Notes: generated by a model from the sequence alone, not told the origin. Counted from the whole stretch's first letter, positions 1 through 63,219 are shown. The stretch: DNA of 63,219 nt, filler included, from Globobulimina sp. (GCA_003354225.1; 32 parts of 32 records of this genome joined end to end with filler, not necessarily neighbours in it); one strand, 5' to 3'. Numbers and translations: made by a program.

Positions 1-160
1 TGTCTAGGCAAGGTAAGGGATAAGAATTGAAAACACCTATTTTTTTTTGAATAACCAAGCTCTCATAAATGGCATTAAATGATAGGCAGAGAGAGAGTCT
101 AAGCCCTGTCAACTTACAGGGATTGAATGAGGTGAGATACTAAGGAAGCTACTTAATATG

Positions 161-279
161 CAGGCCATACGCCGACCAATTGTCATCGATGACAAAAGGT
201 CAGCGCCAACCAATTGTCATCGAGAACAAAAGGTCATCGGAGACAAATTGCCATCGATGACAAATTGTCATTGACGATT
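161..279. repeat. Tandem 17-bp repeat (~7 degenerate copies) with palindromic core TGTCATCGATGACA
   Basis: Units: 178-194 AATTGTCATCGATGACA, 195-211 AAAGGTCAGCGCCAACC, 212-228 AATTGTCATCGAGAACA, 229-245 AAAGGTCATCGGAGACA, 246-262 AATTGCCATCGATGACA, 263-279 AATTGTCATTGACGATT, plus a weak unit at 161-177. Confidence 0.9.
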
Positions 280-334
280 TCTAGAACCCAAATAAATAAA
301 GCAGACACTTGGTTTCCAAATCATTTCACAGAAA

Positions 335-1880
335 ATGAAGCAAAGCGAGAGGTCAGAAAAACGTAAAGTGTCTCATGTTTGTGATATTTGTCAAGAGAAG
401 TTTTCGCATCCTTCTCAAGTAAAGTCACATATAGTTAGGACTCATAATGCAATCTATAAAAAGAATCGAAAAATAGACCGAGTCATTTCACAAGTAATTT
501 CACGTCATCGAACTGAAAATAAGAACAACTCAAAGGAAAGGACTTGCAAACTGTGTCATGCTAAATTTGATAAGCTGTCATCCTTGCAGCTTCATATCAA
601 TAGGTCACACAGGCAAGGACAGTTAAATGCAAACACTCAATGTATTGTCTGCAGTAAAAAATATGCTCGTCCATGGACACTCACCAGACACATGAAAAAA
701 GAACACCCACAAGTTCCTCTTCCATGGAAAAGAGTACAGGAGAATAAAAAATCGAAACCATTTATGCGTCGCGATCCAAGGAATATTAGATATGTGACCG
801 ATACTGATTTGCCCACTGACAACCCATTATGTCCCAGTGCAATTGTTTTGACTGAATATGGATACCCTCCCGGCTCTTTACCTGAAGTTGCGGAACACTG
901 GGATATGATTAGAAGCAAGCAAAGAAGAGGGAAAATCCTTGGTGTTTATAACAAGAGACTTAGCAATGTCCGCTTAGACTCCAGTGAAATGCGTGACTTC
1001 ATTATGCAAGTGCACAAATTACAAAGTCAGCAATACAAACTGCAGGTCATATATTTTCAAAATACTCAGTGCTTTGATAATAAATATTGTGATTTATTTC
1101 AGATAGGATGGGGAAGTTTGCTGTATTCCCAGGTTGACAATGCCTTTCGTTATTTTTGGTCGGATAATTCAACAAAAAGGTAAAGTTATGATGATAAACC
1201 AATGTCGATGTTGACCATAAGTGAATTACAGGTTTTTCGGCAAACCAGTATTAATATCAGGCCAACAGGATGCCTTAAACCAATGTGAAAAAATGCAGTC
1301 AGATGATTGGGTGAATCATATAACTCTGTCAAGGTAACTATATATATTTGCATACAGTGTGGTTTCATCTGTATTTACACTATATTTATTTTTGACCTGA
1401 CACAAAGTGGAAACTTATCATGGTCACAAATATCACGGTCATGGTATATTCACTTGGTAAGACAATTCCGCTTATGGGATGCGCTGGCATCGTCTTACCT
1501 AAATATATAATGAATAATAAATCAGTGGTGACATTGGGAAAATCAACCAAAGGAAAAGAGTTTGGGGATAATCTGTGTTTCTTCCGAGCCCTCAGTTATG
1601 TTCAGTCTGGCATGAAAGTCGACTGTATTCAGTCTAATGCGAAAAAATTGGCTGAATGTTACAGAAAGTTTGCCGATCTACCATTAAACTGGGATGGAAG
1701 CGTGGAGATGGACGAAATGCTGAAGCTTGAACAATGTTTCAAGATCAGGATAAACATATTCCAATTGACAGTTTCGGGAGATCAATCAGATGTCGATAAA
1801 ACTCCTCTGAAAGAAATGATTGCTGAAACCGTGCGAATCAGTCCAAGAACCAAAAAAGAAGCGCCAAATGGTACAATCAA
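335..1880 (+). mobile_element. C2H2 zinc-finger protein continuing into a Polinton/Maverick-like polymerase N-terminal region; 3 introns; 3'-truncated
   Basis: Three C2H2 fingers. Removing introns 1046-1102, 1180-1231 and 1334-1394 gives one frame: YKLQIGWGSLLY...FRYFWSDNSTKRFFGKPVLI...ITLSRPDTKWKLIMVTNIT...LPKYIMNNKSVVTL...DNLCFFRALS...LEQCFKIRINIFQL. I recall this motif order from the region preceding pPolB in Polinton-like elements. Confidence 0.6.
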
Positions 1881-1980
1881 NNNNNNNNNNNNNNNNNNNN
1901 NNNNNNNNNNNNNNNNNNNNNNNNTTAATTAATTAANNNNNNNNNNNNNNNNNNNNNNNNNNNNNNNNNNNNNNNNNNNN
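1881..1980. other. Artificial contig spacer (first of 31 identical spacers)
   Basis: N44-TTAATTAATTAA-N44 recurs every ~1980 nt, gives stops in all frames, and separates contigs that shrink steadily from 1880 to 1877 bp. Confidence 0.99.
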
Positions 1981-2087
1981 TTTTTGTTACTTTCTTTTTT
2001 TTCTTTGTTACTTTCTTCTTTTTCTTGGTTACTTTCTTTTTCTTTTTGGTGACCTTTTTCTTTTTCTTTGTTACTTTCTTTTTCTTT
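1981..2087 (-). repeat. 21-nt coding tandem repeat encoding KKKKKVT, at least 5 copies
   Basis: Near-identical peptide units with synonymous codon variation, running into the contig end. Confidence 0.9.
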
Positions 2088-2350
2088 GGTTTTGGTGGAT
2101 TGGTCACTGATTTTGCATTGTCGCCAAATTTAAATCTCTGCGCAGTGGCACCTTGTTTAAGTACACCAGCTTCGATTCCTTTCTTCAATGCTCTGCGTAA
2201 TGCGGCATTAAAATGAGCACCAGCGGTCTTTTCAAAATTATTAATAATATGATTTGCGATGGCTGTCCTTGAGGCGCCGCCATGATATTGTTTGATGGCA
2301 CCGATTGCTTTACAAATCATAAAAATAAATTTTGGTTTTGGGGCAGACAT
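1981..2350 (-). CDS. H1: Linker histone H1 with winged-helix domain, 3'-truncated
   Basis: H15-like GGASRTAIANHI...ALRRALKKGIEAGVLKQG...RFKF followed by a Lys-rich tail. Confidence 0.85.
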
Positions 2351-3231
2351 AATTAATTTATAATATATATAATTAAAAAATTGAGATTGAGAATAATTGA
2401 ATTGATTTTATTTTTGATTGATTTTTGATTGGTTGTTTTTTGTGTTTGTGTTGGTGTTGTGAGGATTTGATATGATGGTATTAATTTTTTTTATTTTTTA
2501 TAATTTCGGACTTTTTAACACAAATCTATTGGCAGCACCGTGTTTTATTACAAAAAATCTCATTCTCTCTGTTCCTGAGTGCAAACAATAAAAAATAATG
2601 CTTCAATATGAAAAATACAAAAATTAGCTTGCCAGAATCATATACATCAATTTCAAATTGCACACATAAATCATCATAAAATCACCATTTCCATGCTTTA
2701 TAATATTATCCTTTATCTCATCTATAATCCTTTATAACTGCTCCTTTATATCTAAGGATATCGATCGATTTATCATTAATTCATTGATTGAATAATAAGA
2801 AGTCGCAGCTTTTGCTTTATGTGCATAGATTTTGTAATGGAAGATGTGCATAGTTGCAATTGGATAATCCGACAGTATGTTGTTGCAGTTTTTCTTCTGC
2901 TTTTGATGCTAAATACGATGGGATGCGATCATCAATGGCGGTGCGGTTTGCCTGTGTCCTGTCCATTGACACAATAATCTCAATGAGTCGCTTTTTCTTT
3001 GCAAATGAATATAAGATTTCCAATCTTCTCAAACATTTGACACCAAAAAACGACATTTGATGCTTAATTCTAGCTAGCTAGCTCTGCTCCGAAAAATGTT
3101 CACTCAATTAACAAAATTCATTTGTTTATTCCCATAATTTATGACGGGCATAAACCAGATGTTTATATATCGCATTAATTAAAATGGTAGATTCATATAA
3201 CAAAACAAAACAAAACCGTCAAAGTCAAAAA

Positions 3232-3304
3232 GGGGTACTGGCGCAATCGGAAGCGCGTAACGTTCGCAACGTTAAGGCACCGGGATCGAAACCCGGGTAC
3301 TCCA
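3232..3304 (+). tRNA. trnA: tRNA-Ala(CGC)
   Basis: Acceptor stem GGGGTAC/GTACTCC with G3:U70, D stem GCGC/GCGC, anticodon arm TAACG-TTCGCAA-CGTTA, T arm CCGGG-ATCGAAA-CCCGG, discriminator A. Confidence 0.95.
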
Positions 3305-4424
3305 TATATTTATTATATTAATTCTCATCTAAGTATACTTTTCTTTTTTTTGTTTTGTTTCGTGTGCGGTTTGCATTGGATTTATATTTAATATTACATA
3401 CAAATAATAAAAATGCATAATATAACAGCGATTTCTGTAATCATCTTTTTAGTAAATGTTGACATCATTTGCAATTGAGTCAAACATGAATGTTTTCAGA
3501 CTTTTTTTGGAAATGTCATGCAAAGAGTAAGAAGAAAATAATGTTTGATATCATATCGTTTTTATGCAAATATCAAACATGAATGCATCCAAGTGATACC
3601 TAATCAAAAAAGAACGCAGTATTTATAATAATTATGTACGTTTATTTAATTATAAAATGAAAAGCAATGTACTTAATAATTATTAACGTTTGGTGGTGTT
3701 GAAAAACACCTGGTAAAAAATAAAAAATAAATAAGTAATATGATATAAATTTAGTTTTAGTTTTAGTTGAAGCCATAGATGGTTCTTCCTTGTCTTTTTA
3801 ATGCATACACAACATCCAAAGCAGTGACAGTTTTTCTTTTCGAATATTCGGTGTAAGTCANNNNNNNNNNNNNNNNNNNNNNNNNNNNNNNNNNNNNNNN
3901 NNNNTTAATTAATTAANNNNNNNNNNNNNNNNNNNNNNNNNNNNNNNNNNNNNNNNNNNNTTACTATTAACCAGCATGCCACGCTATTCTATATCGACAT
4001 TATCGCCGATAAAATGTGCATTGTTGCATATCGCACCACAACTTATATTCACCCCTTTAGCTCCACCATAATAAAATATTCCCTTCCAACGCATACATGG
4101 GATTATTCGTATCACATTCACGTGCACCATATCAAAATACAAATATTGTGCTTTTTGCTATGGATTTTGCTTTCATACGTTTGAATTGGCATTGTAATAA
4201 ATGATATCGATATATTGTGGTCGTTTCTGGAGGATTGTTGTTTGGCGTGTCTGAATACCATTGTATACATTATTGATTTCAATGCTTCAATCTTGACAAA
4301 TCTCGCGAAAATGGGTGGGATTAGTTTCAATATGATACGAGAACTGGTTTATGGCGTTGGTTTGAGATTGATTGTGTGACATCTAGAAATAATTGAAGTT
4401 CCGAACATTTCCAAAACTTCACAA

Positions 4425-5739
4425 GTGTGGCAGACAAAGAGAAATAAATGCTATTATGTAGGAAGTAATTTTTACGGCCAAATAGGAAACGGTATTGGCA
4501 CAGATTTCAGTTTTTATATCAAAAATAGCATCACCAGAAAAGATGAGTTGACAGAAATAACCACTTTGCCGGATGAAGAAATCATTGATATCCGACAATG
4601 TTTATTATTTACTGTCAAACAATGAATGTTTTGTTGCTGGGAATAATGACAAACAACAGTTATTAACAACAAATGAAACAATGAAGAAAGTTTGTTTTGT
4701 GTGGAGTGATAAATTATTTGTTCCCTGGGATGTATGCTATTTAATACTATTATATGTACAAACAAACGAGTTTATAAAATGCGTTGCTATATTATCGCCA
4801 ATCTGTATTCACAACGCCGCCAAATCAATATCAAACGGAGTTGTATCCGATCATCGATTTTTAATAAATCAACGCAATCACGAACTATATGGTGTTGGTA
4901 GTAACCATTCAAACCAATTTAATATCGGTAATATAGACTCAAATGATATCGAAATGGATATAAATACACTTAATTTCGTGCAAATTGACTATTTTAAAGA
5001 ACATAATATCGAATTGAAACAAATTCATTGTTCAATGGGATATTCCATGTTTCTAACCATTGGCGGACAGTTATACGTTTGCGGAACATCGACCGGTGGC
5101 GGTTTAGGCCTTGGCAAAAGATTTAAAACTTTTACCAAATCGAAAGGAATTAAATTAATATCTTTTTTCAACTCAAGTATACAAATAAAGGATGTTTGTT
5201 GCGGATGTGATCATACTTTGGCTTTGACGCAACACTGCAAATTATACGCATGGGGATGGAACGGATATGGACAGCTTGGCTTAAATCATTCAAATGATAT
5301 TTATACGCCTCAATTAATAATCACGTTGCAAAAGAAAGATATTGTTATGATTTCAAGCGGATATCAACATAATTTAGTATTGGATGCACAAGGTAATATT
5401 TATTGTTTTGGTGACAATTATTATTATCAGTGCGGAATTGAAGGTTCAAGTATTTGTATACCAACGGAGATAAATACATTGAATCGGGACAAAGAGGTAA
5501 ATATAACAGATATAAAATGCGGCGCTTTCCATAATGTTATTTGTTCACGTTTTAAAGAGTCGAATAATTATTATTTATGGGGTGATAATAAGTATCATCA
5601 ATGCTTAGTTTTTGAGGATGATGGAACATCGGCCATGATTGAGAGACCTACAAAATATGAATATGTTGCTATAAATTATCGGATTGTCACTATATATCCG
5701 GGCAATTCCGAGACAAGAATAGTAACACAACGTTTTTGA
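4425..5739 (+). CDS. RCC1-repeat beta-propeller protein, frameshift near 4590 (possible pseudogene)
   Basis: GSNFYGQIG, CCGCDHTLAL..LYAWGWNGYGQLG, SSGYQHNLVL..IYCFGDNYYYQCG. The first repeat is in another frame, there is no ATG (GTG at 4425), and an in-frame intron is likely at ~4690-4770. Confidence 0.8.
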
Positions 5740-6043
5740 ATAGTAAGCATTGTTTGTACTTGTTTGTGTGCAGATTTTAATGATTGTCAAACGGAATCAA
5801 TACTAGTGAACAAAAAAACAAACAACAAAACAATAATAATNNNNNNNNNNNNNNNNNNNNNNNNNNNNNNNNNNNNNNNNNNNNTTAATTAATTAANNNN
5901 NNNNNNNNNNNNNNNNNNNNNNNNNNNNNNNNNNNNNNNNGTATTCATGTTATTTTACAAGATAAGCACGTACCAGACGGTGCTCGGCAGACCTAAAACG
6001 CTTGTTTTTTGCATTGAGGAATGTGTCCTTTTCACACAATACA

Positions 6044-6212
6044 GCATATTCCACAATATTCCCATTATTCCAATTATTCCACAATATTCCACTTTATTCC
6101 ACAATATTCCAGTATAAGCCATATACATATATACTATTTAGTGACTATTTCAATACAAAAACGGAAAATGGTAACTATTTAGGCAACTATTTAGCTTTAG
6201 CGACTATTTAAC
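6044..6212. repeat. Short degenerate repeats (TATTCCACAA)n and (RACTATTTAG)n
   Basis: About six TATTCC units at 6046-6110 and about five ACTATTT units at 6133-6209. Confidence 0.7.
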
Positions 6213-6300
6213 TTGTGTAGGCTCCCAAAAGTTGAAATCCGAACACCACAATCAAATTTTGGCCACCAGAAAACTTTCGAGCTGTTTTATACTTGAAACC

Positions 6301-7194
6301 ATGCACCAAGCGTTAAGTGGTGTCGGGGGAAGTGGTCAGTTATGGGGTGGAGCAGGCCCTACACTGGACATCAGCGAAGCAGATAAACTATTATGCACAG
6401 GATGTCGTACAGGGGAGACAGAGTCTGTTCGTAAAGCATTGAAAGATGGCGCCAACCCATCAGTCCAATTTCGATTAGCTTTAGGCGAAATTACGCCTAT
6501 TTTTTTATGTGCGTCGAAAGGCTATTCAGAGATCGCCAGCCTATTAATCCAAAATAACGCAGAAATAATCAACGATAGAATGGGCTTTGATGGCACCACA
6601 TGTTTACATCACGCTGCCTCCAATAACCAGCCCGAAATGTGCGAATTGTTGATAAAAAGCGGTTGTTCTGTCAATCAAAAGGACAAATTAGGTCTATAAC
6701 ATATTCCTATTCCTATTATCCTATGCCATACACATACATAATCACACACATTGCCTACGAATATAGGTCGTACCGCATTGATGGATGCGGCAGAAATCGG
6801 TGGCGTAGAGGTTATACATGTTTTAGTTAAAAACAACGCAGATTTAAACATCGAAGACAAAGAGCATCATTCGGCAGTGTCATATTGTTTGGATTTCATC
6901 AGCCGCGATGAGCCCAAATTCTTCGAATCCTCATTAACATTAATTAACAAAGGAGCAAATCCGAATTATGCAGGAAAGTTTACAAATAGGACCTTGTTGC
7001 ATTATGTGGCAGCGCAGGGAAACTTGGATTTGGTGAAGCAATTAATTGAGGACAGACAAGCGTATATAAAGCCGATTGATGATGAAAACAAAACGCCATT
7101 AGATTATGCCATGGATAATGAGGAAAGCGAAGTGATTTCGTATTTGGAACAAGCCATACCTGGTAATGATGGATGTGGATGTGTTGTTTTATGA
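6301..7194 (+). CDS. Ankyrin-repeat protein with C-terminal CaaX (GCGCVVL)
   Basis: TPIFLCASKG, TCLHHAASNN, RTALMDAAEIG, TLLHYVAAQG, TPLDYA; intron 6692-6766 (GT..AG) joins the two ORFs in frame. Confidence 0.9.
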
Positions 7195-8012
7195 GCTTGC
7201 TACACATTGACATCACATGCAATTAATGTTCAATTGTATTCTATTTTGAATTTTGTGAGTGCTGTTTTCTTGCGTTTTTAATTTTGGTCTTTTAATTTTT
7301 TTTGGTGTTTAAATTCAATGTTATATATCCAGAGTATATAATATTCAAAGACAAAGAAGAAACGTATATTTATATCTTTTGTGTTTGTAAATATGACCGT
7401 GTGCGAGGATAATGGAGACAAAATATACGTATTGGTAACTCTGTAACATATCGAGAATTATTTAAGATATCGAGACTTATCTGTTTTTTGGCGAATCGAC
7501 GTACTCGTTCATACATTTTAATTCAGAGTGTAGCTAACTGTATACTTATATTTTCTATAAAAACATATTAATAATGTTAAAAATATTTTTTAACGCATGA
7601 TGAAGCTTAAAGAAAGCATCTTATTGAAGAAGATTTGTGTCAAATCCCAATCACAGAAACGGTCCAAATATCTGACCATTAAAAAAATAAAGATCTATAT
7701 TCTATAATATTAATTATTTGACAACAAAACATTATTATAATTATTTAGCAGTATCTTGAATATTCGGAGCAAGAATGGCCTGAATAGCTCCTTCAATTTG
7801 TGAATATTGCTGATTCTGAANNNNNNNNNNNNNNNNNNNNNNNNNNNNNNNNNNNNNNNNNNNNTTAATTAATTAANNNNNNNNNNNNNNNNNNNNNNNN
7901 NNNNNNNNNNNNNNNNNNNNATTTTTCGTTTTTTGTAATGTCCACGTTTAGCTGACTAGTTCACTTCAAGAAAACTTCATTCATTCTTTTTTTTTTGGCA
8001 TGTTCTCAGATC

Positions 8013-9152
8013 ATGACTGAAACAAACAGTATTTTAGAAATTGATGTTCTGGTTTCATTCAAGAATCTACCACAGCATAGATTTTGGATATTAATTCCAA
8101 GCCATAGGGTTCCCACTTATTCTCATTCGCCATATTTATTTATGTCATCATTATTGAATCCATATCCATCAAAATATATCTCTAAACTTAACACTATCAC
8201 TAAAATAGAAACATGTCAGTATATCGACAATGATAAAGATGGAATTAAATGGTTATTACAAAAAAAAGGTAAAATTTATTTTAAATCTAATTGGAAAAAA
8301 TGGAAAAATAACTTTATGAAAACAATTCGTACCAAATCTAAAATGTCGTTAAATACCTTTCATTTATATCATTTTCATAAAATATGTTCAGATATTTTTA
8401 TTCGACCATGTACAAAATGCGGTGATTGTAAACACTTAGCACTGTGCTGGAATTTTTATAAACGGAAAAAGAGAAATTATATATTCATGAAACATGCAGA
8501 AACATTAAGCGTTTGCGTTGATACCCAACAAAAAGGCATTACATTATATATTGAAACAATAGAAAAAGCATTGAATGATGCAATGCCAATCACCTCTGAG
8601 TGGATATTATGTTTAGTTGAGTTTGTAGCTGATGACTATGTGCGATGTTTATTGTTGTTGATATTACTGAAACAATCGGAACTTATTAGTATTAAATCTG
8701 TGAATTTATGGTGCGAGATTACGGATTTATTCATGGAGGTAGAATTATGGAAATTTGCATGGAAATATTTTAAAAAATACTTGGAACCGGAACAAATTAC
8801 AGGTAATGGTAAAAATACAATTTGCGATGCTTTGAAAGAATTACAGTGTTGTTATTGTCACAAAAACAACGGACTTTCATTAAAAGCATGCTCAGGTTGC
8901 GGCGTTGCATATTACTGCAATAAAATATGTCAGAAAAAGGATTGGAATATGAAGCATAGGGATTGTTGTGGTGATACTGGTAAATCGATTACCGACATAA
9001 ATATTCCATTCCGCGTCTTTTATTCTGCGGTTAAATTTATTGAGAAAAATGAAATATTTGATGAGAACGGATTATTAAACACAGAAATTGTTAAATTAGT
9101 TCGCTATGTAATGAGATTCTTAGTAGATGGTTCAGACCGGTTGGATCAGTAA
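8013..9152 (+). CDS. MYND zinc-finger protein
   Basis: CCYC..LKACSGCGVAYYCNKICQKKDWNMKHRDCC. Confidence 0.85.
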   Translation: MTETNSILEIDVLVSFKNLPQHRFWILIPSHRVPTYSHSPYLFMSSLLNPYPSKYISKLNTITKIETCQYIDNDKDGIKWLLQKKGKIYFKSNWKKWKNNFMKTIRTKSKMSLNTFHLYHFHKICSDIFIRPCTKCGDCKHLALCWNFYKRKKRNYIFMKHAETLSVCVDTQQKGITLYIETIEKALNDAMPITSEWILCLVEFVADDYVRCLLLLILLKQSELISIKSVNLWCEITDLFMEVELWKFAWKYFKKYLEPEQITGNGKNTICDALKELQCCYCHKNNGLSLKACSGCGVAYYCNKICQKKDWNMKHRDCCGDTGKSITDINIPFRVFYSAVKFIEKNEIFDENGLLNTEIVKLVRYVMRFLVDGSDRLDQ

Positions 9153-9457
9153 TTTTTGATTAAACTTGAATATTTAACAAACAAAACAATTCTCGCACCA
9201 TACCCTTGCTCAATGAACAACGTTTAACAAATATAAATCCGAGCACAGCCGGTGTGATCCAAGTGGATCTGGTAAGGAAATATATTTCTGAAAAAAAAAA
9301 GAAAAGAGGTTCGACTCTGAAAAATTAATTGTTAACTTTTGTTATCGATGATGGAGTATTTGACGCAGTCATGCCGTCGTGAAACAATTCAATGGGTTAT
9401 ATTAATAACCCAAAAAAAAATAGAAATAAAAACAAAAGGCCACAGGAATAATAACAA

Positions 9458-9550
9458 TTTGACATAGTCCACAAGAATAATACTAGTATTCTTGTAGTCC
9501 ATATTCCATAACAGGTTTATAAATCTGTTTAATATATGGACTACGTCAAA
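9458..9550. repeat. Small inverted-repeat element (MITE-like)
   Basis: TTTGACATAGTCCA (9458-9471) vs TGGACTACGTCAAA (9537-9550), 13/14 complementary; internal hairpins at 9471-9495 and 9510-9529. Confidence 0.55.
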
Positions 9551-9900
9551 AATACACAGCCAACACTTTTAAAACAAATAGAGAGCAACAAAAGAATGAA
9601 AAACAAAATAAATTCAAAAAATCACATTAATTAAAATTAAAAAATAGACGAATATTAAAACAATGATACATTAATTAACAAACAAAAAAAAACAAATAGT
9701 TCTGACTTTTTTTTTAGGGGAAATTATAAATTAAGGATTCAGAATTCACCAAAAACAAAATGTACTGTACATTATCAATTCAATTAAAAACAATCTCGTT
9801 NNNNNNNNNNNNNNNNNNNNNNNNNNNNNNNNNNNNNNNNNNNNTTAATTAATTAANNNNNNNNNNNNNNNNNNNNNNNNNNNNNNNNNNNNNNNNNNNN

Positions 9901-10212
9901 TTGAAGGTTTGGCCATTGTTCTAGCAATAAGTCATAATTATTGTTGGCGATCTCTTGCCAATAAAGGTCCGGATACGGAGATAAATTATCCAATGTGAGT
10001 CCAGTTGATAATTTGGGAAAGAATTCGACATTTAAACCAATTTTTTCTTTTAAATATAAATAACCAACATATTGTAACGCCCATTGTGAGTACCAATGTC
10101 CTTGAATAAAGCGGATTGTTTGTAAGTGGTCGATGGTGTTGTTACTATTGTAAAATAGTAACGCTTTTCGTTGTGATTCTGGCCAGCAATGAAATTCTTC
10201 ACTCATTGCCAT
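9901..10212 (-). CDS. N-terminus of a protein with a ProX/OpuAC-like solute-binding domain, truncated
   Basis: TIRFIQGHWYSQWALQYVGYLYLKEKIGLNVEF...WQEIANNNYDLLLEQWP follows the W.s...ile.lG..V...D...E.W pattern of glycine-betaine binding proteins. Confidence 0.5.
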
Positions 10213-10297
10213 TGCATCATTTGTCGTCAGTTTAAAGTTTTTAAAATAAAAAAAAGAATTATGCTGAAGTAGCTGAAGTATTATTTATTATTTTGAA

Positions 10298-11780
10298 ATG
10301 AGCAGTGACCATCCCGAAGGACTTGACGTTACGTTACTATTTTGAGCAATTAGTATAAAAAAATTAATGTACATTCATGAATTTAGGAAAGTGTCTTAGT
10401 TGGCGATGGAGGAAGAAGTTGGTTTAAAACACAGCAAAGAATCCAACACGAAGGCGATCAAAATAGAAATAAACGCAATCGCAATGAAAACGACACAACA
10501 AAATTATTGAACAGACTGCAAAGGAAAAGGTTGAAAAGGCAAAAAAAAAAGAAACGAAAACAAAATTACAATGCAAATAATTCAATACAGAATGATTCAA
10601 ATAATACAGATGATTCAGCACAAAATCGGGCTAATTTCTTGTATGGAAATAAAAATAAAACAGAAGAATCTGATCATCCTTACACCGCAATGACCACATT
10701 CAAGAACACAAACAATAATAAAACCCGACATAATACAAATAAAAGGACCGGGGTTGGATTTAAAACGTATATAAAATCATCAAATCAGGAGGAATTAAAC
10801 AAAACATCTGCTCAAATGTTGAAAGCTAAATTATTGGGAAATACTGAGGAATATAATACATTGCAATCAAAATTAACTGCTTTAAGACAACAATCATTTA
10901 TCATCGAACATAGATATTTAGGATCAATGCCCAAGAATAAGAAGCAAAAGAATGAGAATACGAACACGAATAATAATGAGTTGGTTGATGAGAAGGGTAA
11001 AAAAATAGAATTGATAATGGACAGTAAAATAAGTAAGCAATTGCATGGATTGGATGATGCACTGAAGGAAGATGATGACATTGACACTTTGTTAAGAAAA
11101 GAACGCAGTAAAACCTCAATGGATTATGATAAATCAATGTTTGACAATAAAAATCTACAAAAAATAATGAATTTAGACACAGATGAACAGTTTGATTCGA
11201 TTTGCAATGATAATACCAATAATTGCAATAATCCACGCAAACGAAAACGGGACATTGCAAAGGAAGAAAATAAGAAATCATTGAAAAGAGCACGGTTAAT
11301 ATCACAACATAAACATCAAACCGATTGGTTAAATAATTGTAAATTTTGTATTGAAAATGAAGAGATCCATAATGATAATATGTCGCATTTAGTTATTTAT
11401 TATGGCAAATATATGTATTTAGCCGTACCGAAACAGGAATGTTTAGTGTCATATCAATGTATAATTGTTCCAAATGTGCATTTAAAGAGTTATCGGCAAG
11501 GAATATTAAACGATGATAACATTGGCGCCTCAAAGGATGAACAATTAGAATTTGAAAAGGAATTATATCATATTCAGAAAATGTTATGTAAGATATTCAA
11601 AAAAAAATGTGAATGCGGCGCTGTGTTCATTGAAACTGTGCGGAATCTAAAAAAAAAATATCATTCAGTAATACATTGTTATCCAATTGAGTTTGAAGAA
11701 TATAATGTTTGTCCGGTTTATTTTAAAAAATCAATATTGGAATCTGATGTTATGTGGAGTACAAATAAAAAATTAATAGC
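10298..11780 (+). CDS. CWF19L2: CWF19-like protein 2, 5' part
   Basis: ATG 10298, intron 10328-10386, VGDGGRSW motif, AQMLKAKLLGN, CwfJ_C_1 (CKFC...MYLAVP...CIIVPNVH...VFIET...HSVIHCYP..FKKSILESD.MWSTNKKLI). Confidence 0.9.
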
Positions 11781-11880
11781 NNNNNNNNNNNNNNNNNNNN
11801 NNNNNNNNNNNNNNNNNNNNNNNNTTAATTAATTAANNNNNNNNNNNNNNNNNNNNNNNNNNNNNNNNNNNNNNNNNNNN

Positions 11881-12978
11881 TATATAGTCAGCATTTGCTA
11901 CCCATTCACCAGCACCGTCCCTATAGACATGGATCACATTCGATGTCAACGCAGCGCCAATAAACGCATGCACTGATTTTGGGTCATGGCAAAATTTTAT
12001 CTCCAACGGCATGCATACTTTATCCAAATCGAATGTGACTGTTTTGATCAAAGTATGTTCTCTCCAGTTCCAAAAATGCACACTCGAACCATACATTTTC
12101 TTCTCTTTATGCAAAGGATTGAAGCCTTTGCTAAATGCATTGGGTGTGCCCCATTCCGTGGATACCATAATATTATAATATGGCTGGTACCAATAATCGT
12201 ATCCAAATGTCGGCCGTTGATTTGCATCGGCAACCCACCTCTCTTCCGGCTCAAAATCGGCATTGATCCATAAAAAATCAGCTCCGCTGTTTTTCTTATT
12301 CTGCTCGTGATTTGCATCAACGCCTAAATAGGAAATCAATATCTTTCCATTCGGTATACAATGAGTAGTGTGCGGGTACGATAAACCATATTTTTCTTTG
12401 ATCATTTTCCCTGAAACGGTCTATTCGTGACACGCAAAAATACAAAATATATAACAAAACATATATAAATATTGCATGCTCAAAATTGGTGTGCTCAGAA
12501 GTATGGATTATAAATTTCGAATGTCACACACTTTAATTTTTGTTGGTTTTCGCGCATCGGCAACGTCGATAAAATGCACATCTCCCGAAGTGAATGCAGG
12601 AACAACGAGATATTTTCGGTTAAATCCTTCCATGCCATAGCATGAAGCGCACGCATTCCAACCCGAATGATGTACTTCTTGGTTTGCACCTAAATCAATT
12701 TCATGTATTATACTACAATACGTTTTTGAGGACGGATCAACATCAACCACTGCCACCATATCATAGGCATCAGATTTAGATTCGCTATCTGTGCGTGTTG
12801 CGGTCACATACAATATCTGTTCGCGAGAACCATTCACTGCATCCATTGGTGTCGCATATCTAATATTATTCACTTTGCATTCATCACAGCTGTCGACTGC
12901 TGCTTCTTTGGTTTCTTGTTCACATTCAAGTTTGGTATCAATCAACTTGATGAGTCGATCAATAACGTTAAGTGCCAT
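11881..12978 (-). CDS. SELENBP1: Selenium-binding protein / methanethiol oxidase, 3'-truncated
   Basis: YATPMDA..REQILYV, EVHHSGWNACASC, PHTTHC, GYDYWYQPYYNIMVSTEWG, PLEIKFCH; intron 12421-12531. Confidence 0.95.
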
Positions 12979-13033
12979 GGTATCACACTGAAAACTTTAT
13001 AGTTACTAATTTCAAACATACAAAGACACAAAT

Positions 13034-13760
13034 TTATTTTTTAAACTTTTGCAAACGTAGATATTCGGCTTTATTTTTAAATCTCGTTAAACTGTATCCC
13101 AATAATTTCATCATTTCCGCACAACAATCATCAAAACATTTATATAACACGTTTTCACTCCATTCAATCGGATCATTGTCATAATTAACATTACCCTCAA
13201 ACCGATCCATTAATTGTTTCCGAAGAACACCACTTATATTTATCTCATATTCACATCCAATTTGAATATATTTCTTATATAATTTCAATGCTTTTCCTTT
13301 CAAATCATCACTTTTATCATAAACTATACTTGATTCTGGAATACATTCTGCTAAATTCATCCTTGAAAGTTGATCCCTTTCACATTCATTCTCATCTAAT
13401 TGTTTATAAATAATTTGCTTAAAAGCTATAAACTCGACCAACGACAAAAGTAATTCCATACTAAATTCACTGGAAAGATGTTTCATAAATGATATAAAAT
13501 GTTCATTATTTACTAATATTTGCTCTAATTTGATTGGTTGCAATTCTCTATTTTTATCCACTCCGATTTGCAAATCAACTGAGTCTGCGTTCACAGCTAA
13601 TGTTTGCAACTGTAACTGTACTCTTTTTGGCACATTCCGTTGCTGTGTATATTGTTGTTGTACGGCAGGATCACTTTCAATCTTCTTGACCACCCATCGA
13701 GTCATCACATAAAAACACCAGATCTTGTATAATATGTACACTTGGAAATACACAAACATA
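13034..13760 (-). CDS. RGS-domain protein (after TM segment), 5'-truncated
   Basis: FMKHLSSEFSMELLLSLVEF...LYKKYIQIGCEYEINISG...SLTRF. Confidence 0.85.
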
Positions 13761-13860
13761 NNNNNNNNNNNNNNNNNNNNNNNNNNNNNNNNNNNNNNNN
13801 NNNNTTAATTAATTAANNNNNNNNNNNNNNNNNNNNNNNNNNNNNNNNNNNNNNNNNNNN

Positions 13861-15199
13861 GGCGGTTTTGCATACTTTTAAAGGTGAATAACTTGGCTCT
13901 TCCGTCCTTATCCCACGTCACAATCTCGCCGTCATCGCCTCCCGTGGCGAAGATACTCGATTGTTGATGGAATTTGATCACATTCACGCCGAAAATGTTG
14001 GCACTCCGCCCACTGTTCGTCGTAACCCGATGGCATTTGTACGAGAAGTCGTTCTTACAGCCCATGGTGGAGCGGTCGAATTGTTTGATGATAACGCGGC
14101 CGCCGATGGACGCAGCCACATATCCCAACGAATTGGGGAAGATATCGATACATCGCACCTGTCGTTTGAGACTGACTGCTTTCTGATTGCTGCCCGATTC
14201 CTGTTTCACCGAATGGATTTCCTTGGAATTATTCCGCAAATCGAACGATTTGATGTCGTTATCGCTCAACGCCACCACCAAATAATTGGACTTGGTCGAC
14301 ATTGCATACACTTTGTTGCCCAAATTGGAGGAATAGGCCGGCGATGTATTCGAGGACCGGACGTCCCAAAATGCGATGCATTTGTCCCACGATCCAGAGA
14401 TTAAGACATTGGCATTGTTGTTGTATTGGACACAACGAACAGGGGATTGGTGCTGGCCGATGGTGGAGAATTTATTGCTTTGCGGGTTCCATAGTTTGAT
14501 TAAATTGTCACAGCCCGCCGACAACACATTGCTTCCACCGGCGTCGAAACAGCAATCTAACACTGGTTTGTCGTGCTTTTGTTGGCCTAATTTCTTGGTT
14601 TGATTGTTACCGAAAAGTTCATAATAAGATATTGTGTTATCCCAACAAGAAACGATGAAATGAGGCTGCGAATTATGGAATTTTAGCCCGGAAATGGCAT
14701 CTTTGCCGATACCGGAAACGATATGGTCATTGTTCGGATTTAGCACATTGTTGTTGTTGTTATTGTTGCTGTTGCTGTTCCAGGGAGAACTGTTACTATT
14801 TTGAGTGTTATTATTATTGTTGTTATTATTTGTGTTGTTGGCCCAACCGCCACTGGTTTCGCCTTGTTGTGTTTGGTTTTGGTTGTTGTTGTTTTGATTG
14901 TTACCGCTGCCCCACGACCAGGTATTATTTTGGTTGGTGTTTTGGTTGGTATTTTGTGTGTTGTTTTGTGTGTTGTTTTGGTTGCTGTTGTTGTTTGTAC
15001 CCCATCCACTGCCAAAACCAGCAAAACTGTTGGATGCATTATTAGTGTTTGTGTTTGTGTTTGTGTTGTTGTTTGGATTTGGTGTTGGTGTTGAATTGGC
15101 GTTGCTGCCCCAAGAGAATCCGTTTGAGGAGTTATTATTTTGTTTGTTGTTGTTGTTGTTATTATTATTATTATTTGTTGAACCCCATGAAAATGACAT
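13861..15199 (-). CDS. RAE1: mRNA export factor Rae1/Gle2 (WD40) with Asn-rich, SWG-repeat N-terminus, 3'-truncated
   Basis: DAISGLKF, SCWDNTI, SGSWDK, SLKRQVRCI, SIGGRV, FSYKCHR, IFGVNVIKFH, TGGDDG..WDKDGR. Confidence 0.85.
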
Positions 15200-15450
15200 T
15201 ATTTTTAATTTTTATGTTTGGATTCGGTGAAAGGATAAGTTGATAGCGCAGATTAATGAAATTGGAGGGATTGATTGTTAAATACACAACAATTAAATAA
15301 TTCACGTCAGTTTTGTCACTTCAAATAACGCAAGGATTCGTTTGGAGAAAATGAAGATTTTGTACTAACCGTGAAAACTGCATAATGGTAACACTACAAA
15401 TCAAGCAAAATTGCAATTAACTGAAGCATATACTGTATATAATCATTATA

Positions 15451-15740
15451 ATGAGGAGAAATAAAACTGATGTGGAATTGAGTGGTTATATTGAAAACAA
15501 TGATAAATCCATGGCCAACAGCGATAATGTGGATGGTTTTAAATCTCGATTAATTTCCCCTGATATTGTCCAGAAGAATGACAATGAAAATGCAGATTCG
15601 GGAAAGAAAGATGAAGATTGTAAGAAACTGTCAATGACAGAAAGAAGGCTGAATTTCAAGCGTTTATTTGGTTTGTCATGGAAGCAAAAGTGGTTACTCA
15701 TCGGGGGCATGGCAGCTACCTTGTTTTCAGTCGTTTAGTA
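15451..15740 (+). CDS. Probable ABCB transporter N-terminus, truncated
   Basis: RRLNFKRLFGLSWKQKWLLIGGMAATLF resembles the elbow helix and TM1 of ABCB proteins. Confidence 0.5.
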
Positions 15741-15880
15741 NNNNNNNNNNNNNNNNNNNNNNNNNNNNNNNNNNNNNNNNNNNNTTAATTAATTAANNNN
15801 NNNNNNNNNNNNNNNNNNNNNNNNNNNNNNNNNNNNNNNNCAACACAAACAAATTAAACGAAACATGTTGCAGTCACAAG

Positions 15881-17400
15881 TTATTTTGGAAGATTTTGAT
15901 ACGATCCACTTTGATTTTTCTTTTTTGCTTTGCCTGCAAACACAAGACATACAACAAAGGCGACAACGAACAACGTGCCGGCAGTGACTGCAGACGCTCT
16001 CCATATTCTGCCCTCGTCATTCAATGACTTATTATCCGATACATGTTGCAAATCATAGGGCAGCCAATTACTATCTCTTAAGATCGAGCCCTGCGTCCAA
16101 CTGATCACACTCTCTCCATATTTATTTGTAAATATGATGGGCGTATCGGTTTCATTGAATCCATATCCTTCATGCAATAATGTATAAATATATGTATTTA
16201 CTCTACAATATGTCTTCAAAAAATTCTTGCTCTCTTTTGTATTATATTTGCTTTCTTTCAATTGCTCAAAGGTCATATTGCAAATAGCGATGGTGTCTTG
16301 ATAATAAAAAGGGGCTAAATCTATATTCTGTGATAGATTTAATCCATTTATAACATATCCAAAGGCAGAAAATGCAATAAATGTCATATTGGAAGGTATT
16401 TGTGCTAAATATACGCCATTAAACGCACAATTCGGCACATAACATTGCGTCTGATTTGTGACTAATTTCCTCATTAAAGCTCTACACTTAAATGGATCAT
16501 CGCCAGCATTGCCAAATTGCGTATTATTTATCTCATTATTGATGTTATAGGTTATATTGACACCGTTATTCAAGCATGGATTATGTGTAATATTTGTGAG
16601 ATTATCAGTCATTTCTTGATAACACAACGCCGCAATTCTAGATTCAATCGCATTTGTACCATATTGAAGGAATGAGTGTGCATACAATCGATGGGTTTCT
16701 TGCCATAGACGAACCGCAGTAAACTCTGCCAAAATATTGCTACTCGGCTGCGGTGCAAATGCAATTTGTGTGGATTGCCCGCCTAAATCCAGCGCACCAA
16801 ATGTGTGTTGATCATAATCTTTATTTTCTAATTTGTCCCAAATATAATTAACTCCCAACCAATCAAATGTAGATTCTTCCTCTCCGCTGGCTATGATCGC
16901 ATAGGTGTTATCAAATAAAAATGGATTGATTGTTGTATTTGAAAATGAAGTTGCGATAAAACCTAATATTCGCTGCCTATCATTGTTGGACAACACTCTC
17001 ATTCCTGCGGTCGCTTTCAAATATATTGGAAACTTATTCCATCGATGTTGGTCTGTTGCTAGCATATGTTTTGCAAAACGTATTAAGGTCTATGTATATG
17101 TATTATTATATGTAATTGATTGAGAATATAGAGAATATACTGCAGCTGTATAACTCCTATGAGCGTGTCGCAATCATTTTGGTTGTTTAACTCCCCAATT
17201 GGACCGGTATCGTTGCTGGATGCAATCTGATTTGGTGAAGATTGTGGCGCAAAGCTTGTTGATGTTACTCGATCTATAAATTGATAAATATATAATGCTG
17301 AATGGGTTGATCCGGCATCAATCACCATTCCGTAGTCATATTTTTCCTCTCCATTGCTGCAAATAAAGAGTGATACTATCAAGAGAGCTAAGAGTGCCAT
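15881..17400 (-). CDS. GDA1/CD39 NTPDase (apyrase) with signal peptide and C-terminal TM
   Basis: ACR1 VIDAGSTHS, ACR2 ATAGMR, ACR3 SGEEE..W, ACR4 DLGGQSTQ, ACR5 SWTQG; intron 17090-17154. Confidence 0.95.
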
Positions 17401-17720
17401 GATTCAATCACAAAGAAAATGTGAACGATGAGTTTTGATACATAACCCCCCCCTCTGCTCGATATTTTGTATATGATTTATGCAAAAAAAAATTGCATTG
17501 GGTTTGCAACGTGAATAAAAACTGTACATTTGCAATTGGTTTTTTGCAAACCTAATGCAAACTTTATATTGATCGATATGTATACAAAGGGGGCGGGTTA
17601 TCTAACCACGGGAGGGGGTTATGTATCAAAACTCATCGTTCACATTTTCTTTGTGATTGAATCATAGCACTCTTAGCTCTCTTGATAGTATCACTCTTTA
17701 TTTGCACAAATGGAGAGGAA
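17344..17720. repeat. 107-bp inverted duplication of the NTPDase 5' end
   Basis: 17344-17450 is the reverse complement of 17614-17720 apart from a few substitutions including ATG>ATA; nested 17-bp inverted repeat in the spacer. Confidence 0.92.
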
Positions 17721-17820
17721 NNNNNNNNNNNNNNNNNNNNNNNNNNNNNNNNNNNNNNNNNNNNTTAATTAATTAANNNNNNNNNNNNNNNNNNNNNNNN
17801 NNNNNNNNNNNNNNNNNNNN

Positions 17821-17998
17821 GTGGCGGACTATCCTTTGAGTGTTGCTTTGCGTTTTTCCTCTTTTTCTTTTTCTTTTTCCTTTTCCTCTTCTTTTTTTTC
17901 TCGACAGATTGTGGTTCGGAGTTCGAATTCTCAAATGCGTGAATATCATCAGAATCAGTCTTGGAATCTGAGTCTGACTCAGAATTTGAAGCTGTCAT
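17821..17998 (-). CDS. Hypothetical protein N-terminus (acidic then Lys-rich), truncated
   Basis: Open to the contig edge; SESDSDS and KKKKRKRKKKK segments. Confidence 0.45.
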
Positions 17999-18046
17999 GC
18001 TTGACTCAGTCCACTTTGTGATAAAAAACTTCCAACATCAAACATA

Positions 18047-19408
18047 ATGGCTTTGTCAACTCGCAGGTATACCCCATTAGCATTACGAAGCCGTTCAATA
18101 TCGCGAGATACTCCCCGTCACATTCCCCGTCTATCTGATATTATCAATCATGTAAACAATTACATAAACTCAACGAAAGACGAAGTTTCAGCCAAACATA
18201 TCACACAACAAATAGATTATTACTCGTGCAAAGTTTCAGAGAGTGTCCATATTAGCATTGATATCCTATTGCCAGATTTTAATAATTTTACCAATCTGGT
18301 GATGATTCGCTGGCTGACAATCGGTTATTCCATCTACCAATTAATCCAACTTTGGAAGGAAAATAAAAAACTAACAAATGAAAATAAGTTCATTACATCA
18401 CATACACGGATTGATGAATGGTTGCCATATATCGTAAAACAGAAATTAGCGCCAAACCTATTGCCGCGTGGCACATACCATCAGCTCAGAAAATATGTGA
18501 TAATGTGGGAAAATCAAGAACTTATCACAAAACTTCCCAAATTACGTGGCCAACATACACATTTATTAAACGATATGATCAAATGGATAAGGTACAATAT
18601 CTCATAATATATACTACATTTTAATATTTTTGTTATGTACAGAGAATTTAAGGAAAAAGTTGAACTGATTGCGACTCAAAGAAACATCGCCATTCCTGAC
18701 AGCATCGACGAGCAAATTGATTTATATGATGTATATTTGCGTTATCATTCTAAACCAGAACCTTTTGATGATGAGGATGGCGAATGTCACATTTTGGATG
18801 CACTGCTTTGTGGATATTTGCCTGGTCTTTGCGGAATGGATGAAAGCTCTGACGATGAATCATCAGAGTCAACACACGAAGATAATGAGGATGAGGTGGA
18901 CGAGGAGGAAAAGACAGAAGTACAATTATCAAGAAAAGATGCCAAAATATTGAAATATAAGCAAATGATCAAGGAATTGAAAGCAGATAATAAGAGATTG
19001 AAAAGTGAATTGTGCAGAACGCAAATTTTGCACTGTCAAGAGGCTCGACAGAGATATGTTTATTGTGAAATAGGGAAGAAACACAAAGAGGAAATAGATA
19101 AAAAAAACGAACAAATAACAAAGTTGCAAGCGAGGAATATTGAGTTAGAATATGCATTGAATAATCTTACGCTGTTTGTGGAGAAATTGAGACAGCAGTT
19201 TGTTGAATGTAAGGAATTGTTGCATAGTGCTATAGATTCAAGGCATTCATCAGTGAGTTGCAGGGATATGCAGTCACAAGAAAGGAATAGGGATATAAAT
19301 GTGAGATGTTGTAACGGGGATAATACAGATATTGTAATGTCTGATAATACTGCGGCTGATTATTTTTATAAGGATTTTAATGTGAGTTATAATGGGACTG
19401 TTAAATGA
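18047..19408 (+). CDS. Hypothetical coiled-coil protein
   Basis: Two same-frame ORFs joined by intron 18592-18642; acidic patch then heptad-like C-terminal half. Confidence 0.7.
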
Positions 19409-19564
19409 TGTTGAAACGGTGCGATAAAATGTAAAATATGAGATTTATAAAATAAAACTTTGAGTTATTTAAGTAAAATATTCATTTTTGTATCACATTC
19501 ACTATCACTGCATGTCGTCGTGAAACACGTCTAATTCACACAACAGTCACAAGTCTCACAACTA

Positions 19565-19699
19565 ATGTCACAACAAAATGATGTTGAAGAGAGCAAAGAG
19601 TCAAAAAAAGAATATGAGCATCCATGGGATGACTTAGATGTGGAACAAATCGTATCCATAGATTTCGGTTCATTTGGATTTGCTGCCTCATTCTGTCCA
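19565..19699 (+). CDS. Hsp70-superfamily (HSPA12-like) N-terminus, truncated
   Basis: IVSIDFGSFGFAASF resembles the phosphate-1 motif. Confidence 0.55.
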
Positions 19700-19799
19700 N
19701 NNNNNNNNNNNNNNNNNNNNNNNNNNNNNNNNNNNNNNNNNNNTTAATTAATTAANNNNNNNNNNNNNNNNNNNNNNNNNNNNNNNNNNNNNNNNNNNN

Positions 19800-21543
19800 C
19801 AAACAATACAAATTGTTTGAATTTTTAATATGATAAAAAAAATACACAAAATTTACCAACACGGTTCATCATTGGCAGCATTTACATCATTTCCCTTTTT
19901 TTGAATTCCAATCTCAGATTGCTTCGCATCATCGTCATCACCACCTTTTATAGAACAATTTACATATTTAATTATTTATTATCATCAGACACAAAACAAA
20001 AAATACATAAATACCAGATTCTGAATCTCTTTCTTTATTGTCACGGTCACCTAACTCATCGCCATTTGTTTTACTTTGATTTCCCTTTGTTTCGCGCTCT
20101 AAAATCATTTGCTTCACAACGTCATCGTCGCCATCAGACTCATTATCCTTCGTTTCCGTGTCTGGCAATTCTTTCTTATAAATCTCAATTGTTTTTTGAA
20201 CACCATTTTTATTCAATAATTTAAAAAATTTAATTCTCAATTTATGGTTTTCCATATTTTTATTTATAATGTCTTCATCCATTTTATTCAATAAATTGCT
20301 ATTCTTATCACCAAAAAATAAATAATTAAAAGCACATTTCCATTTCAATGAATCGTAATGACAGTCCAATATTTTCTCATTGTTCCGCAACCCCTCACAA
20401 CACAATAAATATTCTGCTTTTTCTGTCAAAGTATACAGTCAAAGTAAAACAAATTGCATTACAATCTAAAAATATGTACACAAACATACCAAATTCTGAT
20501 TTATTTTTATAAACATTAATCCGTGGAATAAATTTTTGAATGTTAATATCAGGCCGAACCTCTGCCTCTGGACCAATGGCAACGTCGCTATTTTTACTTT
20601 TCTTCCCAGTTTCTTTTCGTTTAAATTTATAGTCACTTTCCTGCGGACTCTGCGCCATAAACTCTTTATTGCTCGGTATAGAATGCAACCATCGACATTT
20701 CTTGCCCCGCGCACAAAATCCAGACACAAAATTCCAACATACTTGGTATAGCAATGCGGCATCGTCGGCCACTCCGCCTACACCGCCACGGCCACCGCCA
20801 CCGCCACGACTGACATGTTTAAATGGACACGCTTTGCCTTTTAAACACACCCCTTTCTGATAAAAAATGCACGGCGTTGATTTCCGTTTATCTCGTTGCT
20901 TTTTATAATTTGGGTTAGAACCACCGTATGCGTCATAGCTACCATATTCCGCATAGTTAGCATCGTATGCACCATATGCACCATCTGCATTGTACCAATC
21001 GTATCCATGATAGCCGTAATAGCCGCCATAGCCGTCATATTCATATACACCGTATACTTCACTTTTATGTTTATGCATATGTGAATGTGAACGTGTACGC
21101 TTCTTCTTATCCCGAATCATGGCGTTATTACGATCAATATGCCAGACGCCCCAGGTTATGTTACTCGTTTTATGTTTGTCGCTTTTTTTTGGTTTATAGG
21201 TTTTGGCTGCAACCACTTGTTTTATATCTGTATATTTGTAGAAGTCATCAAAAGTGAAGTAAATATTCATTCTAATTATATTATCAGTTTGTGTATACAA
21301 TAAACGTACTTTTTTGTTGCGCGATTGAATCTTGTTTTGATTCCTATCGTCGTTTGTTGATGTTTTATCATTGTTTAATATGGTTATTTCATTATAGTTA
21401 AACTTTAAAAGTAAAATGGAATCGAAACTTTCGCAATATATTTTCTCTTTTTTTGCTTCCAGACAGCTCTCATGATTAAACGCTATGGGAAATTTGTTTC
21501 GAAAACAGTGCAGTTGAACTACTTGAAATTTGGTAAAACACAT
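19800..21543 (-). CDS. Tandem CCCH zinc-finger protein with YG-rich and RGG segments; ends uncertain
   Basis: CIFYQKGVCLKGKACPFKH and CWNFVSGFCARGKKCRWLH; intron 20423-20489 and a second near 19945-20014. Confidence 0.8.
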
Positions 21544-22005
21544 AAAGAATTAAAAAAGAAAGTTTGGAATTTTGATGATTTAATACAAGAATCGTTAAAT
21601 TTTAAACTAGTTTTCATAAATAAATAATATGTCATTGAATGATAAGTATTTGTGTAATCAAGTTTATTTTAAGGGCAANNNNNNNNNNNNNNNNNNNNNN
21701 NNNNNNNNNNNNNNNNNNNNNNTTAATTAATTAANNNNNNNNNNNNNNNNNNNNNNNNNNNNNNNNNNNNNNNNNNNNAGAATAAGTAGGCATCACTGTT
21801 TGATGCAGTAAATTATATTTCATATTATGGCTTGGGGTACAATATCAAATACGGATCTCTACTGTAGAGATGTCAAACAAATAATGCTGCTAATTACACT
21901 TACTCTTTAAAAATCCATGTCACAGCAAGCCTAGATTCTAATACAATAGTGCTAATCATATCGGATCATATATCTGTGTGAAGTCCGGAACTATCCTTAA
22001 ATAAT

Positions 22006-23316
22006 ATGATTGAATGCACTGCATTTGTGTATAAACACATACTATGCTCGAATGGAGAATTAATTATCGGCAACAATGGTTATGAAATTATATATAAACC
22101 AAAACCATTCACTGAACCAAATATATACAATAATAACACCAACTCGACTAAGGATCCAGATGTTGACGTTATGCATAGAATTACCATTGATTGGGATACA
22201 ATTTCTGGATTAAAACGTACAAACAAAGATATCGATAATAATAACTTCAAATTGATTGAACAATTAATTATCGAATCAACATGTTATCCACAACTACATG
22301 CCATGCAATATAATCCTGCCACAGATAAATATGAGACTCAATCAATTGAATTATTACGGACACATTATATTGGCTTAGAATATGACATTATTCATTCCCA
22401 TCGCATAAATACATCATTATTGCATAAGTATGCATCATATTCAGTATTATTTAATACGTCATTACCAGAATGGATATGGATACCTCTGTTAAACCATAAT
22501 CTACGGAAATGTATTCAAAATCTAATTTTATTTGGTAATATAGCTCTATTTATATGGACAATATACCAAATCACAAAATATACGTCCATTATTCAGACGT
22601 TTTACGTATATATTTTTTATCCATTATTTAATTATATCTCTCAAACGATGCTAAAAAAAATGTATTATTTTCTCAACTTAATGCAGTTTCATGTTGTTCT
22701 CCAATTTATGTCGACGATTTTTAGTTTTTTTTATAATTATATACCAATCAATTTTCTATATAAAATAATTTCGTTTTTTGATCAACATATAATACAACAA
22801 ATAATCGGTTTATTTGCAATGTTTTATAAATTATTTCATTCGTTGTTTAGTTTATTTTTACCATTATTTAATGCTATTTTCTCTCTCTTTAAACAACTTA
22901 CTTTTAATTGTTTTTTATGCAATAAATTATCAACAATGTGTCGGAAATTGACATTTATGTGCAACTTTATTAGAAAATGTTTGACATTTTGTCGGCAATC
23001 ACAAGTTGTAAAAGATTCGGGTAAAATATTAAAAGTTGGTGTAAAGGGAGTGAAAACAATAAAAAATCGGCCAAGTAATGGTTTGCTGCACTACATTTGG
23101 AATAACTTAAAATTATTTATTGATGCATTTTGGTTTGGAATTGGCAAACCAATAAAACATATTTATGATTTTTTCCGGTATATCCGAAGCGAAGCCGGCA
23201 TTGTTGTGGGAAAATGTATTCGTAAATGTTGTAAAAAATCAAGGGAAAAAGTAAAGAATGTAATTCGAACTCCTATGCCAACTCCGATACCAACACCGAA
23301 AAAAAAAAAAAAATAA
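22006..23316 (+). CDS. Hypothetical membrane protein
   Basis: 436-aa ORF with hydrophobic central segments and a basic C-terminus; no family recognised. Confidence 0.65.
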   Translation: MIECTAFVYKHILCSNGELIIGNNGYEIIYKPKPFTEPNIYNNNTNSTKDPDVDVMHRITIDWDTISGLKRTNKDIDNNNFKLIEQLIIESTCYPQLHAMQYNPATDKYETQSIELLRTHYIGLEYDIIHSHRINTSLLHKYASYSVLFNTSLPEWIWIPLLNHNLRKCIQNLILFGNIALFIWTIYQITKYTSIIQTFYVYIFYPLFNYISQTMLKKMYYFLNLMQFHVVLQFMSTIFSFFYNYIPINFLYKIISFFDQHIIQQIIGLFAMFYKLFHSLFSLFLPLFNAIFSLFKQLTFNCFLCNKLSTMCRKLTFMCNFIRKCLTFCRQSQVVKDSGKILKVGVKGVKTIKNRPSNGLLHYIWNNLKLFIDAFWFGIGKPIKHIYDFFRYIRSEAGIVVGKCIRKCCKKSREKVKNVIRTPMPTPIPTPKKKKK

Positions 23317-23757
23317 TTTTCAATCGGTTTTATTTAATGACTTTTTTTTTTTAAATTTTACAAGTGAAGTATTTATATTTTCTCATCGGTTCTTGATGGC
23401 TGTACTGCATCGCTGATTAAAATATTTTTAACTATGTTGCAAATAGACCTTTGGAATTTATCCGGTCGAATTCGCCTTGAGTTCGAGTGCTTGGAACCTA
23501 TGGTGGAGTGTATATGATCTCTAAAGGGGATTGTATGAAAATATATTTCTCTACATCGAGTCGCTTGATATTGAAATAAAAAGAATTTATGATTTATATG
23601 TTTGGTTTAATTATTAATTATATTCAAATCAATCCATGACGTAAAGATGAATTGATCNNNNNNNNNNNNNNNNNNNNNNNNNNNNNNNNNNNNNNNNNNN
23701 NTTAATTAATTAANNNNNNNNNNNNNNNNNNNNNNNNNNNNNNNNNNNNNNNNNNNN

Positions 23758-24069
23758 AAATTAATAGAGATTACAAAGCGCAAAGCATTGAATAAAGCAA
23801 TACCACATTTTATGTCATATTTTTATGTTCAATTTGGATTATTTGATGGTTATGCACATATTATCGAAGATGAAACAAAAATAAAACAGGATTTTGGTGC
23901 TCAAATAATTGCAGGGATTGTTGGTAAAGTTTTATTTAAAATTAAAAATGAATCATATGAGAAACAGATACAACGCGCAAATGAGTTTAAAATGTTGTTT
24001 GAACCTTTTAAGCAGAAATTGGAGGAGAAATTGAAAAAAAATCAAAAAACAACAGAGGATAAATCATGA
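23758..24069 (+). CDS. CWF19L2: CWF19-like protein 2, 3' part (CwfJ_C_2)
   Basis: KLIEITKRKALNKAIPHFMSYFYVQFGLFDGYAHIIEDE..FGAQIIAG; first 10 nt match 11770-11779. Confidence 0.88.
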   Translation, partial: KLIEITKRKALNKAIPHFMSYFYVQFGLFDGYAHIIEDETKIKQDFGAQIIAGIVGKVLFKIKNESYEKQIQRANEFKMLFEPFKQKLEEKLKKNQKTTEDKS

Positions 24070-25972
24070 GACTATTAATGTCAATATTCTGTAAACTTTG
24101 CTTAAACAAAATAACTTTTGAAACTATGTATAAATTATTTATATTACATAGCAGTGTTTTGATACGTCACATTAGTTGGAAATATGATACGTCTCACTTT
24201 TTGTATATATGTGACGTAACGCATTTATTGTTCACATGAATATTTATGTTCAGTATAAGGCGAATCAAACCGATGAATAAATAATCAATACTCAGTATAT
24301 TAATTAACGTTGACGTACATGACTTTATACTTTAATATTGTTGATTGATGGGTCCACCAACGCAACCTGATTCTCACCCATAATTTTATTTTGTAATATT
24401 TTGATGTCTCCCACAAGGCACTTCACATCTAGTTCGATTGATAAGTATCGTGATAAACATTCTTTATAATGGTTGTAGTCATCTTTATTCAAAATACATC
24501 TGAGAATGATTATGATTTCGATTGTATTATCCCAATTCCCCATAAACTAGCATCTTTCAAAGCTGTCTTGTTCCCGAAGTTGGTATTTGGCTGTAATAGG
24601 ATTTGTTTACGCACCGTATTTCGCCATATGCATACCTGTATGTTTGTAATAGTTTTTGAGTAAAAAAGGTGGCGTTTCTTGCTTCCTAACATGACGCACA
24701 GTTCAAGGGTTTGAGCAATCACTTACGCATCAATACGCATACAACAATAAATAGTAATAAACATCAGGCAATAAAGAGACAAAAAAACATAAGAAATGAG
24801 TATAAATTAACAATATGAAATAAAATGGGTACTTTATTTTTATCCAGCACTATGCAACAAAAACAGCAATACACTGAAATCTTTTTTGAAGGGACTATTT
24901 TTGAAGAATAATAATTAAAAAACATTTTAAATTCGCAACAGAAAAAATAGTCCCAAAACAAAAGAAAAAAAAATGAATTAACAGAAAATTTCAACAACAT
25001 TCAACAATAAACTGCGATAAAAAAAACAAACGAACCAACAATATCAGCACATTTAATGTAAAAATATAGACCAAAATATCCTACGCTTTGGGGTCCAAAA
25101 ACAGCTCAATCCAACAAATTGAATGTTTCGTTCCCTTCACACTTCCTTCAGATATCATCAAACCACGTCGTTTCGTTTCAAATTGTAAACCATCGAAAGT
25201 ATGCAATAAGTAACCAAACAAATGTACAAACTGACAAACATATCAAATGTACAAATTCAAAACGTTAAACCTTATGATGACTGTGACTGGGATGGAAGTT
25301 TAAAACATTTTGTTTTTACAAAAATATGGGAACATATTGTTGGATTATACTTTTTAGGAAAAACGACAATGTGTTATTATCGATGTTAGAATCAACATAT
25401 TGAAAAATCAATTTACTATACCTCTCATTGTATGCTTCTTGGATTTGCTGTGGAATAATATGCGCCAAATCAATTTTAAAATGATACGGCCGATTAACGT
25501 ATAAATTATTTCTTAATTTCACAGCATTTATAAAATGTATACTATTCTCACTGGTTTTAACAGCAACAGATTTGCCTTGATATGGACGCGGATACTCACG
25601 CAGCGATTTATATATTTTATTCGTCACAAGATCATANNNNNNNNNNNNNNNNNNNNNNNNNNNNNNNNNNNNNNNNNNNNTTAATTAATTAANNNNNNNN
25701 NNNNNNNNNNNNNNNNNNNNNNNNNNNNNNNNNNNNAGTTGACCTAGTATTCGAATCCTAGTATTCAAAGTTGAAAACCACTCTAGCTAACCCAAAAACC
25801 TTGCCAATCACAAAAGAAGTGTTTAGAAGTTTAAGCCTAAAAAGTCAATTGATTTTTTCCCGTATAAGTAAGAGGTAAGTATTTATAATAAAAATAAGCT
25901 GCGAAAAAAAGTTCAATCAAACACAAAAACAAAGCAAATTAATGTTAAATATTATGATAAATTAAATGTCAC

Positions 25973-27615
25973 CTATAACCCATTGAGGTTAAACGCAGGT
26001 TTTCCAACAGTTTTTCTAAGATTATTAAGGTAATCACTTGATGGGAGTGAGTCATTTGAATCATTGTCATTATCATCCGATGGCGGTGAACCGTGTGGTG
26101 CTGGTTGTGGAGCAAAAGAATTATCGTCGTAATAATTATAATGAGGTAGCGGATTATAACTACCATTATTACCATATGGTCTGTATGGATTATGGTGATG
26201 TGATGGTGGACAATGTGGCGGTGGATCACGAACTGTATTATTATTATTATATCCCTTTAAATTATTGTTATATGACTGATATGCATTGTGTTTTGGCGTA
26301 AACTGCATAATAAACATTGGATACACTCGGCCATTCTCATGAATTACATAGATTGTCCCATCTCTACTCACCAACGAGTCGACAATCAATTTATTTTGTT
26401 TTCTTGGCCAATTTGTTAAATCATAGCAACGACGGCCAATGGCACTTTCTCCAGTAATGACCTTGCATACAAGTGTCGAATATATACCATTATGGTCTGG
26501 CACATTAACATACGAATGTGATATATCTGGACGAACACCAAAATAAATGCCCTTTCCATAAAAATCGCGATCTTTTTTACAAAATTCATTGCGAAAACCT
26601 TCATTTTTGATCGATTCAATCGCATTCCGCGTAGTTTCATGATATAGTATCTTCTCATTCACTTTGGTTGTTTTCGACAATGACTCTTTCTCAATCTCAT
26701 ATTTCTCAAAGAGCCGTCGATTTTGGATGCCTTGTATTCCAACAATGTCATACTGCGACATATAATTATTAAACATTTGTATAATATCCTTAGTCGCAGC
26801 ATGCGCCACATGCTTATAATTATTATTCTGGTTATTGCCATACATATGAATTAATATCGGTTTTTCATACTTTCTGCACGAACCTGGCTGATTACTCATA
26901 TTCCACCACAATGGATATTTGTATCGGAATTTTTTTGAGACCGACTCTTTTCTGCGTAATGGCCAGGTCTCAGTCTGACGAGCACCAAATAACGCATTGC
27001 AATCACCAGAGCTAAATAAGGTTAATTTGCCACTGCCGAACGAATCTCTATATATCACATATTCGTCGGACCAAATCAGCTCAACACTGCTTTCGCCAAC
27101 CTTTAGTTTTTCCGCATGTTTCGTAAGACGCAAACTTGAGTTCCATTTATTATGCTCTTTCCATTGCCATTCCAGTTTATATCCAATCCTTTTTTTCAAA
27201 TCTTCAAATTCTTTCAATTTCTCATCATCTTTATTTGCATTTTGCTGCGCCGCATTATGCATACTGCTGTTAATATGATTATTAATGGCATCGTTTGGTT
27301 TCTTTCTAACGTCTCTGACAGTGTTTGTTTCTAAATTTCTTTGTTCTGCGCGAGTTGCTGATAATTTTGTGACTAAATAGGTGTGATTATTGATGTCACA
27401 TTTAAATGATTTATTGATGCCACATTTATTTATTTTGGCACTAATCTCATCAGAATAAGCTATCCAAATACCATCGGGCACGCCTTCCCATATATTCCTA
27501 TCTCTTTTATTCCATTGCCAGATATTATCAGCAACATCGATGATATCATCGTCATAGATTCGAATCCTTTTTGCTTCTCTTTTCCTTCCGCTTTGCGCAT
27601 TGGTTTGAATTCCCG
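25973..27615 (-). CDS. WWE-domain PARP (mono-ART type), 5'-truncated
   Basis: WWE-like WQW..WIAYS..EQRNLETNTVRDVR; catalytic IQNRRLFEKY..EKILYHET..FYGKGIYF..SHSY..VITG..IYVI..VYPMFIMQF. Confidence 0.88.
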
Positions 27616-27770
27616 NNNNNNNNNNNNNNNNNNNNNNNNNNNNNNNNNNNNNNNNNNNNTTAATTAATTAANNNNNNNNNNNNNNNNNNNNNNNNNNNNN
27701 NNNNNNNNNNNNNNNTTACTTTTATTTATAATAAATCGTTTTGCATATTGTATATGATTATTATCGCATC

Positions 27771-29594
27771 ATGGAGCAAAACGTAAAGGTCACATTTCAG
27801 CATAACGTCCTAGCCGGCTAGTTAACAGAGCTCGAGACATTTAACATCTTTTCGAGCATGGATATGTATTGCGTAAACTCTACAATCCGTTTAATTACAT
27901 TTATTATATATTGTTCATTGCATTTATATGCAATTATATTATGCGCGCATGGAACACGCAAAATGTATCGAAAAATACGAGGCCACAAAGATGCATTCAT
28001 GCTAGCTCGACATCCAACATTATCCTTTTCATCATTATTAATGAATTGCATCGATTTAATAATCATCCAACCAATACATTGTTTTATATTCTTTGTAATT
28101 TTGCAACCAAATGGTAATCACCGGCATATAACATATTTAACCATTGCAATTGTATCTGATATACGTTTTATTTTGTTTGGTTTCTTCTTTTCTGCTCGGA
28201 TATGGCTATTACATTACGATTACCATTTTGGTAAACAATGTGTTGCATTATTATTTCGCAGAAAAAGTCAGAAGAAAACAATTATAAAAACACATAGTAA
28301 GTGGGATAATTTCTACTTGAATCATCGACAAACATTAGGTAATCCAAAAAACGTTATAATAGCCACTATAATCTTAACATTAATTTGTTTGTTTATTTTA
28401 GATATTTTACCATTATTATCTCTAAAATGGACTGCTTCATCCATAGCGTATCTATCACTCAATGATTATATTCGAATTCCAATATATTTAATTGAAGGCA
28501 CAATGATTATATACGTATACCAGAAAGTGCAGTCAATCGACGATAAATTTAAGATCCGCTTAGAAATACTATATATTTTATGCATTCCTGGTTTATTTGC
28601 ATTGGTATATATGTCATTTGAGGTGTTTATTACATTAAAGCCGATTAGAGACATATATGTGATGCACGATTGTGAATTTTTCTATATTTATGCATATTTC
28701 ATGTTGATTATAGTCTCATTCACCATTATCATTAAAACAAATGTTGTGTTACGAATTACGATTGCGTGAAAATCAGGTACGTATATTTTTATTCAAATGC
28801 ACTTTTATATATAATAAGTGTTGTATATATACACAGTCTCAGTCGATGCAACATACATTGAATTTGATGCGGAAAAGTCAAGCCGGTAAAGACGTGAGTT
28901 TCGGAGATATTTTAGGCTCTGCTCAAGGATTATTGCTATTTGTAGAACATCTAGAAACTGAGCTAAGTGTTAACGTTGTTTTTTTGTATACATTTGTTAT
29001 GTATATTGTGTATATTGCAAAATAAAAAACCGTTTTTAGATTTAGTGTGGAGAATATATTATTTATTGTATTTATTGCCAAATATAGAGAACATTATATG
29101 AGTAAAATAATTCCACCATTATTGTCACAGAAACAGCAACATAATAATAACCCGATTACATTGCAAACAGAGGTGTCAGATGAATACAGTCCGTGTACAA
29201 CACCAAATACAGCAAATAAAATCCTTAATATTACGCCAAAACAAGTGACCCCAAATGAAATGGCAGTATTTAAATTTCAAGATGACGCTATAAAGTGCAC
29301 TGCGGCAGAAAAGAATAAAATATTAGCAAAATCTGTTGATAATCCGCCATCGCCAGAAAGTGTGTCGAGATCTGATCTAAAGCTAAAAGCCATAACCATT
29401 GCATTTATAAATAATAAACAGCAGACAATGACAGCTGAAGAGAAGGTATTGGATATCAATGATATTGAACAGAAATTAAAAATGCGAGCACGCGATGTGA
29501 GTAATATGAGCGATGATTTACAGACACCGATACCCGGCTCATTCACACACTCACCAATGGTTTTGGGAGAAAAGGAATTTGAGTTATTATCTGA
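27771..29594 (+). pseudogene. Multi-TM (7TM-like)-RGS protein with frame disruptions, 3'-truncated
   Basis: TM region to ~28740, then FVEHLETE/FSVENILF. In-frame TAG at 27819 (or a 39-nt intron), 7-nt frameshifting duplication at 28749-28761, introns 28777-28836 and 28962-29039 (GC donor). Confidence 0.65.
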
Positions 29595-29771
29595 NNNNNN
29601 NNNNNNNNNNNNNNNNNNNNNNNNNNNNNNNNNNNNNNTTAATTAATTAANNNNNNNNNNNNNNNNNNNNNNNNNNNNNNNNNNNNNNNNNNNNTAGTAG
29701 TCAATAATAGCAGAAAAAAAATAAATTAAGAAAAAAAATAATAATAATAAATTAATAATACGTAATATAAA

Positions 29772-31573
29772 TTAAACCACATTCACCTCCTCATAGTCAA
29801 TTTTTTGTTTCTTTCTCCCAATATAATATATGGCACATAACATGATTGCGCACATCAAAACGATTAAAACAGACAAAATCTGCATGTCCCATTTTAATTC
29901 ATTTACTTCTGCCCTCCATCCTGACCCAGCTGCAGCTCCATTACTTATTGGTTTGTCAGCGGTGTCAGCCTTAGCTGTCGCAGTATGAGTATCTATCCCA
30001 AGTCCAACACTTTCAAATGCTTCACTTACCGCCGTATATTCCGAACCGACGCCATATAAATCATTTGCAGCCGATTTCATTCCCTCTACACCTTCAGCCA
30101 TTGTTGACGATGTGGTCCAATATAATTTATTTGCCCAACTTGCAATTTTAAACACTTTCTCCAGAGCTACTCCACGTTGCACCATGTTATAAAACCCTTT
30201 ATTATATATACCCGAATTCGTATGCACACCGCCATTGTCCTCCTTTCCTCGGTACAGATCATCATAGTGATCAGGACTGCGCCCATCGAGTGGCGGGTCA
30301 TTCATATATCTGAGTCCAGCCCCAATTTCTTTAAAAATATCCTCTCCAATTTTCCACGAAAACGTACCTTTTTGGTATTTCTCGCATGCTTTGCCTGCCA
30401 AATCGGAAAAAGCTTCATTCATCGCACCAGATTCGTCCTTATATTCTAAGTTGGAATGTGTTGCGGTGTATCCATGTCCCAATTCGTGTGCCATTACATC
30501 CATAGAAATCAAGGGATAAAAAAAATCGCCATCCCCAAATGTGATGGACTTGCCATCCCAAAATGCGTTGTCATAACTTTTACAAAAATGCACTCTGACC
30601 GGAACCTCGAAAGTTACAGGATATTCACCAATATATTCTTCAAAACAATCGAATGTCGCCAATGAATATGAATATGCCAACATTGCGATCCCTTTGCCAC
30701 CATTTACATCCTCCGACGCAGCTTCGCAATTTGTTTCATTCTCGCAGACTATGGGTTTATTACAACCACAATTCTGAGCGCAGTCTAATACATAGCTACG
30801 ATTCTCCACATCCTGCAATGTCTTGATATTGCCCGTATGCTCTCTATATTGCTTATAGCCAAGCTTCGGATTTCCAGAAAAATCACCGGCAAAACCCGCA
30901 GTAACATTTGTACCAATATTTGTACCCACATCGGCGCCGTATAATGCATCCATTTTATCTAAAATTTCGCCGCTTTTTGCATTAATAATGTAACGAAAAG
31001 AAAATATGGTTTCATCGATGTCAATGTGAGGCATAAATGCTGCGCCAATAAAGTCATTGGAATGGACATCACAAATAAAACTGTGATACGGTATGTTTTC
31101 CACAGTAAGAAAATATATCCATTCTTCAAAGGAAAATACAAATTCCTCCGCAGCTAAACCAAGGTCTGCAGAGATTGTCTGTTTTAACTCGGCTTCGCTT
31201 AATTTGGTGTTTGTATTTTGGATATAATTTTTGAGATATTTTTTTTCAAAATAAACACCAAAATCGATGAAGGGATCACTAAAATCGGTGTCTAACTCAT
31301 CAAATTCAACCAGCACAGACGCGCCATATATCGGTACATTTTTATAATATTGATTCCATTTTTGTTTTTGCACTTTATCTCCATCAAAATATTCAACGGC
31401 ATATAGTTGCGGATTACCTATTTTTTGAAAATCAGCAAATGATAAATCATCACTCGAAATGCCTGTAACCCCTTTTTTGCTCATTTTATTCACTTTAACC
31501 CCATCATGCCGGTTATTGGCGAACTTTCTGGAATTTGCCAAAATAATAAACCAAAATAAATAAAAAATTCTTG
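29772..31573 (-). CDS. Peptidase M4 (thermolysin/elastase-like) prepro-enzyme with C-terminal TM anchor
   Basis: FTP (QYYKNVPIYGA), PepSY (YIINAKSGEIL), NAFWDG, FYPLISMDVMAHELGH, GAMNEAFSD, DNGGVHTNSGI, TM ILSVLIVLMCAIMLCAIYYIG; no intron in the visible 1.8 kb. Confidence 0.95.
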
Positions 31574-31852
31574 NNNNNNNNNNNNNNNNNNNNNNNNNNN
31601 NNNNNNNNNNNNNNNNNTTAATTAATTAANNNNNNNNNNNNNNNNNNNNNNNNNNNNNNNNNNNNNNNNNNNNGAAACAGCCCGGCATATATCGCATCGA
31701 TGTCTATTCCAGCATAGCAAACTCGATTAACATTATAAAAAGTGACATTTTTCAGCAAAACTCGATTGATTTTATAATCTATTTTCCAGATAGTTTTTAT
31801 TTATGTTTTCCATACAAACAGATAGATATTTTCTTGCTCATTTTTGTAATGA

Positions 31853-31947
31853 AGTGTTGGTGTGGTGTGGTGATGTGGTGTGGTGATGTGATGTGGTGTG
31901 GTGATGTGGTGTGGTGGTGGTGTGGTGGTGGTGTGGTTGTGGTGTTG
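31853..31947. repeat. GTG/GAT compound microsatellite
   Basis: (TGTGG/TGTGA/TGG)n run. Confidence 0.9.
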
Positions 31948-33299
31948 TAATTTATCATTAATATCGACACAATTAATGCCACCAAAATTGATACGCAGTT
32001 TCAAATTAAATATTGATGAAATATGGATAAATAAAATAAATCCACAATTTTCTCCAATCTGGCAGTGCAAATGCATATTTTGAAATTATTTTCTTTCCAT
32101 CCAAATCCATAATTTTTTACAAATTTCTTGCTGTTAATTTTTATCCAATAACCTCGACGAAGATGTTCGTGGTGGGACTGAGATTAAATTCCCTTGCGAT
32201 TGAAGGTCACTTTTTGTATATCATCCATGTTGCCAATGATAATAAATAAATATTTCATATAATAGGCAATAATAGCATGCCTGAAATGATATGCTTTTGA
32301 TCGTGACGTTGATTGCATAAATTAATAATTGATTGTTATTATCACAAATAGCAGATACCAATAACAAATGTTAAACATTTTCACACACAAAACCTTTTTA
32401 CTTTTTCCTAGACTTAATTGAGTGCCGCATGCTTTTCATTATAAAATGGTTTTTTGGTGCAAATATTACGGATAGGTGTTTTGGTTCAAATATCAACCGT
32501 CGTTGACAAAAATACACGTTGTCGGTATACTGACAGTAACTAGATTCGAAATTTGGGTCATGCCTATTCGTCTCTTTATAACTCAGTGCCTGACCGGTCC
32601 CCTAATTCGGCTGAGGCTGTCTCGACAACGTAATTTTATGGATTGATTTGGTTTATTTATTCTTTATTCAAAATTTATATATGGATTTAATTTCTATCAG
32701 TCTTAGGTACGTACTCTGTAATTTAATTTATTTATTTATATTTAAATAGAAAAAAACAAAAATAGCAAGCTGCTGGCCTGCAATTGCATAATCATCAAAT
32801 TATAATTATTTATTTTCCCTTTTATTTGTACATGCCACAAAATGTTAAGCTGCATGCCACATTTTCAAAAACTGTAGTAAGCTGCATCTTAAACATGTCA
32901 CATGGAGAGAATTAATTAAATCAGATACGTTTTGATTTTATGTTTTGTTTTGTGTGTTGTGAATGTAAAACAATATAATATTCTCAGAACGATGGCGTAT
33001 GGCGGAATTGGTTGATAATAAATTGGTTCCGATCATTATCCCAAATTCCAACATTCATTGTAATCAAACACCGCGTAATTCTGCCTCCTTCCAAACACGT
33101 CGCCTTCGCCGCCAATCAACGCAAACAAAACATGCCACAAACTGCAAAAACATCAATTATCCAAAACGAGGCGGACAATCCACATATGGCCCAATCTGCC
33201 ATTCTCATTGAAAAAGAATTTGAAACTGCTCATTCCATTCCACTTCAAATAGCATACGGCAACAATTAACGGCAAAAATAGCATAAAAAGACGGTGATG

Positions 33300-33551
33300 G
33301 AAGCCCTCTTACATAGCACAGCACGACTTCGCCAAACGAGGCATCATGATCGACAACGTCTCCTTGGATCTCGCCACATTGATGCAGACCAAACACGACT
33401 CCGTCAACGGGCTGACCAAAGGCATCGAGGGCTTATTCAAAAAAAACAAAGTAAGCTACACCAAGGGCTACGGCAAAATCACTGCGAAAAACACCATTGA
33501 GGTCACCAGCTCCGACAATAAGACCGAAGTGATAACGGCCAAAAACATCGT
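33300..33551 (+). pseudogene. DLD: Dihydrolipoamide dehydrogenase fragment
   Basis: ALLHST / HDFAKRGIMIDNVSLDL..VNGLTKGIEGLFKKNKVSYTKGYGKI..ITAKNI; internal frameshifting deletion; no upstream GCIPSK or FAD motif. Confidence 0.8.
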
Positions 33552-33653
33552 NNNNNNNNNNNNNNNNNNNNNNNNNNNNNNNNNNNNNNNNNNNNTTAAT
33601 TAATTAANNNNNNNNNNNNNNNNNNNNNNNNNNNNNNNNNNNNNNNNNNNNGA

Positions 33654-35529
33654 GATAACTGGATAAATAATCAGAAAAACAACGCAGTCATATCCTTAAA
33701 TCAAATATTCAAACGTGCAATAAACAAATATCACACCACAAACATGCAACTCCGCGAATACAAAAACTATATGATCAGCAGAGTAATACAGGAACACGTC
33801 ACCAACGCTTCCCACTCTGACGATGAAATCCCTGATATAATACTAAAATATCCTTTCATGCAAATATATGCGCCGACCATTGAGCCAATAACATCCACCA
33901 AAATCAAATTAAAAAACATGAAAATTGGCTTCATGAATATCAATGGAAATGCCAAAACAAAAATAAATCAAATGCATCCATACATGCAACAGCTTGTAAC
34001 GCACCATAAGTTGGACATAATACTCCTGATAGATACCAGATTAACGCATCGACCAACTTGGCGCCTACCTGGCTATAACTTGATGGCTCATAAAGCGCAT
34101 GTAGCCACAAACAACTTGCAAAATGTTGGCGGAATCCTAATATATTACAAATACAATCTGAAAAATAAAATAAATCTAATTAAAAAAACGAGAGGACATA
34201 ACACGACGTGGATCTCTGTTAAAACCAAAAATCATATAAAACCCACCTATATTGCCATCAATTACACGCAAACATATAAACAAAAATTGAGTGATCGCAG
34301 CCGTAAATTCTATAACTCCCTGACTGACGATATAAATAATTATAAATCACAGTGCCACACCATGTACGTCATAGGAGACTTTAACGCCAGAATGGGCTCA
34401 ATGACAATGGACCATAATACCAATGGCCACTACCGTTACATGAAAGCGATGCTTGACAGGACCAGCCTAAAAATAGCCAATCCACAATTCGCCCCTAAAT
34501 TCCTCACATGCCTGGCCAAAGGAGCCCAAAATAGTGGCGGATCTATCATAGATTACGTAATCACCAACAAATTGAGCTCGATCCAATCAATGAATGTTGA
34601 TACCCATCCAGTATTTATGGACCATAGACCTGTTGTTTTTACCTTGAAAAATGCCAAATGTGAAACAACCACCATCGATAAGCACCTAATACTCAGAACT
34701 GGAGGCCCTAACAATGAACTCCTGAAAATACATAACAAAATAATAAAAAATTCGACAAAATACCTCAAACAATTTGCTGCAAACATAAACCATCCATACA
34801 ATGAAAATGAACGCCAATTTATTTCCCACATCACCTCCATCACTACTGCTTACATATTACATCTTGCATCCATCAAAGCGTTCGGTTTGGCAGACTTTAA
34901 CACTGCCAATAAATGGTCGACTTTATCGCGGAAACAGGTCACTTTGAACATAAAACAGCGTTTGCTAATGAACACCAATAATAACACCAATGAGGGCAAA
35001 ACACTGATGGCCGAGGCGGAGGCAGAATATATACGAAATAAACAAAACACATTGACTCAAAATACCATAAAATTCAGTAATCTAAACCACTGCCATAAAC
35101 TGAAAACATTCAAACGATACAACAAAAACAAAGACTTCATATTGGATGAGCCCTTCTTGAACTATAATGATGTCATAATGGATAAAAACAAAGCCCTCTC
35201 ACAATTTTTCTGCAAAATAAACGGTCCAATAAAAGATCCCGATGACAACCCCCAAATAACAGATATCAACGACTTCCAAGATACACTTAATACGCATTTG
35301 AATAACCCCATAACATTTATTCCCCAGATACCTAAGGAAGATGATCTGCAGAATACGACTGAAACGTAAATTATTGACACAAACGTAAATTATGAAATAG
35401 AAGATAATAACCACTATACCCCCCACTATGACCCCAACTATGTCCCCATAACACAGCCAATAATGGATGAACTATATGAACTGGAGAACAGTGACCAAAC
35501 CTATGACAGTGACGATGATGTAATCATAG
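33654..35529 (+). mobile_element. Non-LTR retrotransposon ORF2 fragment, AP-endonuclease domain
   Basis: MNING, IILLIDT, VIGDFNAR, IIDYVIT, DHRPV; premature TAA at 35367-35369, frame stays open after it. Confidence 0.85.
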
Positions 35530-35802
35530 NNNNNNNNNNNNNNNNNNNNNNNNNNNNNNNNNNNNNNNNNNNNTTAATTAATTAANNNNNNNNNNNNNNN
35601 NNNNNNNNNNNNNNNNNNNNNNNNNNNNNATGGATTATTTATGAAATGGTTCATGTGAAAGAGAGTAATTATTTTAGCGAAGTAATTATTTTAACGAAAC
35701 TATAAAAAAATGCAGCAAAGATGAATTAGATGCAATTAAAAGTTTTCAGGTAACAACCTATTTCGGAAATAGTAACAACCTATTTTCCTTCCACATATCC
35801 GG

Positions 35803-36870
35803 ATGGCATATTCGAGATTGATGCCAACTGATATAGCAGCTCTGTTCCACGAACATATGCGCACAGTGAAACGGTTACTAGTTTTGTCGCCAGCACTTGT
35901 TTCAAAGGAAGCAATGGAATTTCTTACTCTATGTCTATGCACTGATGAATCTGACATATGGTATTTGCTTGAAAAGGCAAATACAGGCAGCTTAATGGAT
36001 GCATTGGTTGCATCGGAGATTGTCCGTGACATTGATGTAAAACTATGCGTGTATTTGTTAGGAATAGCGGTATCTTTGGGGAGTAGTATAGCGCCAATGC
36101 AGCTCGGTACGTTGTATTTCACGGATCAGAGAGTATTAAATCCCCAAAAAGCTTTTAAATATTACAAAATTGCTGCAGATCTTGGTAATAATATTGCACA
36201 GCATAAAATTGGAATGTTTTACGAGGAAGGAATCGGAATTACAAAAAATATCAACAAAGCTATCAAATGGTATAAAAAATCTGCACTAAGAGGTAATCCA
36301 GATTCATGCAATAATTTAGCAAACTGCTATGTGGATATCAATAAAAATGACACTGCTAAAATATACTATGAAAAAGCATTGATTTTGGGCTCTCCGGAGT
36401 CTGTTTTTAATTTGGGAAAATTGTTGCTCATCGAGGAAGAGAAAGGATGTGTCATATCAGTGCAAAGCAGAGGATTTAAATTGCTTCAAAAAGCAGCAAC
36501 GGAACACAATAACCCGGACGCATATTATTTGTTATCTATACATCATTGTTGTGAGGCTTTTGAGGAATATGATATCAGAAAAGGATTCGAGCTCATGTTA
36601 AAAGCAATTCATTTTGGTTGTGAATGTGATGACTTGCCTGACCATCTTACACGTATTGCATTTCAAGCAAATATGAAACATTATTTATATAAATCCAAGA
36701 GGTGTCAATGGTGGTTTTGTGATAAATCAAAAAAAAAACAGAGAAAAAAGAATTTGAAATGGTATAAATGTTCGGAATGTCTCATAATATGTTATTGTAG
36801 CAAGAGATGTCAGAAATTGGATTGGAATAAAGGACATCATCGAGAATTTTGTGGATCTCCGACTATTTGA
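35803..36870 (+). CDS. SEL1-like repeat + MYND finger protein
   Basis: AQHKIGMFYEEGIGITKNINKAIKWYKKSA; CSECLIICYCSKRCQKLDWNKGHHREFC. Confidence 0.88.
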   Translation: MAYSRLMPTDIAALFHEHMRTVKRLLVLSPALVSKEAMEFLTLCLCTDESDIWYLLEKANTGSLMDALVASEIVRDIDVKLCVYLLGIAVSLGSSIAPMQLGTLYFTDQRVLNPQKAFKYYKIAADLGNNIAQHKIGMFYEEGIGITKNINKAIKWYKKSALRGNPDSCNNLANCYVDINKNDTAKIYYEKALILGSPESVFNLGKLLLIEEEKGCVISVQSRGFKLLQKAATEHNNPDAYYLLSIHHCCEAFEEYDIRKGFELMLKAIHFGCECDDLPDHLTRIAFQANMKHYLYKSKRCQWWFCDKSKKKQRKKNLKWYKCSECLIICYCSKRCQKLDWNKGHHREFCGSPTI

Positions 36871-37177
36871 ATGATTTTCGCAGATTTTACGGACTCTTTG
36901 TCAATGAAAATACTAAGAAATCAATGCCTCGATTCCAAACTCTCAACTTAATTGTAATAAACATACAACAAAACACAAAAAAAGTAATACGTAAGATCAC
37001 AAAAAAGGAAAATAGGAAGATACACTGTGAAAAAATCACAAACAAAACAGTTATAATTAATGGTTTTCAAATATGAGTTGGGTACGAAAAGCCTTTGTCA
37101 TATTTGAAAAAACCCTGTACATGAAAATGATGTAATTATCTAATTTATTTAATGTCAGATATGAATATCAACTAATT

Positions 37178-37507
37178 TCAATTTGTAGTATCATTATCAA
37201 TATCAACTTGATCACCTTCTTTTTGCCCTTCTTCGACGATTAACGATCTTTGTCGATCATGAAATTCTTTTTTTTCTTCAACAAGAGTTTGTGCATTGAC
37301 CAATGCAGCATACACACCACAGTTCGCTATCAATTCCTGATGATTTCCAGATTCTCGCACTTGCCCATCCACTAAAACAATAATAGTATTTGCATTCCTT
37401 ATGGTGGACAATCTGTGCGCAATGGATATCACTGTTTGATTTCCGTTCTCTGAGATACTATCAATTGCGTCTTGCACTTTCCGCTCAGATATTGAATTTA
37501 TAGAAAA
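37178..37507 (-). CDS. ABCB/MDR transporter C-terminus, 5'-truncated
   Basis: [37 protein letters not shown]. Confidence 0.9.
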
Positions 37508-37607
37508 NNNNNNNNNNNNNNNNNNNNNNNNNNNNNNNNNNNNNNNNNNNNTTAATTAATTAANNNNNNNNNNNNNNNNNNNNNNNNNNNNNNNNNNNNN
37601 NNNNNNN

Positions 37608-39485
37608 AAAGCATTGTTTATCAGCTAAACTCCGATCGTTATACAATGATACGATACGACATTCGAATTACGCAGAACGCACAAACCCAATTAAATGGCA
37701 ATTGATACAAATTGGTGAGACAAAATTGGATGATGTAGCATTACAAAAAAAATCATCATTCTGGTCCAGACTCATTAGATCACCGGACACGAATATCTTA
37801 AATAATAATATTAAAAATATGTATTGGAATAAATGGAATGATGAGAGATTAGATTTGAATGACATTTTTAAACAGAAACAAGATAAAAAAGCGACGCATA
37901 AAATTGATACCTTCGATGCGAAAAAGATTGAGATCAATAACGAGATATTTAGAAATAGTTTAGATGAAAAATGGAAATTTGTCGAGAATGAAAGTGAGAA
38001 TGAAGAGTTTTTAGATAGCAAACAGGCAAAAAAGAATATATTTAGACAAAAAATTAAGAAAAGGAAACACATTTATTACGAATTATTCGATGCGGCGATA
38101 AAATTAGAAAGCTCAGATGTAAAATTTATGAAAAATGTTGATTTTGCTGCGGTTCCAAAGAGATTGTCATATCATTTGAAAGCACTGAAACTGCCAAAGA
38201 ATCTATTTTGTTATATTACAGATGAAGAGGGAAAGAAGTTATCGTTCGATGAAAATTGGGTTATGAATTGGGCGGAGAATCTATTTTATTATGATGAGGA
38301 TCCTATGAATTTGAAGAAAGCAAACAAAAAAATGATTCAATTGATATTTTCAGACGGCTCAAATAAGGATGGTTTTGGCGGTGCGGGATTTTGGTCTTGC
38401 AATCTGGATTATTATTTGACGAGAGCTGATTTGGATGATTTGAGGATTAGAAACTATCAACAACGAGAAGGATTAGAAACTATCAAGTATGATAATGGGT
38501 ACAGTGACTATTTCTATGGTGCTGCTCCAACGGCCATTAGGAGCTCCATCGATCATTGTGAGTTGGAAGCAGCTATCAATGGACTAAGCAGTATGTACAG
38601 ATATTGCTTTGAAATTTATGAAAAGAATCCGGAATTGGTTCCGGGTTATCTGTGCTTAATAATTGATAATGAAACAGTGGTGAAGTGGATTGCAGGCTGC
38701 TATCAAGCAGAAAACCTAATTATTTATAACAAAATAAAGAAATTACACGCATTGATTGCGGATTTGGATGATTTTGATATTGATACACATTTAATTTGGG
38801 TGAAGGCACATAATAATGAGACGGGAAACGAAGCAGCCGACGACATGGCAAAAGCATTGGAATGAAGTGGAAAAAGAATATTCAGAGCAAGAATGGAACA
38901 GTTATAGCTATAACGCGGTCAAAAAAGAAAATAAACGCAAATCATTCTACAACACACTCAATGATTGGAAAGATTATAAGGAAGTGAAAAAAAAGGAATG
39001 TGATGCAAATAAGAAGACGCTAAGTAAGAATTTAATTGATTGGGACATTGCATATATGGATACGTATAAATTTGAGATGAAAAATCTGATGAGATGGCAA
39101 TGGAAATTCATAGCACAATTACGTTCTGGCCATACGGCGTTGAACGGACAAAGAAAATTCGGAGTCAAAACGAGAGATTGCGATCATTGTAAGGTGGCGA
39201 AACGATTGAATATCATTGAGAATGTGCTGCATTTTGTATGCGAATGCGACAAATACCAAGAACATCGCACAAAATTAGCTACAAATATTACTGAAATTGA
39301 TGAGAGTTGCAAAGCATTATTTGAGTGGACAAACAACGAGTTATTACGCAACCTATTATTTCCATATCAGGATAAATTGATGGATCCATCGATTAATAGG
39401 AATATAAGCGAAAAGAGGAAGTATTGGAGCCTACGTATTAATGTCTTAAAGGAAGTCAGTGAGTATGTATTGAAAACAGAAAGAA
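37608..39485 (+). mobile_element. Non-LTR retrotransposon 3' part: RNase H + CCHC finger, frameshifted near 38860
   Basis: IFSDGS, CELEA, IIDN, WVKAHNNETGNEAADDMAK; then QLRSGH..CDHC..ENVLHFVCEC. Confidence 0.85.
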
Positions 39486-39733
39486 NNNNNNNNNNNNNNN
39501 NNNNNNNNNNNNNNNNNNNNNNNNNNNNNTTAATTAATTAANNNNNNNNNNNNNNNNNNNNNNNNNNNNNNNNNNNNNNNNNNNNCAATGGCGTTTTTGC
39601 TGAGCTTTTTCTTCAAAATAAAGAAATCAATAGATCAATAGAATAGAATGTGAAGTGAACATGAAATGTATAAAATATCAAAAAAGAAAAAAAAAACATG
39701 TAAAAAGTCCAGAGAAACAACAAAAAGCGAATT

Positions 39734-41463
39734 TTGAAACATTCTGTACTATCAATAGATGCATATGGTAATTTCCATTTTATTTCGTGTAATAAACGAT
39801 ATCCGTTCTTAATATTACCAGATATTTTGGTATATTGCGATAAAAAATCTTCAATTTTATCAAAATTATTAAAATCAATTCCATACTGTTGTGACGATCC
39901 AAATGGAGGCTACGAGACAGATATAGAGGAAGAAGAACAAAAACAAAACTTCAATCCGTCTGATTATGACAGTGATTCTGGCGGTGCCGATTTTAGCGCC
40001 GCCGGCATGGATGATGATGATGACGATTTTATGGAAGATCCCCAAAATAGAGACACCGAAGGCGTAATCACCAAAATGAGTTGGGACGTATTGGACGCCG
40101 CAGAGGACCTTTGGACGGTGTTGGATGAGATATTCTTCTCCTATCAGCCACAGGAATTAGTTGACACTGTGACCAATGACGAAAGGGGCTTAAAAAAAGG
40201 CCTCCAAATGATTTTAGACAATTACACACAAACTGCACTATTCGCAGGCATCAAAAACTACAGCACTCATAAACGAAAACACAAATTTGATATTACAAAA
40301 ACAATGTCCATTCCCAATTATATCAAAAATAATTACAAAACAGAATCATTATGGTTTTATGGTATACAATTACACATATTTATGCATGCTTTTTTATACC
40401 ATACATACACATATATAGATGACAAAAATTATGGATTGGTCACGCAAACGATGGAAGGCGACGAAGTCTGCGAATATGAATGCGTTGACGGTACACAATA
40501 TCTCTCCGAATCCAAACAAATGGATTGTGACAATATCCATCGTCACCGTACGTATCCCGCCACCAATGACCGCTGTTTGTTGCATTTACAATATATAACA
40601 TTTGGTAGCATCGCCACTCCCTTTTATAAGACCAGAGAGAATTATGCACGCGAACAGAATCGGTGGTGTTTCAGCGACGTTTATAATGCCGGCAATGAGA
40701 TGGATATCGAATGCACAGTGATCGCATTCTCGTCCTATGGCCAACATTATACAGCGACATATTCCTACGATAAACCAAAGAGCGACCCAAAGGCCCATGG
40801 CTATGGCAACGATTTCATGCGCAAAAAGATAGAGTTTTTAGACGCCGTGGAATACATAAACGATGTCTCATATCTTAAGAAGTATGCGGTACGCGACGGG
40901 TATAACAAATATGGCGCCTTGGCCTATTTCAATGCGAATCAGCAGATAATCGCCATCCAAACCTATTGGGATAACCGCATTTGGATGAAACCCAATAATT
41001 TGGGCGACGAGAAATATTTACAACAATGGAAATACGCCAAATGGATCTGGAGAATATCCGTGATTATCTCGTCATATTTAACTGAATGGATCGGGAGGTG
41101 TCGATTTCGGGAAATCAATTCTTTCATTCAGGCGGTGCAGAAGAATTTGGATATGAACCATTGCATTCGTCGCTTGTTTAAGCCGTTTATGTATGGCACG
41201 ATCACTGCCAACCAGCACATAAAAACATTGTGCAAACCGTACGGTTTATATCATCGGATATTTGGCTTTACCTATTCTGCGTTTTGCGAGTTGCTAAATG
41301 ATGCGATGAAATCTTATCGGTTTAAGATCTTAAAAAAGAAATTTAAGCGATTAAAAGAATTGGACGAAAGCGGCTGTCCAGGTTTTGGTGATTTCAATGC
41401 GTTTTGGGTCATCATTCATGATTTTGTGAGTAAGTATTTTGAGATTTATTATGGTGACAATAC
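39734..41463 (+). CDS. Lipoxygenase-like protein with N-terminal extension, lacking the tandem iron-ligand His; partial
   Basis: DVSYLKKYAVRDGYNKYGALAYF, QWKYAKWIWRIS, NHCIRRLFKPFMYGTITAN, GLYHRIFGF; the HxxxxH site reads WIGRCR. Confidence 0.7.
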
Positions 41464-41802
41464 NNNNNNNNNNNNNNNNNNNNNNNNNNNNNNNNNNNNN
41501 NNNNNNNTTAATTAATTAANNNNNNNNNNNNNNNNNNNNNNNNNNNNNNNNNNNNNNNNNNNNTTTATTATGGTACGTACCGCTTCAATTTTGACGTTTT
41601 TGAGTTAGTGCTTACTTTCAGTTTTTTAATTATTTTTATCTTTGCACTCGCATTTGCAGAACGTTTTTCCCAAGGGTTACAGGGTCTTGACCCCACTAGC
41701 CTAGTTATTAAACGAATTCGAAATCTTAAATTTCAGAAAAAAAAAGAAAGTTATTTTTGTGCACGAGTTTTTTGTCGAGCGGTGTCAGTTTGATCGAAGT
41801 AC

Positions 41803-43441
41803 TCATTTTTGATAAAATTTTGTTATGGTCAGACAATCTCGTTTTCGTTGAATATCTGATTCTTGGCCAGTTTCCTTGAAATCAACATAAAAATTTTTAT
41901 TTCGGAATTCCGTTTCCATAGATTCTGAGTAATATGCATCAAACAGCCAACTACGTTTTTCCCATTCATAATGAATTTGAGCTGCATCCCATTGATATTT
42001 ATGAGTGGCTTTTAGTATAATTTGCATGTCATTTTTAATAAACAATGAAGTCTTTGATAGAACACATAAAAGTTGACCTAAATCAATTGGATATTGTGCA
42101 TATTGGCCATACCGATCCGTTGAATAAATCAAAACGTATTTAATATTTGGAAATAATTTCCATATTATTTCTTTTGGATTATTATTGATTGGATATATTA
42201 TTAAATCTTTTATTTTTTTGAAATATTTTTCAATAAAATCAAAATTAAGAACAATTTCCTTGATGCTATTTGTAAACGATTTGAATGTATAATTTATATA
42301 TTTTGGATAATTATTTTTAAATCCATTGATCTTTAATTTATGTCTAATTAAATTATTTAACATATTATAACTACAATTATCAACATACGGTTTTGTCACA
42401 AAATCCTCCGTTTCATTGCCATTGACCATAAACTGGAAAGCAAATAACGTTGAAAAAAATGCACTAAAATTTTGTTTTGTTTCTATATTTAAAATACTTT
42501 GTATTTTTATCCGATAATTGCCACCGAAAAATAAATATTCATTGTCTCCCGGGTAATGACTGATCCACGAACAAGAAAAAGAGTACAAACTAAAATCATG
42601 CCAAGTCCCACAATCATTTAATTCAACAATAATACCGTTGTTATTCTCATCCACATTGCATTTCATACACAGTATTTCAATATGTTTGGTTGTGCTTATT
42701 GCTCCATTTAATTTCATATCAAATTGGGACATTATCATCGATGGCAATCCACAATAAACAGAACCATTTGTTTTAACAAAGGATTCGCCGAAATATTCCA
42801 CTGGAAACGACAAAACAACAAAAGTTAAAATCAAGATATAATTTAATTAAACGAATACTATCAAGACAGACCTGTTTCTGTCAATAATTTGGACCAATGC
42901 CAGAATTCACAAGCTTTGTTCGCTATGCTTTCAATAGTTTGACAATTGTTATTTCTCTCAAATATCGATGCAAAATGACGGGATAAACGGATTGAATCAC
43001 AATATAAAATAATGGATAACACATTTGAGAGTGATAATTTTGTTCCAAATTCAATACCAAAATGTAATGGATCCTCATCCACCCAACACAGGGTTTTTTT
43101 GATTTGGGTGGAATGCATATATTTAGTTGCTTTGTTAACATATTTCTCATATTCACGCAGCTCGATATGATAAATTCTATTTGTTAATATCTCTTCTTTT
43201 AAGGATGAATATTTAAAGGAAATAAATATTTGCTTGTACTGATCATGATTTTCCTTTTCATTTTTATAATAATTCCAATATACAAATTTAAAGCCAATGT
43301 GGTGAGTATCAACAAAATACATATTTGAAAGATACATTTTAATGAGTTCGAATTCATAATCTTTTGTGTCTTGTAAACATTGATTGATATTGGAATCATT
43401 GCTATCATTTGAATTAATGTAAAAAATGACAGCATCTGAGT
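41803..43441 (-). CDS. Hypothetical protein with ADP-ribosyltransferase-like motifs, 5'-truncated
   Basis: VLSIILYCD..FWHWSKLL, intron 42801-42871, VYCG..GAISTT..GIIVEL..SWISHYPGDNEYLFFGG. Confidence 0.5.
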
Positions 43442-43541
43442 NNNNNNNNNNNNNNNNNNNNNNNNNNNNNNNNNNNNNNNNNNNNTTAATTAATTAANNN
43501 NNNNNNNNNNNNNNNNNNNNNNNNNNNNNNNNNNNNNNNNN

Positions 43542-44050
43542 CGCTTCACATATTTGTTTAAACATTTTGGCGACATTTACAACCCATTTATTTGGCCGTG
43601 TCATTGGTATCTGTTCTTTTTTTGATTCCGTGTCCACAAATTGCCGATAATCTGTCTGTGTATGAGTGGAATTAATGTAATCAAACAATTCACCTTCACA
43701 AAATTCCATCGCATAATAATAACAATGGTCATCATCCCATTCATCAATACCACGCACTAATCCTTTATGTATTCACTTATTTAGAATGTCTAAGTGCAAG
43801 GATCAAATGACATAGTACCTGGAGTACAATCCGGTAAACTGGTTAATGACATTATCAATTTACGTTCTTTCAGAAAATCTTCTGGAACGCGATGGCCTTT
43901 ACGACTGCGACCAGAATGTACTAACTGACGCCATGCCTCTTTGATAACGACGGCTTTCTTCGTTAATAAATCTGTGCCCGCATAAATACGACCTTGTAAT
44001 GTATCTGCAATCTCACGTTCGATACGAAATCGATCGGATCCAGATAACAT
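43542..44050 (-). CDS. Ser/Thr protein kinase N-lobe, 3'-truncated
   Basis: IADTLQGRIY, AVVIK, alphaC Glu, YAMEFCEGELFDYI, KMFKQIC; intron 43763-43818. Confidence 0.9.
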
Positions 44051-44319
44051 GATTAAGTTATTAGTTATATTCAGTTATTGTTTAAAATCTATATCTATTA
44101 TATCTATGTACAGGAATAACAGGATTTATTTTCAACACAACCAAACACAAAAAAATGTTCTTCTATGTTCTCATGTCTATTGGGAAAAGAGTTTTTAAAG
44201 TTGAGAAAAAAACTTTCCCTATTAATATTTCTGGAATCGGACCTTAGGCCGATTGAATTTTGCCCCACTAATATTAATATCGATCAAGTGCTAGACAGTG
44301 GTAATTCAAATATTTTCAG

Positions 44320-45273
44320 CTAATTAAAGCAGTCTTCATACACAACATATTTGGAATAATATTTCGCGAATAGAGCAGTCAAATTACATTCTTTTGGTAC
44401 GTCAAAAGGAATACAGAGATAGTCCATCCAATATATCTCACAAATCAATCGAAAGTCATTCGCATTCAATTCATCTCTTTCAACATTGAATTTATTCCAT
44501 GATTGTCCTTTATCGGAATTGTAACTTTGCGACTGTCTATCACGATATTTTGGCGTTGCCATTATTAGTTTCTTTGTTTCATTGTCTAAACCAAATTCGT
44601 GGAGAATTTCAGATAGATCGTGTCTCAAATCCTCTTCATTCAATAAACCAACATAATTTAATGGCAGCCATTTCCAGTAATTTACATATTGATAACTCGT
44701 TAAAAATAACATTTGTGGATATAAATGCGCGGTGCCCCATATTTCACTAGTCATTGATTGTCGAATTGCTTTTTGATTAAATTTGTTTTTATCCATTGTT
44801 TCCATTTGATTATGAATTTTAGACAAAACCAATCGAAATGAATCAATTCCAAGCAAGTTAGCATTCCTGTTACCTACAAATCCTTTATTAAATTGAGATC
44901 TTTTTTGAACTTCAAAAAATGCGGACAATACTCGGTCGACCGGATCACGAATAAATGTAAATAAATATTTATATTTGAATCTGTCATTTTTAATTTTCAA
45001 GTTTGAATGTTTGAATTTAGAAAAAACGCTATTCAACGTTTCTCGTATTGTGGTTCCTCCGGCTTTCCAAATATGAACATATGCTATGTTTGGATCGGGA
45101 GAATAGATTTGATTCCAATATTGAAACAGTGTGCGATTGAAATAATTTTGAATTTTGCATCGATTAACAAAATACATTAAATTTGTTAAATTCAATTTTG
45201 AGTCTAAATGTTTGTTATCGAGCACAGTTGTGAAGTTTTGGAAATGTTCGGAAGGAATGTTTAGTATCTTCAA
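44320..45273 (-). CDS. Sulfotransferase (Sulfotransfer_2 type); start uncertain
   Basis: 5'-PSB YVHIWKAGGTTIR, 3'-PB FTFIRDPVDRVLSAF, HLYPQ, IYWMDY. Confidence 0.85.
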   Translation of the reverse strand: MKILNIPSEHFQNFTTVLDNKHLDSKLNLTNLMYFVNRCKIQNYFNRTLFQYWNQIYSPDPNIAYVHIWKAGGTTIRETLNSVFSKFKHSNLKIKNDRFKYKYLFTFIRDPVDRVLSAFFEVQKRSQFNKGFVGNRNANLLGIDSFRLVLSKIHNQMETMDKNKFNQKAIRQSMTSEIWGTAHLYPQMLFLTSYQYVNYWKWLPLNYVGLLNEEDLRHDLSEILHEFGLDNETKKLIMATPKYRDRQSQSYNSDKGQSWNKFNVERDELNANDFRLICEIYWMDYLCIPFDVPKECNLTALFAKYYSKYVVYEDCFN

Positions 45274-45519
45274 AACACTAAGAAATCAAACTCTCATCCG
45301 AAAATTCGCACAATGCCGCAAATGATTATATTTCTATTGATCGCATTTTTAGCTATGATTTATATTTGATTGATGACATACCAAGGATTCATTGATGAAT
45401 CATTGATGAAATAAAGATANNNNNNNNNNNNNNNNNNNNNNNNNNNNNNNNNNNNNNNNNNNNTTAATTAATTAANNNNNNNNNNNNNNNNNNNNNNNNN
45501 NNNNNNNNNNNNNNNNNNN

Positions 45520-47397
45520 GTCCCAACACGCTAAAAATACCACATTCGGCGCAGACTCGATATTTATCATTGCGCCCACTTGCGATCTGTATCACATTCT
45601 ATACTTAAAAAAACATTGCATAATACAGCAAATATACATACGTTAAGCCAAAATTATTCAATTTCTTCAGACATTGCTGCTTATAACAAATATAAACAGT
45701 GCCCTGATGGCCTCCCAATAGATACCAAGAAGGCGCAGTTTTTAGCCATACACAGGATTGGTACACACGTTCGTATTCAGCGGATTTGCCGCCTAACTTA
45801 CTCATCACAATGGTTTTGGCGATGGGCAATATCAACTCCACATTGCGTCCGTTCCGCCGCTCTGTGCGCAGTTTCACCTCATAATATTTCACATTCTTCT
45901 TCCCGAAACATACGAATTCGTCCACTACGCCATCTTTCTCGTCGGTGTCGGAAATGTAAGGATTGATCTCAAAGCCTAAGATGTCCTGTTTTCCCATCAA
46001 TATATCCGACACAATATCGATTGGACAGTTTACGAAATTCTTTTTTTTTGACGTTACGTCTGCATTCAACACATCTTCGTGATCCACGCCGTCATCCAAG
46101 GAATTTCCGTGTTTTGTATCTTAAAAAAAAACAGAGAAGCAATTGTACGCGGTTTCAAGCTGGACGCCATGATCAAAGATGCCGTGAAGTAAAGTGAAAA
46201 AAAAACTTTTCAACATCTTGGATCATGTCAACGTTGAGAGTTGGCACAAGCTGTTTTTTTCGGTTCGAAATGAGAACAAATGAACAAATGGAAAGCAAAA
46301 ATACCTAATTTGAACAAATCAGCAGCATTCCATAGGACACATTTATGCATTTCCTGTGCTCCAATGGTATACAAATAGCCGCTATTTTTACTCCATTGGC
46401 AGCATAATACAGCGGCATCGTGCACTTTCTTGATCAACTTATGCAATACCAATGTCTTGTAGTTCCATACCCGTATCTTTGCGCGATCCGGTCCTTTCTG
46501 CACATGCCCGGTGACAATGATAGGCGCTGTGGGATGCACACAAATCGAGGATATGGCTTCTCTTCCATCCATCCAATGTCTCTGTTTGTTATTATTCAAA
46601 TTCAGCATAATGCCCGTTCGGGCCATCGGATATATTAATTCTTGCTCATCATGCGATAAAAAGAGATTTTGCCTCGATGCTACATCATAGCCGTCATAGC
46701 CGTGAATATATTTCAAATCTAAGTAATATTCTGGTAATTGGTCCTGTTCCTCGTCATAGGGCACCACTGAGGGACGTATTACATTTATATTCCGATTGCC
46801 ATATCGGTATTTTCTGTGTAAGTCATCATGAGGTTTAAACTAAACAAAGTTGCACTGGATTTGAACAGTTTGCAAGCAAGCTGCCATGAGGCAAAATGTT
46901 TGTACTTTGTAGTAACTGAAGTCCACTGACAAAAACATTTCAAGCATGGCAACATCGCTTGCAAACTGTTCAAATACTTTTTTTGAGACAATTTACAACA
47001 TCTAAATGGATTTCAACTGAATTTGAACAGTTTGCAAGCAGAGAGGTCATGAAATTTAACCTTTTTCGCTTTTCTTGGTCGACGCTTAATTTGCCACCTT
47101 TGGATTTGCCGCCAGTGAAAAATTCAAATGCGTTTTGTCTGCGCGATGCTTTGGACGTTTTAGACTGTACATTTGATGCGTAGATGGATTCTGTGCCTTT
47201 TTTCGTTTTTTTCGTTGTTTTTTTCTTGGTATCGCCGGAATGTAATAAATTAGCTCCGGATAATGATATCGATCGACCATGATTTGAATCTGATCTTTGT
47301 TTCCTTCCCACCCGCTCTTCATCGGCAAAATCTCTTTTTTTCCCGGTACGCTGCGCATTTAATACTTGTTTGGCAAATTCTTGCACATCGTGGGACC
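45520..47397 (-). CDS. EML/EMAP-like HELP-WD40 protein, partial
   Basis: LDLKYIHGYDGYDVASRQNL (HELP), QRHW..ISSICVHP, IRVWN, CFGKKNVKY; introns 46814-47060 and 46120-46304. Confidence 0.8.
46859..47039. repeat. Intronic inverted/direct repeat cluster
   Basis: ATTTGAACAGTTTGCAAGC at 46859-46877 and 47021-47039, exact reverse complement at 46957-46975. Confidence 0.85.
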
Positions 47398-47497
47398 NNN
47401 NNNNNNNNNNNNNNNNNNNNNNNNNNNNNNNNNNNNNNNNNTTAATTAATTAANNNNNNNNNNNNNNNNNNNNNNNNNNNNNNNNNNNNNNNNNNNN

Positions 47498-48137
47498 AAT
47501 CGGATGAAATATTTGAAATTATTTCTCCATTTAAAAATTGAATTGAATTTGAATTTGGACTCTCTTTTAATATTTTAACACATTGTATTTTTATATTACT
47601 TTCATTCTCTTTCTTTTCCTCATTATTTTCGCATAAAAACCACCGATATTTGGAAGTGGACAGAAATGAAAACCTTTCTTTCCATTCTTCATTTAATGCT
47701 GTTTTTGCATTTCTGTCTTGTTTTAAATTATTTATTTCTTGTTTTAATTTTAGATTTTCTTATCATATTTCTTTTTCTTTTGTTTGTATTGCATTGAATG
47801 TGGACACAACACCATCGATTTTAATATTTGTCGCCGAGAGGAACGACTCGCAATAATAATTGCATTCTGATGAGAATTGATTGGGCATTTTCCATTATTT
47901 TCCTGTATCATTTGATTTAAACGTACATTGCTTGCAATACAAACATATTTCTTCATCATTATGATTGCAGCCTAATTCCACCGCATCACAACAAACTGAG
48001 CCACAATCAGCACATAAATATGCTTGCATTATATTCTCCTCTTCAAATAATTGCCTGTTCCATCCCTTATTATTCACCTTTAGCAACGAAAGTACTTCAT
48101 TCATCTGACTAGCAACAGCAACGTTGAAATGCGACAT
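47498..48137 (-). pseudogene. TRAF-type RING zinc-finger/coiled-coil pseudogene
   Basis: CADCGSVCCDAVELGCNH..LYCKQC / LNQMIQENNGKCPINSH..VLCP; ACGT insertion at 47921-47924 and further disruption near 47760. Confidence 0.75.
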
Positions 48138-49375
48138 GCTCACCACTCAAAAACTTTCAGTGTAAATGTGCGAGTTAGGATGCCTTCCGTTAAGCAGCAT
48201 TTTATCCATTGCTTGTATTATAGCTGGCTATTTTCTGCAGAATGAACAATCTAAAGTCTCAAGCATCTTATTTTGGATCGGAACGGGTCTGTCAATTATA
48301 ATCTTCGTTGCATTATTTTCTATCATCGGACAAGATCGTAAAGCACCGCAATATGAACAAGAAAGGCATTGCTCCACAGATCCAAACATCAAATTGGAGT
48401 CCTCCAAGAAATACGAGTCTCAATTTGTCACTTTATCCAATGGCAACACCTTTTATCAACGTTGGATTTTCTGCAAAGATGATGATGCAAAATACGAAGA
48501 AGGACATGATATGATTTTAGTGCATGGCATCACCACCACTCAAGAATGGGAGCCGTTAATTAAAGGCATTTGTAACATGCAAGACAGCGCACAAAACAAT
48601 AAAATATTATCCATTGTGGCATACCATGCATATGGCAGAGGTTACAGTGATGCGCCAATGCTGCCAAATACTTTGCAATTATTTACAGCGCAGATATCCG
48701 AATTATTGATGGTTTTAGGCATCGGAAAGAAGATCATTTTGGTTGGAATGAGTATGGGCGGCGCCATTGCCGCGGGCTTTGCTGCCACATTTCCGCACAA
48801 AATACATAAATTAATATTGATTGGACCCGCCGGGTTGCCAGTACATAAACCGTTGATTGCAAAGTTGGTCAAACTCCCATTTGTTGGCGACGTTGCCGGG
48901 CCGTTGTTGTCCAAAAAGGAAAGCATTAATGCGATGAAAGGGGAAATATTGAATGAAGACAAGGAGTCACAAAAAGAAATAATTCGATATGAAAAGGAAT
49001 TGACGCAATGGTTCACGCATCACAAAGGAAGCAATTTCAGTTTATTGTCGACATTGAGATATTTTCCATTGGGGGAAATGAAGGAAATGTACTTTGATAA
49101 ATTGTACGATGACAAGCAGTTTGATAATAAGAATTGGTTGTTTTTGTGGGCTCGAAATGATACCACTGCGCCAATAGAGAATGCTAAAAGTTTTGAGGGA
49201 GTTAAATTGATTGAGATCGAGAATGCAAATCATATGGATGCAGTGGCGCATTATTGTGTTAGTAAATGGTTTGATGAGTTTTGGAATTGGCTTTGAATTT
49301 GGACTCTCTTTTAATATTTTAACACATTGTATTTTTATATTACTTTCATTCTCTTTCTTTTCCTCATTATTTTCG
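47548..49375 (+). repeat. 84-bp exact direct repeat (47548-47631 and 49292-49375)
   Basis: Identical TTTGAATTTGGACTCTC...CATTATTTTCG; the second copy runs to the contig end. Confidence 0.95.
48166..49296 (+). CDS. Alpha/beta hydrolase with N-terminal TM helices
   Basis: LVHGI, YGRGYSD, GMSMGG nucleophile elbow, WARND, ANH. Confidence 0.9.
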   Translation: MCELGCLPLSSILSIACIIAGYFLQNEQSKVSSILFWIGTGLSIIIFVALFSIIGQDRKAPQYEQERHCSTDPNIKLESSKKYESQFVTLSNGNTFYQRWIFCKDDDAKYEEGHDMILVHGITTTQEWEPLIKGICNMQDSAQNNKILSIVAYHAYGRGYSDAPMLPNTLQLFTAQISELLMVLGIGKKIILVGMSMGGAIAAGFAATFPHKIHKLILIGPAGLPVHKPLIAKLVKLPFVGDVAGPLLSKKESINAMKGEILNEDKESQKEIIRYEKELTQWFTHHKGSNFSLLSTLRYFPLGEMKEMYFDKLYDDKQFDNKNWLFLWARNDTTAPIENAKSFEGVKLIEIENANHMDAVAHYCVSKWFDEFWNWL

Positions 49376-49475
49376 NNNNNNNNNNNNNNNNNNNNNNNNN
49401 NNNNNNNNNNNNNNNNNNNTTAATTAATTAANNNNNNNNNNNNNNNNNNNNNNNNNNNNNNNNNNNNNNNNNNNN

Positions 49476-50501
49476 TACGCTCTCGCTATAGATACATATT
49501 GTATTTGCCAGTAATTGTATTTGTTTTGCGTGGAATGATCACTTTGATACTCGGCGCAAGTGGCCATGGACTGAGTGCAGGCGCAGATTATATAACTTAT
49601 GGCTATCCCATATTTTCCATCATATTATCCTTAGTGTTGTGGTGCGAGATAGATATTGTAATATTAAGTTGCGGCGGCGCCCATATCGTAGAGGAATGCT
49701 TAGAAGTACAAATATCTGCAAATGGACACGAATATAAATGTATCTATTGCTGTTGGTGCGATTTATCCGTTTTGCGCCTATGTAATTGTTGTACGATGGA
49801 TAATGGTTTTTCTTTATTTAAATGTCACCACAAATTCATGAAAATATTAATTTGTTTAATATGTCCCTTACTAACTGTGGTATTATTTATTATCTCTGAA
49901 TTCCCGCAAATACACAAACCATTAATTATGACAAAGATTGGTGATATTAATGATGCAAAATGGCTAGAAATGAATTTAAATAATTCCTCCGTTTATTGGT
50001 TAATATTTATAATTATTTGTGCATTATATTTAATATTAATGTTTACTGCCACATATATTGGAATATTAATTGTTAAATCTTTACATTTTGTGTCTTCATT
50101 AAATCCAAAAACCTTAACAATGCAATATGTGACCTCAATAATATTGACCTTTATTATGCAAATACAATTTGTTATATTATTATTTTATTTTAATGTGTAT
50201 ATTATTGATGATACCGACGACGATGTGCACGGCCTGCGAACTGCCACACCCTTTTATATGATATTAGTTTATATCGAATTTATTATTGCTTCCATTTGGA
50301 ATCATTTCTCTTTTCGAAATATTGATTTTAATCGTTTTGGGAGAGAAGCGATTGAAAAAAATGAAGTTCAACTTTTTGATTTTCAGCCTGATTTTGATGG
50401 CATTCATGACTTACATAATTATCGGAGAGTTTATGGCGAGAAATTCCTCTGGGATTTGGATCATAAAAATCATCCATTTTTACATAATAACAACAGCAAT
50501 A

Positions 50502-50542
<41 letters not shown>

Positions 50543-51124
50543 CAACAACAACAACAAATAAATAATATATCCAATGATTCCAATCCCAATCCCAATCACA
50601 AACAATCAAAGACGCCAATAATTACAAGCAATGGTTTAATATCGGCCAAAAAACCACCATCAAAAAAACCAAAAAAAAACGCAATAAAAAAACAAAAAAG
50701 TAGATCAAAAGAAAAAGCCTTAACATTGAGTCCGATAAAAGATGAAACAAATTCGTTGACACAAACTCAAACTCAAACTACTCATTCCATGGCATATCCT
50801 CATACTACCACTACTACGACTTCCTTGTCATTAGATTTAAACAGCGATGCCATCTATTCTTTGGATGAAGACACATCATCCATATCATCATCGTCATCGT
50901 CATCATCTTCGTGGAATAATCATGATGTCCAATCTGATGGGTCTTCGCCGTGGGATGACGAGCCAAAAAAATCAAAAAAACCACCAAAATCCAAAAAACA
51001 AAATCATTATAAACACAAATCCAAAAAATCTAATAAAAACTCCTCTAAAATCAAAGAAAAGTACAAAACAAATAATCCCCCAAACACCTCCAAAATGCAA
51101 AGAATGGACAGTGAGATACCATAA
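49476..51124 (+). CDS. Polytopic membrane protein with poly-Asn/Ser/Lys tail, 5'-truncated
   Basis: About 6 hydrophobic segments followed by a low-complexity tail. Confidence 0.7.
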
Positions 51125-51525
51125 ATGATAAATGTTTTTGTGTTGTATACATGTACAATTTATAAATGTTTTATAGTTTTGTGTGTCAATAATTTATATA
51201 AAATGTGTCTAAAAGAAATTTATAATTATTTTTAGTGTTTTTTATCTTGTTTTTTGATGTGCTTTTTTTTATTTTTATTTTTTAAGACTTTGTAATTTGT
51301 GCTTTTTTCCCTGCTTTCTCTTGTTTCAATTATTTTTTTTTGTTCCACTGTCTNNNNNNNNNNNNNNNNNNNNNNNNNNNNNNNNNNNNNNNNNNNNTTA
51401 ATTAATTAANNNNNNNNNNNNNNNNNNNNNNNNNNNNNNNNNNNNNNNNNNNNAATGAGCCTACACAAGTTAATTAGTCACTATGTGACTATTTAGTGAC
51501 TATTTGTGACTATGGGGAAATATTT

Positions 51526-52191
51526 TTATTTTTTTCTTTTAGCAAACAAAGCTAATGAAGGATATGAGTTTACAATAAAATATCCACAAATTCTAATAAT
51601 TGCCCAAATTGCAATAATATTTGATGCCAATCCACCAATAAAAGCATAGCTATTTTCCAATTCATGACTTGATACAATTTCGCAACATCCATTTTTTTGT
51701 TGAATCAAACATAAAGACTCATCATTATTCCATTTATTTGGTAATGTTAATTGATACCATTTGGATGTATTTGTTGCAGCATTTTTGATCCACATTTCTC
51801 CACTTTTTATTTGTTTACGAATATATGCATTAATTATTTCGTCAATGCTATACGGTCCATTTATTGTATTATTATTGTAAATAAAATATAATAATTCTGA
51901 TTTGTAAATATCTTTAATTGGGTTTGTACTGAAATCATTTATATTTTTTAAACACGAAATGCAAATAATATATGGATGGTATAATGCTTTTTCTTTATCT
52001 TTATTACAAATAAAAATATATTCTTCTTCATGCTGTTTTTGTGTATATCTGAAACCGCATATTTTACATATTGCAGATTTCTCAGTGTGTGCTAATAGTT
52101 TAATTTTATCCATTGGATTGCCACAAATACAGATTGTTTCTTTGTCAGCTTGTTGTTTTATATCATTTTCTATATTTATTGTTCTGTCCAA
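51526..52191 (-). CDS. Hypothetical protein with Cys cluster and GYF_2-like motif
   Basis: CICG..CKIC..C..H..CISC; YFIYNNNTINGPYSIDEI..MWIK; no clear ATG. Confidence 0.45.
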   Translation of the reverse strand: MDRTINIENDIKQQADKETICICGNPMDKIKLLAHTEKSAICKICGFRYTQKQHEEEYIFICNKDKEKALYHPYIICISCLKNINDFSTNPIKDIYKSELLYFIYNNNTINGPYSIDEIINAYIRKQIKSGEMWIKNAATNTSKWYQLTLPNKWNNDESLCLIQQKNGCCEIVSSHELENSYAFIGGLASNIIAIWAIIRICGYFIVNSYPSLALFAKRKK

Positions 52192-52427
52192 TGAACAAAG
52201 ATTAATGGCTTATGTATGAGCTATATGTCAAAAACATACCCAATTGTCAATTCCAATTGTTCTGACAAAAGTGTTTGTGTTGCCATTACGTATATAAATA
52301 CAAAAAAAAAACGGTGGCACAAGTGGCCAGACAGAAATTTCTAGAAACTCTATGCTTTGGATTGTAAATAATGTGTTATATTATATTAACTTCAATTGAA
52401 TAATAATAATTAATAATTATGTACACT

Positions 52428-53331
52428 TTAAGTCAAACCCAAATATTGGTGTTCTACGCCGACAATGATCAGACAAATGAAAACTAAAAGTGGTGTCACC
52501 ACGAGTCCTCTCTTTGCAAATGCAACGTAGCTAATGGACAGTCCCCATTTCTCCAATATCCCTTTCCATAATAAAACAGCCACACTGGCCACGGGCGTAC
52601 CGTTTCCACCAAGATTGGCTCCAATGGCCAACGCAAAAAAGGCAGCGCGTTGCACATCAAAATCCAGCACGTCGCCATCAATTTTGCTTGGATCCGCAGC
52701 TCGCGCTAAAACTGTGGATAACAACACAGTCATTGGTTGGTTATTGATGCATTGACACAGCGCAAACGCCGCAAATCCAACAATGAACATAATATACCAT
52801 TCATTCCCATTGGTCACAGAAATGAGCGTTTCTGCCAACACTTTGACCAAACCAATGTCCTCCATGAAGCCCACCAAAATGAACAATGAAAAGATGAATG
52901 GGATCAATTTCCACGGCAACTCCCATAAAGCATCCAATCCAAAAGTCACTATTCCCTGTTCATTATGAGCGGCGCTGTCAAAGTGTTCCAATGGATCCTC
53001 AAATTCGTCCCTTCCCTGCGCTGTTAACTCGATATCCTTATCACGCTCAGTATTGCCATCGAGGTACATTTTGATTGAATTATTATTTTGTTTTTGAGGA
53101 CAACACGGCAATCCATGTCCAGGTATATCAAACACACAAATGTCGATCACGAATGAGAGCACAGCTATGCCCAAAACAAACGCCATGTCATCGCCATCAA
53201 ATTCCACGCCGTCAATTATGGCCATCGCCGGCAATGAAATGCATGCTAAAAACAGCCGGACTGCGCAGAAAATGGAGTATTTGGGTAACTTTATCGATTC
53301 TTTCCAGTCTCGTTTATCAAAATGATATTTA
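52428..53331 (-). CDS. ArsB/NhaD-family permease, 5'-truncated
   Basis: LPWKLIPFIFSLFILV, CINNQPMTV, ALAIGANLGGNGTPVASVAVLLW. Confidence 0.85.
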
Positions 53332-53431
53332 NNNNNNNNNNNNNNNNNNNNNNNNNNNNNNNNNNNNNNNNNNNNTTAATTAATTAANNNNNNNNNNNNN
53401 NNNNNNNNNNNNNNNNNNNNNNNNNNNNNNN

Positions 53432-54840
53432 GAGTTTTGCATTACAAATTGCAATATTTTCTTCAATTCAATAAATGAAAAGTTAAAATGTGATTTTCCA
53501 GCATTAAATGCCTCTTTGTGATAATTTTCATTCTCAAATAACTGAAACCAAGCATGTCTTTGCGGGATTTTGCGGAATATCCATTGTAAGACACTTCCGG
53601 GCAGACTCAACCACGCAGGCAATGGATTTGCAGGTAATATCTCAATAATTGTTGCCGCGGAAGGTAACCATAAGCCTCCTTCGACTATGGAATTTGAATG
53701 AAATCCAATCAAAATATCAATATTACTCATTATCCGTAATAATTGAATTGGTTTTTTAATCTCATACATTCGGATTATTTTACAAAAATATTCATTCTGT
53801 AAATCACAATTTTCTTTTACATTTTCAATATTTAACCATTTTCCATTTTTATGTTTATCAATTAAGCCAACCATTGGTTTCTCGTTTTTTACTGCCTCAT
53901 TATGATCACTGTCCGTACCATGTATATCCATCCAATGCTGTTTCAGCCATTCAACTCGATCCCATGTAAAATGATTGCCATCTTTCCAATGTGTCTCTGT
54001 TACAAAACCTTGCGGATAATTCTTTGTAAAATCCGCATTAAATCCACAAAAATAAGCTTGCTTAACACAACCACAATTATCGTTTCTATCACTGTCATCC
54101 TTTACAATTTGATACTTATCACTGTCCATATCCATATGCATATGGTTCAAAGTAAGCGTTGGATTTAACAATAAATTCCTGTAATGTCGCACTGGATAAT
54201 TACTAAATGGTTTGATTAATAATGTATGCGATGTGTATAGATCATAATAATCCAACTGTTCAAAAACAAAGTGGTGATTTCTTGATAATATTTGTAATCT
54301 TATTGAATATTCCCATAATCCGTGCATGCTTCGACTCCAAATATGAGGAAACATGTGGGGGTAATATTGACCTAGTAATACAAGGGAGAGGTTGTCGTAT
54401 GTTATGCATTCATTTAACACGTTTTTATCATATTCTGCATAAAATGAGTTGCATACAATGCCTACGCAGTATCTTATTGATGCTCTCGCGTCAAATATAT
54501 CACTTTTGTTTGACGTTATCCAGTGTTTATTTCTCATGCAAATATTTTCTCGCAATGGACAAACAGTTTGAAAATAAGACATGTTGGTTTGAATTGGTGG
54601 TGACAAGTTTAACATGTTTGGAATTTTAATATTATTTCTATTAATATTAACATTATCAATCTCATTAAATTCAACCATATTTGCAAACATAATTGATTCA
54701 ATTGCATCATCTTCGTTAACTCCAGTATTCATATATGCAACATAACAAAATAGAGAGCTCCAAAAGCATATTAACGACATAATTACGCAACGCCAAGTCT
54801 GCGCAAACGTGCTTTTGGTGGTTATTTGCAGTCCCATCAT
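53432..54840 (-). CDS. Glycosyltransferase family 61-like type II membrane protein, 3'-truncated
   Basis: N-terminal TM; QLLRIMSNIDILIGFHSN...LWLPSAATIIEILP. Confidence 0.65.
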
Positions 54841-55691
54841 GCATGAGTTCAACGAAAAGATTTGGTATTTAAACTTAAAATAGGCTGAACATCTCCGTCA
54901 AGCATGTCAACTAAAAAAGGAGTTGCAATGAACCATCCCAAAGTTAATGGATTGTCTCCACCATTCCATAAATTCCAAGTTAACCTTAAATTAAATTATG
55001 TGCAAATCATTTGAATAGTGGTAAGTAATAAAATGCAAACTATTCTCAAAGGTACTGTCATGGTTAATTTATGCGTATTTAAATATCAGCTTCCATGTTG
55101 TGTATGGTTTCCATCACAACCAAATGTTCATTGTGTTCAACCTCATTCATATAACATTATCTGTCATCATGTTTACATCTGCTTATTTTACTACCAGTTA
55201 AGTTAAACAAATACATGCATCTGCTGCAAAAACTTACCATATCGGAAAATCAAATATATACAGCAGCAAATTGTGTGGATCAATTCGTCAAAGAACGGGG
55301 ATTTCCCCANNNNNNNNNNNNNNNNNNNNNNNNNNNNNNNNNNNNNNNNNNNNTTAATTAATTAANNNNNNNNNNNNNNNNNNNNNNNNNNNNNNNNNNN
55401 NNNNNNNNNTTTTTTATTGTATGCATAGTGTGTTGGGTCTATATATTTATTTGATTTGATTTGTTACAAATTAATAATTGATTTGTTACAAATTAAATTA
55501 AATCTAAAAACGTTTTGTATATGAAAAATCACGTTGTTTACTGAACAGAGAAGACATCATTTTCTTTCTTATATAGATTTGATTTATTAAGAATATTACG
55601 TCATTCATTAGCAACCGCACGCATCACTTATATTCATCATACATTTTATAACCGCACGCACGGTTTTTTATATGTACCATGTTTATCATGG

Positions 55692-56039
55692 ATGCAATAT
55701 AACGAATTAGCAATGTTTAAAGCAAGAAGATATGGCATGGCAACAATGTTTTTTGTTAATGGTCTTCCGGGATATCTATATTATTTAGGATCTGCATTAA
55801 AAAGATTAAACATAATCGATGCATTACAAAAAAGTCAATTGGATCAATATCAATCTATGTTTAGAGCTCCTCTGATTATCTTCATGTATGGATTATCTTT
55901 GGGAGCAAAGATGGAAATTCGAGGACTTCATCCTTTGTTTAAAGCATATATTTCAACCCTGCACATTTTAGGAAGTTTAATACATATTCAATATGCAATA
56001 TCAGCAAGAGATTCTGTACACAGACTCAAAAACAAATAA
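55692..56039 (+). CDS. Small hypothetical membrane protein
   Basis: 115-aa ORF with three hydrophobic stretches in AT-rich flanks. Confidence 0.45.
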   Translation: MQYNELAMFKARRYGMATMFFVNGLPGYLYYLGSALKRLNIIDALQKSQLDQYQSMFRAPLIIFMYGLSLGAKMEIRGLHPLFKAYISTLHILGSLIHIQYAISARDSVHRLKNK

Positions 56040-56189
56040 TTAATATTTATTGTTTTTTTTATTATTTTTTATTTTTTTGCTGGGACGAATAAAATTGTAC
56101 TGAATTAGTGACTTTGCTTTCGATTAAACTTTTAAAAATTATAATTATTTAGACTAGTAACAACAAAAAATGAATATGGTTATATATTA

Positions 56190-57287
56190 TCAGATGTCAT
56201 CCGTTTCAGTGACAGATTCCTCAATAACAATGCTATAGATATAATTTGATCGGTTATTTCTGAAAATAATAATACACCAACAAATAGATCGCAGTATTAT
56301 TGATATGATACAAGTGATTATAATAACATATAATAATGCATTGTGTGTCATTGATGTATTCCATAATAATCCAACAATCAATAATAAAAATGCTCGAATT
56401 ATATTTGAAATTATTGATTTAATGCCATTTATTTTTCCGGAGTGTTCTTTTGGTTGAACATCCAATAAATTATATTCTAAAATAGTTGATGGCGCCGCTA
56501 TAAATATTCCAAATAAGAATGTATATATCCAATAATAATACATCTCCACTTTACATAAAAATAATGAGCATAAACTCAATAATAAGACATAAAATATGAT
56601 GAGTAATAAATGATGACTGACATATTTATAGACTGTATTTAATAATTGTGTATACACAGAAAATATAATACATGTTACAACGAATGACAATGCCATTAAC
56701 ATCATTTGCAATGAACTAAATAACACTACATTTTGCTTCTCGTTATGTTCTGTCACATGAAATCTGTACATGTATTTATCTAAAATATGTGCCACATAAT
56801 ATGTTAATAATACTGCTTCAAATGATGCTAAAATACCCATTTCGATTATTATCTGTATCATAATGTACCAATTAAACACAGGAACATCTTTAAAAAATGA
56901 TAAAAATGATTGGGATATTTGCACTTGGCGTCTGTTATATTTTTGGTAAGATGGAAATTCTTCATCTAATAATATCAACGGTAAATCATTTGAATCTGCA
57001 CATATATTATCATCAAACTGTTGTTGCAATTTTAAATGACATTCGATTTGACAATGTTCAATGTTTTGTTGTGTATTATAAATTTTCAAAGAGAATAATA
57101 ATGTGATTGACATAAAGATTGAATTTAATATAAAGATAATTCTGTAATTTGAAAATATTTTAAATATAATACCACTGAATAATGTTCCAAATAAATATAA
57201 TGCGGAACATGCAGCAAATAATAAAGCTATTTGTGTTTTTGCTTTTGTTGTGGGTAATATGCATGAAATATAAGCAATGGATACATA
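56190..57287 (-). CDS. MFS transporter C-terminal half, 5'-truncated
   Basis: Multiple TMs; LDVQPKEHSGKINGIKSII matches the TM10-11 loop pattern. Confidence 0.7.
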   Translation of the reverse strand, partial: YVSIAYISCILPTTKAKTQIALLFAACSALYLFGTLFSGIIFKIFSNYRIIFILNSIFMSITLLFSLKIYNTQQNIEHCQIECHLKLQQQFDDNICADSNDLPLILLDEEFPSYQKYNRRQVQISQSFLSFFKDVPVFNWYIMIQIIIEMGILASFEAVLLTYYVAHILDKYMYRFHVTEHNEKQNVVLFSSLQMMLMALSFVVTCIIFSVYTQLLNTVYKYVSHHLLLIIFYVLLLSLCSLFLCKVEMYYYWIYTFLFGIFIAAPSTILEYNLLDVQPKEHSGKINGIKSIISNIIRAFLLLIVGLLWNTSMTHNALLYVIIITCIISIILRSICWCIIIFRNNRSNYIYSIVIEESVTETDDI

Positions 57288-57387
57288 NNNNNNNNNNNNN
57301 NNNNNNNNNNNNNNNNNNNNNNNNNNNNNNNTTAATTAATTAANNNNNNNNNNNNNNNNNNNNNNNNNNNNNNNNNNNNNNNNNNNN

Positions 57388-58788
57388 ATATGTATGCAAA
57401 TCAAATATATAAATGTCTGAATCATCCATCATTGCATCACAACAATTTAAACTCAGCAATCCCCCAAATACCAATATTTTATCAATCATTTCATTTGAAA
57501 ATAATAATCAGTCGTTAATGCATTCCACAGTCATCGAACAACGCGGAACTGGAACATTTTTATCCTTTTCATATTGAATACATTCGCTTCCAACTGACAA
57601 ACAATCAAAATCTATGGTAACTACATACATATCATTCAATAATTTTTGTGCCTTATTTGCAATGCAAATACCACCAAATAATACCACTTTATTCTGCGCG
57701 ATGCAACACATTGAATGTCTGTACCTGGCACATGGAATATTTTGTGCGTTATCAATTTTCAATTGCATCCATTCATGATTTGCAATATCATATAACCAAA
57801 AATCGTTGAATGCTTTGTGCGGATTGGACCTTCCTCCAAACATAAATATAAATGACTTATTTTTATGTTTAACAATCACCATTTTATGATGTTGCCTCGC
57901 TTTGGGAATGTGAGTGTATGCACAAAATGTATGATGTTTATAAATCAAAGAGTTGGAATTATCATATTTTAAACAAATTGTATCATTCAAACGAGCTCTT
58001 GGCAGTTTTGATGATTTATTGTTATTTTTTTTGCGGTTTAACATGGATTTTGAGGTTCCGTATCCACCAAAAATGAGAATTTGTTGCGTGAGTTTGTCAA
58101 ATATGCAATCATGAAATTGTCGAGTGATCAAATGGTTGTTTGTCATATCGGAGACTGCGATGTGTTTCTGTGAGATATGTAAATCATAGACACATAATAA
58201 TAAATTTTGTATTTCTTTGATTGATTTATAGAATGCAAAATGAACAAATTCTTGAAAATATTTGAATGATTGGCAATACTCAGAATGTGATGTGTTTAAT
58301 GTACAATTTGCGGCATTGCGCCCGATCCAAAACAGTGGATGATGGCAAGTCGATGCATTGGAAGCCATTATTTTTAAATTGCTGTCAATCAATAATGGCG
58401 AAGATAGCAATGATTTGAGAAAGTATTCAACAAATGTCAAATATTGATTTGCCGCCTTGCTGGAAATTATTATATAGAGATCCCGATTCAAATCATTGTT
58501 TGATAATAATTGTGGCAATGAATGATCTTCAACGAATGGTGATATCTCATTACATACGATGCAGACATCCAAATCGTAGTGACTCGCAATATCGGAAAAT
58601 GACGCATTTAAAAAAGAATAATTATAACATCCTTTGTAGAGAATCAATTCGTGTGTTGCTGGTCCCACCAAATTAACAATCACTTGAATGATTTCTCGAC
58701 TTATTCGTGGATTCATTATACATTGTAACACGCGTTTATAATACAATGCAAACGAAGTGCTTGAACCAAATCTCGGTAAGGAAAACAT
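57388..58788 (-). CDS. Kelch-repeat protein with degenerate LCMT-like N-terminus (TYW4/LCMT2-like), 3'-truncated
   Basis: LIFGGYG..RLND, ARQHH..FMFGGRSNP..FNDFW, ARYRHS..LFGG; QVIVNL and QEFVHFAF loosely echo LCMT motifs. Confidence 0.6.
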
Positions 58789-58792
58789 GTTA

Positions 58793-59265
58793 TTAATTAG
58801 TTTTAGTTTGAGTTTTTTTAGAGTTAGCAGTTTGCATAACAGCTTCAATTTGTTTACACGACGGCGGAACCACTGTGAAATTCTCAATTCCATTCTTTGT
58901 GACCAACACATCATCTTCGATACGACAGCCACCACAACCATAATATTGCTTAATCACATCCAAATCTATGCAATCCTCCACCTTTGGATATTTTTGCATC
59001 ATTTGTTTTATCCACGACTCATTAAAATACAATCCTGGCTCCACAGTGATGACCATGCCTTCTTCCAATTTCCTCGTTGTCCGCAACCAGCACAGACCCA
59101 ATTCCTCCGAAGCACCATATTCCTCATTAAAGCCGCCAACATCATGCACAGTGATCCCCAGCAAATGTCACAAGCCATGCGGCATAACCACCGACCCCAC
59201 ATACAAAGTCAGAAAATAATCAACAACCTCCCCCAAAGTCTCCCCTCTAACACCACCCAGCGGAT
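58793..59265 (-). CDS. PEPD: Xaa-Pro dipeptidase (M24B) C-terminus, in-frame TGA at 59168-59170
   Basis: MPHGL*HLLGITVHDVGG, LRTTRKLEEGMVITVEPGLYF, GGCRIEDDVLVT..GIENFTVVP. Confidence 0.88.
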
Positions 59266-59365
59266 NNNNNNNNNNNNNNNNNNNNNNNNNNNNNNNNNNN
59301 NNNNNNNNNTTAATTAATTAANNNNNNNNNNNNNNNNNNNNNNNNNNNNNNNNNNNNNNNNNNNN

Positions 59366-60578
59366 AATAATAATAATCCAATCGCTCCAAATATAGATGA
59401 AGGTGATGAGGAATCGGGTGCTCCAAATAGTGATCAACGAATTAAATATTTAAAAAGAAAAGAAAAGGAAAAAAAAAAGCAACGTAACGCAAAAAAACAA
59501 TTGATTGAGGATCAAAAGGATGTATCAGATGACGTTGTTATGCAGAAAGTGATTAAAGACTCTTTTAGCGAAGCAAAAAAAAAATGATGATATTCGTATG
59601 CAAAAAGTCATTGAAGCATCAATGAAAGAAGCAAAAAAAGTTGATATTAATATTTCTGAGATGGATGAGGAAGGCCTAGGTGATGATGACAAAGAGGAGG
59701 AAAAAGAATGTGTAATTGGCATATGATCATATATTGATTTTAACTCAGATCCCGAGGACAGCGCATCAGAGATACATGACCATTACGGTCAGATCACCGC
59801 AATAAAAAAAGACCAATGGACGATAAAATTAGATGATGGTTCGTGTAACAATTATTTTATTGATGAAATTAAAGTTAAAACTAAAGATATAACTGATCAA
59901 AAAATGGCGCTTTATTGTCAAGAGCAAGGCTATAAAAAATGTCCAAATGTTGATTGTGGTATTTATATTGAACGGAAATATGGCTGTAAACATATGGAAT
60001 GTACAAATTGTGGCTGTCACTTCTGTGATTGCTGCGGCAAACAGATTGATGCTAAAAAGTGGAAGAAACATTTCCTGCCTCCAAATACATGCAGATTATG
60101 GGATGAAATTGATGATTTATTGAATGATAACGACCATTATTTTGATGATAACGCCGCGAAAATTAATGCAGCGTTTGAAATATTTGATGAAGGGAAGATA
60201 TTTGACTCTACAGAATCAAAAGAGAATGTGTCGAAAGACAATGATGAAGTATTTAACGAAAAGATTATTAAGCAATTAATGGATATTGGGTTAGGGGATA
60301 GAAATGACATAATGACTGCTATGGAGATGGTGCGTGTAAAAGAAAAAAAGGATATTGAGGTAATTGCAAATTATTTGATAATTGCAAAGCAAGAGACTTC
60401 AATGAAACAAACATATGTAACTGATGGTGATGTATCTGCGCCTGTTCCATGGTCTGGAAATTCAACGCAATCATCATCGTGGCAATGTAAACAATGCTTT
60501 AATAAAAATCCAGATATTTATTTATTTTGTCCTTTGTGTGGCATGGCAAAGGGTGCTGTAACAAATGACAAACAATAG
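59366..60578 (+). CDS. Ubiquitin-system protein: UIM-like x2, Rcat/RING2, UBA-like, RanBP2-type finger; 5'-truncated and disrupted
   Basis: DDVVMQKVIKDSFSE, DDIRMQKVIEASMKE; KKCPNVDCGIYIERKYGCKHMECTNCGCHFCDCC; IKQLMDIGL; WQCKQCFNKN..FCPLCG; extra A at 59575-59584 and TGA at 59724. Confidence 0.75.
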
Positions 60579-61395
60579 TTTTGAAAATTACATAATTATA
60601 TAATTATATAATTACTAGCATATGTATATAAAAGCCAATAGTTGCTATTAACAGTTCAGTAGTGCTATTACTAAACAATAGCAGAAAGGCTGAAGCTAAA
60701 GCTGCGAAAAGGGATGAATCACTGGTACAATTCATAGAAAAATGTGTTGGTGACATATGACAATGAATCTAAAAATAGTGAGAAAAAAAACCCAAATAAA
60801 ATTAATAGTTTGTAGTTACGTACTACACAACGGAACAAATTATAAAAGGATAGATAGCATAAAATTGCTATCACACACAAAAATAATGAATAATACAGAA
60901 AATAAAAAAGGTCTAAAAAAAAATGATATTAAATATCAAAGATATTTCAATACATTAATTATAAAAAAAAACTTGTACGTATATTGATAATATAGTTATT
61001 TTACAATTATCATTAAGTACTAATATGATTTACAAAAAGAAATCCATCTTCACATTCAACCATATATTCATTATTAAATTGAATATTATTTGATTTTATT
61101 TTATATTTTCCATCATTTCTTACTTGTGGCACTGGTGTACCTTTCTTACTTTTTTTTTTCTTTTTTTTTTTTTTAATTATTTTTTTTTTTTTTTTATTTT
61201 TAATTTTATAAAAAAAAAATTTTTTTTTTTTACTTTGGAAAANNNNNNNNNNNNNNNNNNNNNNNNNNNNNNNNNNNNNNNNNNNNTTAATTAATTAANN
61301 NNNNNNNNNNNNNNNNNNNNNNNNNNNNNNNNNNNNNNNNNNTAAAATCATATAAACCTTTATACTGTGCATACAATTTCATATTTAAGTAACTG

Positions 61396-62358
61396 TTACA
61401 AACAAGATTCATTTTTAAATGTAAAGTTCTTAACTTTGTCTGCTTTCGTTGTAATTAATACGCAGTCATTAAATATATACAATATTCCCTTACACGTAGC
61501 ATTGTTTTTATTTTTATTTTTATTTAAACCAAATAGATTTTTTGCTGATGGAGTTTTTAATGGTATCTGAACCTCAAATTGTTGCATTATTCGTCTTTGC
61601 TGGTCATACAATTTAATGTTTGTTTGTGTTAATACCATTTCTAAATGCAATAAATCAAATTGTTGTCGATATTCATTCTCCCATTTTTCTAATGTATATT
61701 TATATTTATATTTGGTGATGAAAACAGATAATTTTATTTAACGTAGAAGCGTGTTTTTAAGATGAATCCGGATTTGTTCCTTAAAGGATTTAACAGCAAT
61801 ATTTCTTTTAAAATGTTTAAATGTCGCAATGTTCTCCAACTTATTTGATTGCTGCATGCAATGAATGAATATATCCCGCAATATCTGAGCGAGTGAGGTG
61901 TATGAACCTGTATTTGTTGCGTCATATAACTGTGTAATGACATTGCATTTGGACGAAAACCATTTCTTTATATTTGTTTTAGAGATACAAAATATTTCTG
62001 ATAAATGTGGCAATGATATATATGTAATGACGGAATCAAAATATTTTTTATAAATTGATGGGAATAACGCATAATATCTAAAGATTGCTGGTTTTGCATT
62101 TGTATCAGATGATAATTGATTTAATGATGTCATATGAAATTGGTACAAATTAGATATTGCATCAAATATTATATTTAATTTGGAGATATTTAATTTAGAA
62201 TGCGATGATTTTAATGGATTTATTAGTGTCGAGATTACAGACTTTAAAAATATAACAAATCGCTGTTCCGCATTTTTAAACTGAGTTTGGGATTTGACAT
62301 ATTTGTGACTTGTATCTGATTGCTGTTCAAGATTTCTTCCAGTGACTGATTGCTGCAT
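61396..62358 (-). CDS. Divergent DH-PH (RhoGEF-like) protein
   Basis: AEQRFVIFLKSV..INPL..IIFDAISNLYQFH; PH-like GILYIFNDCVLIT in a second exon. Confidence 0.5.
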
Positions 62359-63219
62359 TGTTTAATTAGCAGATTAGACCTTGAATAAAAACAACTTAAA
62401 TAAATTTGACTAAGTCTTTAATAGATGCTTTCGTCGGTTTTTGGTTCATAGTGGTCGGTCACTTATTCTCTGCTTATTTTACGCCACAGAAACAATCCAC
62501 TTTCAACCGTCGCACAAAACTGTTTATTATTATATATTTATTAGATTTCGTCGCATTGATCACGCCACGAACACATACAAATAAGTTATGACATCGATGT
62601 AGAAAAATTGCGCAATTTCGCACATATTTTTGAGTTTGAAACCATACAAATGTTGGATAGCATTTCCAGTTTCAAACTGAAATATTAAACTTTGCATATC
62701 TCATATCCATAGCAATGATTTTATTTTTTGTGAGTTTGTGCATGGAATGGATACAAAGAACGTGTTCACTTTTTTACAGTTACTATCCGCCTCAAAAACA
62801 TTAATAAACTCACTCAAAAGAATAAGCACAAACAACTATATTAATAATATCAAAGCCTTCTCAGTCTCAACACCTTCGTTCACCACATTTCATTTTTTGT
62901 TTTGTTTTATACAGAAACGAGGATTTTCATTTTAAAAAATGGCAAACAAAGAAACAATCATAAAAGACAAAACAGAGAAACTTGATTTTCAAATATTCAA
63001 AACAAACACAACAAACTGTAATACTAAGAATAACGAAGATGAAATTGTGAAGAATTGCGACCATTTATTACGAATTGCATATTGTTTGCGATATTATCAA
63101 TTATTATGTCAGAAAGAGAGTGACTTGAATGCGCAGCAAATATTGATTGAGTTTTGCAGTGATTCATATTTAATGTGTTTGTCAGATTATATTCATTTAA
63201 TGACAAAACATTCTGAGAC

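Follow-up and report, generated by a model that had tools for sequence, protein, structure and literature searches.

The first contig of the window (by which we mean the whole 63,219-base stretch of DNA analysed here) raises the question of what gene is divided among its neighbouring open frames, and of whether the short segments that separate these frames are introns. The initial annotation had proposed a Polinton/Maverick-like polymerase gene with N-terminal C2H2 fingers and gained, host-sized introns. With a probability of about 0.78, we consider the locus to be the first third, at the 5' side, of a protein-primed polymerase gene of Polinton/adintovirus type in which three spliceosomal-type introns were gained within the lineage.

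A reading frame divided by three inserts

The window comprises 32 contigs, each of 1,877-1,880 bases, with 100-base spacers (N...TTAATTAATTAA...N) between them, and the gene fragment fills the entire first contig (window 1-1880). Because positions 1881-1980 are an N spacer between unrelated contigs, the contig end at 1880 is genuine, and the sequence to the right of it is therefore not part of the gene. This agrees with the initial annotation, which had placed the polymerase core beyond the contig end. Open frames were located on the contig at 296-1183 (with ATG 335), at 1221-1337 and at 1396-1880, the last of which runs to the contig end; the two ORFs first described, at 335-1183 and 1420-1880, lie within the first and the third of these. 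Excision of the three inserts listed in Table 1 yields a single frame from 335 to 1880 (1,376 bases, 458 codons), reproducing the fusion that had been predicted upon removal of three introns of 52-61 nt. The coding bases contain no stop or frameshift except at the three inserts. Restored junctions read YKLQ|IGWG, TKR|FFGKP and LSR|PDTKW, and the exons maintain a G+C content of 38-40% versus 22.8%, 32.7% and 24.6% in inserts 1, 2 and 3 respectively.

Table 1 Features of the first contig (window coordinates; domain names follow the predicted folds)
Feature	Position	Strand	Description
Tandem array	175-291	+	About 6-7 units of 17 nt (ACAAAWKGTCATCGANN), palindrome TGTCATCGATGACA; repeat search
Exon 1	335-1045	+	711 nt, 237 codons; ATG 335 after in-frame stop 293-295
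Exon 1, C2H2 fingers	about 374-445, 542-616, 638-706	+	Pfam zf-C2H2
Exon 1, rest	D1 from about 947	+	Linker, then start of the terminal-protein-like D1 domain
Intron 1 (putative)	1046-1102	+	57 nt, GTCATA...TTTCAG, phase 0, in frame, stop-free
Exon 2	1103-1179	+	77 nt, IGWGSLLYSQVDNAFRYFWSDNSTK(R), core strand pair of D1
Intron 2 (putative)	1180-1231	+	52 nt, GTAAAG...TTACAG, phase 2, stops inside
Exon 3	1232-1333	+	102 nt, FFGKPVLISGQQDALNQCEKMQSDDWVNHITLS(R)
Intron 3 (putative)	1334-1394	+	61 nt, GTAACT...TTTTTG, phase 2
Exon 4	1395-1880	+	Open to contig end; last D1 strands RPDTKWKLIMVTNITVMVY
vOTU-like protease domain, first part	from about 1483	+	Catalytic Cys in GDNLCFFRAL, codon 1576-1578

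The positions of the inserts were defined by tblastn alignment with homologous proteins. In all four of the homologues that align across insert 1 (P0005, P0006, P0012 and P0017), a gap of 19 residues coincides exactly with 1046-1102. Exon 1 matches P0005 (E 1.5e-22), P0006 (5e-15) and P0012 (3e-15), and exon 2 aligns with QIGYTVLLHQEKTNTFRVYWPSNVKQR of P0005 and also with P0006, P0012 and P0017, in agreement with the family consensus FKIN.SFG.IL.N..T...RYF. At the second insert, P0005 passes from VKQR to FFPTPPTISNSQDLESC (VKQR|FFPTPP), which matches the junction TKR|FFGKP, and its residues 224-257 align with 1221-1322 in frame 3 (E 0.007, 35% identity). Across the site of insert 3 the homologues read R-P-[DNT]-T-K-W without a break, and the P0005 stretch QQFREDTSWKL picks up at 1390 onward (E 6e-26). 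The inserts are placed at positions that are continuous in the homologues, with no residue gained or lost, and all three fall inside the D1-coding part. These alignments confirmed the junctions TKR|FFGKP and LSR|PDTKW of the initial annotation, and the split frame is confirmed as an observation that is placed by homology and lies beyond chance.

No further element genes were detected around this fragment. The minus strand of 1-1880 holds no ORF of more than 102 aa, and the first contig carries no polymerase core, integrase, capsid gene or terminal repeat. A tblastn search of the remaining 31 window contigs found no encoded Polinton proteins, the polymerase core included. The sole Rfam match in the window is a tRNA on contig 2.

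Family, predicted folds and the setting of relatives

A phmmer search with exon 4 alone against 1.84 billion protein representatives returned 414 matches at E<=1e-3, with 19 at E<=1e-10. The best match is P0004 (E 2.4e-32, 44% identity); among the matches listed, identity to relatives does not exceed 44% and is about 30% for most. Most of the phmmer alignments begin at the first residue of exon 4, the P of PDTKW, and no motif of the family is better conserved than RPDTKW. The consensus of our homologue alignments reads FKIN.SFG.IL.N..T...RYF ... RPDTKW....VTN.T ... LP.YI..NK.I..L, followed by Y.DNLC.FRCLA ... LE..F..NI.VY.L ... NH.SYI ... C..C...F.....L.RH, and is the same motif order that the initial annotation had given for known families. 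D58, C61 and E112 of exon 4 are nearly invariant in the alignment. Other sequence-level searches were less informative: Pfam assigned no family to exons 3 and 4 and gave no OTU match, a PDB sequence-profile search with the module returned zinc-finger chains only, and a word-indexed search for longer proteins related to exon 4 gave no scoring match.

What follows the module was evaluated in the long homologues, taken as every listed match (150 of the 414) with a length of 1,040-1,692 residues, 21 in total. Within this listed set, Pfam DNA_pol_B_2 was detected in five and zf-C2H2 in eight, and pattern searches found ExoI in 17, ExoII in 18, DTDS in 12, D..C.FR in 20 and the His motif in 16 of the 21. 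The profile of the long homologues also matches Vsr endonuclease (E 1.6e-7), a Vsr-like insert. In these listed homologues, DNA_pol_B_2, DTDS, ExoI and ExoII place a protein-primed PolB after the module, as had been proposed. For the gene on the first contig, the strand with the His and the entire exonuclease/polymerase part would fall beyond the contig end at 1880. Its last residues, KEAPNGTI, are continued in P0004 by NFDLCNDHLSVI (the His motif), a C2H2 finger and FDFECI, and this continuation, judged from the protein sequence of the relative, should be the expected content beyond base 1880.

The N-terminal fingers of the initial annotation were recovered by Pfam, which scored zf-C2H2 at 39 bits against a cut-off of 25.2 over three stretches (residues 14-37, 70-94 and 102-124). 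The remainder of the module was examined through structure prediction. P0005 (482 aa), which has fingers and the same module and shares 33% identity over exon 4, was modelled with 61 relatives using AF2 (pLDDT 84.4). Foldseek comparison of the whole model with the PDB gave no match at E<=1e-3, with Dpo4 at E 0.015 and DUBA and OTUD1 at E 0.04-0.07. In VIA-align comparisons, P0005 residues 294-446 matched the OTU deubiquitinases DUBA (Z 8.1), OTUD1 (7.9) and OTUD2 (7.8), as well as CCHFV vOTU (Z 6.9) and several nairovirus vOTUs (6.4-7.3), and residues 163-284 matched the little finger of Dbh/Dpo4 (Z 6.5-7.0, rmsd 2.6-2.8, 91-95 residues). The tool's own note describes Z values of this size as middling. 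The window aligns with the D1 stretch of P0005 through exons 1-4, the fold itself coming from the P0005 model. Among BFVD structures, the P0005 model was best matched by a C2H2 protein of Drosophila-associated adintovirus 2 (E 2.4e-14, 541 columns), with further matches to MELD virus PolB (7e-9), bidnavirus-like PolBs, Adintovirus PolB and mavirus PolB (5e-3). Taken with the phmmer results, these supply the similarity to Polinton/adintovirus-type PolBs that the initial annotation had put forward for verification.

Exon 4 of the window itself was modelled with 36 relatives using AF2 (pLDDT 74.6) and compared with 48,161 PDB chains. OTUD1, OTUD3, OTUD2 and CCHFV vOTU took ranks 1, 2, 4 and 5, at Z 4.2-4.5, with no chain at Z 5, values too low to stand out from background. 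Such low values fit a domain that is cut off before its His strand and are not proof alone. Together, the predicted models support the assignment of D1 as terminal protein (TP)-like and of D2 as vOTU-like, as in polinton pPolBs. The predicted domain order (fingers, TP-like, vOTU-like) is the same as the published N-terminal architecture of Polinton/adintovirus polymerases. With 414 phmmer matches, and C2H2 fingers in eight of the 21 long ones listed, the zinc finger-TP-vOTU architecture is widespread.

The genomic setting of relatives was assessed by a metagenome scan with a DNLCFFR pattern, which returned 80 of the 93 confirmed loci. A conserved seven-gene block was observed in nine of the 36 loci of at least 6 kb among these 80. 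It consists of an uninterrupted polymerase ORF of about 1,330-1,436 aa followed downstream by other-strand ORFs of about 170, 447, 140, 250-264, 362-386 and 201-277 aa. Of the nine, only L048 was scanned with Pfam: C2H2 fingers open its polymerase, its 362-aa neighbour is an rve integrase with a chromodomain, and its other neighbours gave no match. By eye, the 170-aa and 447-aa neighbours look like a protease and a capsid protein. A second scan covered ten neighbours from five other loci, seven of them without a relevant Pfam match. A neighbour in L020 is likewise an rve and chromodomain integrase (45 bits, cut-off 32.6), and a neighbour in L003 is a Pox_A32-type ATPase scoring just above the cut-off. 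Because the integrase, the ATPase and the conserved block adjoin the module, its relatives do reside in Polinton/adintovirus-type elements, and the Polinton-like setting of the initial annotation holds for these relatives. With P0004 as the query, no locus was confirmed in the metagenome contigs, and an alignment-based search of viral contigs found no related loci.

Nature of the inserts and state of the copy

The homologues are uninterrupted at all three insert sites, which argues that the inserts are gains in this lineage and supports that part of the original proposal. A GT donor is present in three of three inserts and an AG acceptor in two of three, insert 3 ending in TG. If insert 3 stays in, the frame would close at 1335-1337. 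Insert 1, being in frame and stop-free, could be retained as 19 extra residues. Two other placements of the third intron were considered and rejected. An intron at 1311-1407 (97 nt), the only GT-AG option that keeps the frame, would delete the family-conserved VNHITLSRPDTK and with it the nearly invariant RPDTK motif, and a shift of the borders by one base turns the ends into GG..TT or TA..GA. From sequence comparison, the three inserts are most simply interpreted as spliceosomal introns gained in this lineage, from which splicing is inferred. A contig of sequencing run X1, probably the same data as the assembly, is identical to the window over 1364-1858. Joints across the insert sites were not seen in those contigs of four sequencing runs that align to the region, and runs X3 and X4 gave no aligned contig.

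Candidate introns of similar size occur elsewhere in the window. On another contig, two ORFs of 200 and 266 aa are connected by a 51-nt GT..AG segment at 18592-18642. An intron-size scan with relaxed donor patterns, for GT..AG segments that join two frames of at least 70 codons, gave 171 combinations in the window versus 5 in the reversed sequence; its shortest solution at many places in the window is 51-71 nt, a rough guide from a crude scan with ambiguous boundaries. One gene elsewhere in the window resembles, by eye, a selenium-binding protein. One junction in this gene needs 111-117 nt and not 50-60. With candidates of 51-71 nt on other contigs and one of 111-117 nt, the 'host-sized' introns of the initial annotation are plausible. 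An intron is also found in a relative: L002 contains a clean 73-nt GTAAGT...TTACAG segment that splits FNSSR|YDLNL of the ExoII motif. The three inserts show no likeness to one another, and an introner test found no insert copies beyond chance 9-15-mers within the 63-kb window, a small sample. These comparisons suggest that nothing in the window points to introners, in a sample too small to exclude such a family.

The lack of an AG acceptor in intron 3 draws attention to the condition of the copy. A decaying endogenous copy, in which at least the third insert, if not all three, is kept and no full protein is made, is an unlikely explanation that nonetheless has several observations in its favour. 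Along with the TG end of intron 3, 96% of endogenous vertebrate Mavericks are degraded according to PMC8097293, and frameshifts and a gap of 2.8 kb disrupt the relatives L011, L034, L030 and L009 in metagenome contigs. Against decay, the 1,376 coding bases are intact outside the inserts, and the inserts begin with GT, have similar lengths and low G+C and are exactly placed, as random insertions would not be. A marine metagenome run contains two near-identical pieces of the contig, whose variants over 481-691 comprise 8 differences (4 synonymous and 4 conservative); this small sample also speaks against a pseudogene.

The contig carries only 334 nt of flank 5' of the gene, which hold the 17-nt array, located 45-160 nt upstream of ATG 335. 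The array may be a regulatory or subterminal repeat, and it is uncertain whether it belongs to the gene. Summed contig depth in X1 peaks at 33 over 190-252 versus about 5-8 over the gene. For 1-217, the stretch before 333 and 1814-1880, the same run also contains additional, diverged copies, which suggest a small multicopy repeat family.

The repeat family is relevant to the possibility that the polymerase, or its N-terminal part, was captured from a Polinton and is now a domesticated, intron-bearing nuclear gene of the host. Diverged extra copies in X1 point away from a single-copy gene, and we regard domestication as improbable. The case for it comes from the three introns, since intact vertebrate Mavericks are reported as intronless (PMC8097293), and from P0004. 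Homology of P0004 to six relatives starts at residues 45-60, in three of them at residue 60 (RPNTKW), which is the intron 3 position, and the 59 residues before RPNTKW gave no match. This abrupt start could reflect an intron shared at 44% identity, which would fit an old common intron, or merely a truncated copy. An intron common to P0004 is only a guess, and mobile Maverick-Polinton-like elements carry introns too (PMC11957031). A related proposal, that the window gene and P0004 form a Polinton-derived polymerase lineage with long-held spliceosomal introns, one of them at R|PDTKW, is in our judgement distinctly unlikely. Were it true, the gene would be a vertically inherited, perhaps co-opted nuclear protein-primed polymerase gene and not a recently integrated virus, and the GT..TG insert might be spliced by a tolerant host spliceosome.

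It is quite improbable, finally, that the contig is foreign to the main organism's genome, its source being instead an adintovirus-like virus, free or episomal, or another organism contaminating the sample. In favour of such an origin, fragmentation of the assembly is high, the contig has no links to other sequence, near-identical pieces occur in the marine run noted above, and adintovirus sequences frequently turn up in data sets as environmental contaminants (PMC8502044). Against it, the G+C content of the contig (38%) falls inside the 26-41% observed across the other 31 contigs, the inserts share their size and AT-richness with candidate introns on those contigs, and interruptions that look like introns speak for a gene that is nuclear and spliced.

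For the preferred reading, a protein-primed polymerase gene with introns gained in its lineage, the following mechanism may be proposed. The host splicing machinery would remove the inserts and the gene would be expressed from the host nucleus; spliceosomal introns imply such expression, which is what an integrated copy under vertical inheritance should show. The three C2H2 fingers would bind DNA, perhaps the element ends or an origin. By analogy with the family, the TP-like D1 domain would supply the hydroxyl that is thought to prime replication, and the vOTU-like cysteine protease D2 would cut the priming domain off the polymerase, as has been proposed. The exonuclease and polymerase domains would continue past the contig end.

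Comparison with known polymerases and elements

The closest published counterparts are the polinton pPolBs, whose N-terminal pair of D1 (TP-like) and D2 (vOTU) domains is described by Krupovic, Kuhn, Fischer and Koonin 2024 (PMC11161782), with D1 related to the LF/PAD of Y-family polymerases. The window gene shares with them the TP-like domain, followed by a predicted OTU-like protease with its Cys in helix alpha-1, and the exonuclease and polymerase follow in its full-length relatives. Relative to these pPolBs, the window copy adds three C2H2 fingers in front and three intron-like inserts, and its contig covers the first 458 codons only. The term 'zinc finger' has no occurrence in the main text of PMC11161782. 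In the main text of PMC8502044, 'zinc finger', 'C2H2' and 'splice' likewise have no occurrence and 'intron' has one. Our literature search found no description of C2H2 fingers on these polymerases or of short spliceosomal introns in their TP domain, and supplements may hold such descriptions. The family and its domain architecture are already published, and the C2H2 extension is present in database entries.

Similar correspondences connect the gene to adintoviruses. An OTU-like N-terminal domain is reported in both adintovirus PolB classes by Starrett et al. 2021 (PMC8502044), and the OTU-PolBs of adintoviruses and MELD virus have this domain fused N-terminally to PolB. The best structural match of P0005 is the adintovirus C2H2 protein named above, and in the metagenome relatives the polymerase is followed by an integrase and by the block of conserved, unnamed genes. 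Assignment to the Alpha or Beta adintovirus class needs the polymerase core, which is absent from the window copy. The OTU deubiquitinases (DUBA/OTUD5, OTUD1-3 and CCHFV vOTU) resemble the predicted protease in fold, as judged from the P0005 model, and in the position of the D-x-x-C motif. They differ in that no Pfam OTU sequence match was obtained here, that the His strand is not on the window contig, and that the substrate proposed by analogy would be the polymerase's own TP-vOTU linker.

The locus adds one polymerase of Polinton/adintovirus type, from an AT-rich and probably marine eukaryote, that is rather divergent (no more than 44% identity among the matches listed). Its introns bear on nuclear-gene expression of such elements and on the time for which copies persist in a lineage. 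Because intact vertebrate Mavericks are reported as intronless in PMC8097293, splicing, if confirmed, would be a small useful data point, and the intron finding opens no new question by itself. For the inserts, the nearest comparison is with the dinoflagellate Maverick-Polinton-like elements populated by introners (PMC11957031 and PMC12166617), which also have short spliceosomal-type introns inside element genes. Introners are repeated families, whereas the three inserts of the window are unlike each other and unrepeated in 63 kb. Short spliceosomal-type introns in such elements are uncommon but not unprecedented.

Introns and possible exon boundaries in relatives of the polymerase

One of the metagenome loci with relatives of the polymerase, L002, carries a clean 73-nt intron (GTAAGT...TTACAG, positions 2454-2526), which interrupts the ExoII motif between FNSSR and YDLNL. 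The presence of this intron indicates that at least one other eukaryote has intron-bearing copies of the Polinton-type polymerase family. Predicted proteins of the family often start no more than about 15 residues upstream of the RPDTKW motif (P0010, P0023, P0029, P0037, P0060, P0076, P0116 and others), and in the closest homologue, P0004 (residues 1-60), the homology likewise sets in at this motif. Such starts may reflect an exon boundary that recurs in the family where the window's polymerase gene has its intron 3. Alternatively, they may be a gene-calling artefact on fragments.

Upstream array and other features of the window

Six to seven tandem 17-nt units lie directly 5' of the polymerase ATG. 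In sequencing run X1, probably the source of the assembly, the summed contig depth is approximately 33 over this array versus 5-8 across the polymerase gene, which indicates that the genome contains multiple copies of the array motif or of its flanking sequence. The array may serve as a binding array for the C2H2 fingers of the element itself, or else it may be a subterminal repeat.

The window (1-63219) is composed of 32 unrelated contigs, each of 1,877-1,880 bases, ordered by length and joined by 100-base spacers (N...TTAATTAATTAA...N); features on either side of a spacer are unlinked. Many of the other contigs hold uninterrupted open reading frames (ORFs) of 400-600 amino acids, rich in poly-Asn runs.

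Coordinates of features in the window
Feature	Position	Strand	Contig	Remarks
Tandem 17-nt units	175-291		contig 1	contain palindrome TGTCATCGATGACA
Histone H1-like ORF	1925-2407	-	contig 2	rich in lysine
tRNA	3232-3304	+	contig 2	Rfam 55.7 bits
Histone H4-like ORF, C-terminal end	3763-3860	-	contig 2	runs into spacer
Candidate host intron, 111-117 nt	12411/12421-12527/12531	-		within selenium-binding protein-like gene
Candidate host intron, 51 nt	18592-18642	+
Candidate host intron, 55 nt	38800-38854	+
Candidate host intron, 71 nt	42801-42871	-

Variant forms of the polymerase among its homologues

An almost identical decayed copy of the polymerase was found on three metagenome contigs (L011, L034 and L030); this copy shows frame changes, and a gap of 2.8 kb separates its vOTU part from its exonuclease part. 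The P0038 cluster consists of 12 near-identical polymerases of 1,433-1,446 amino acids from many independent runs, whose contigs measure 4,908-5,244 bases with the single exception of a 308-kb contig. The constant size of these contigs suggests that they represent either transcripts or minimal elements that encode the polymerase alone.

Long homologues, including P0009 and P0022, contain an insert resembling a Vsr-type (very-short-patch repair) endonuclease at profile positions 867-946 of the homologue alignment (A4), between the exonuclease and palm parts. The insert carries a GC..HGH motif, present in 13 of the 21 long homologues, and comparison of the homologue profile with 1vsr gave an E-value of 1.6e-7.
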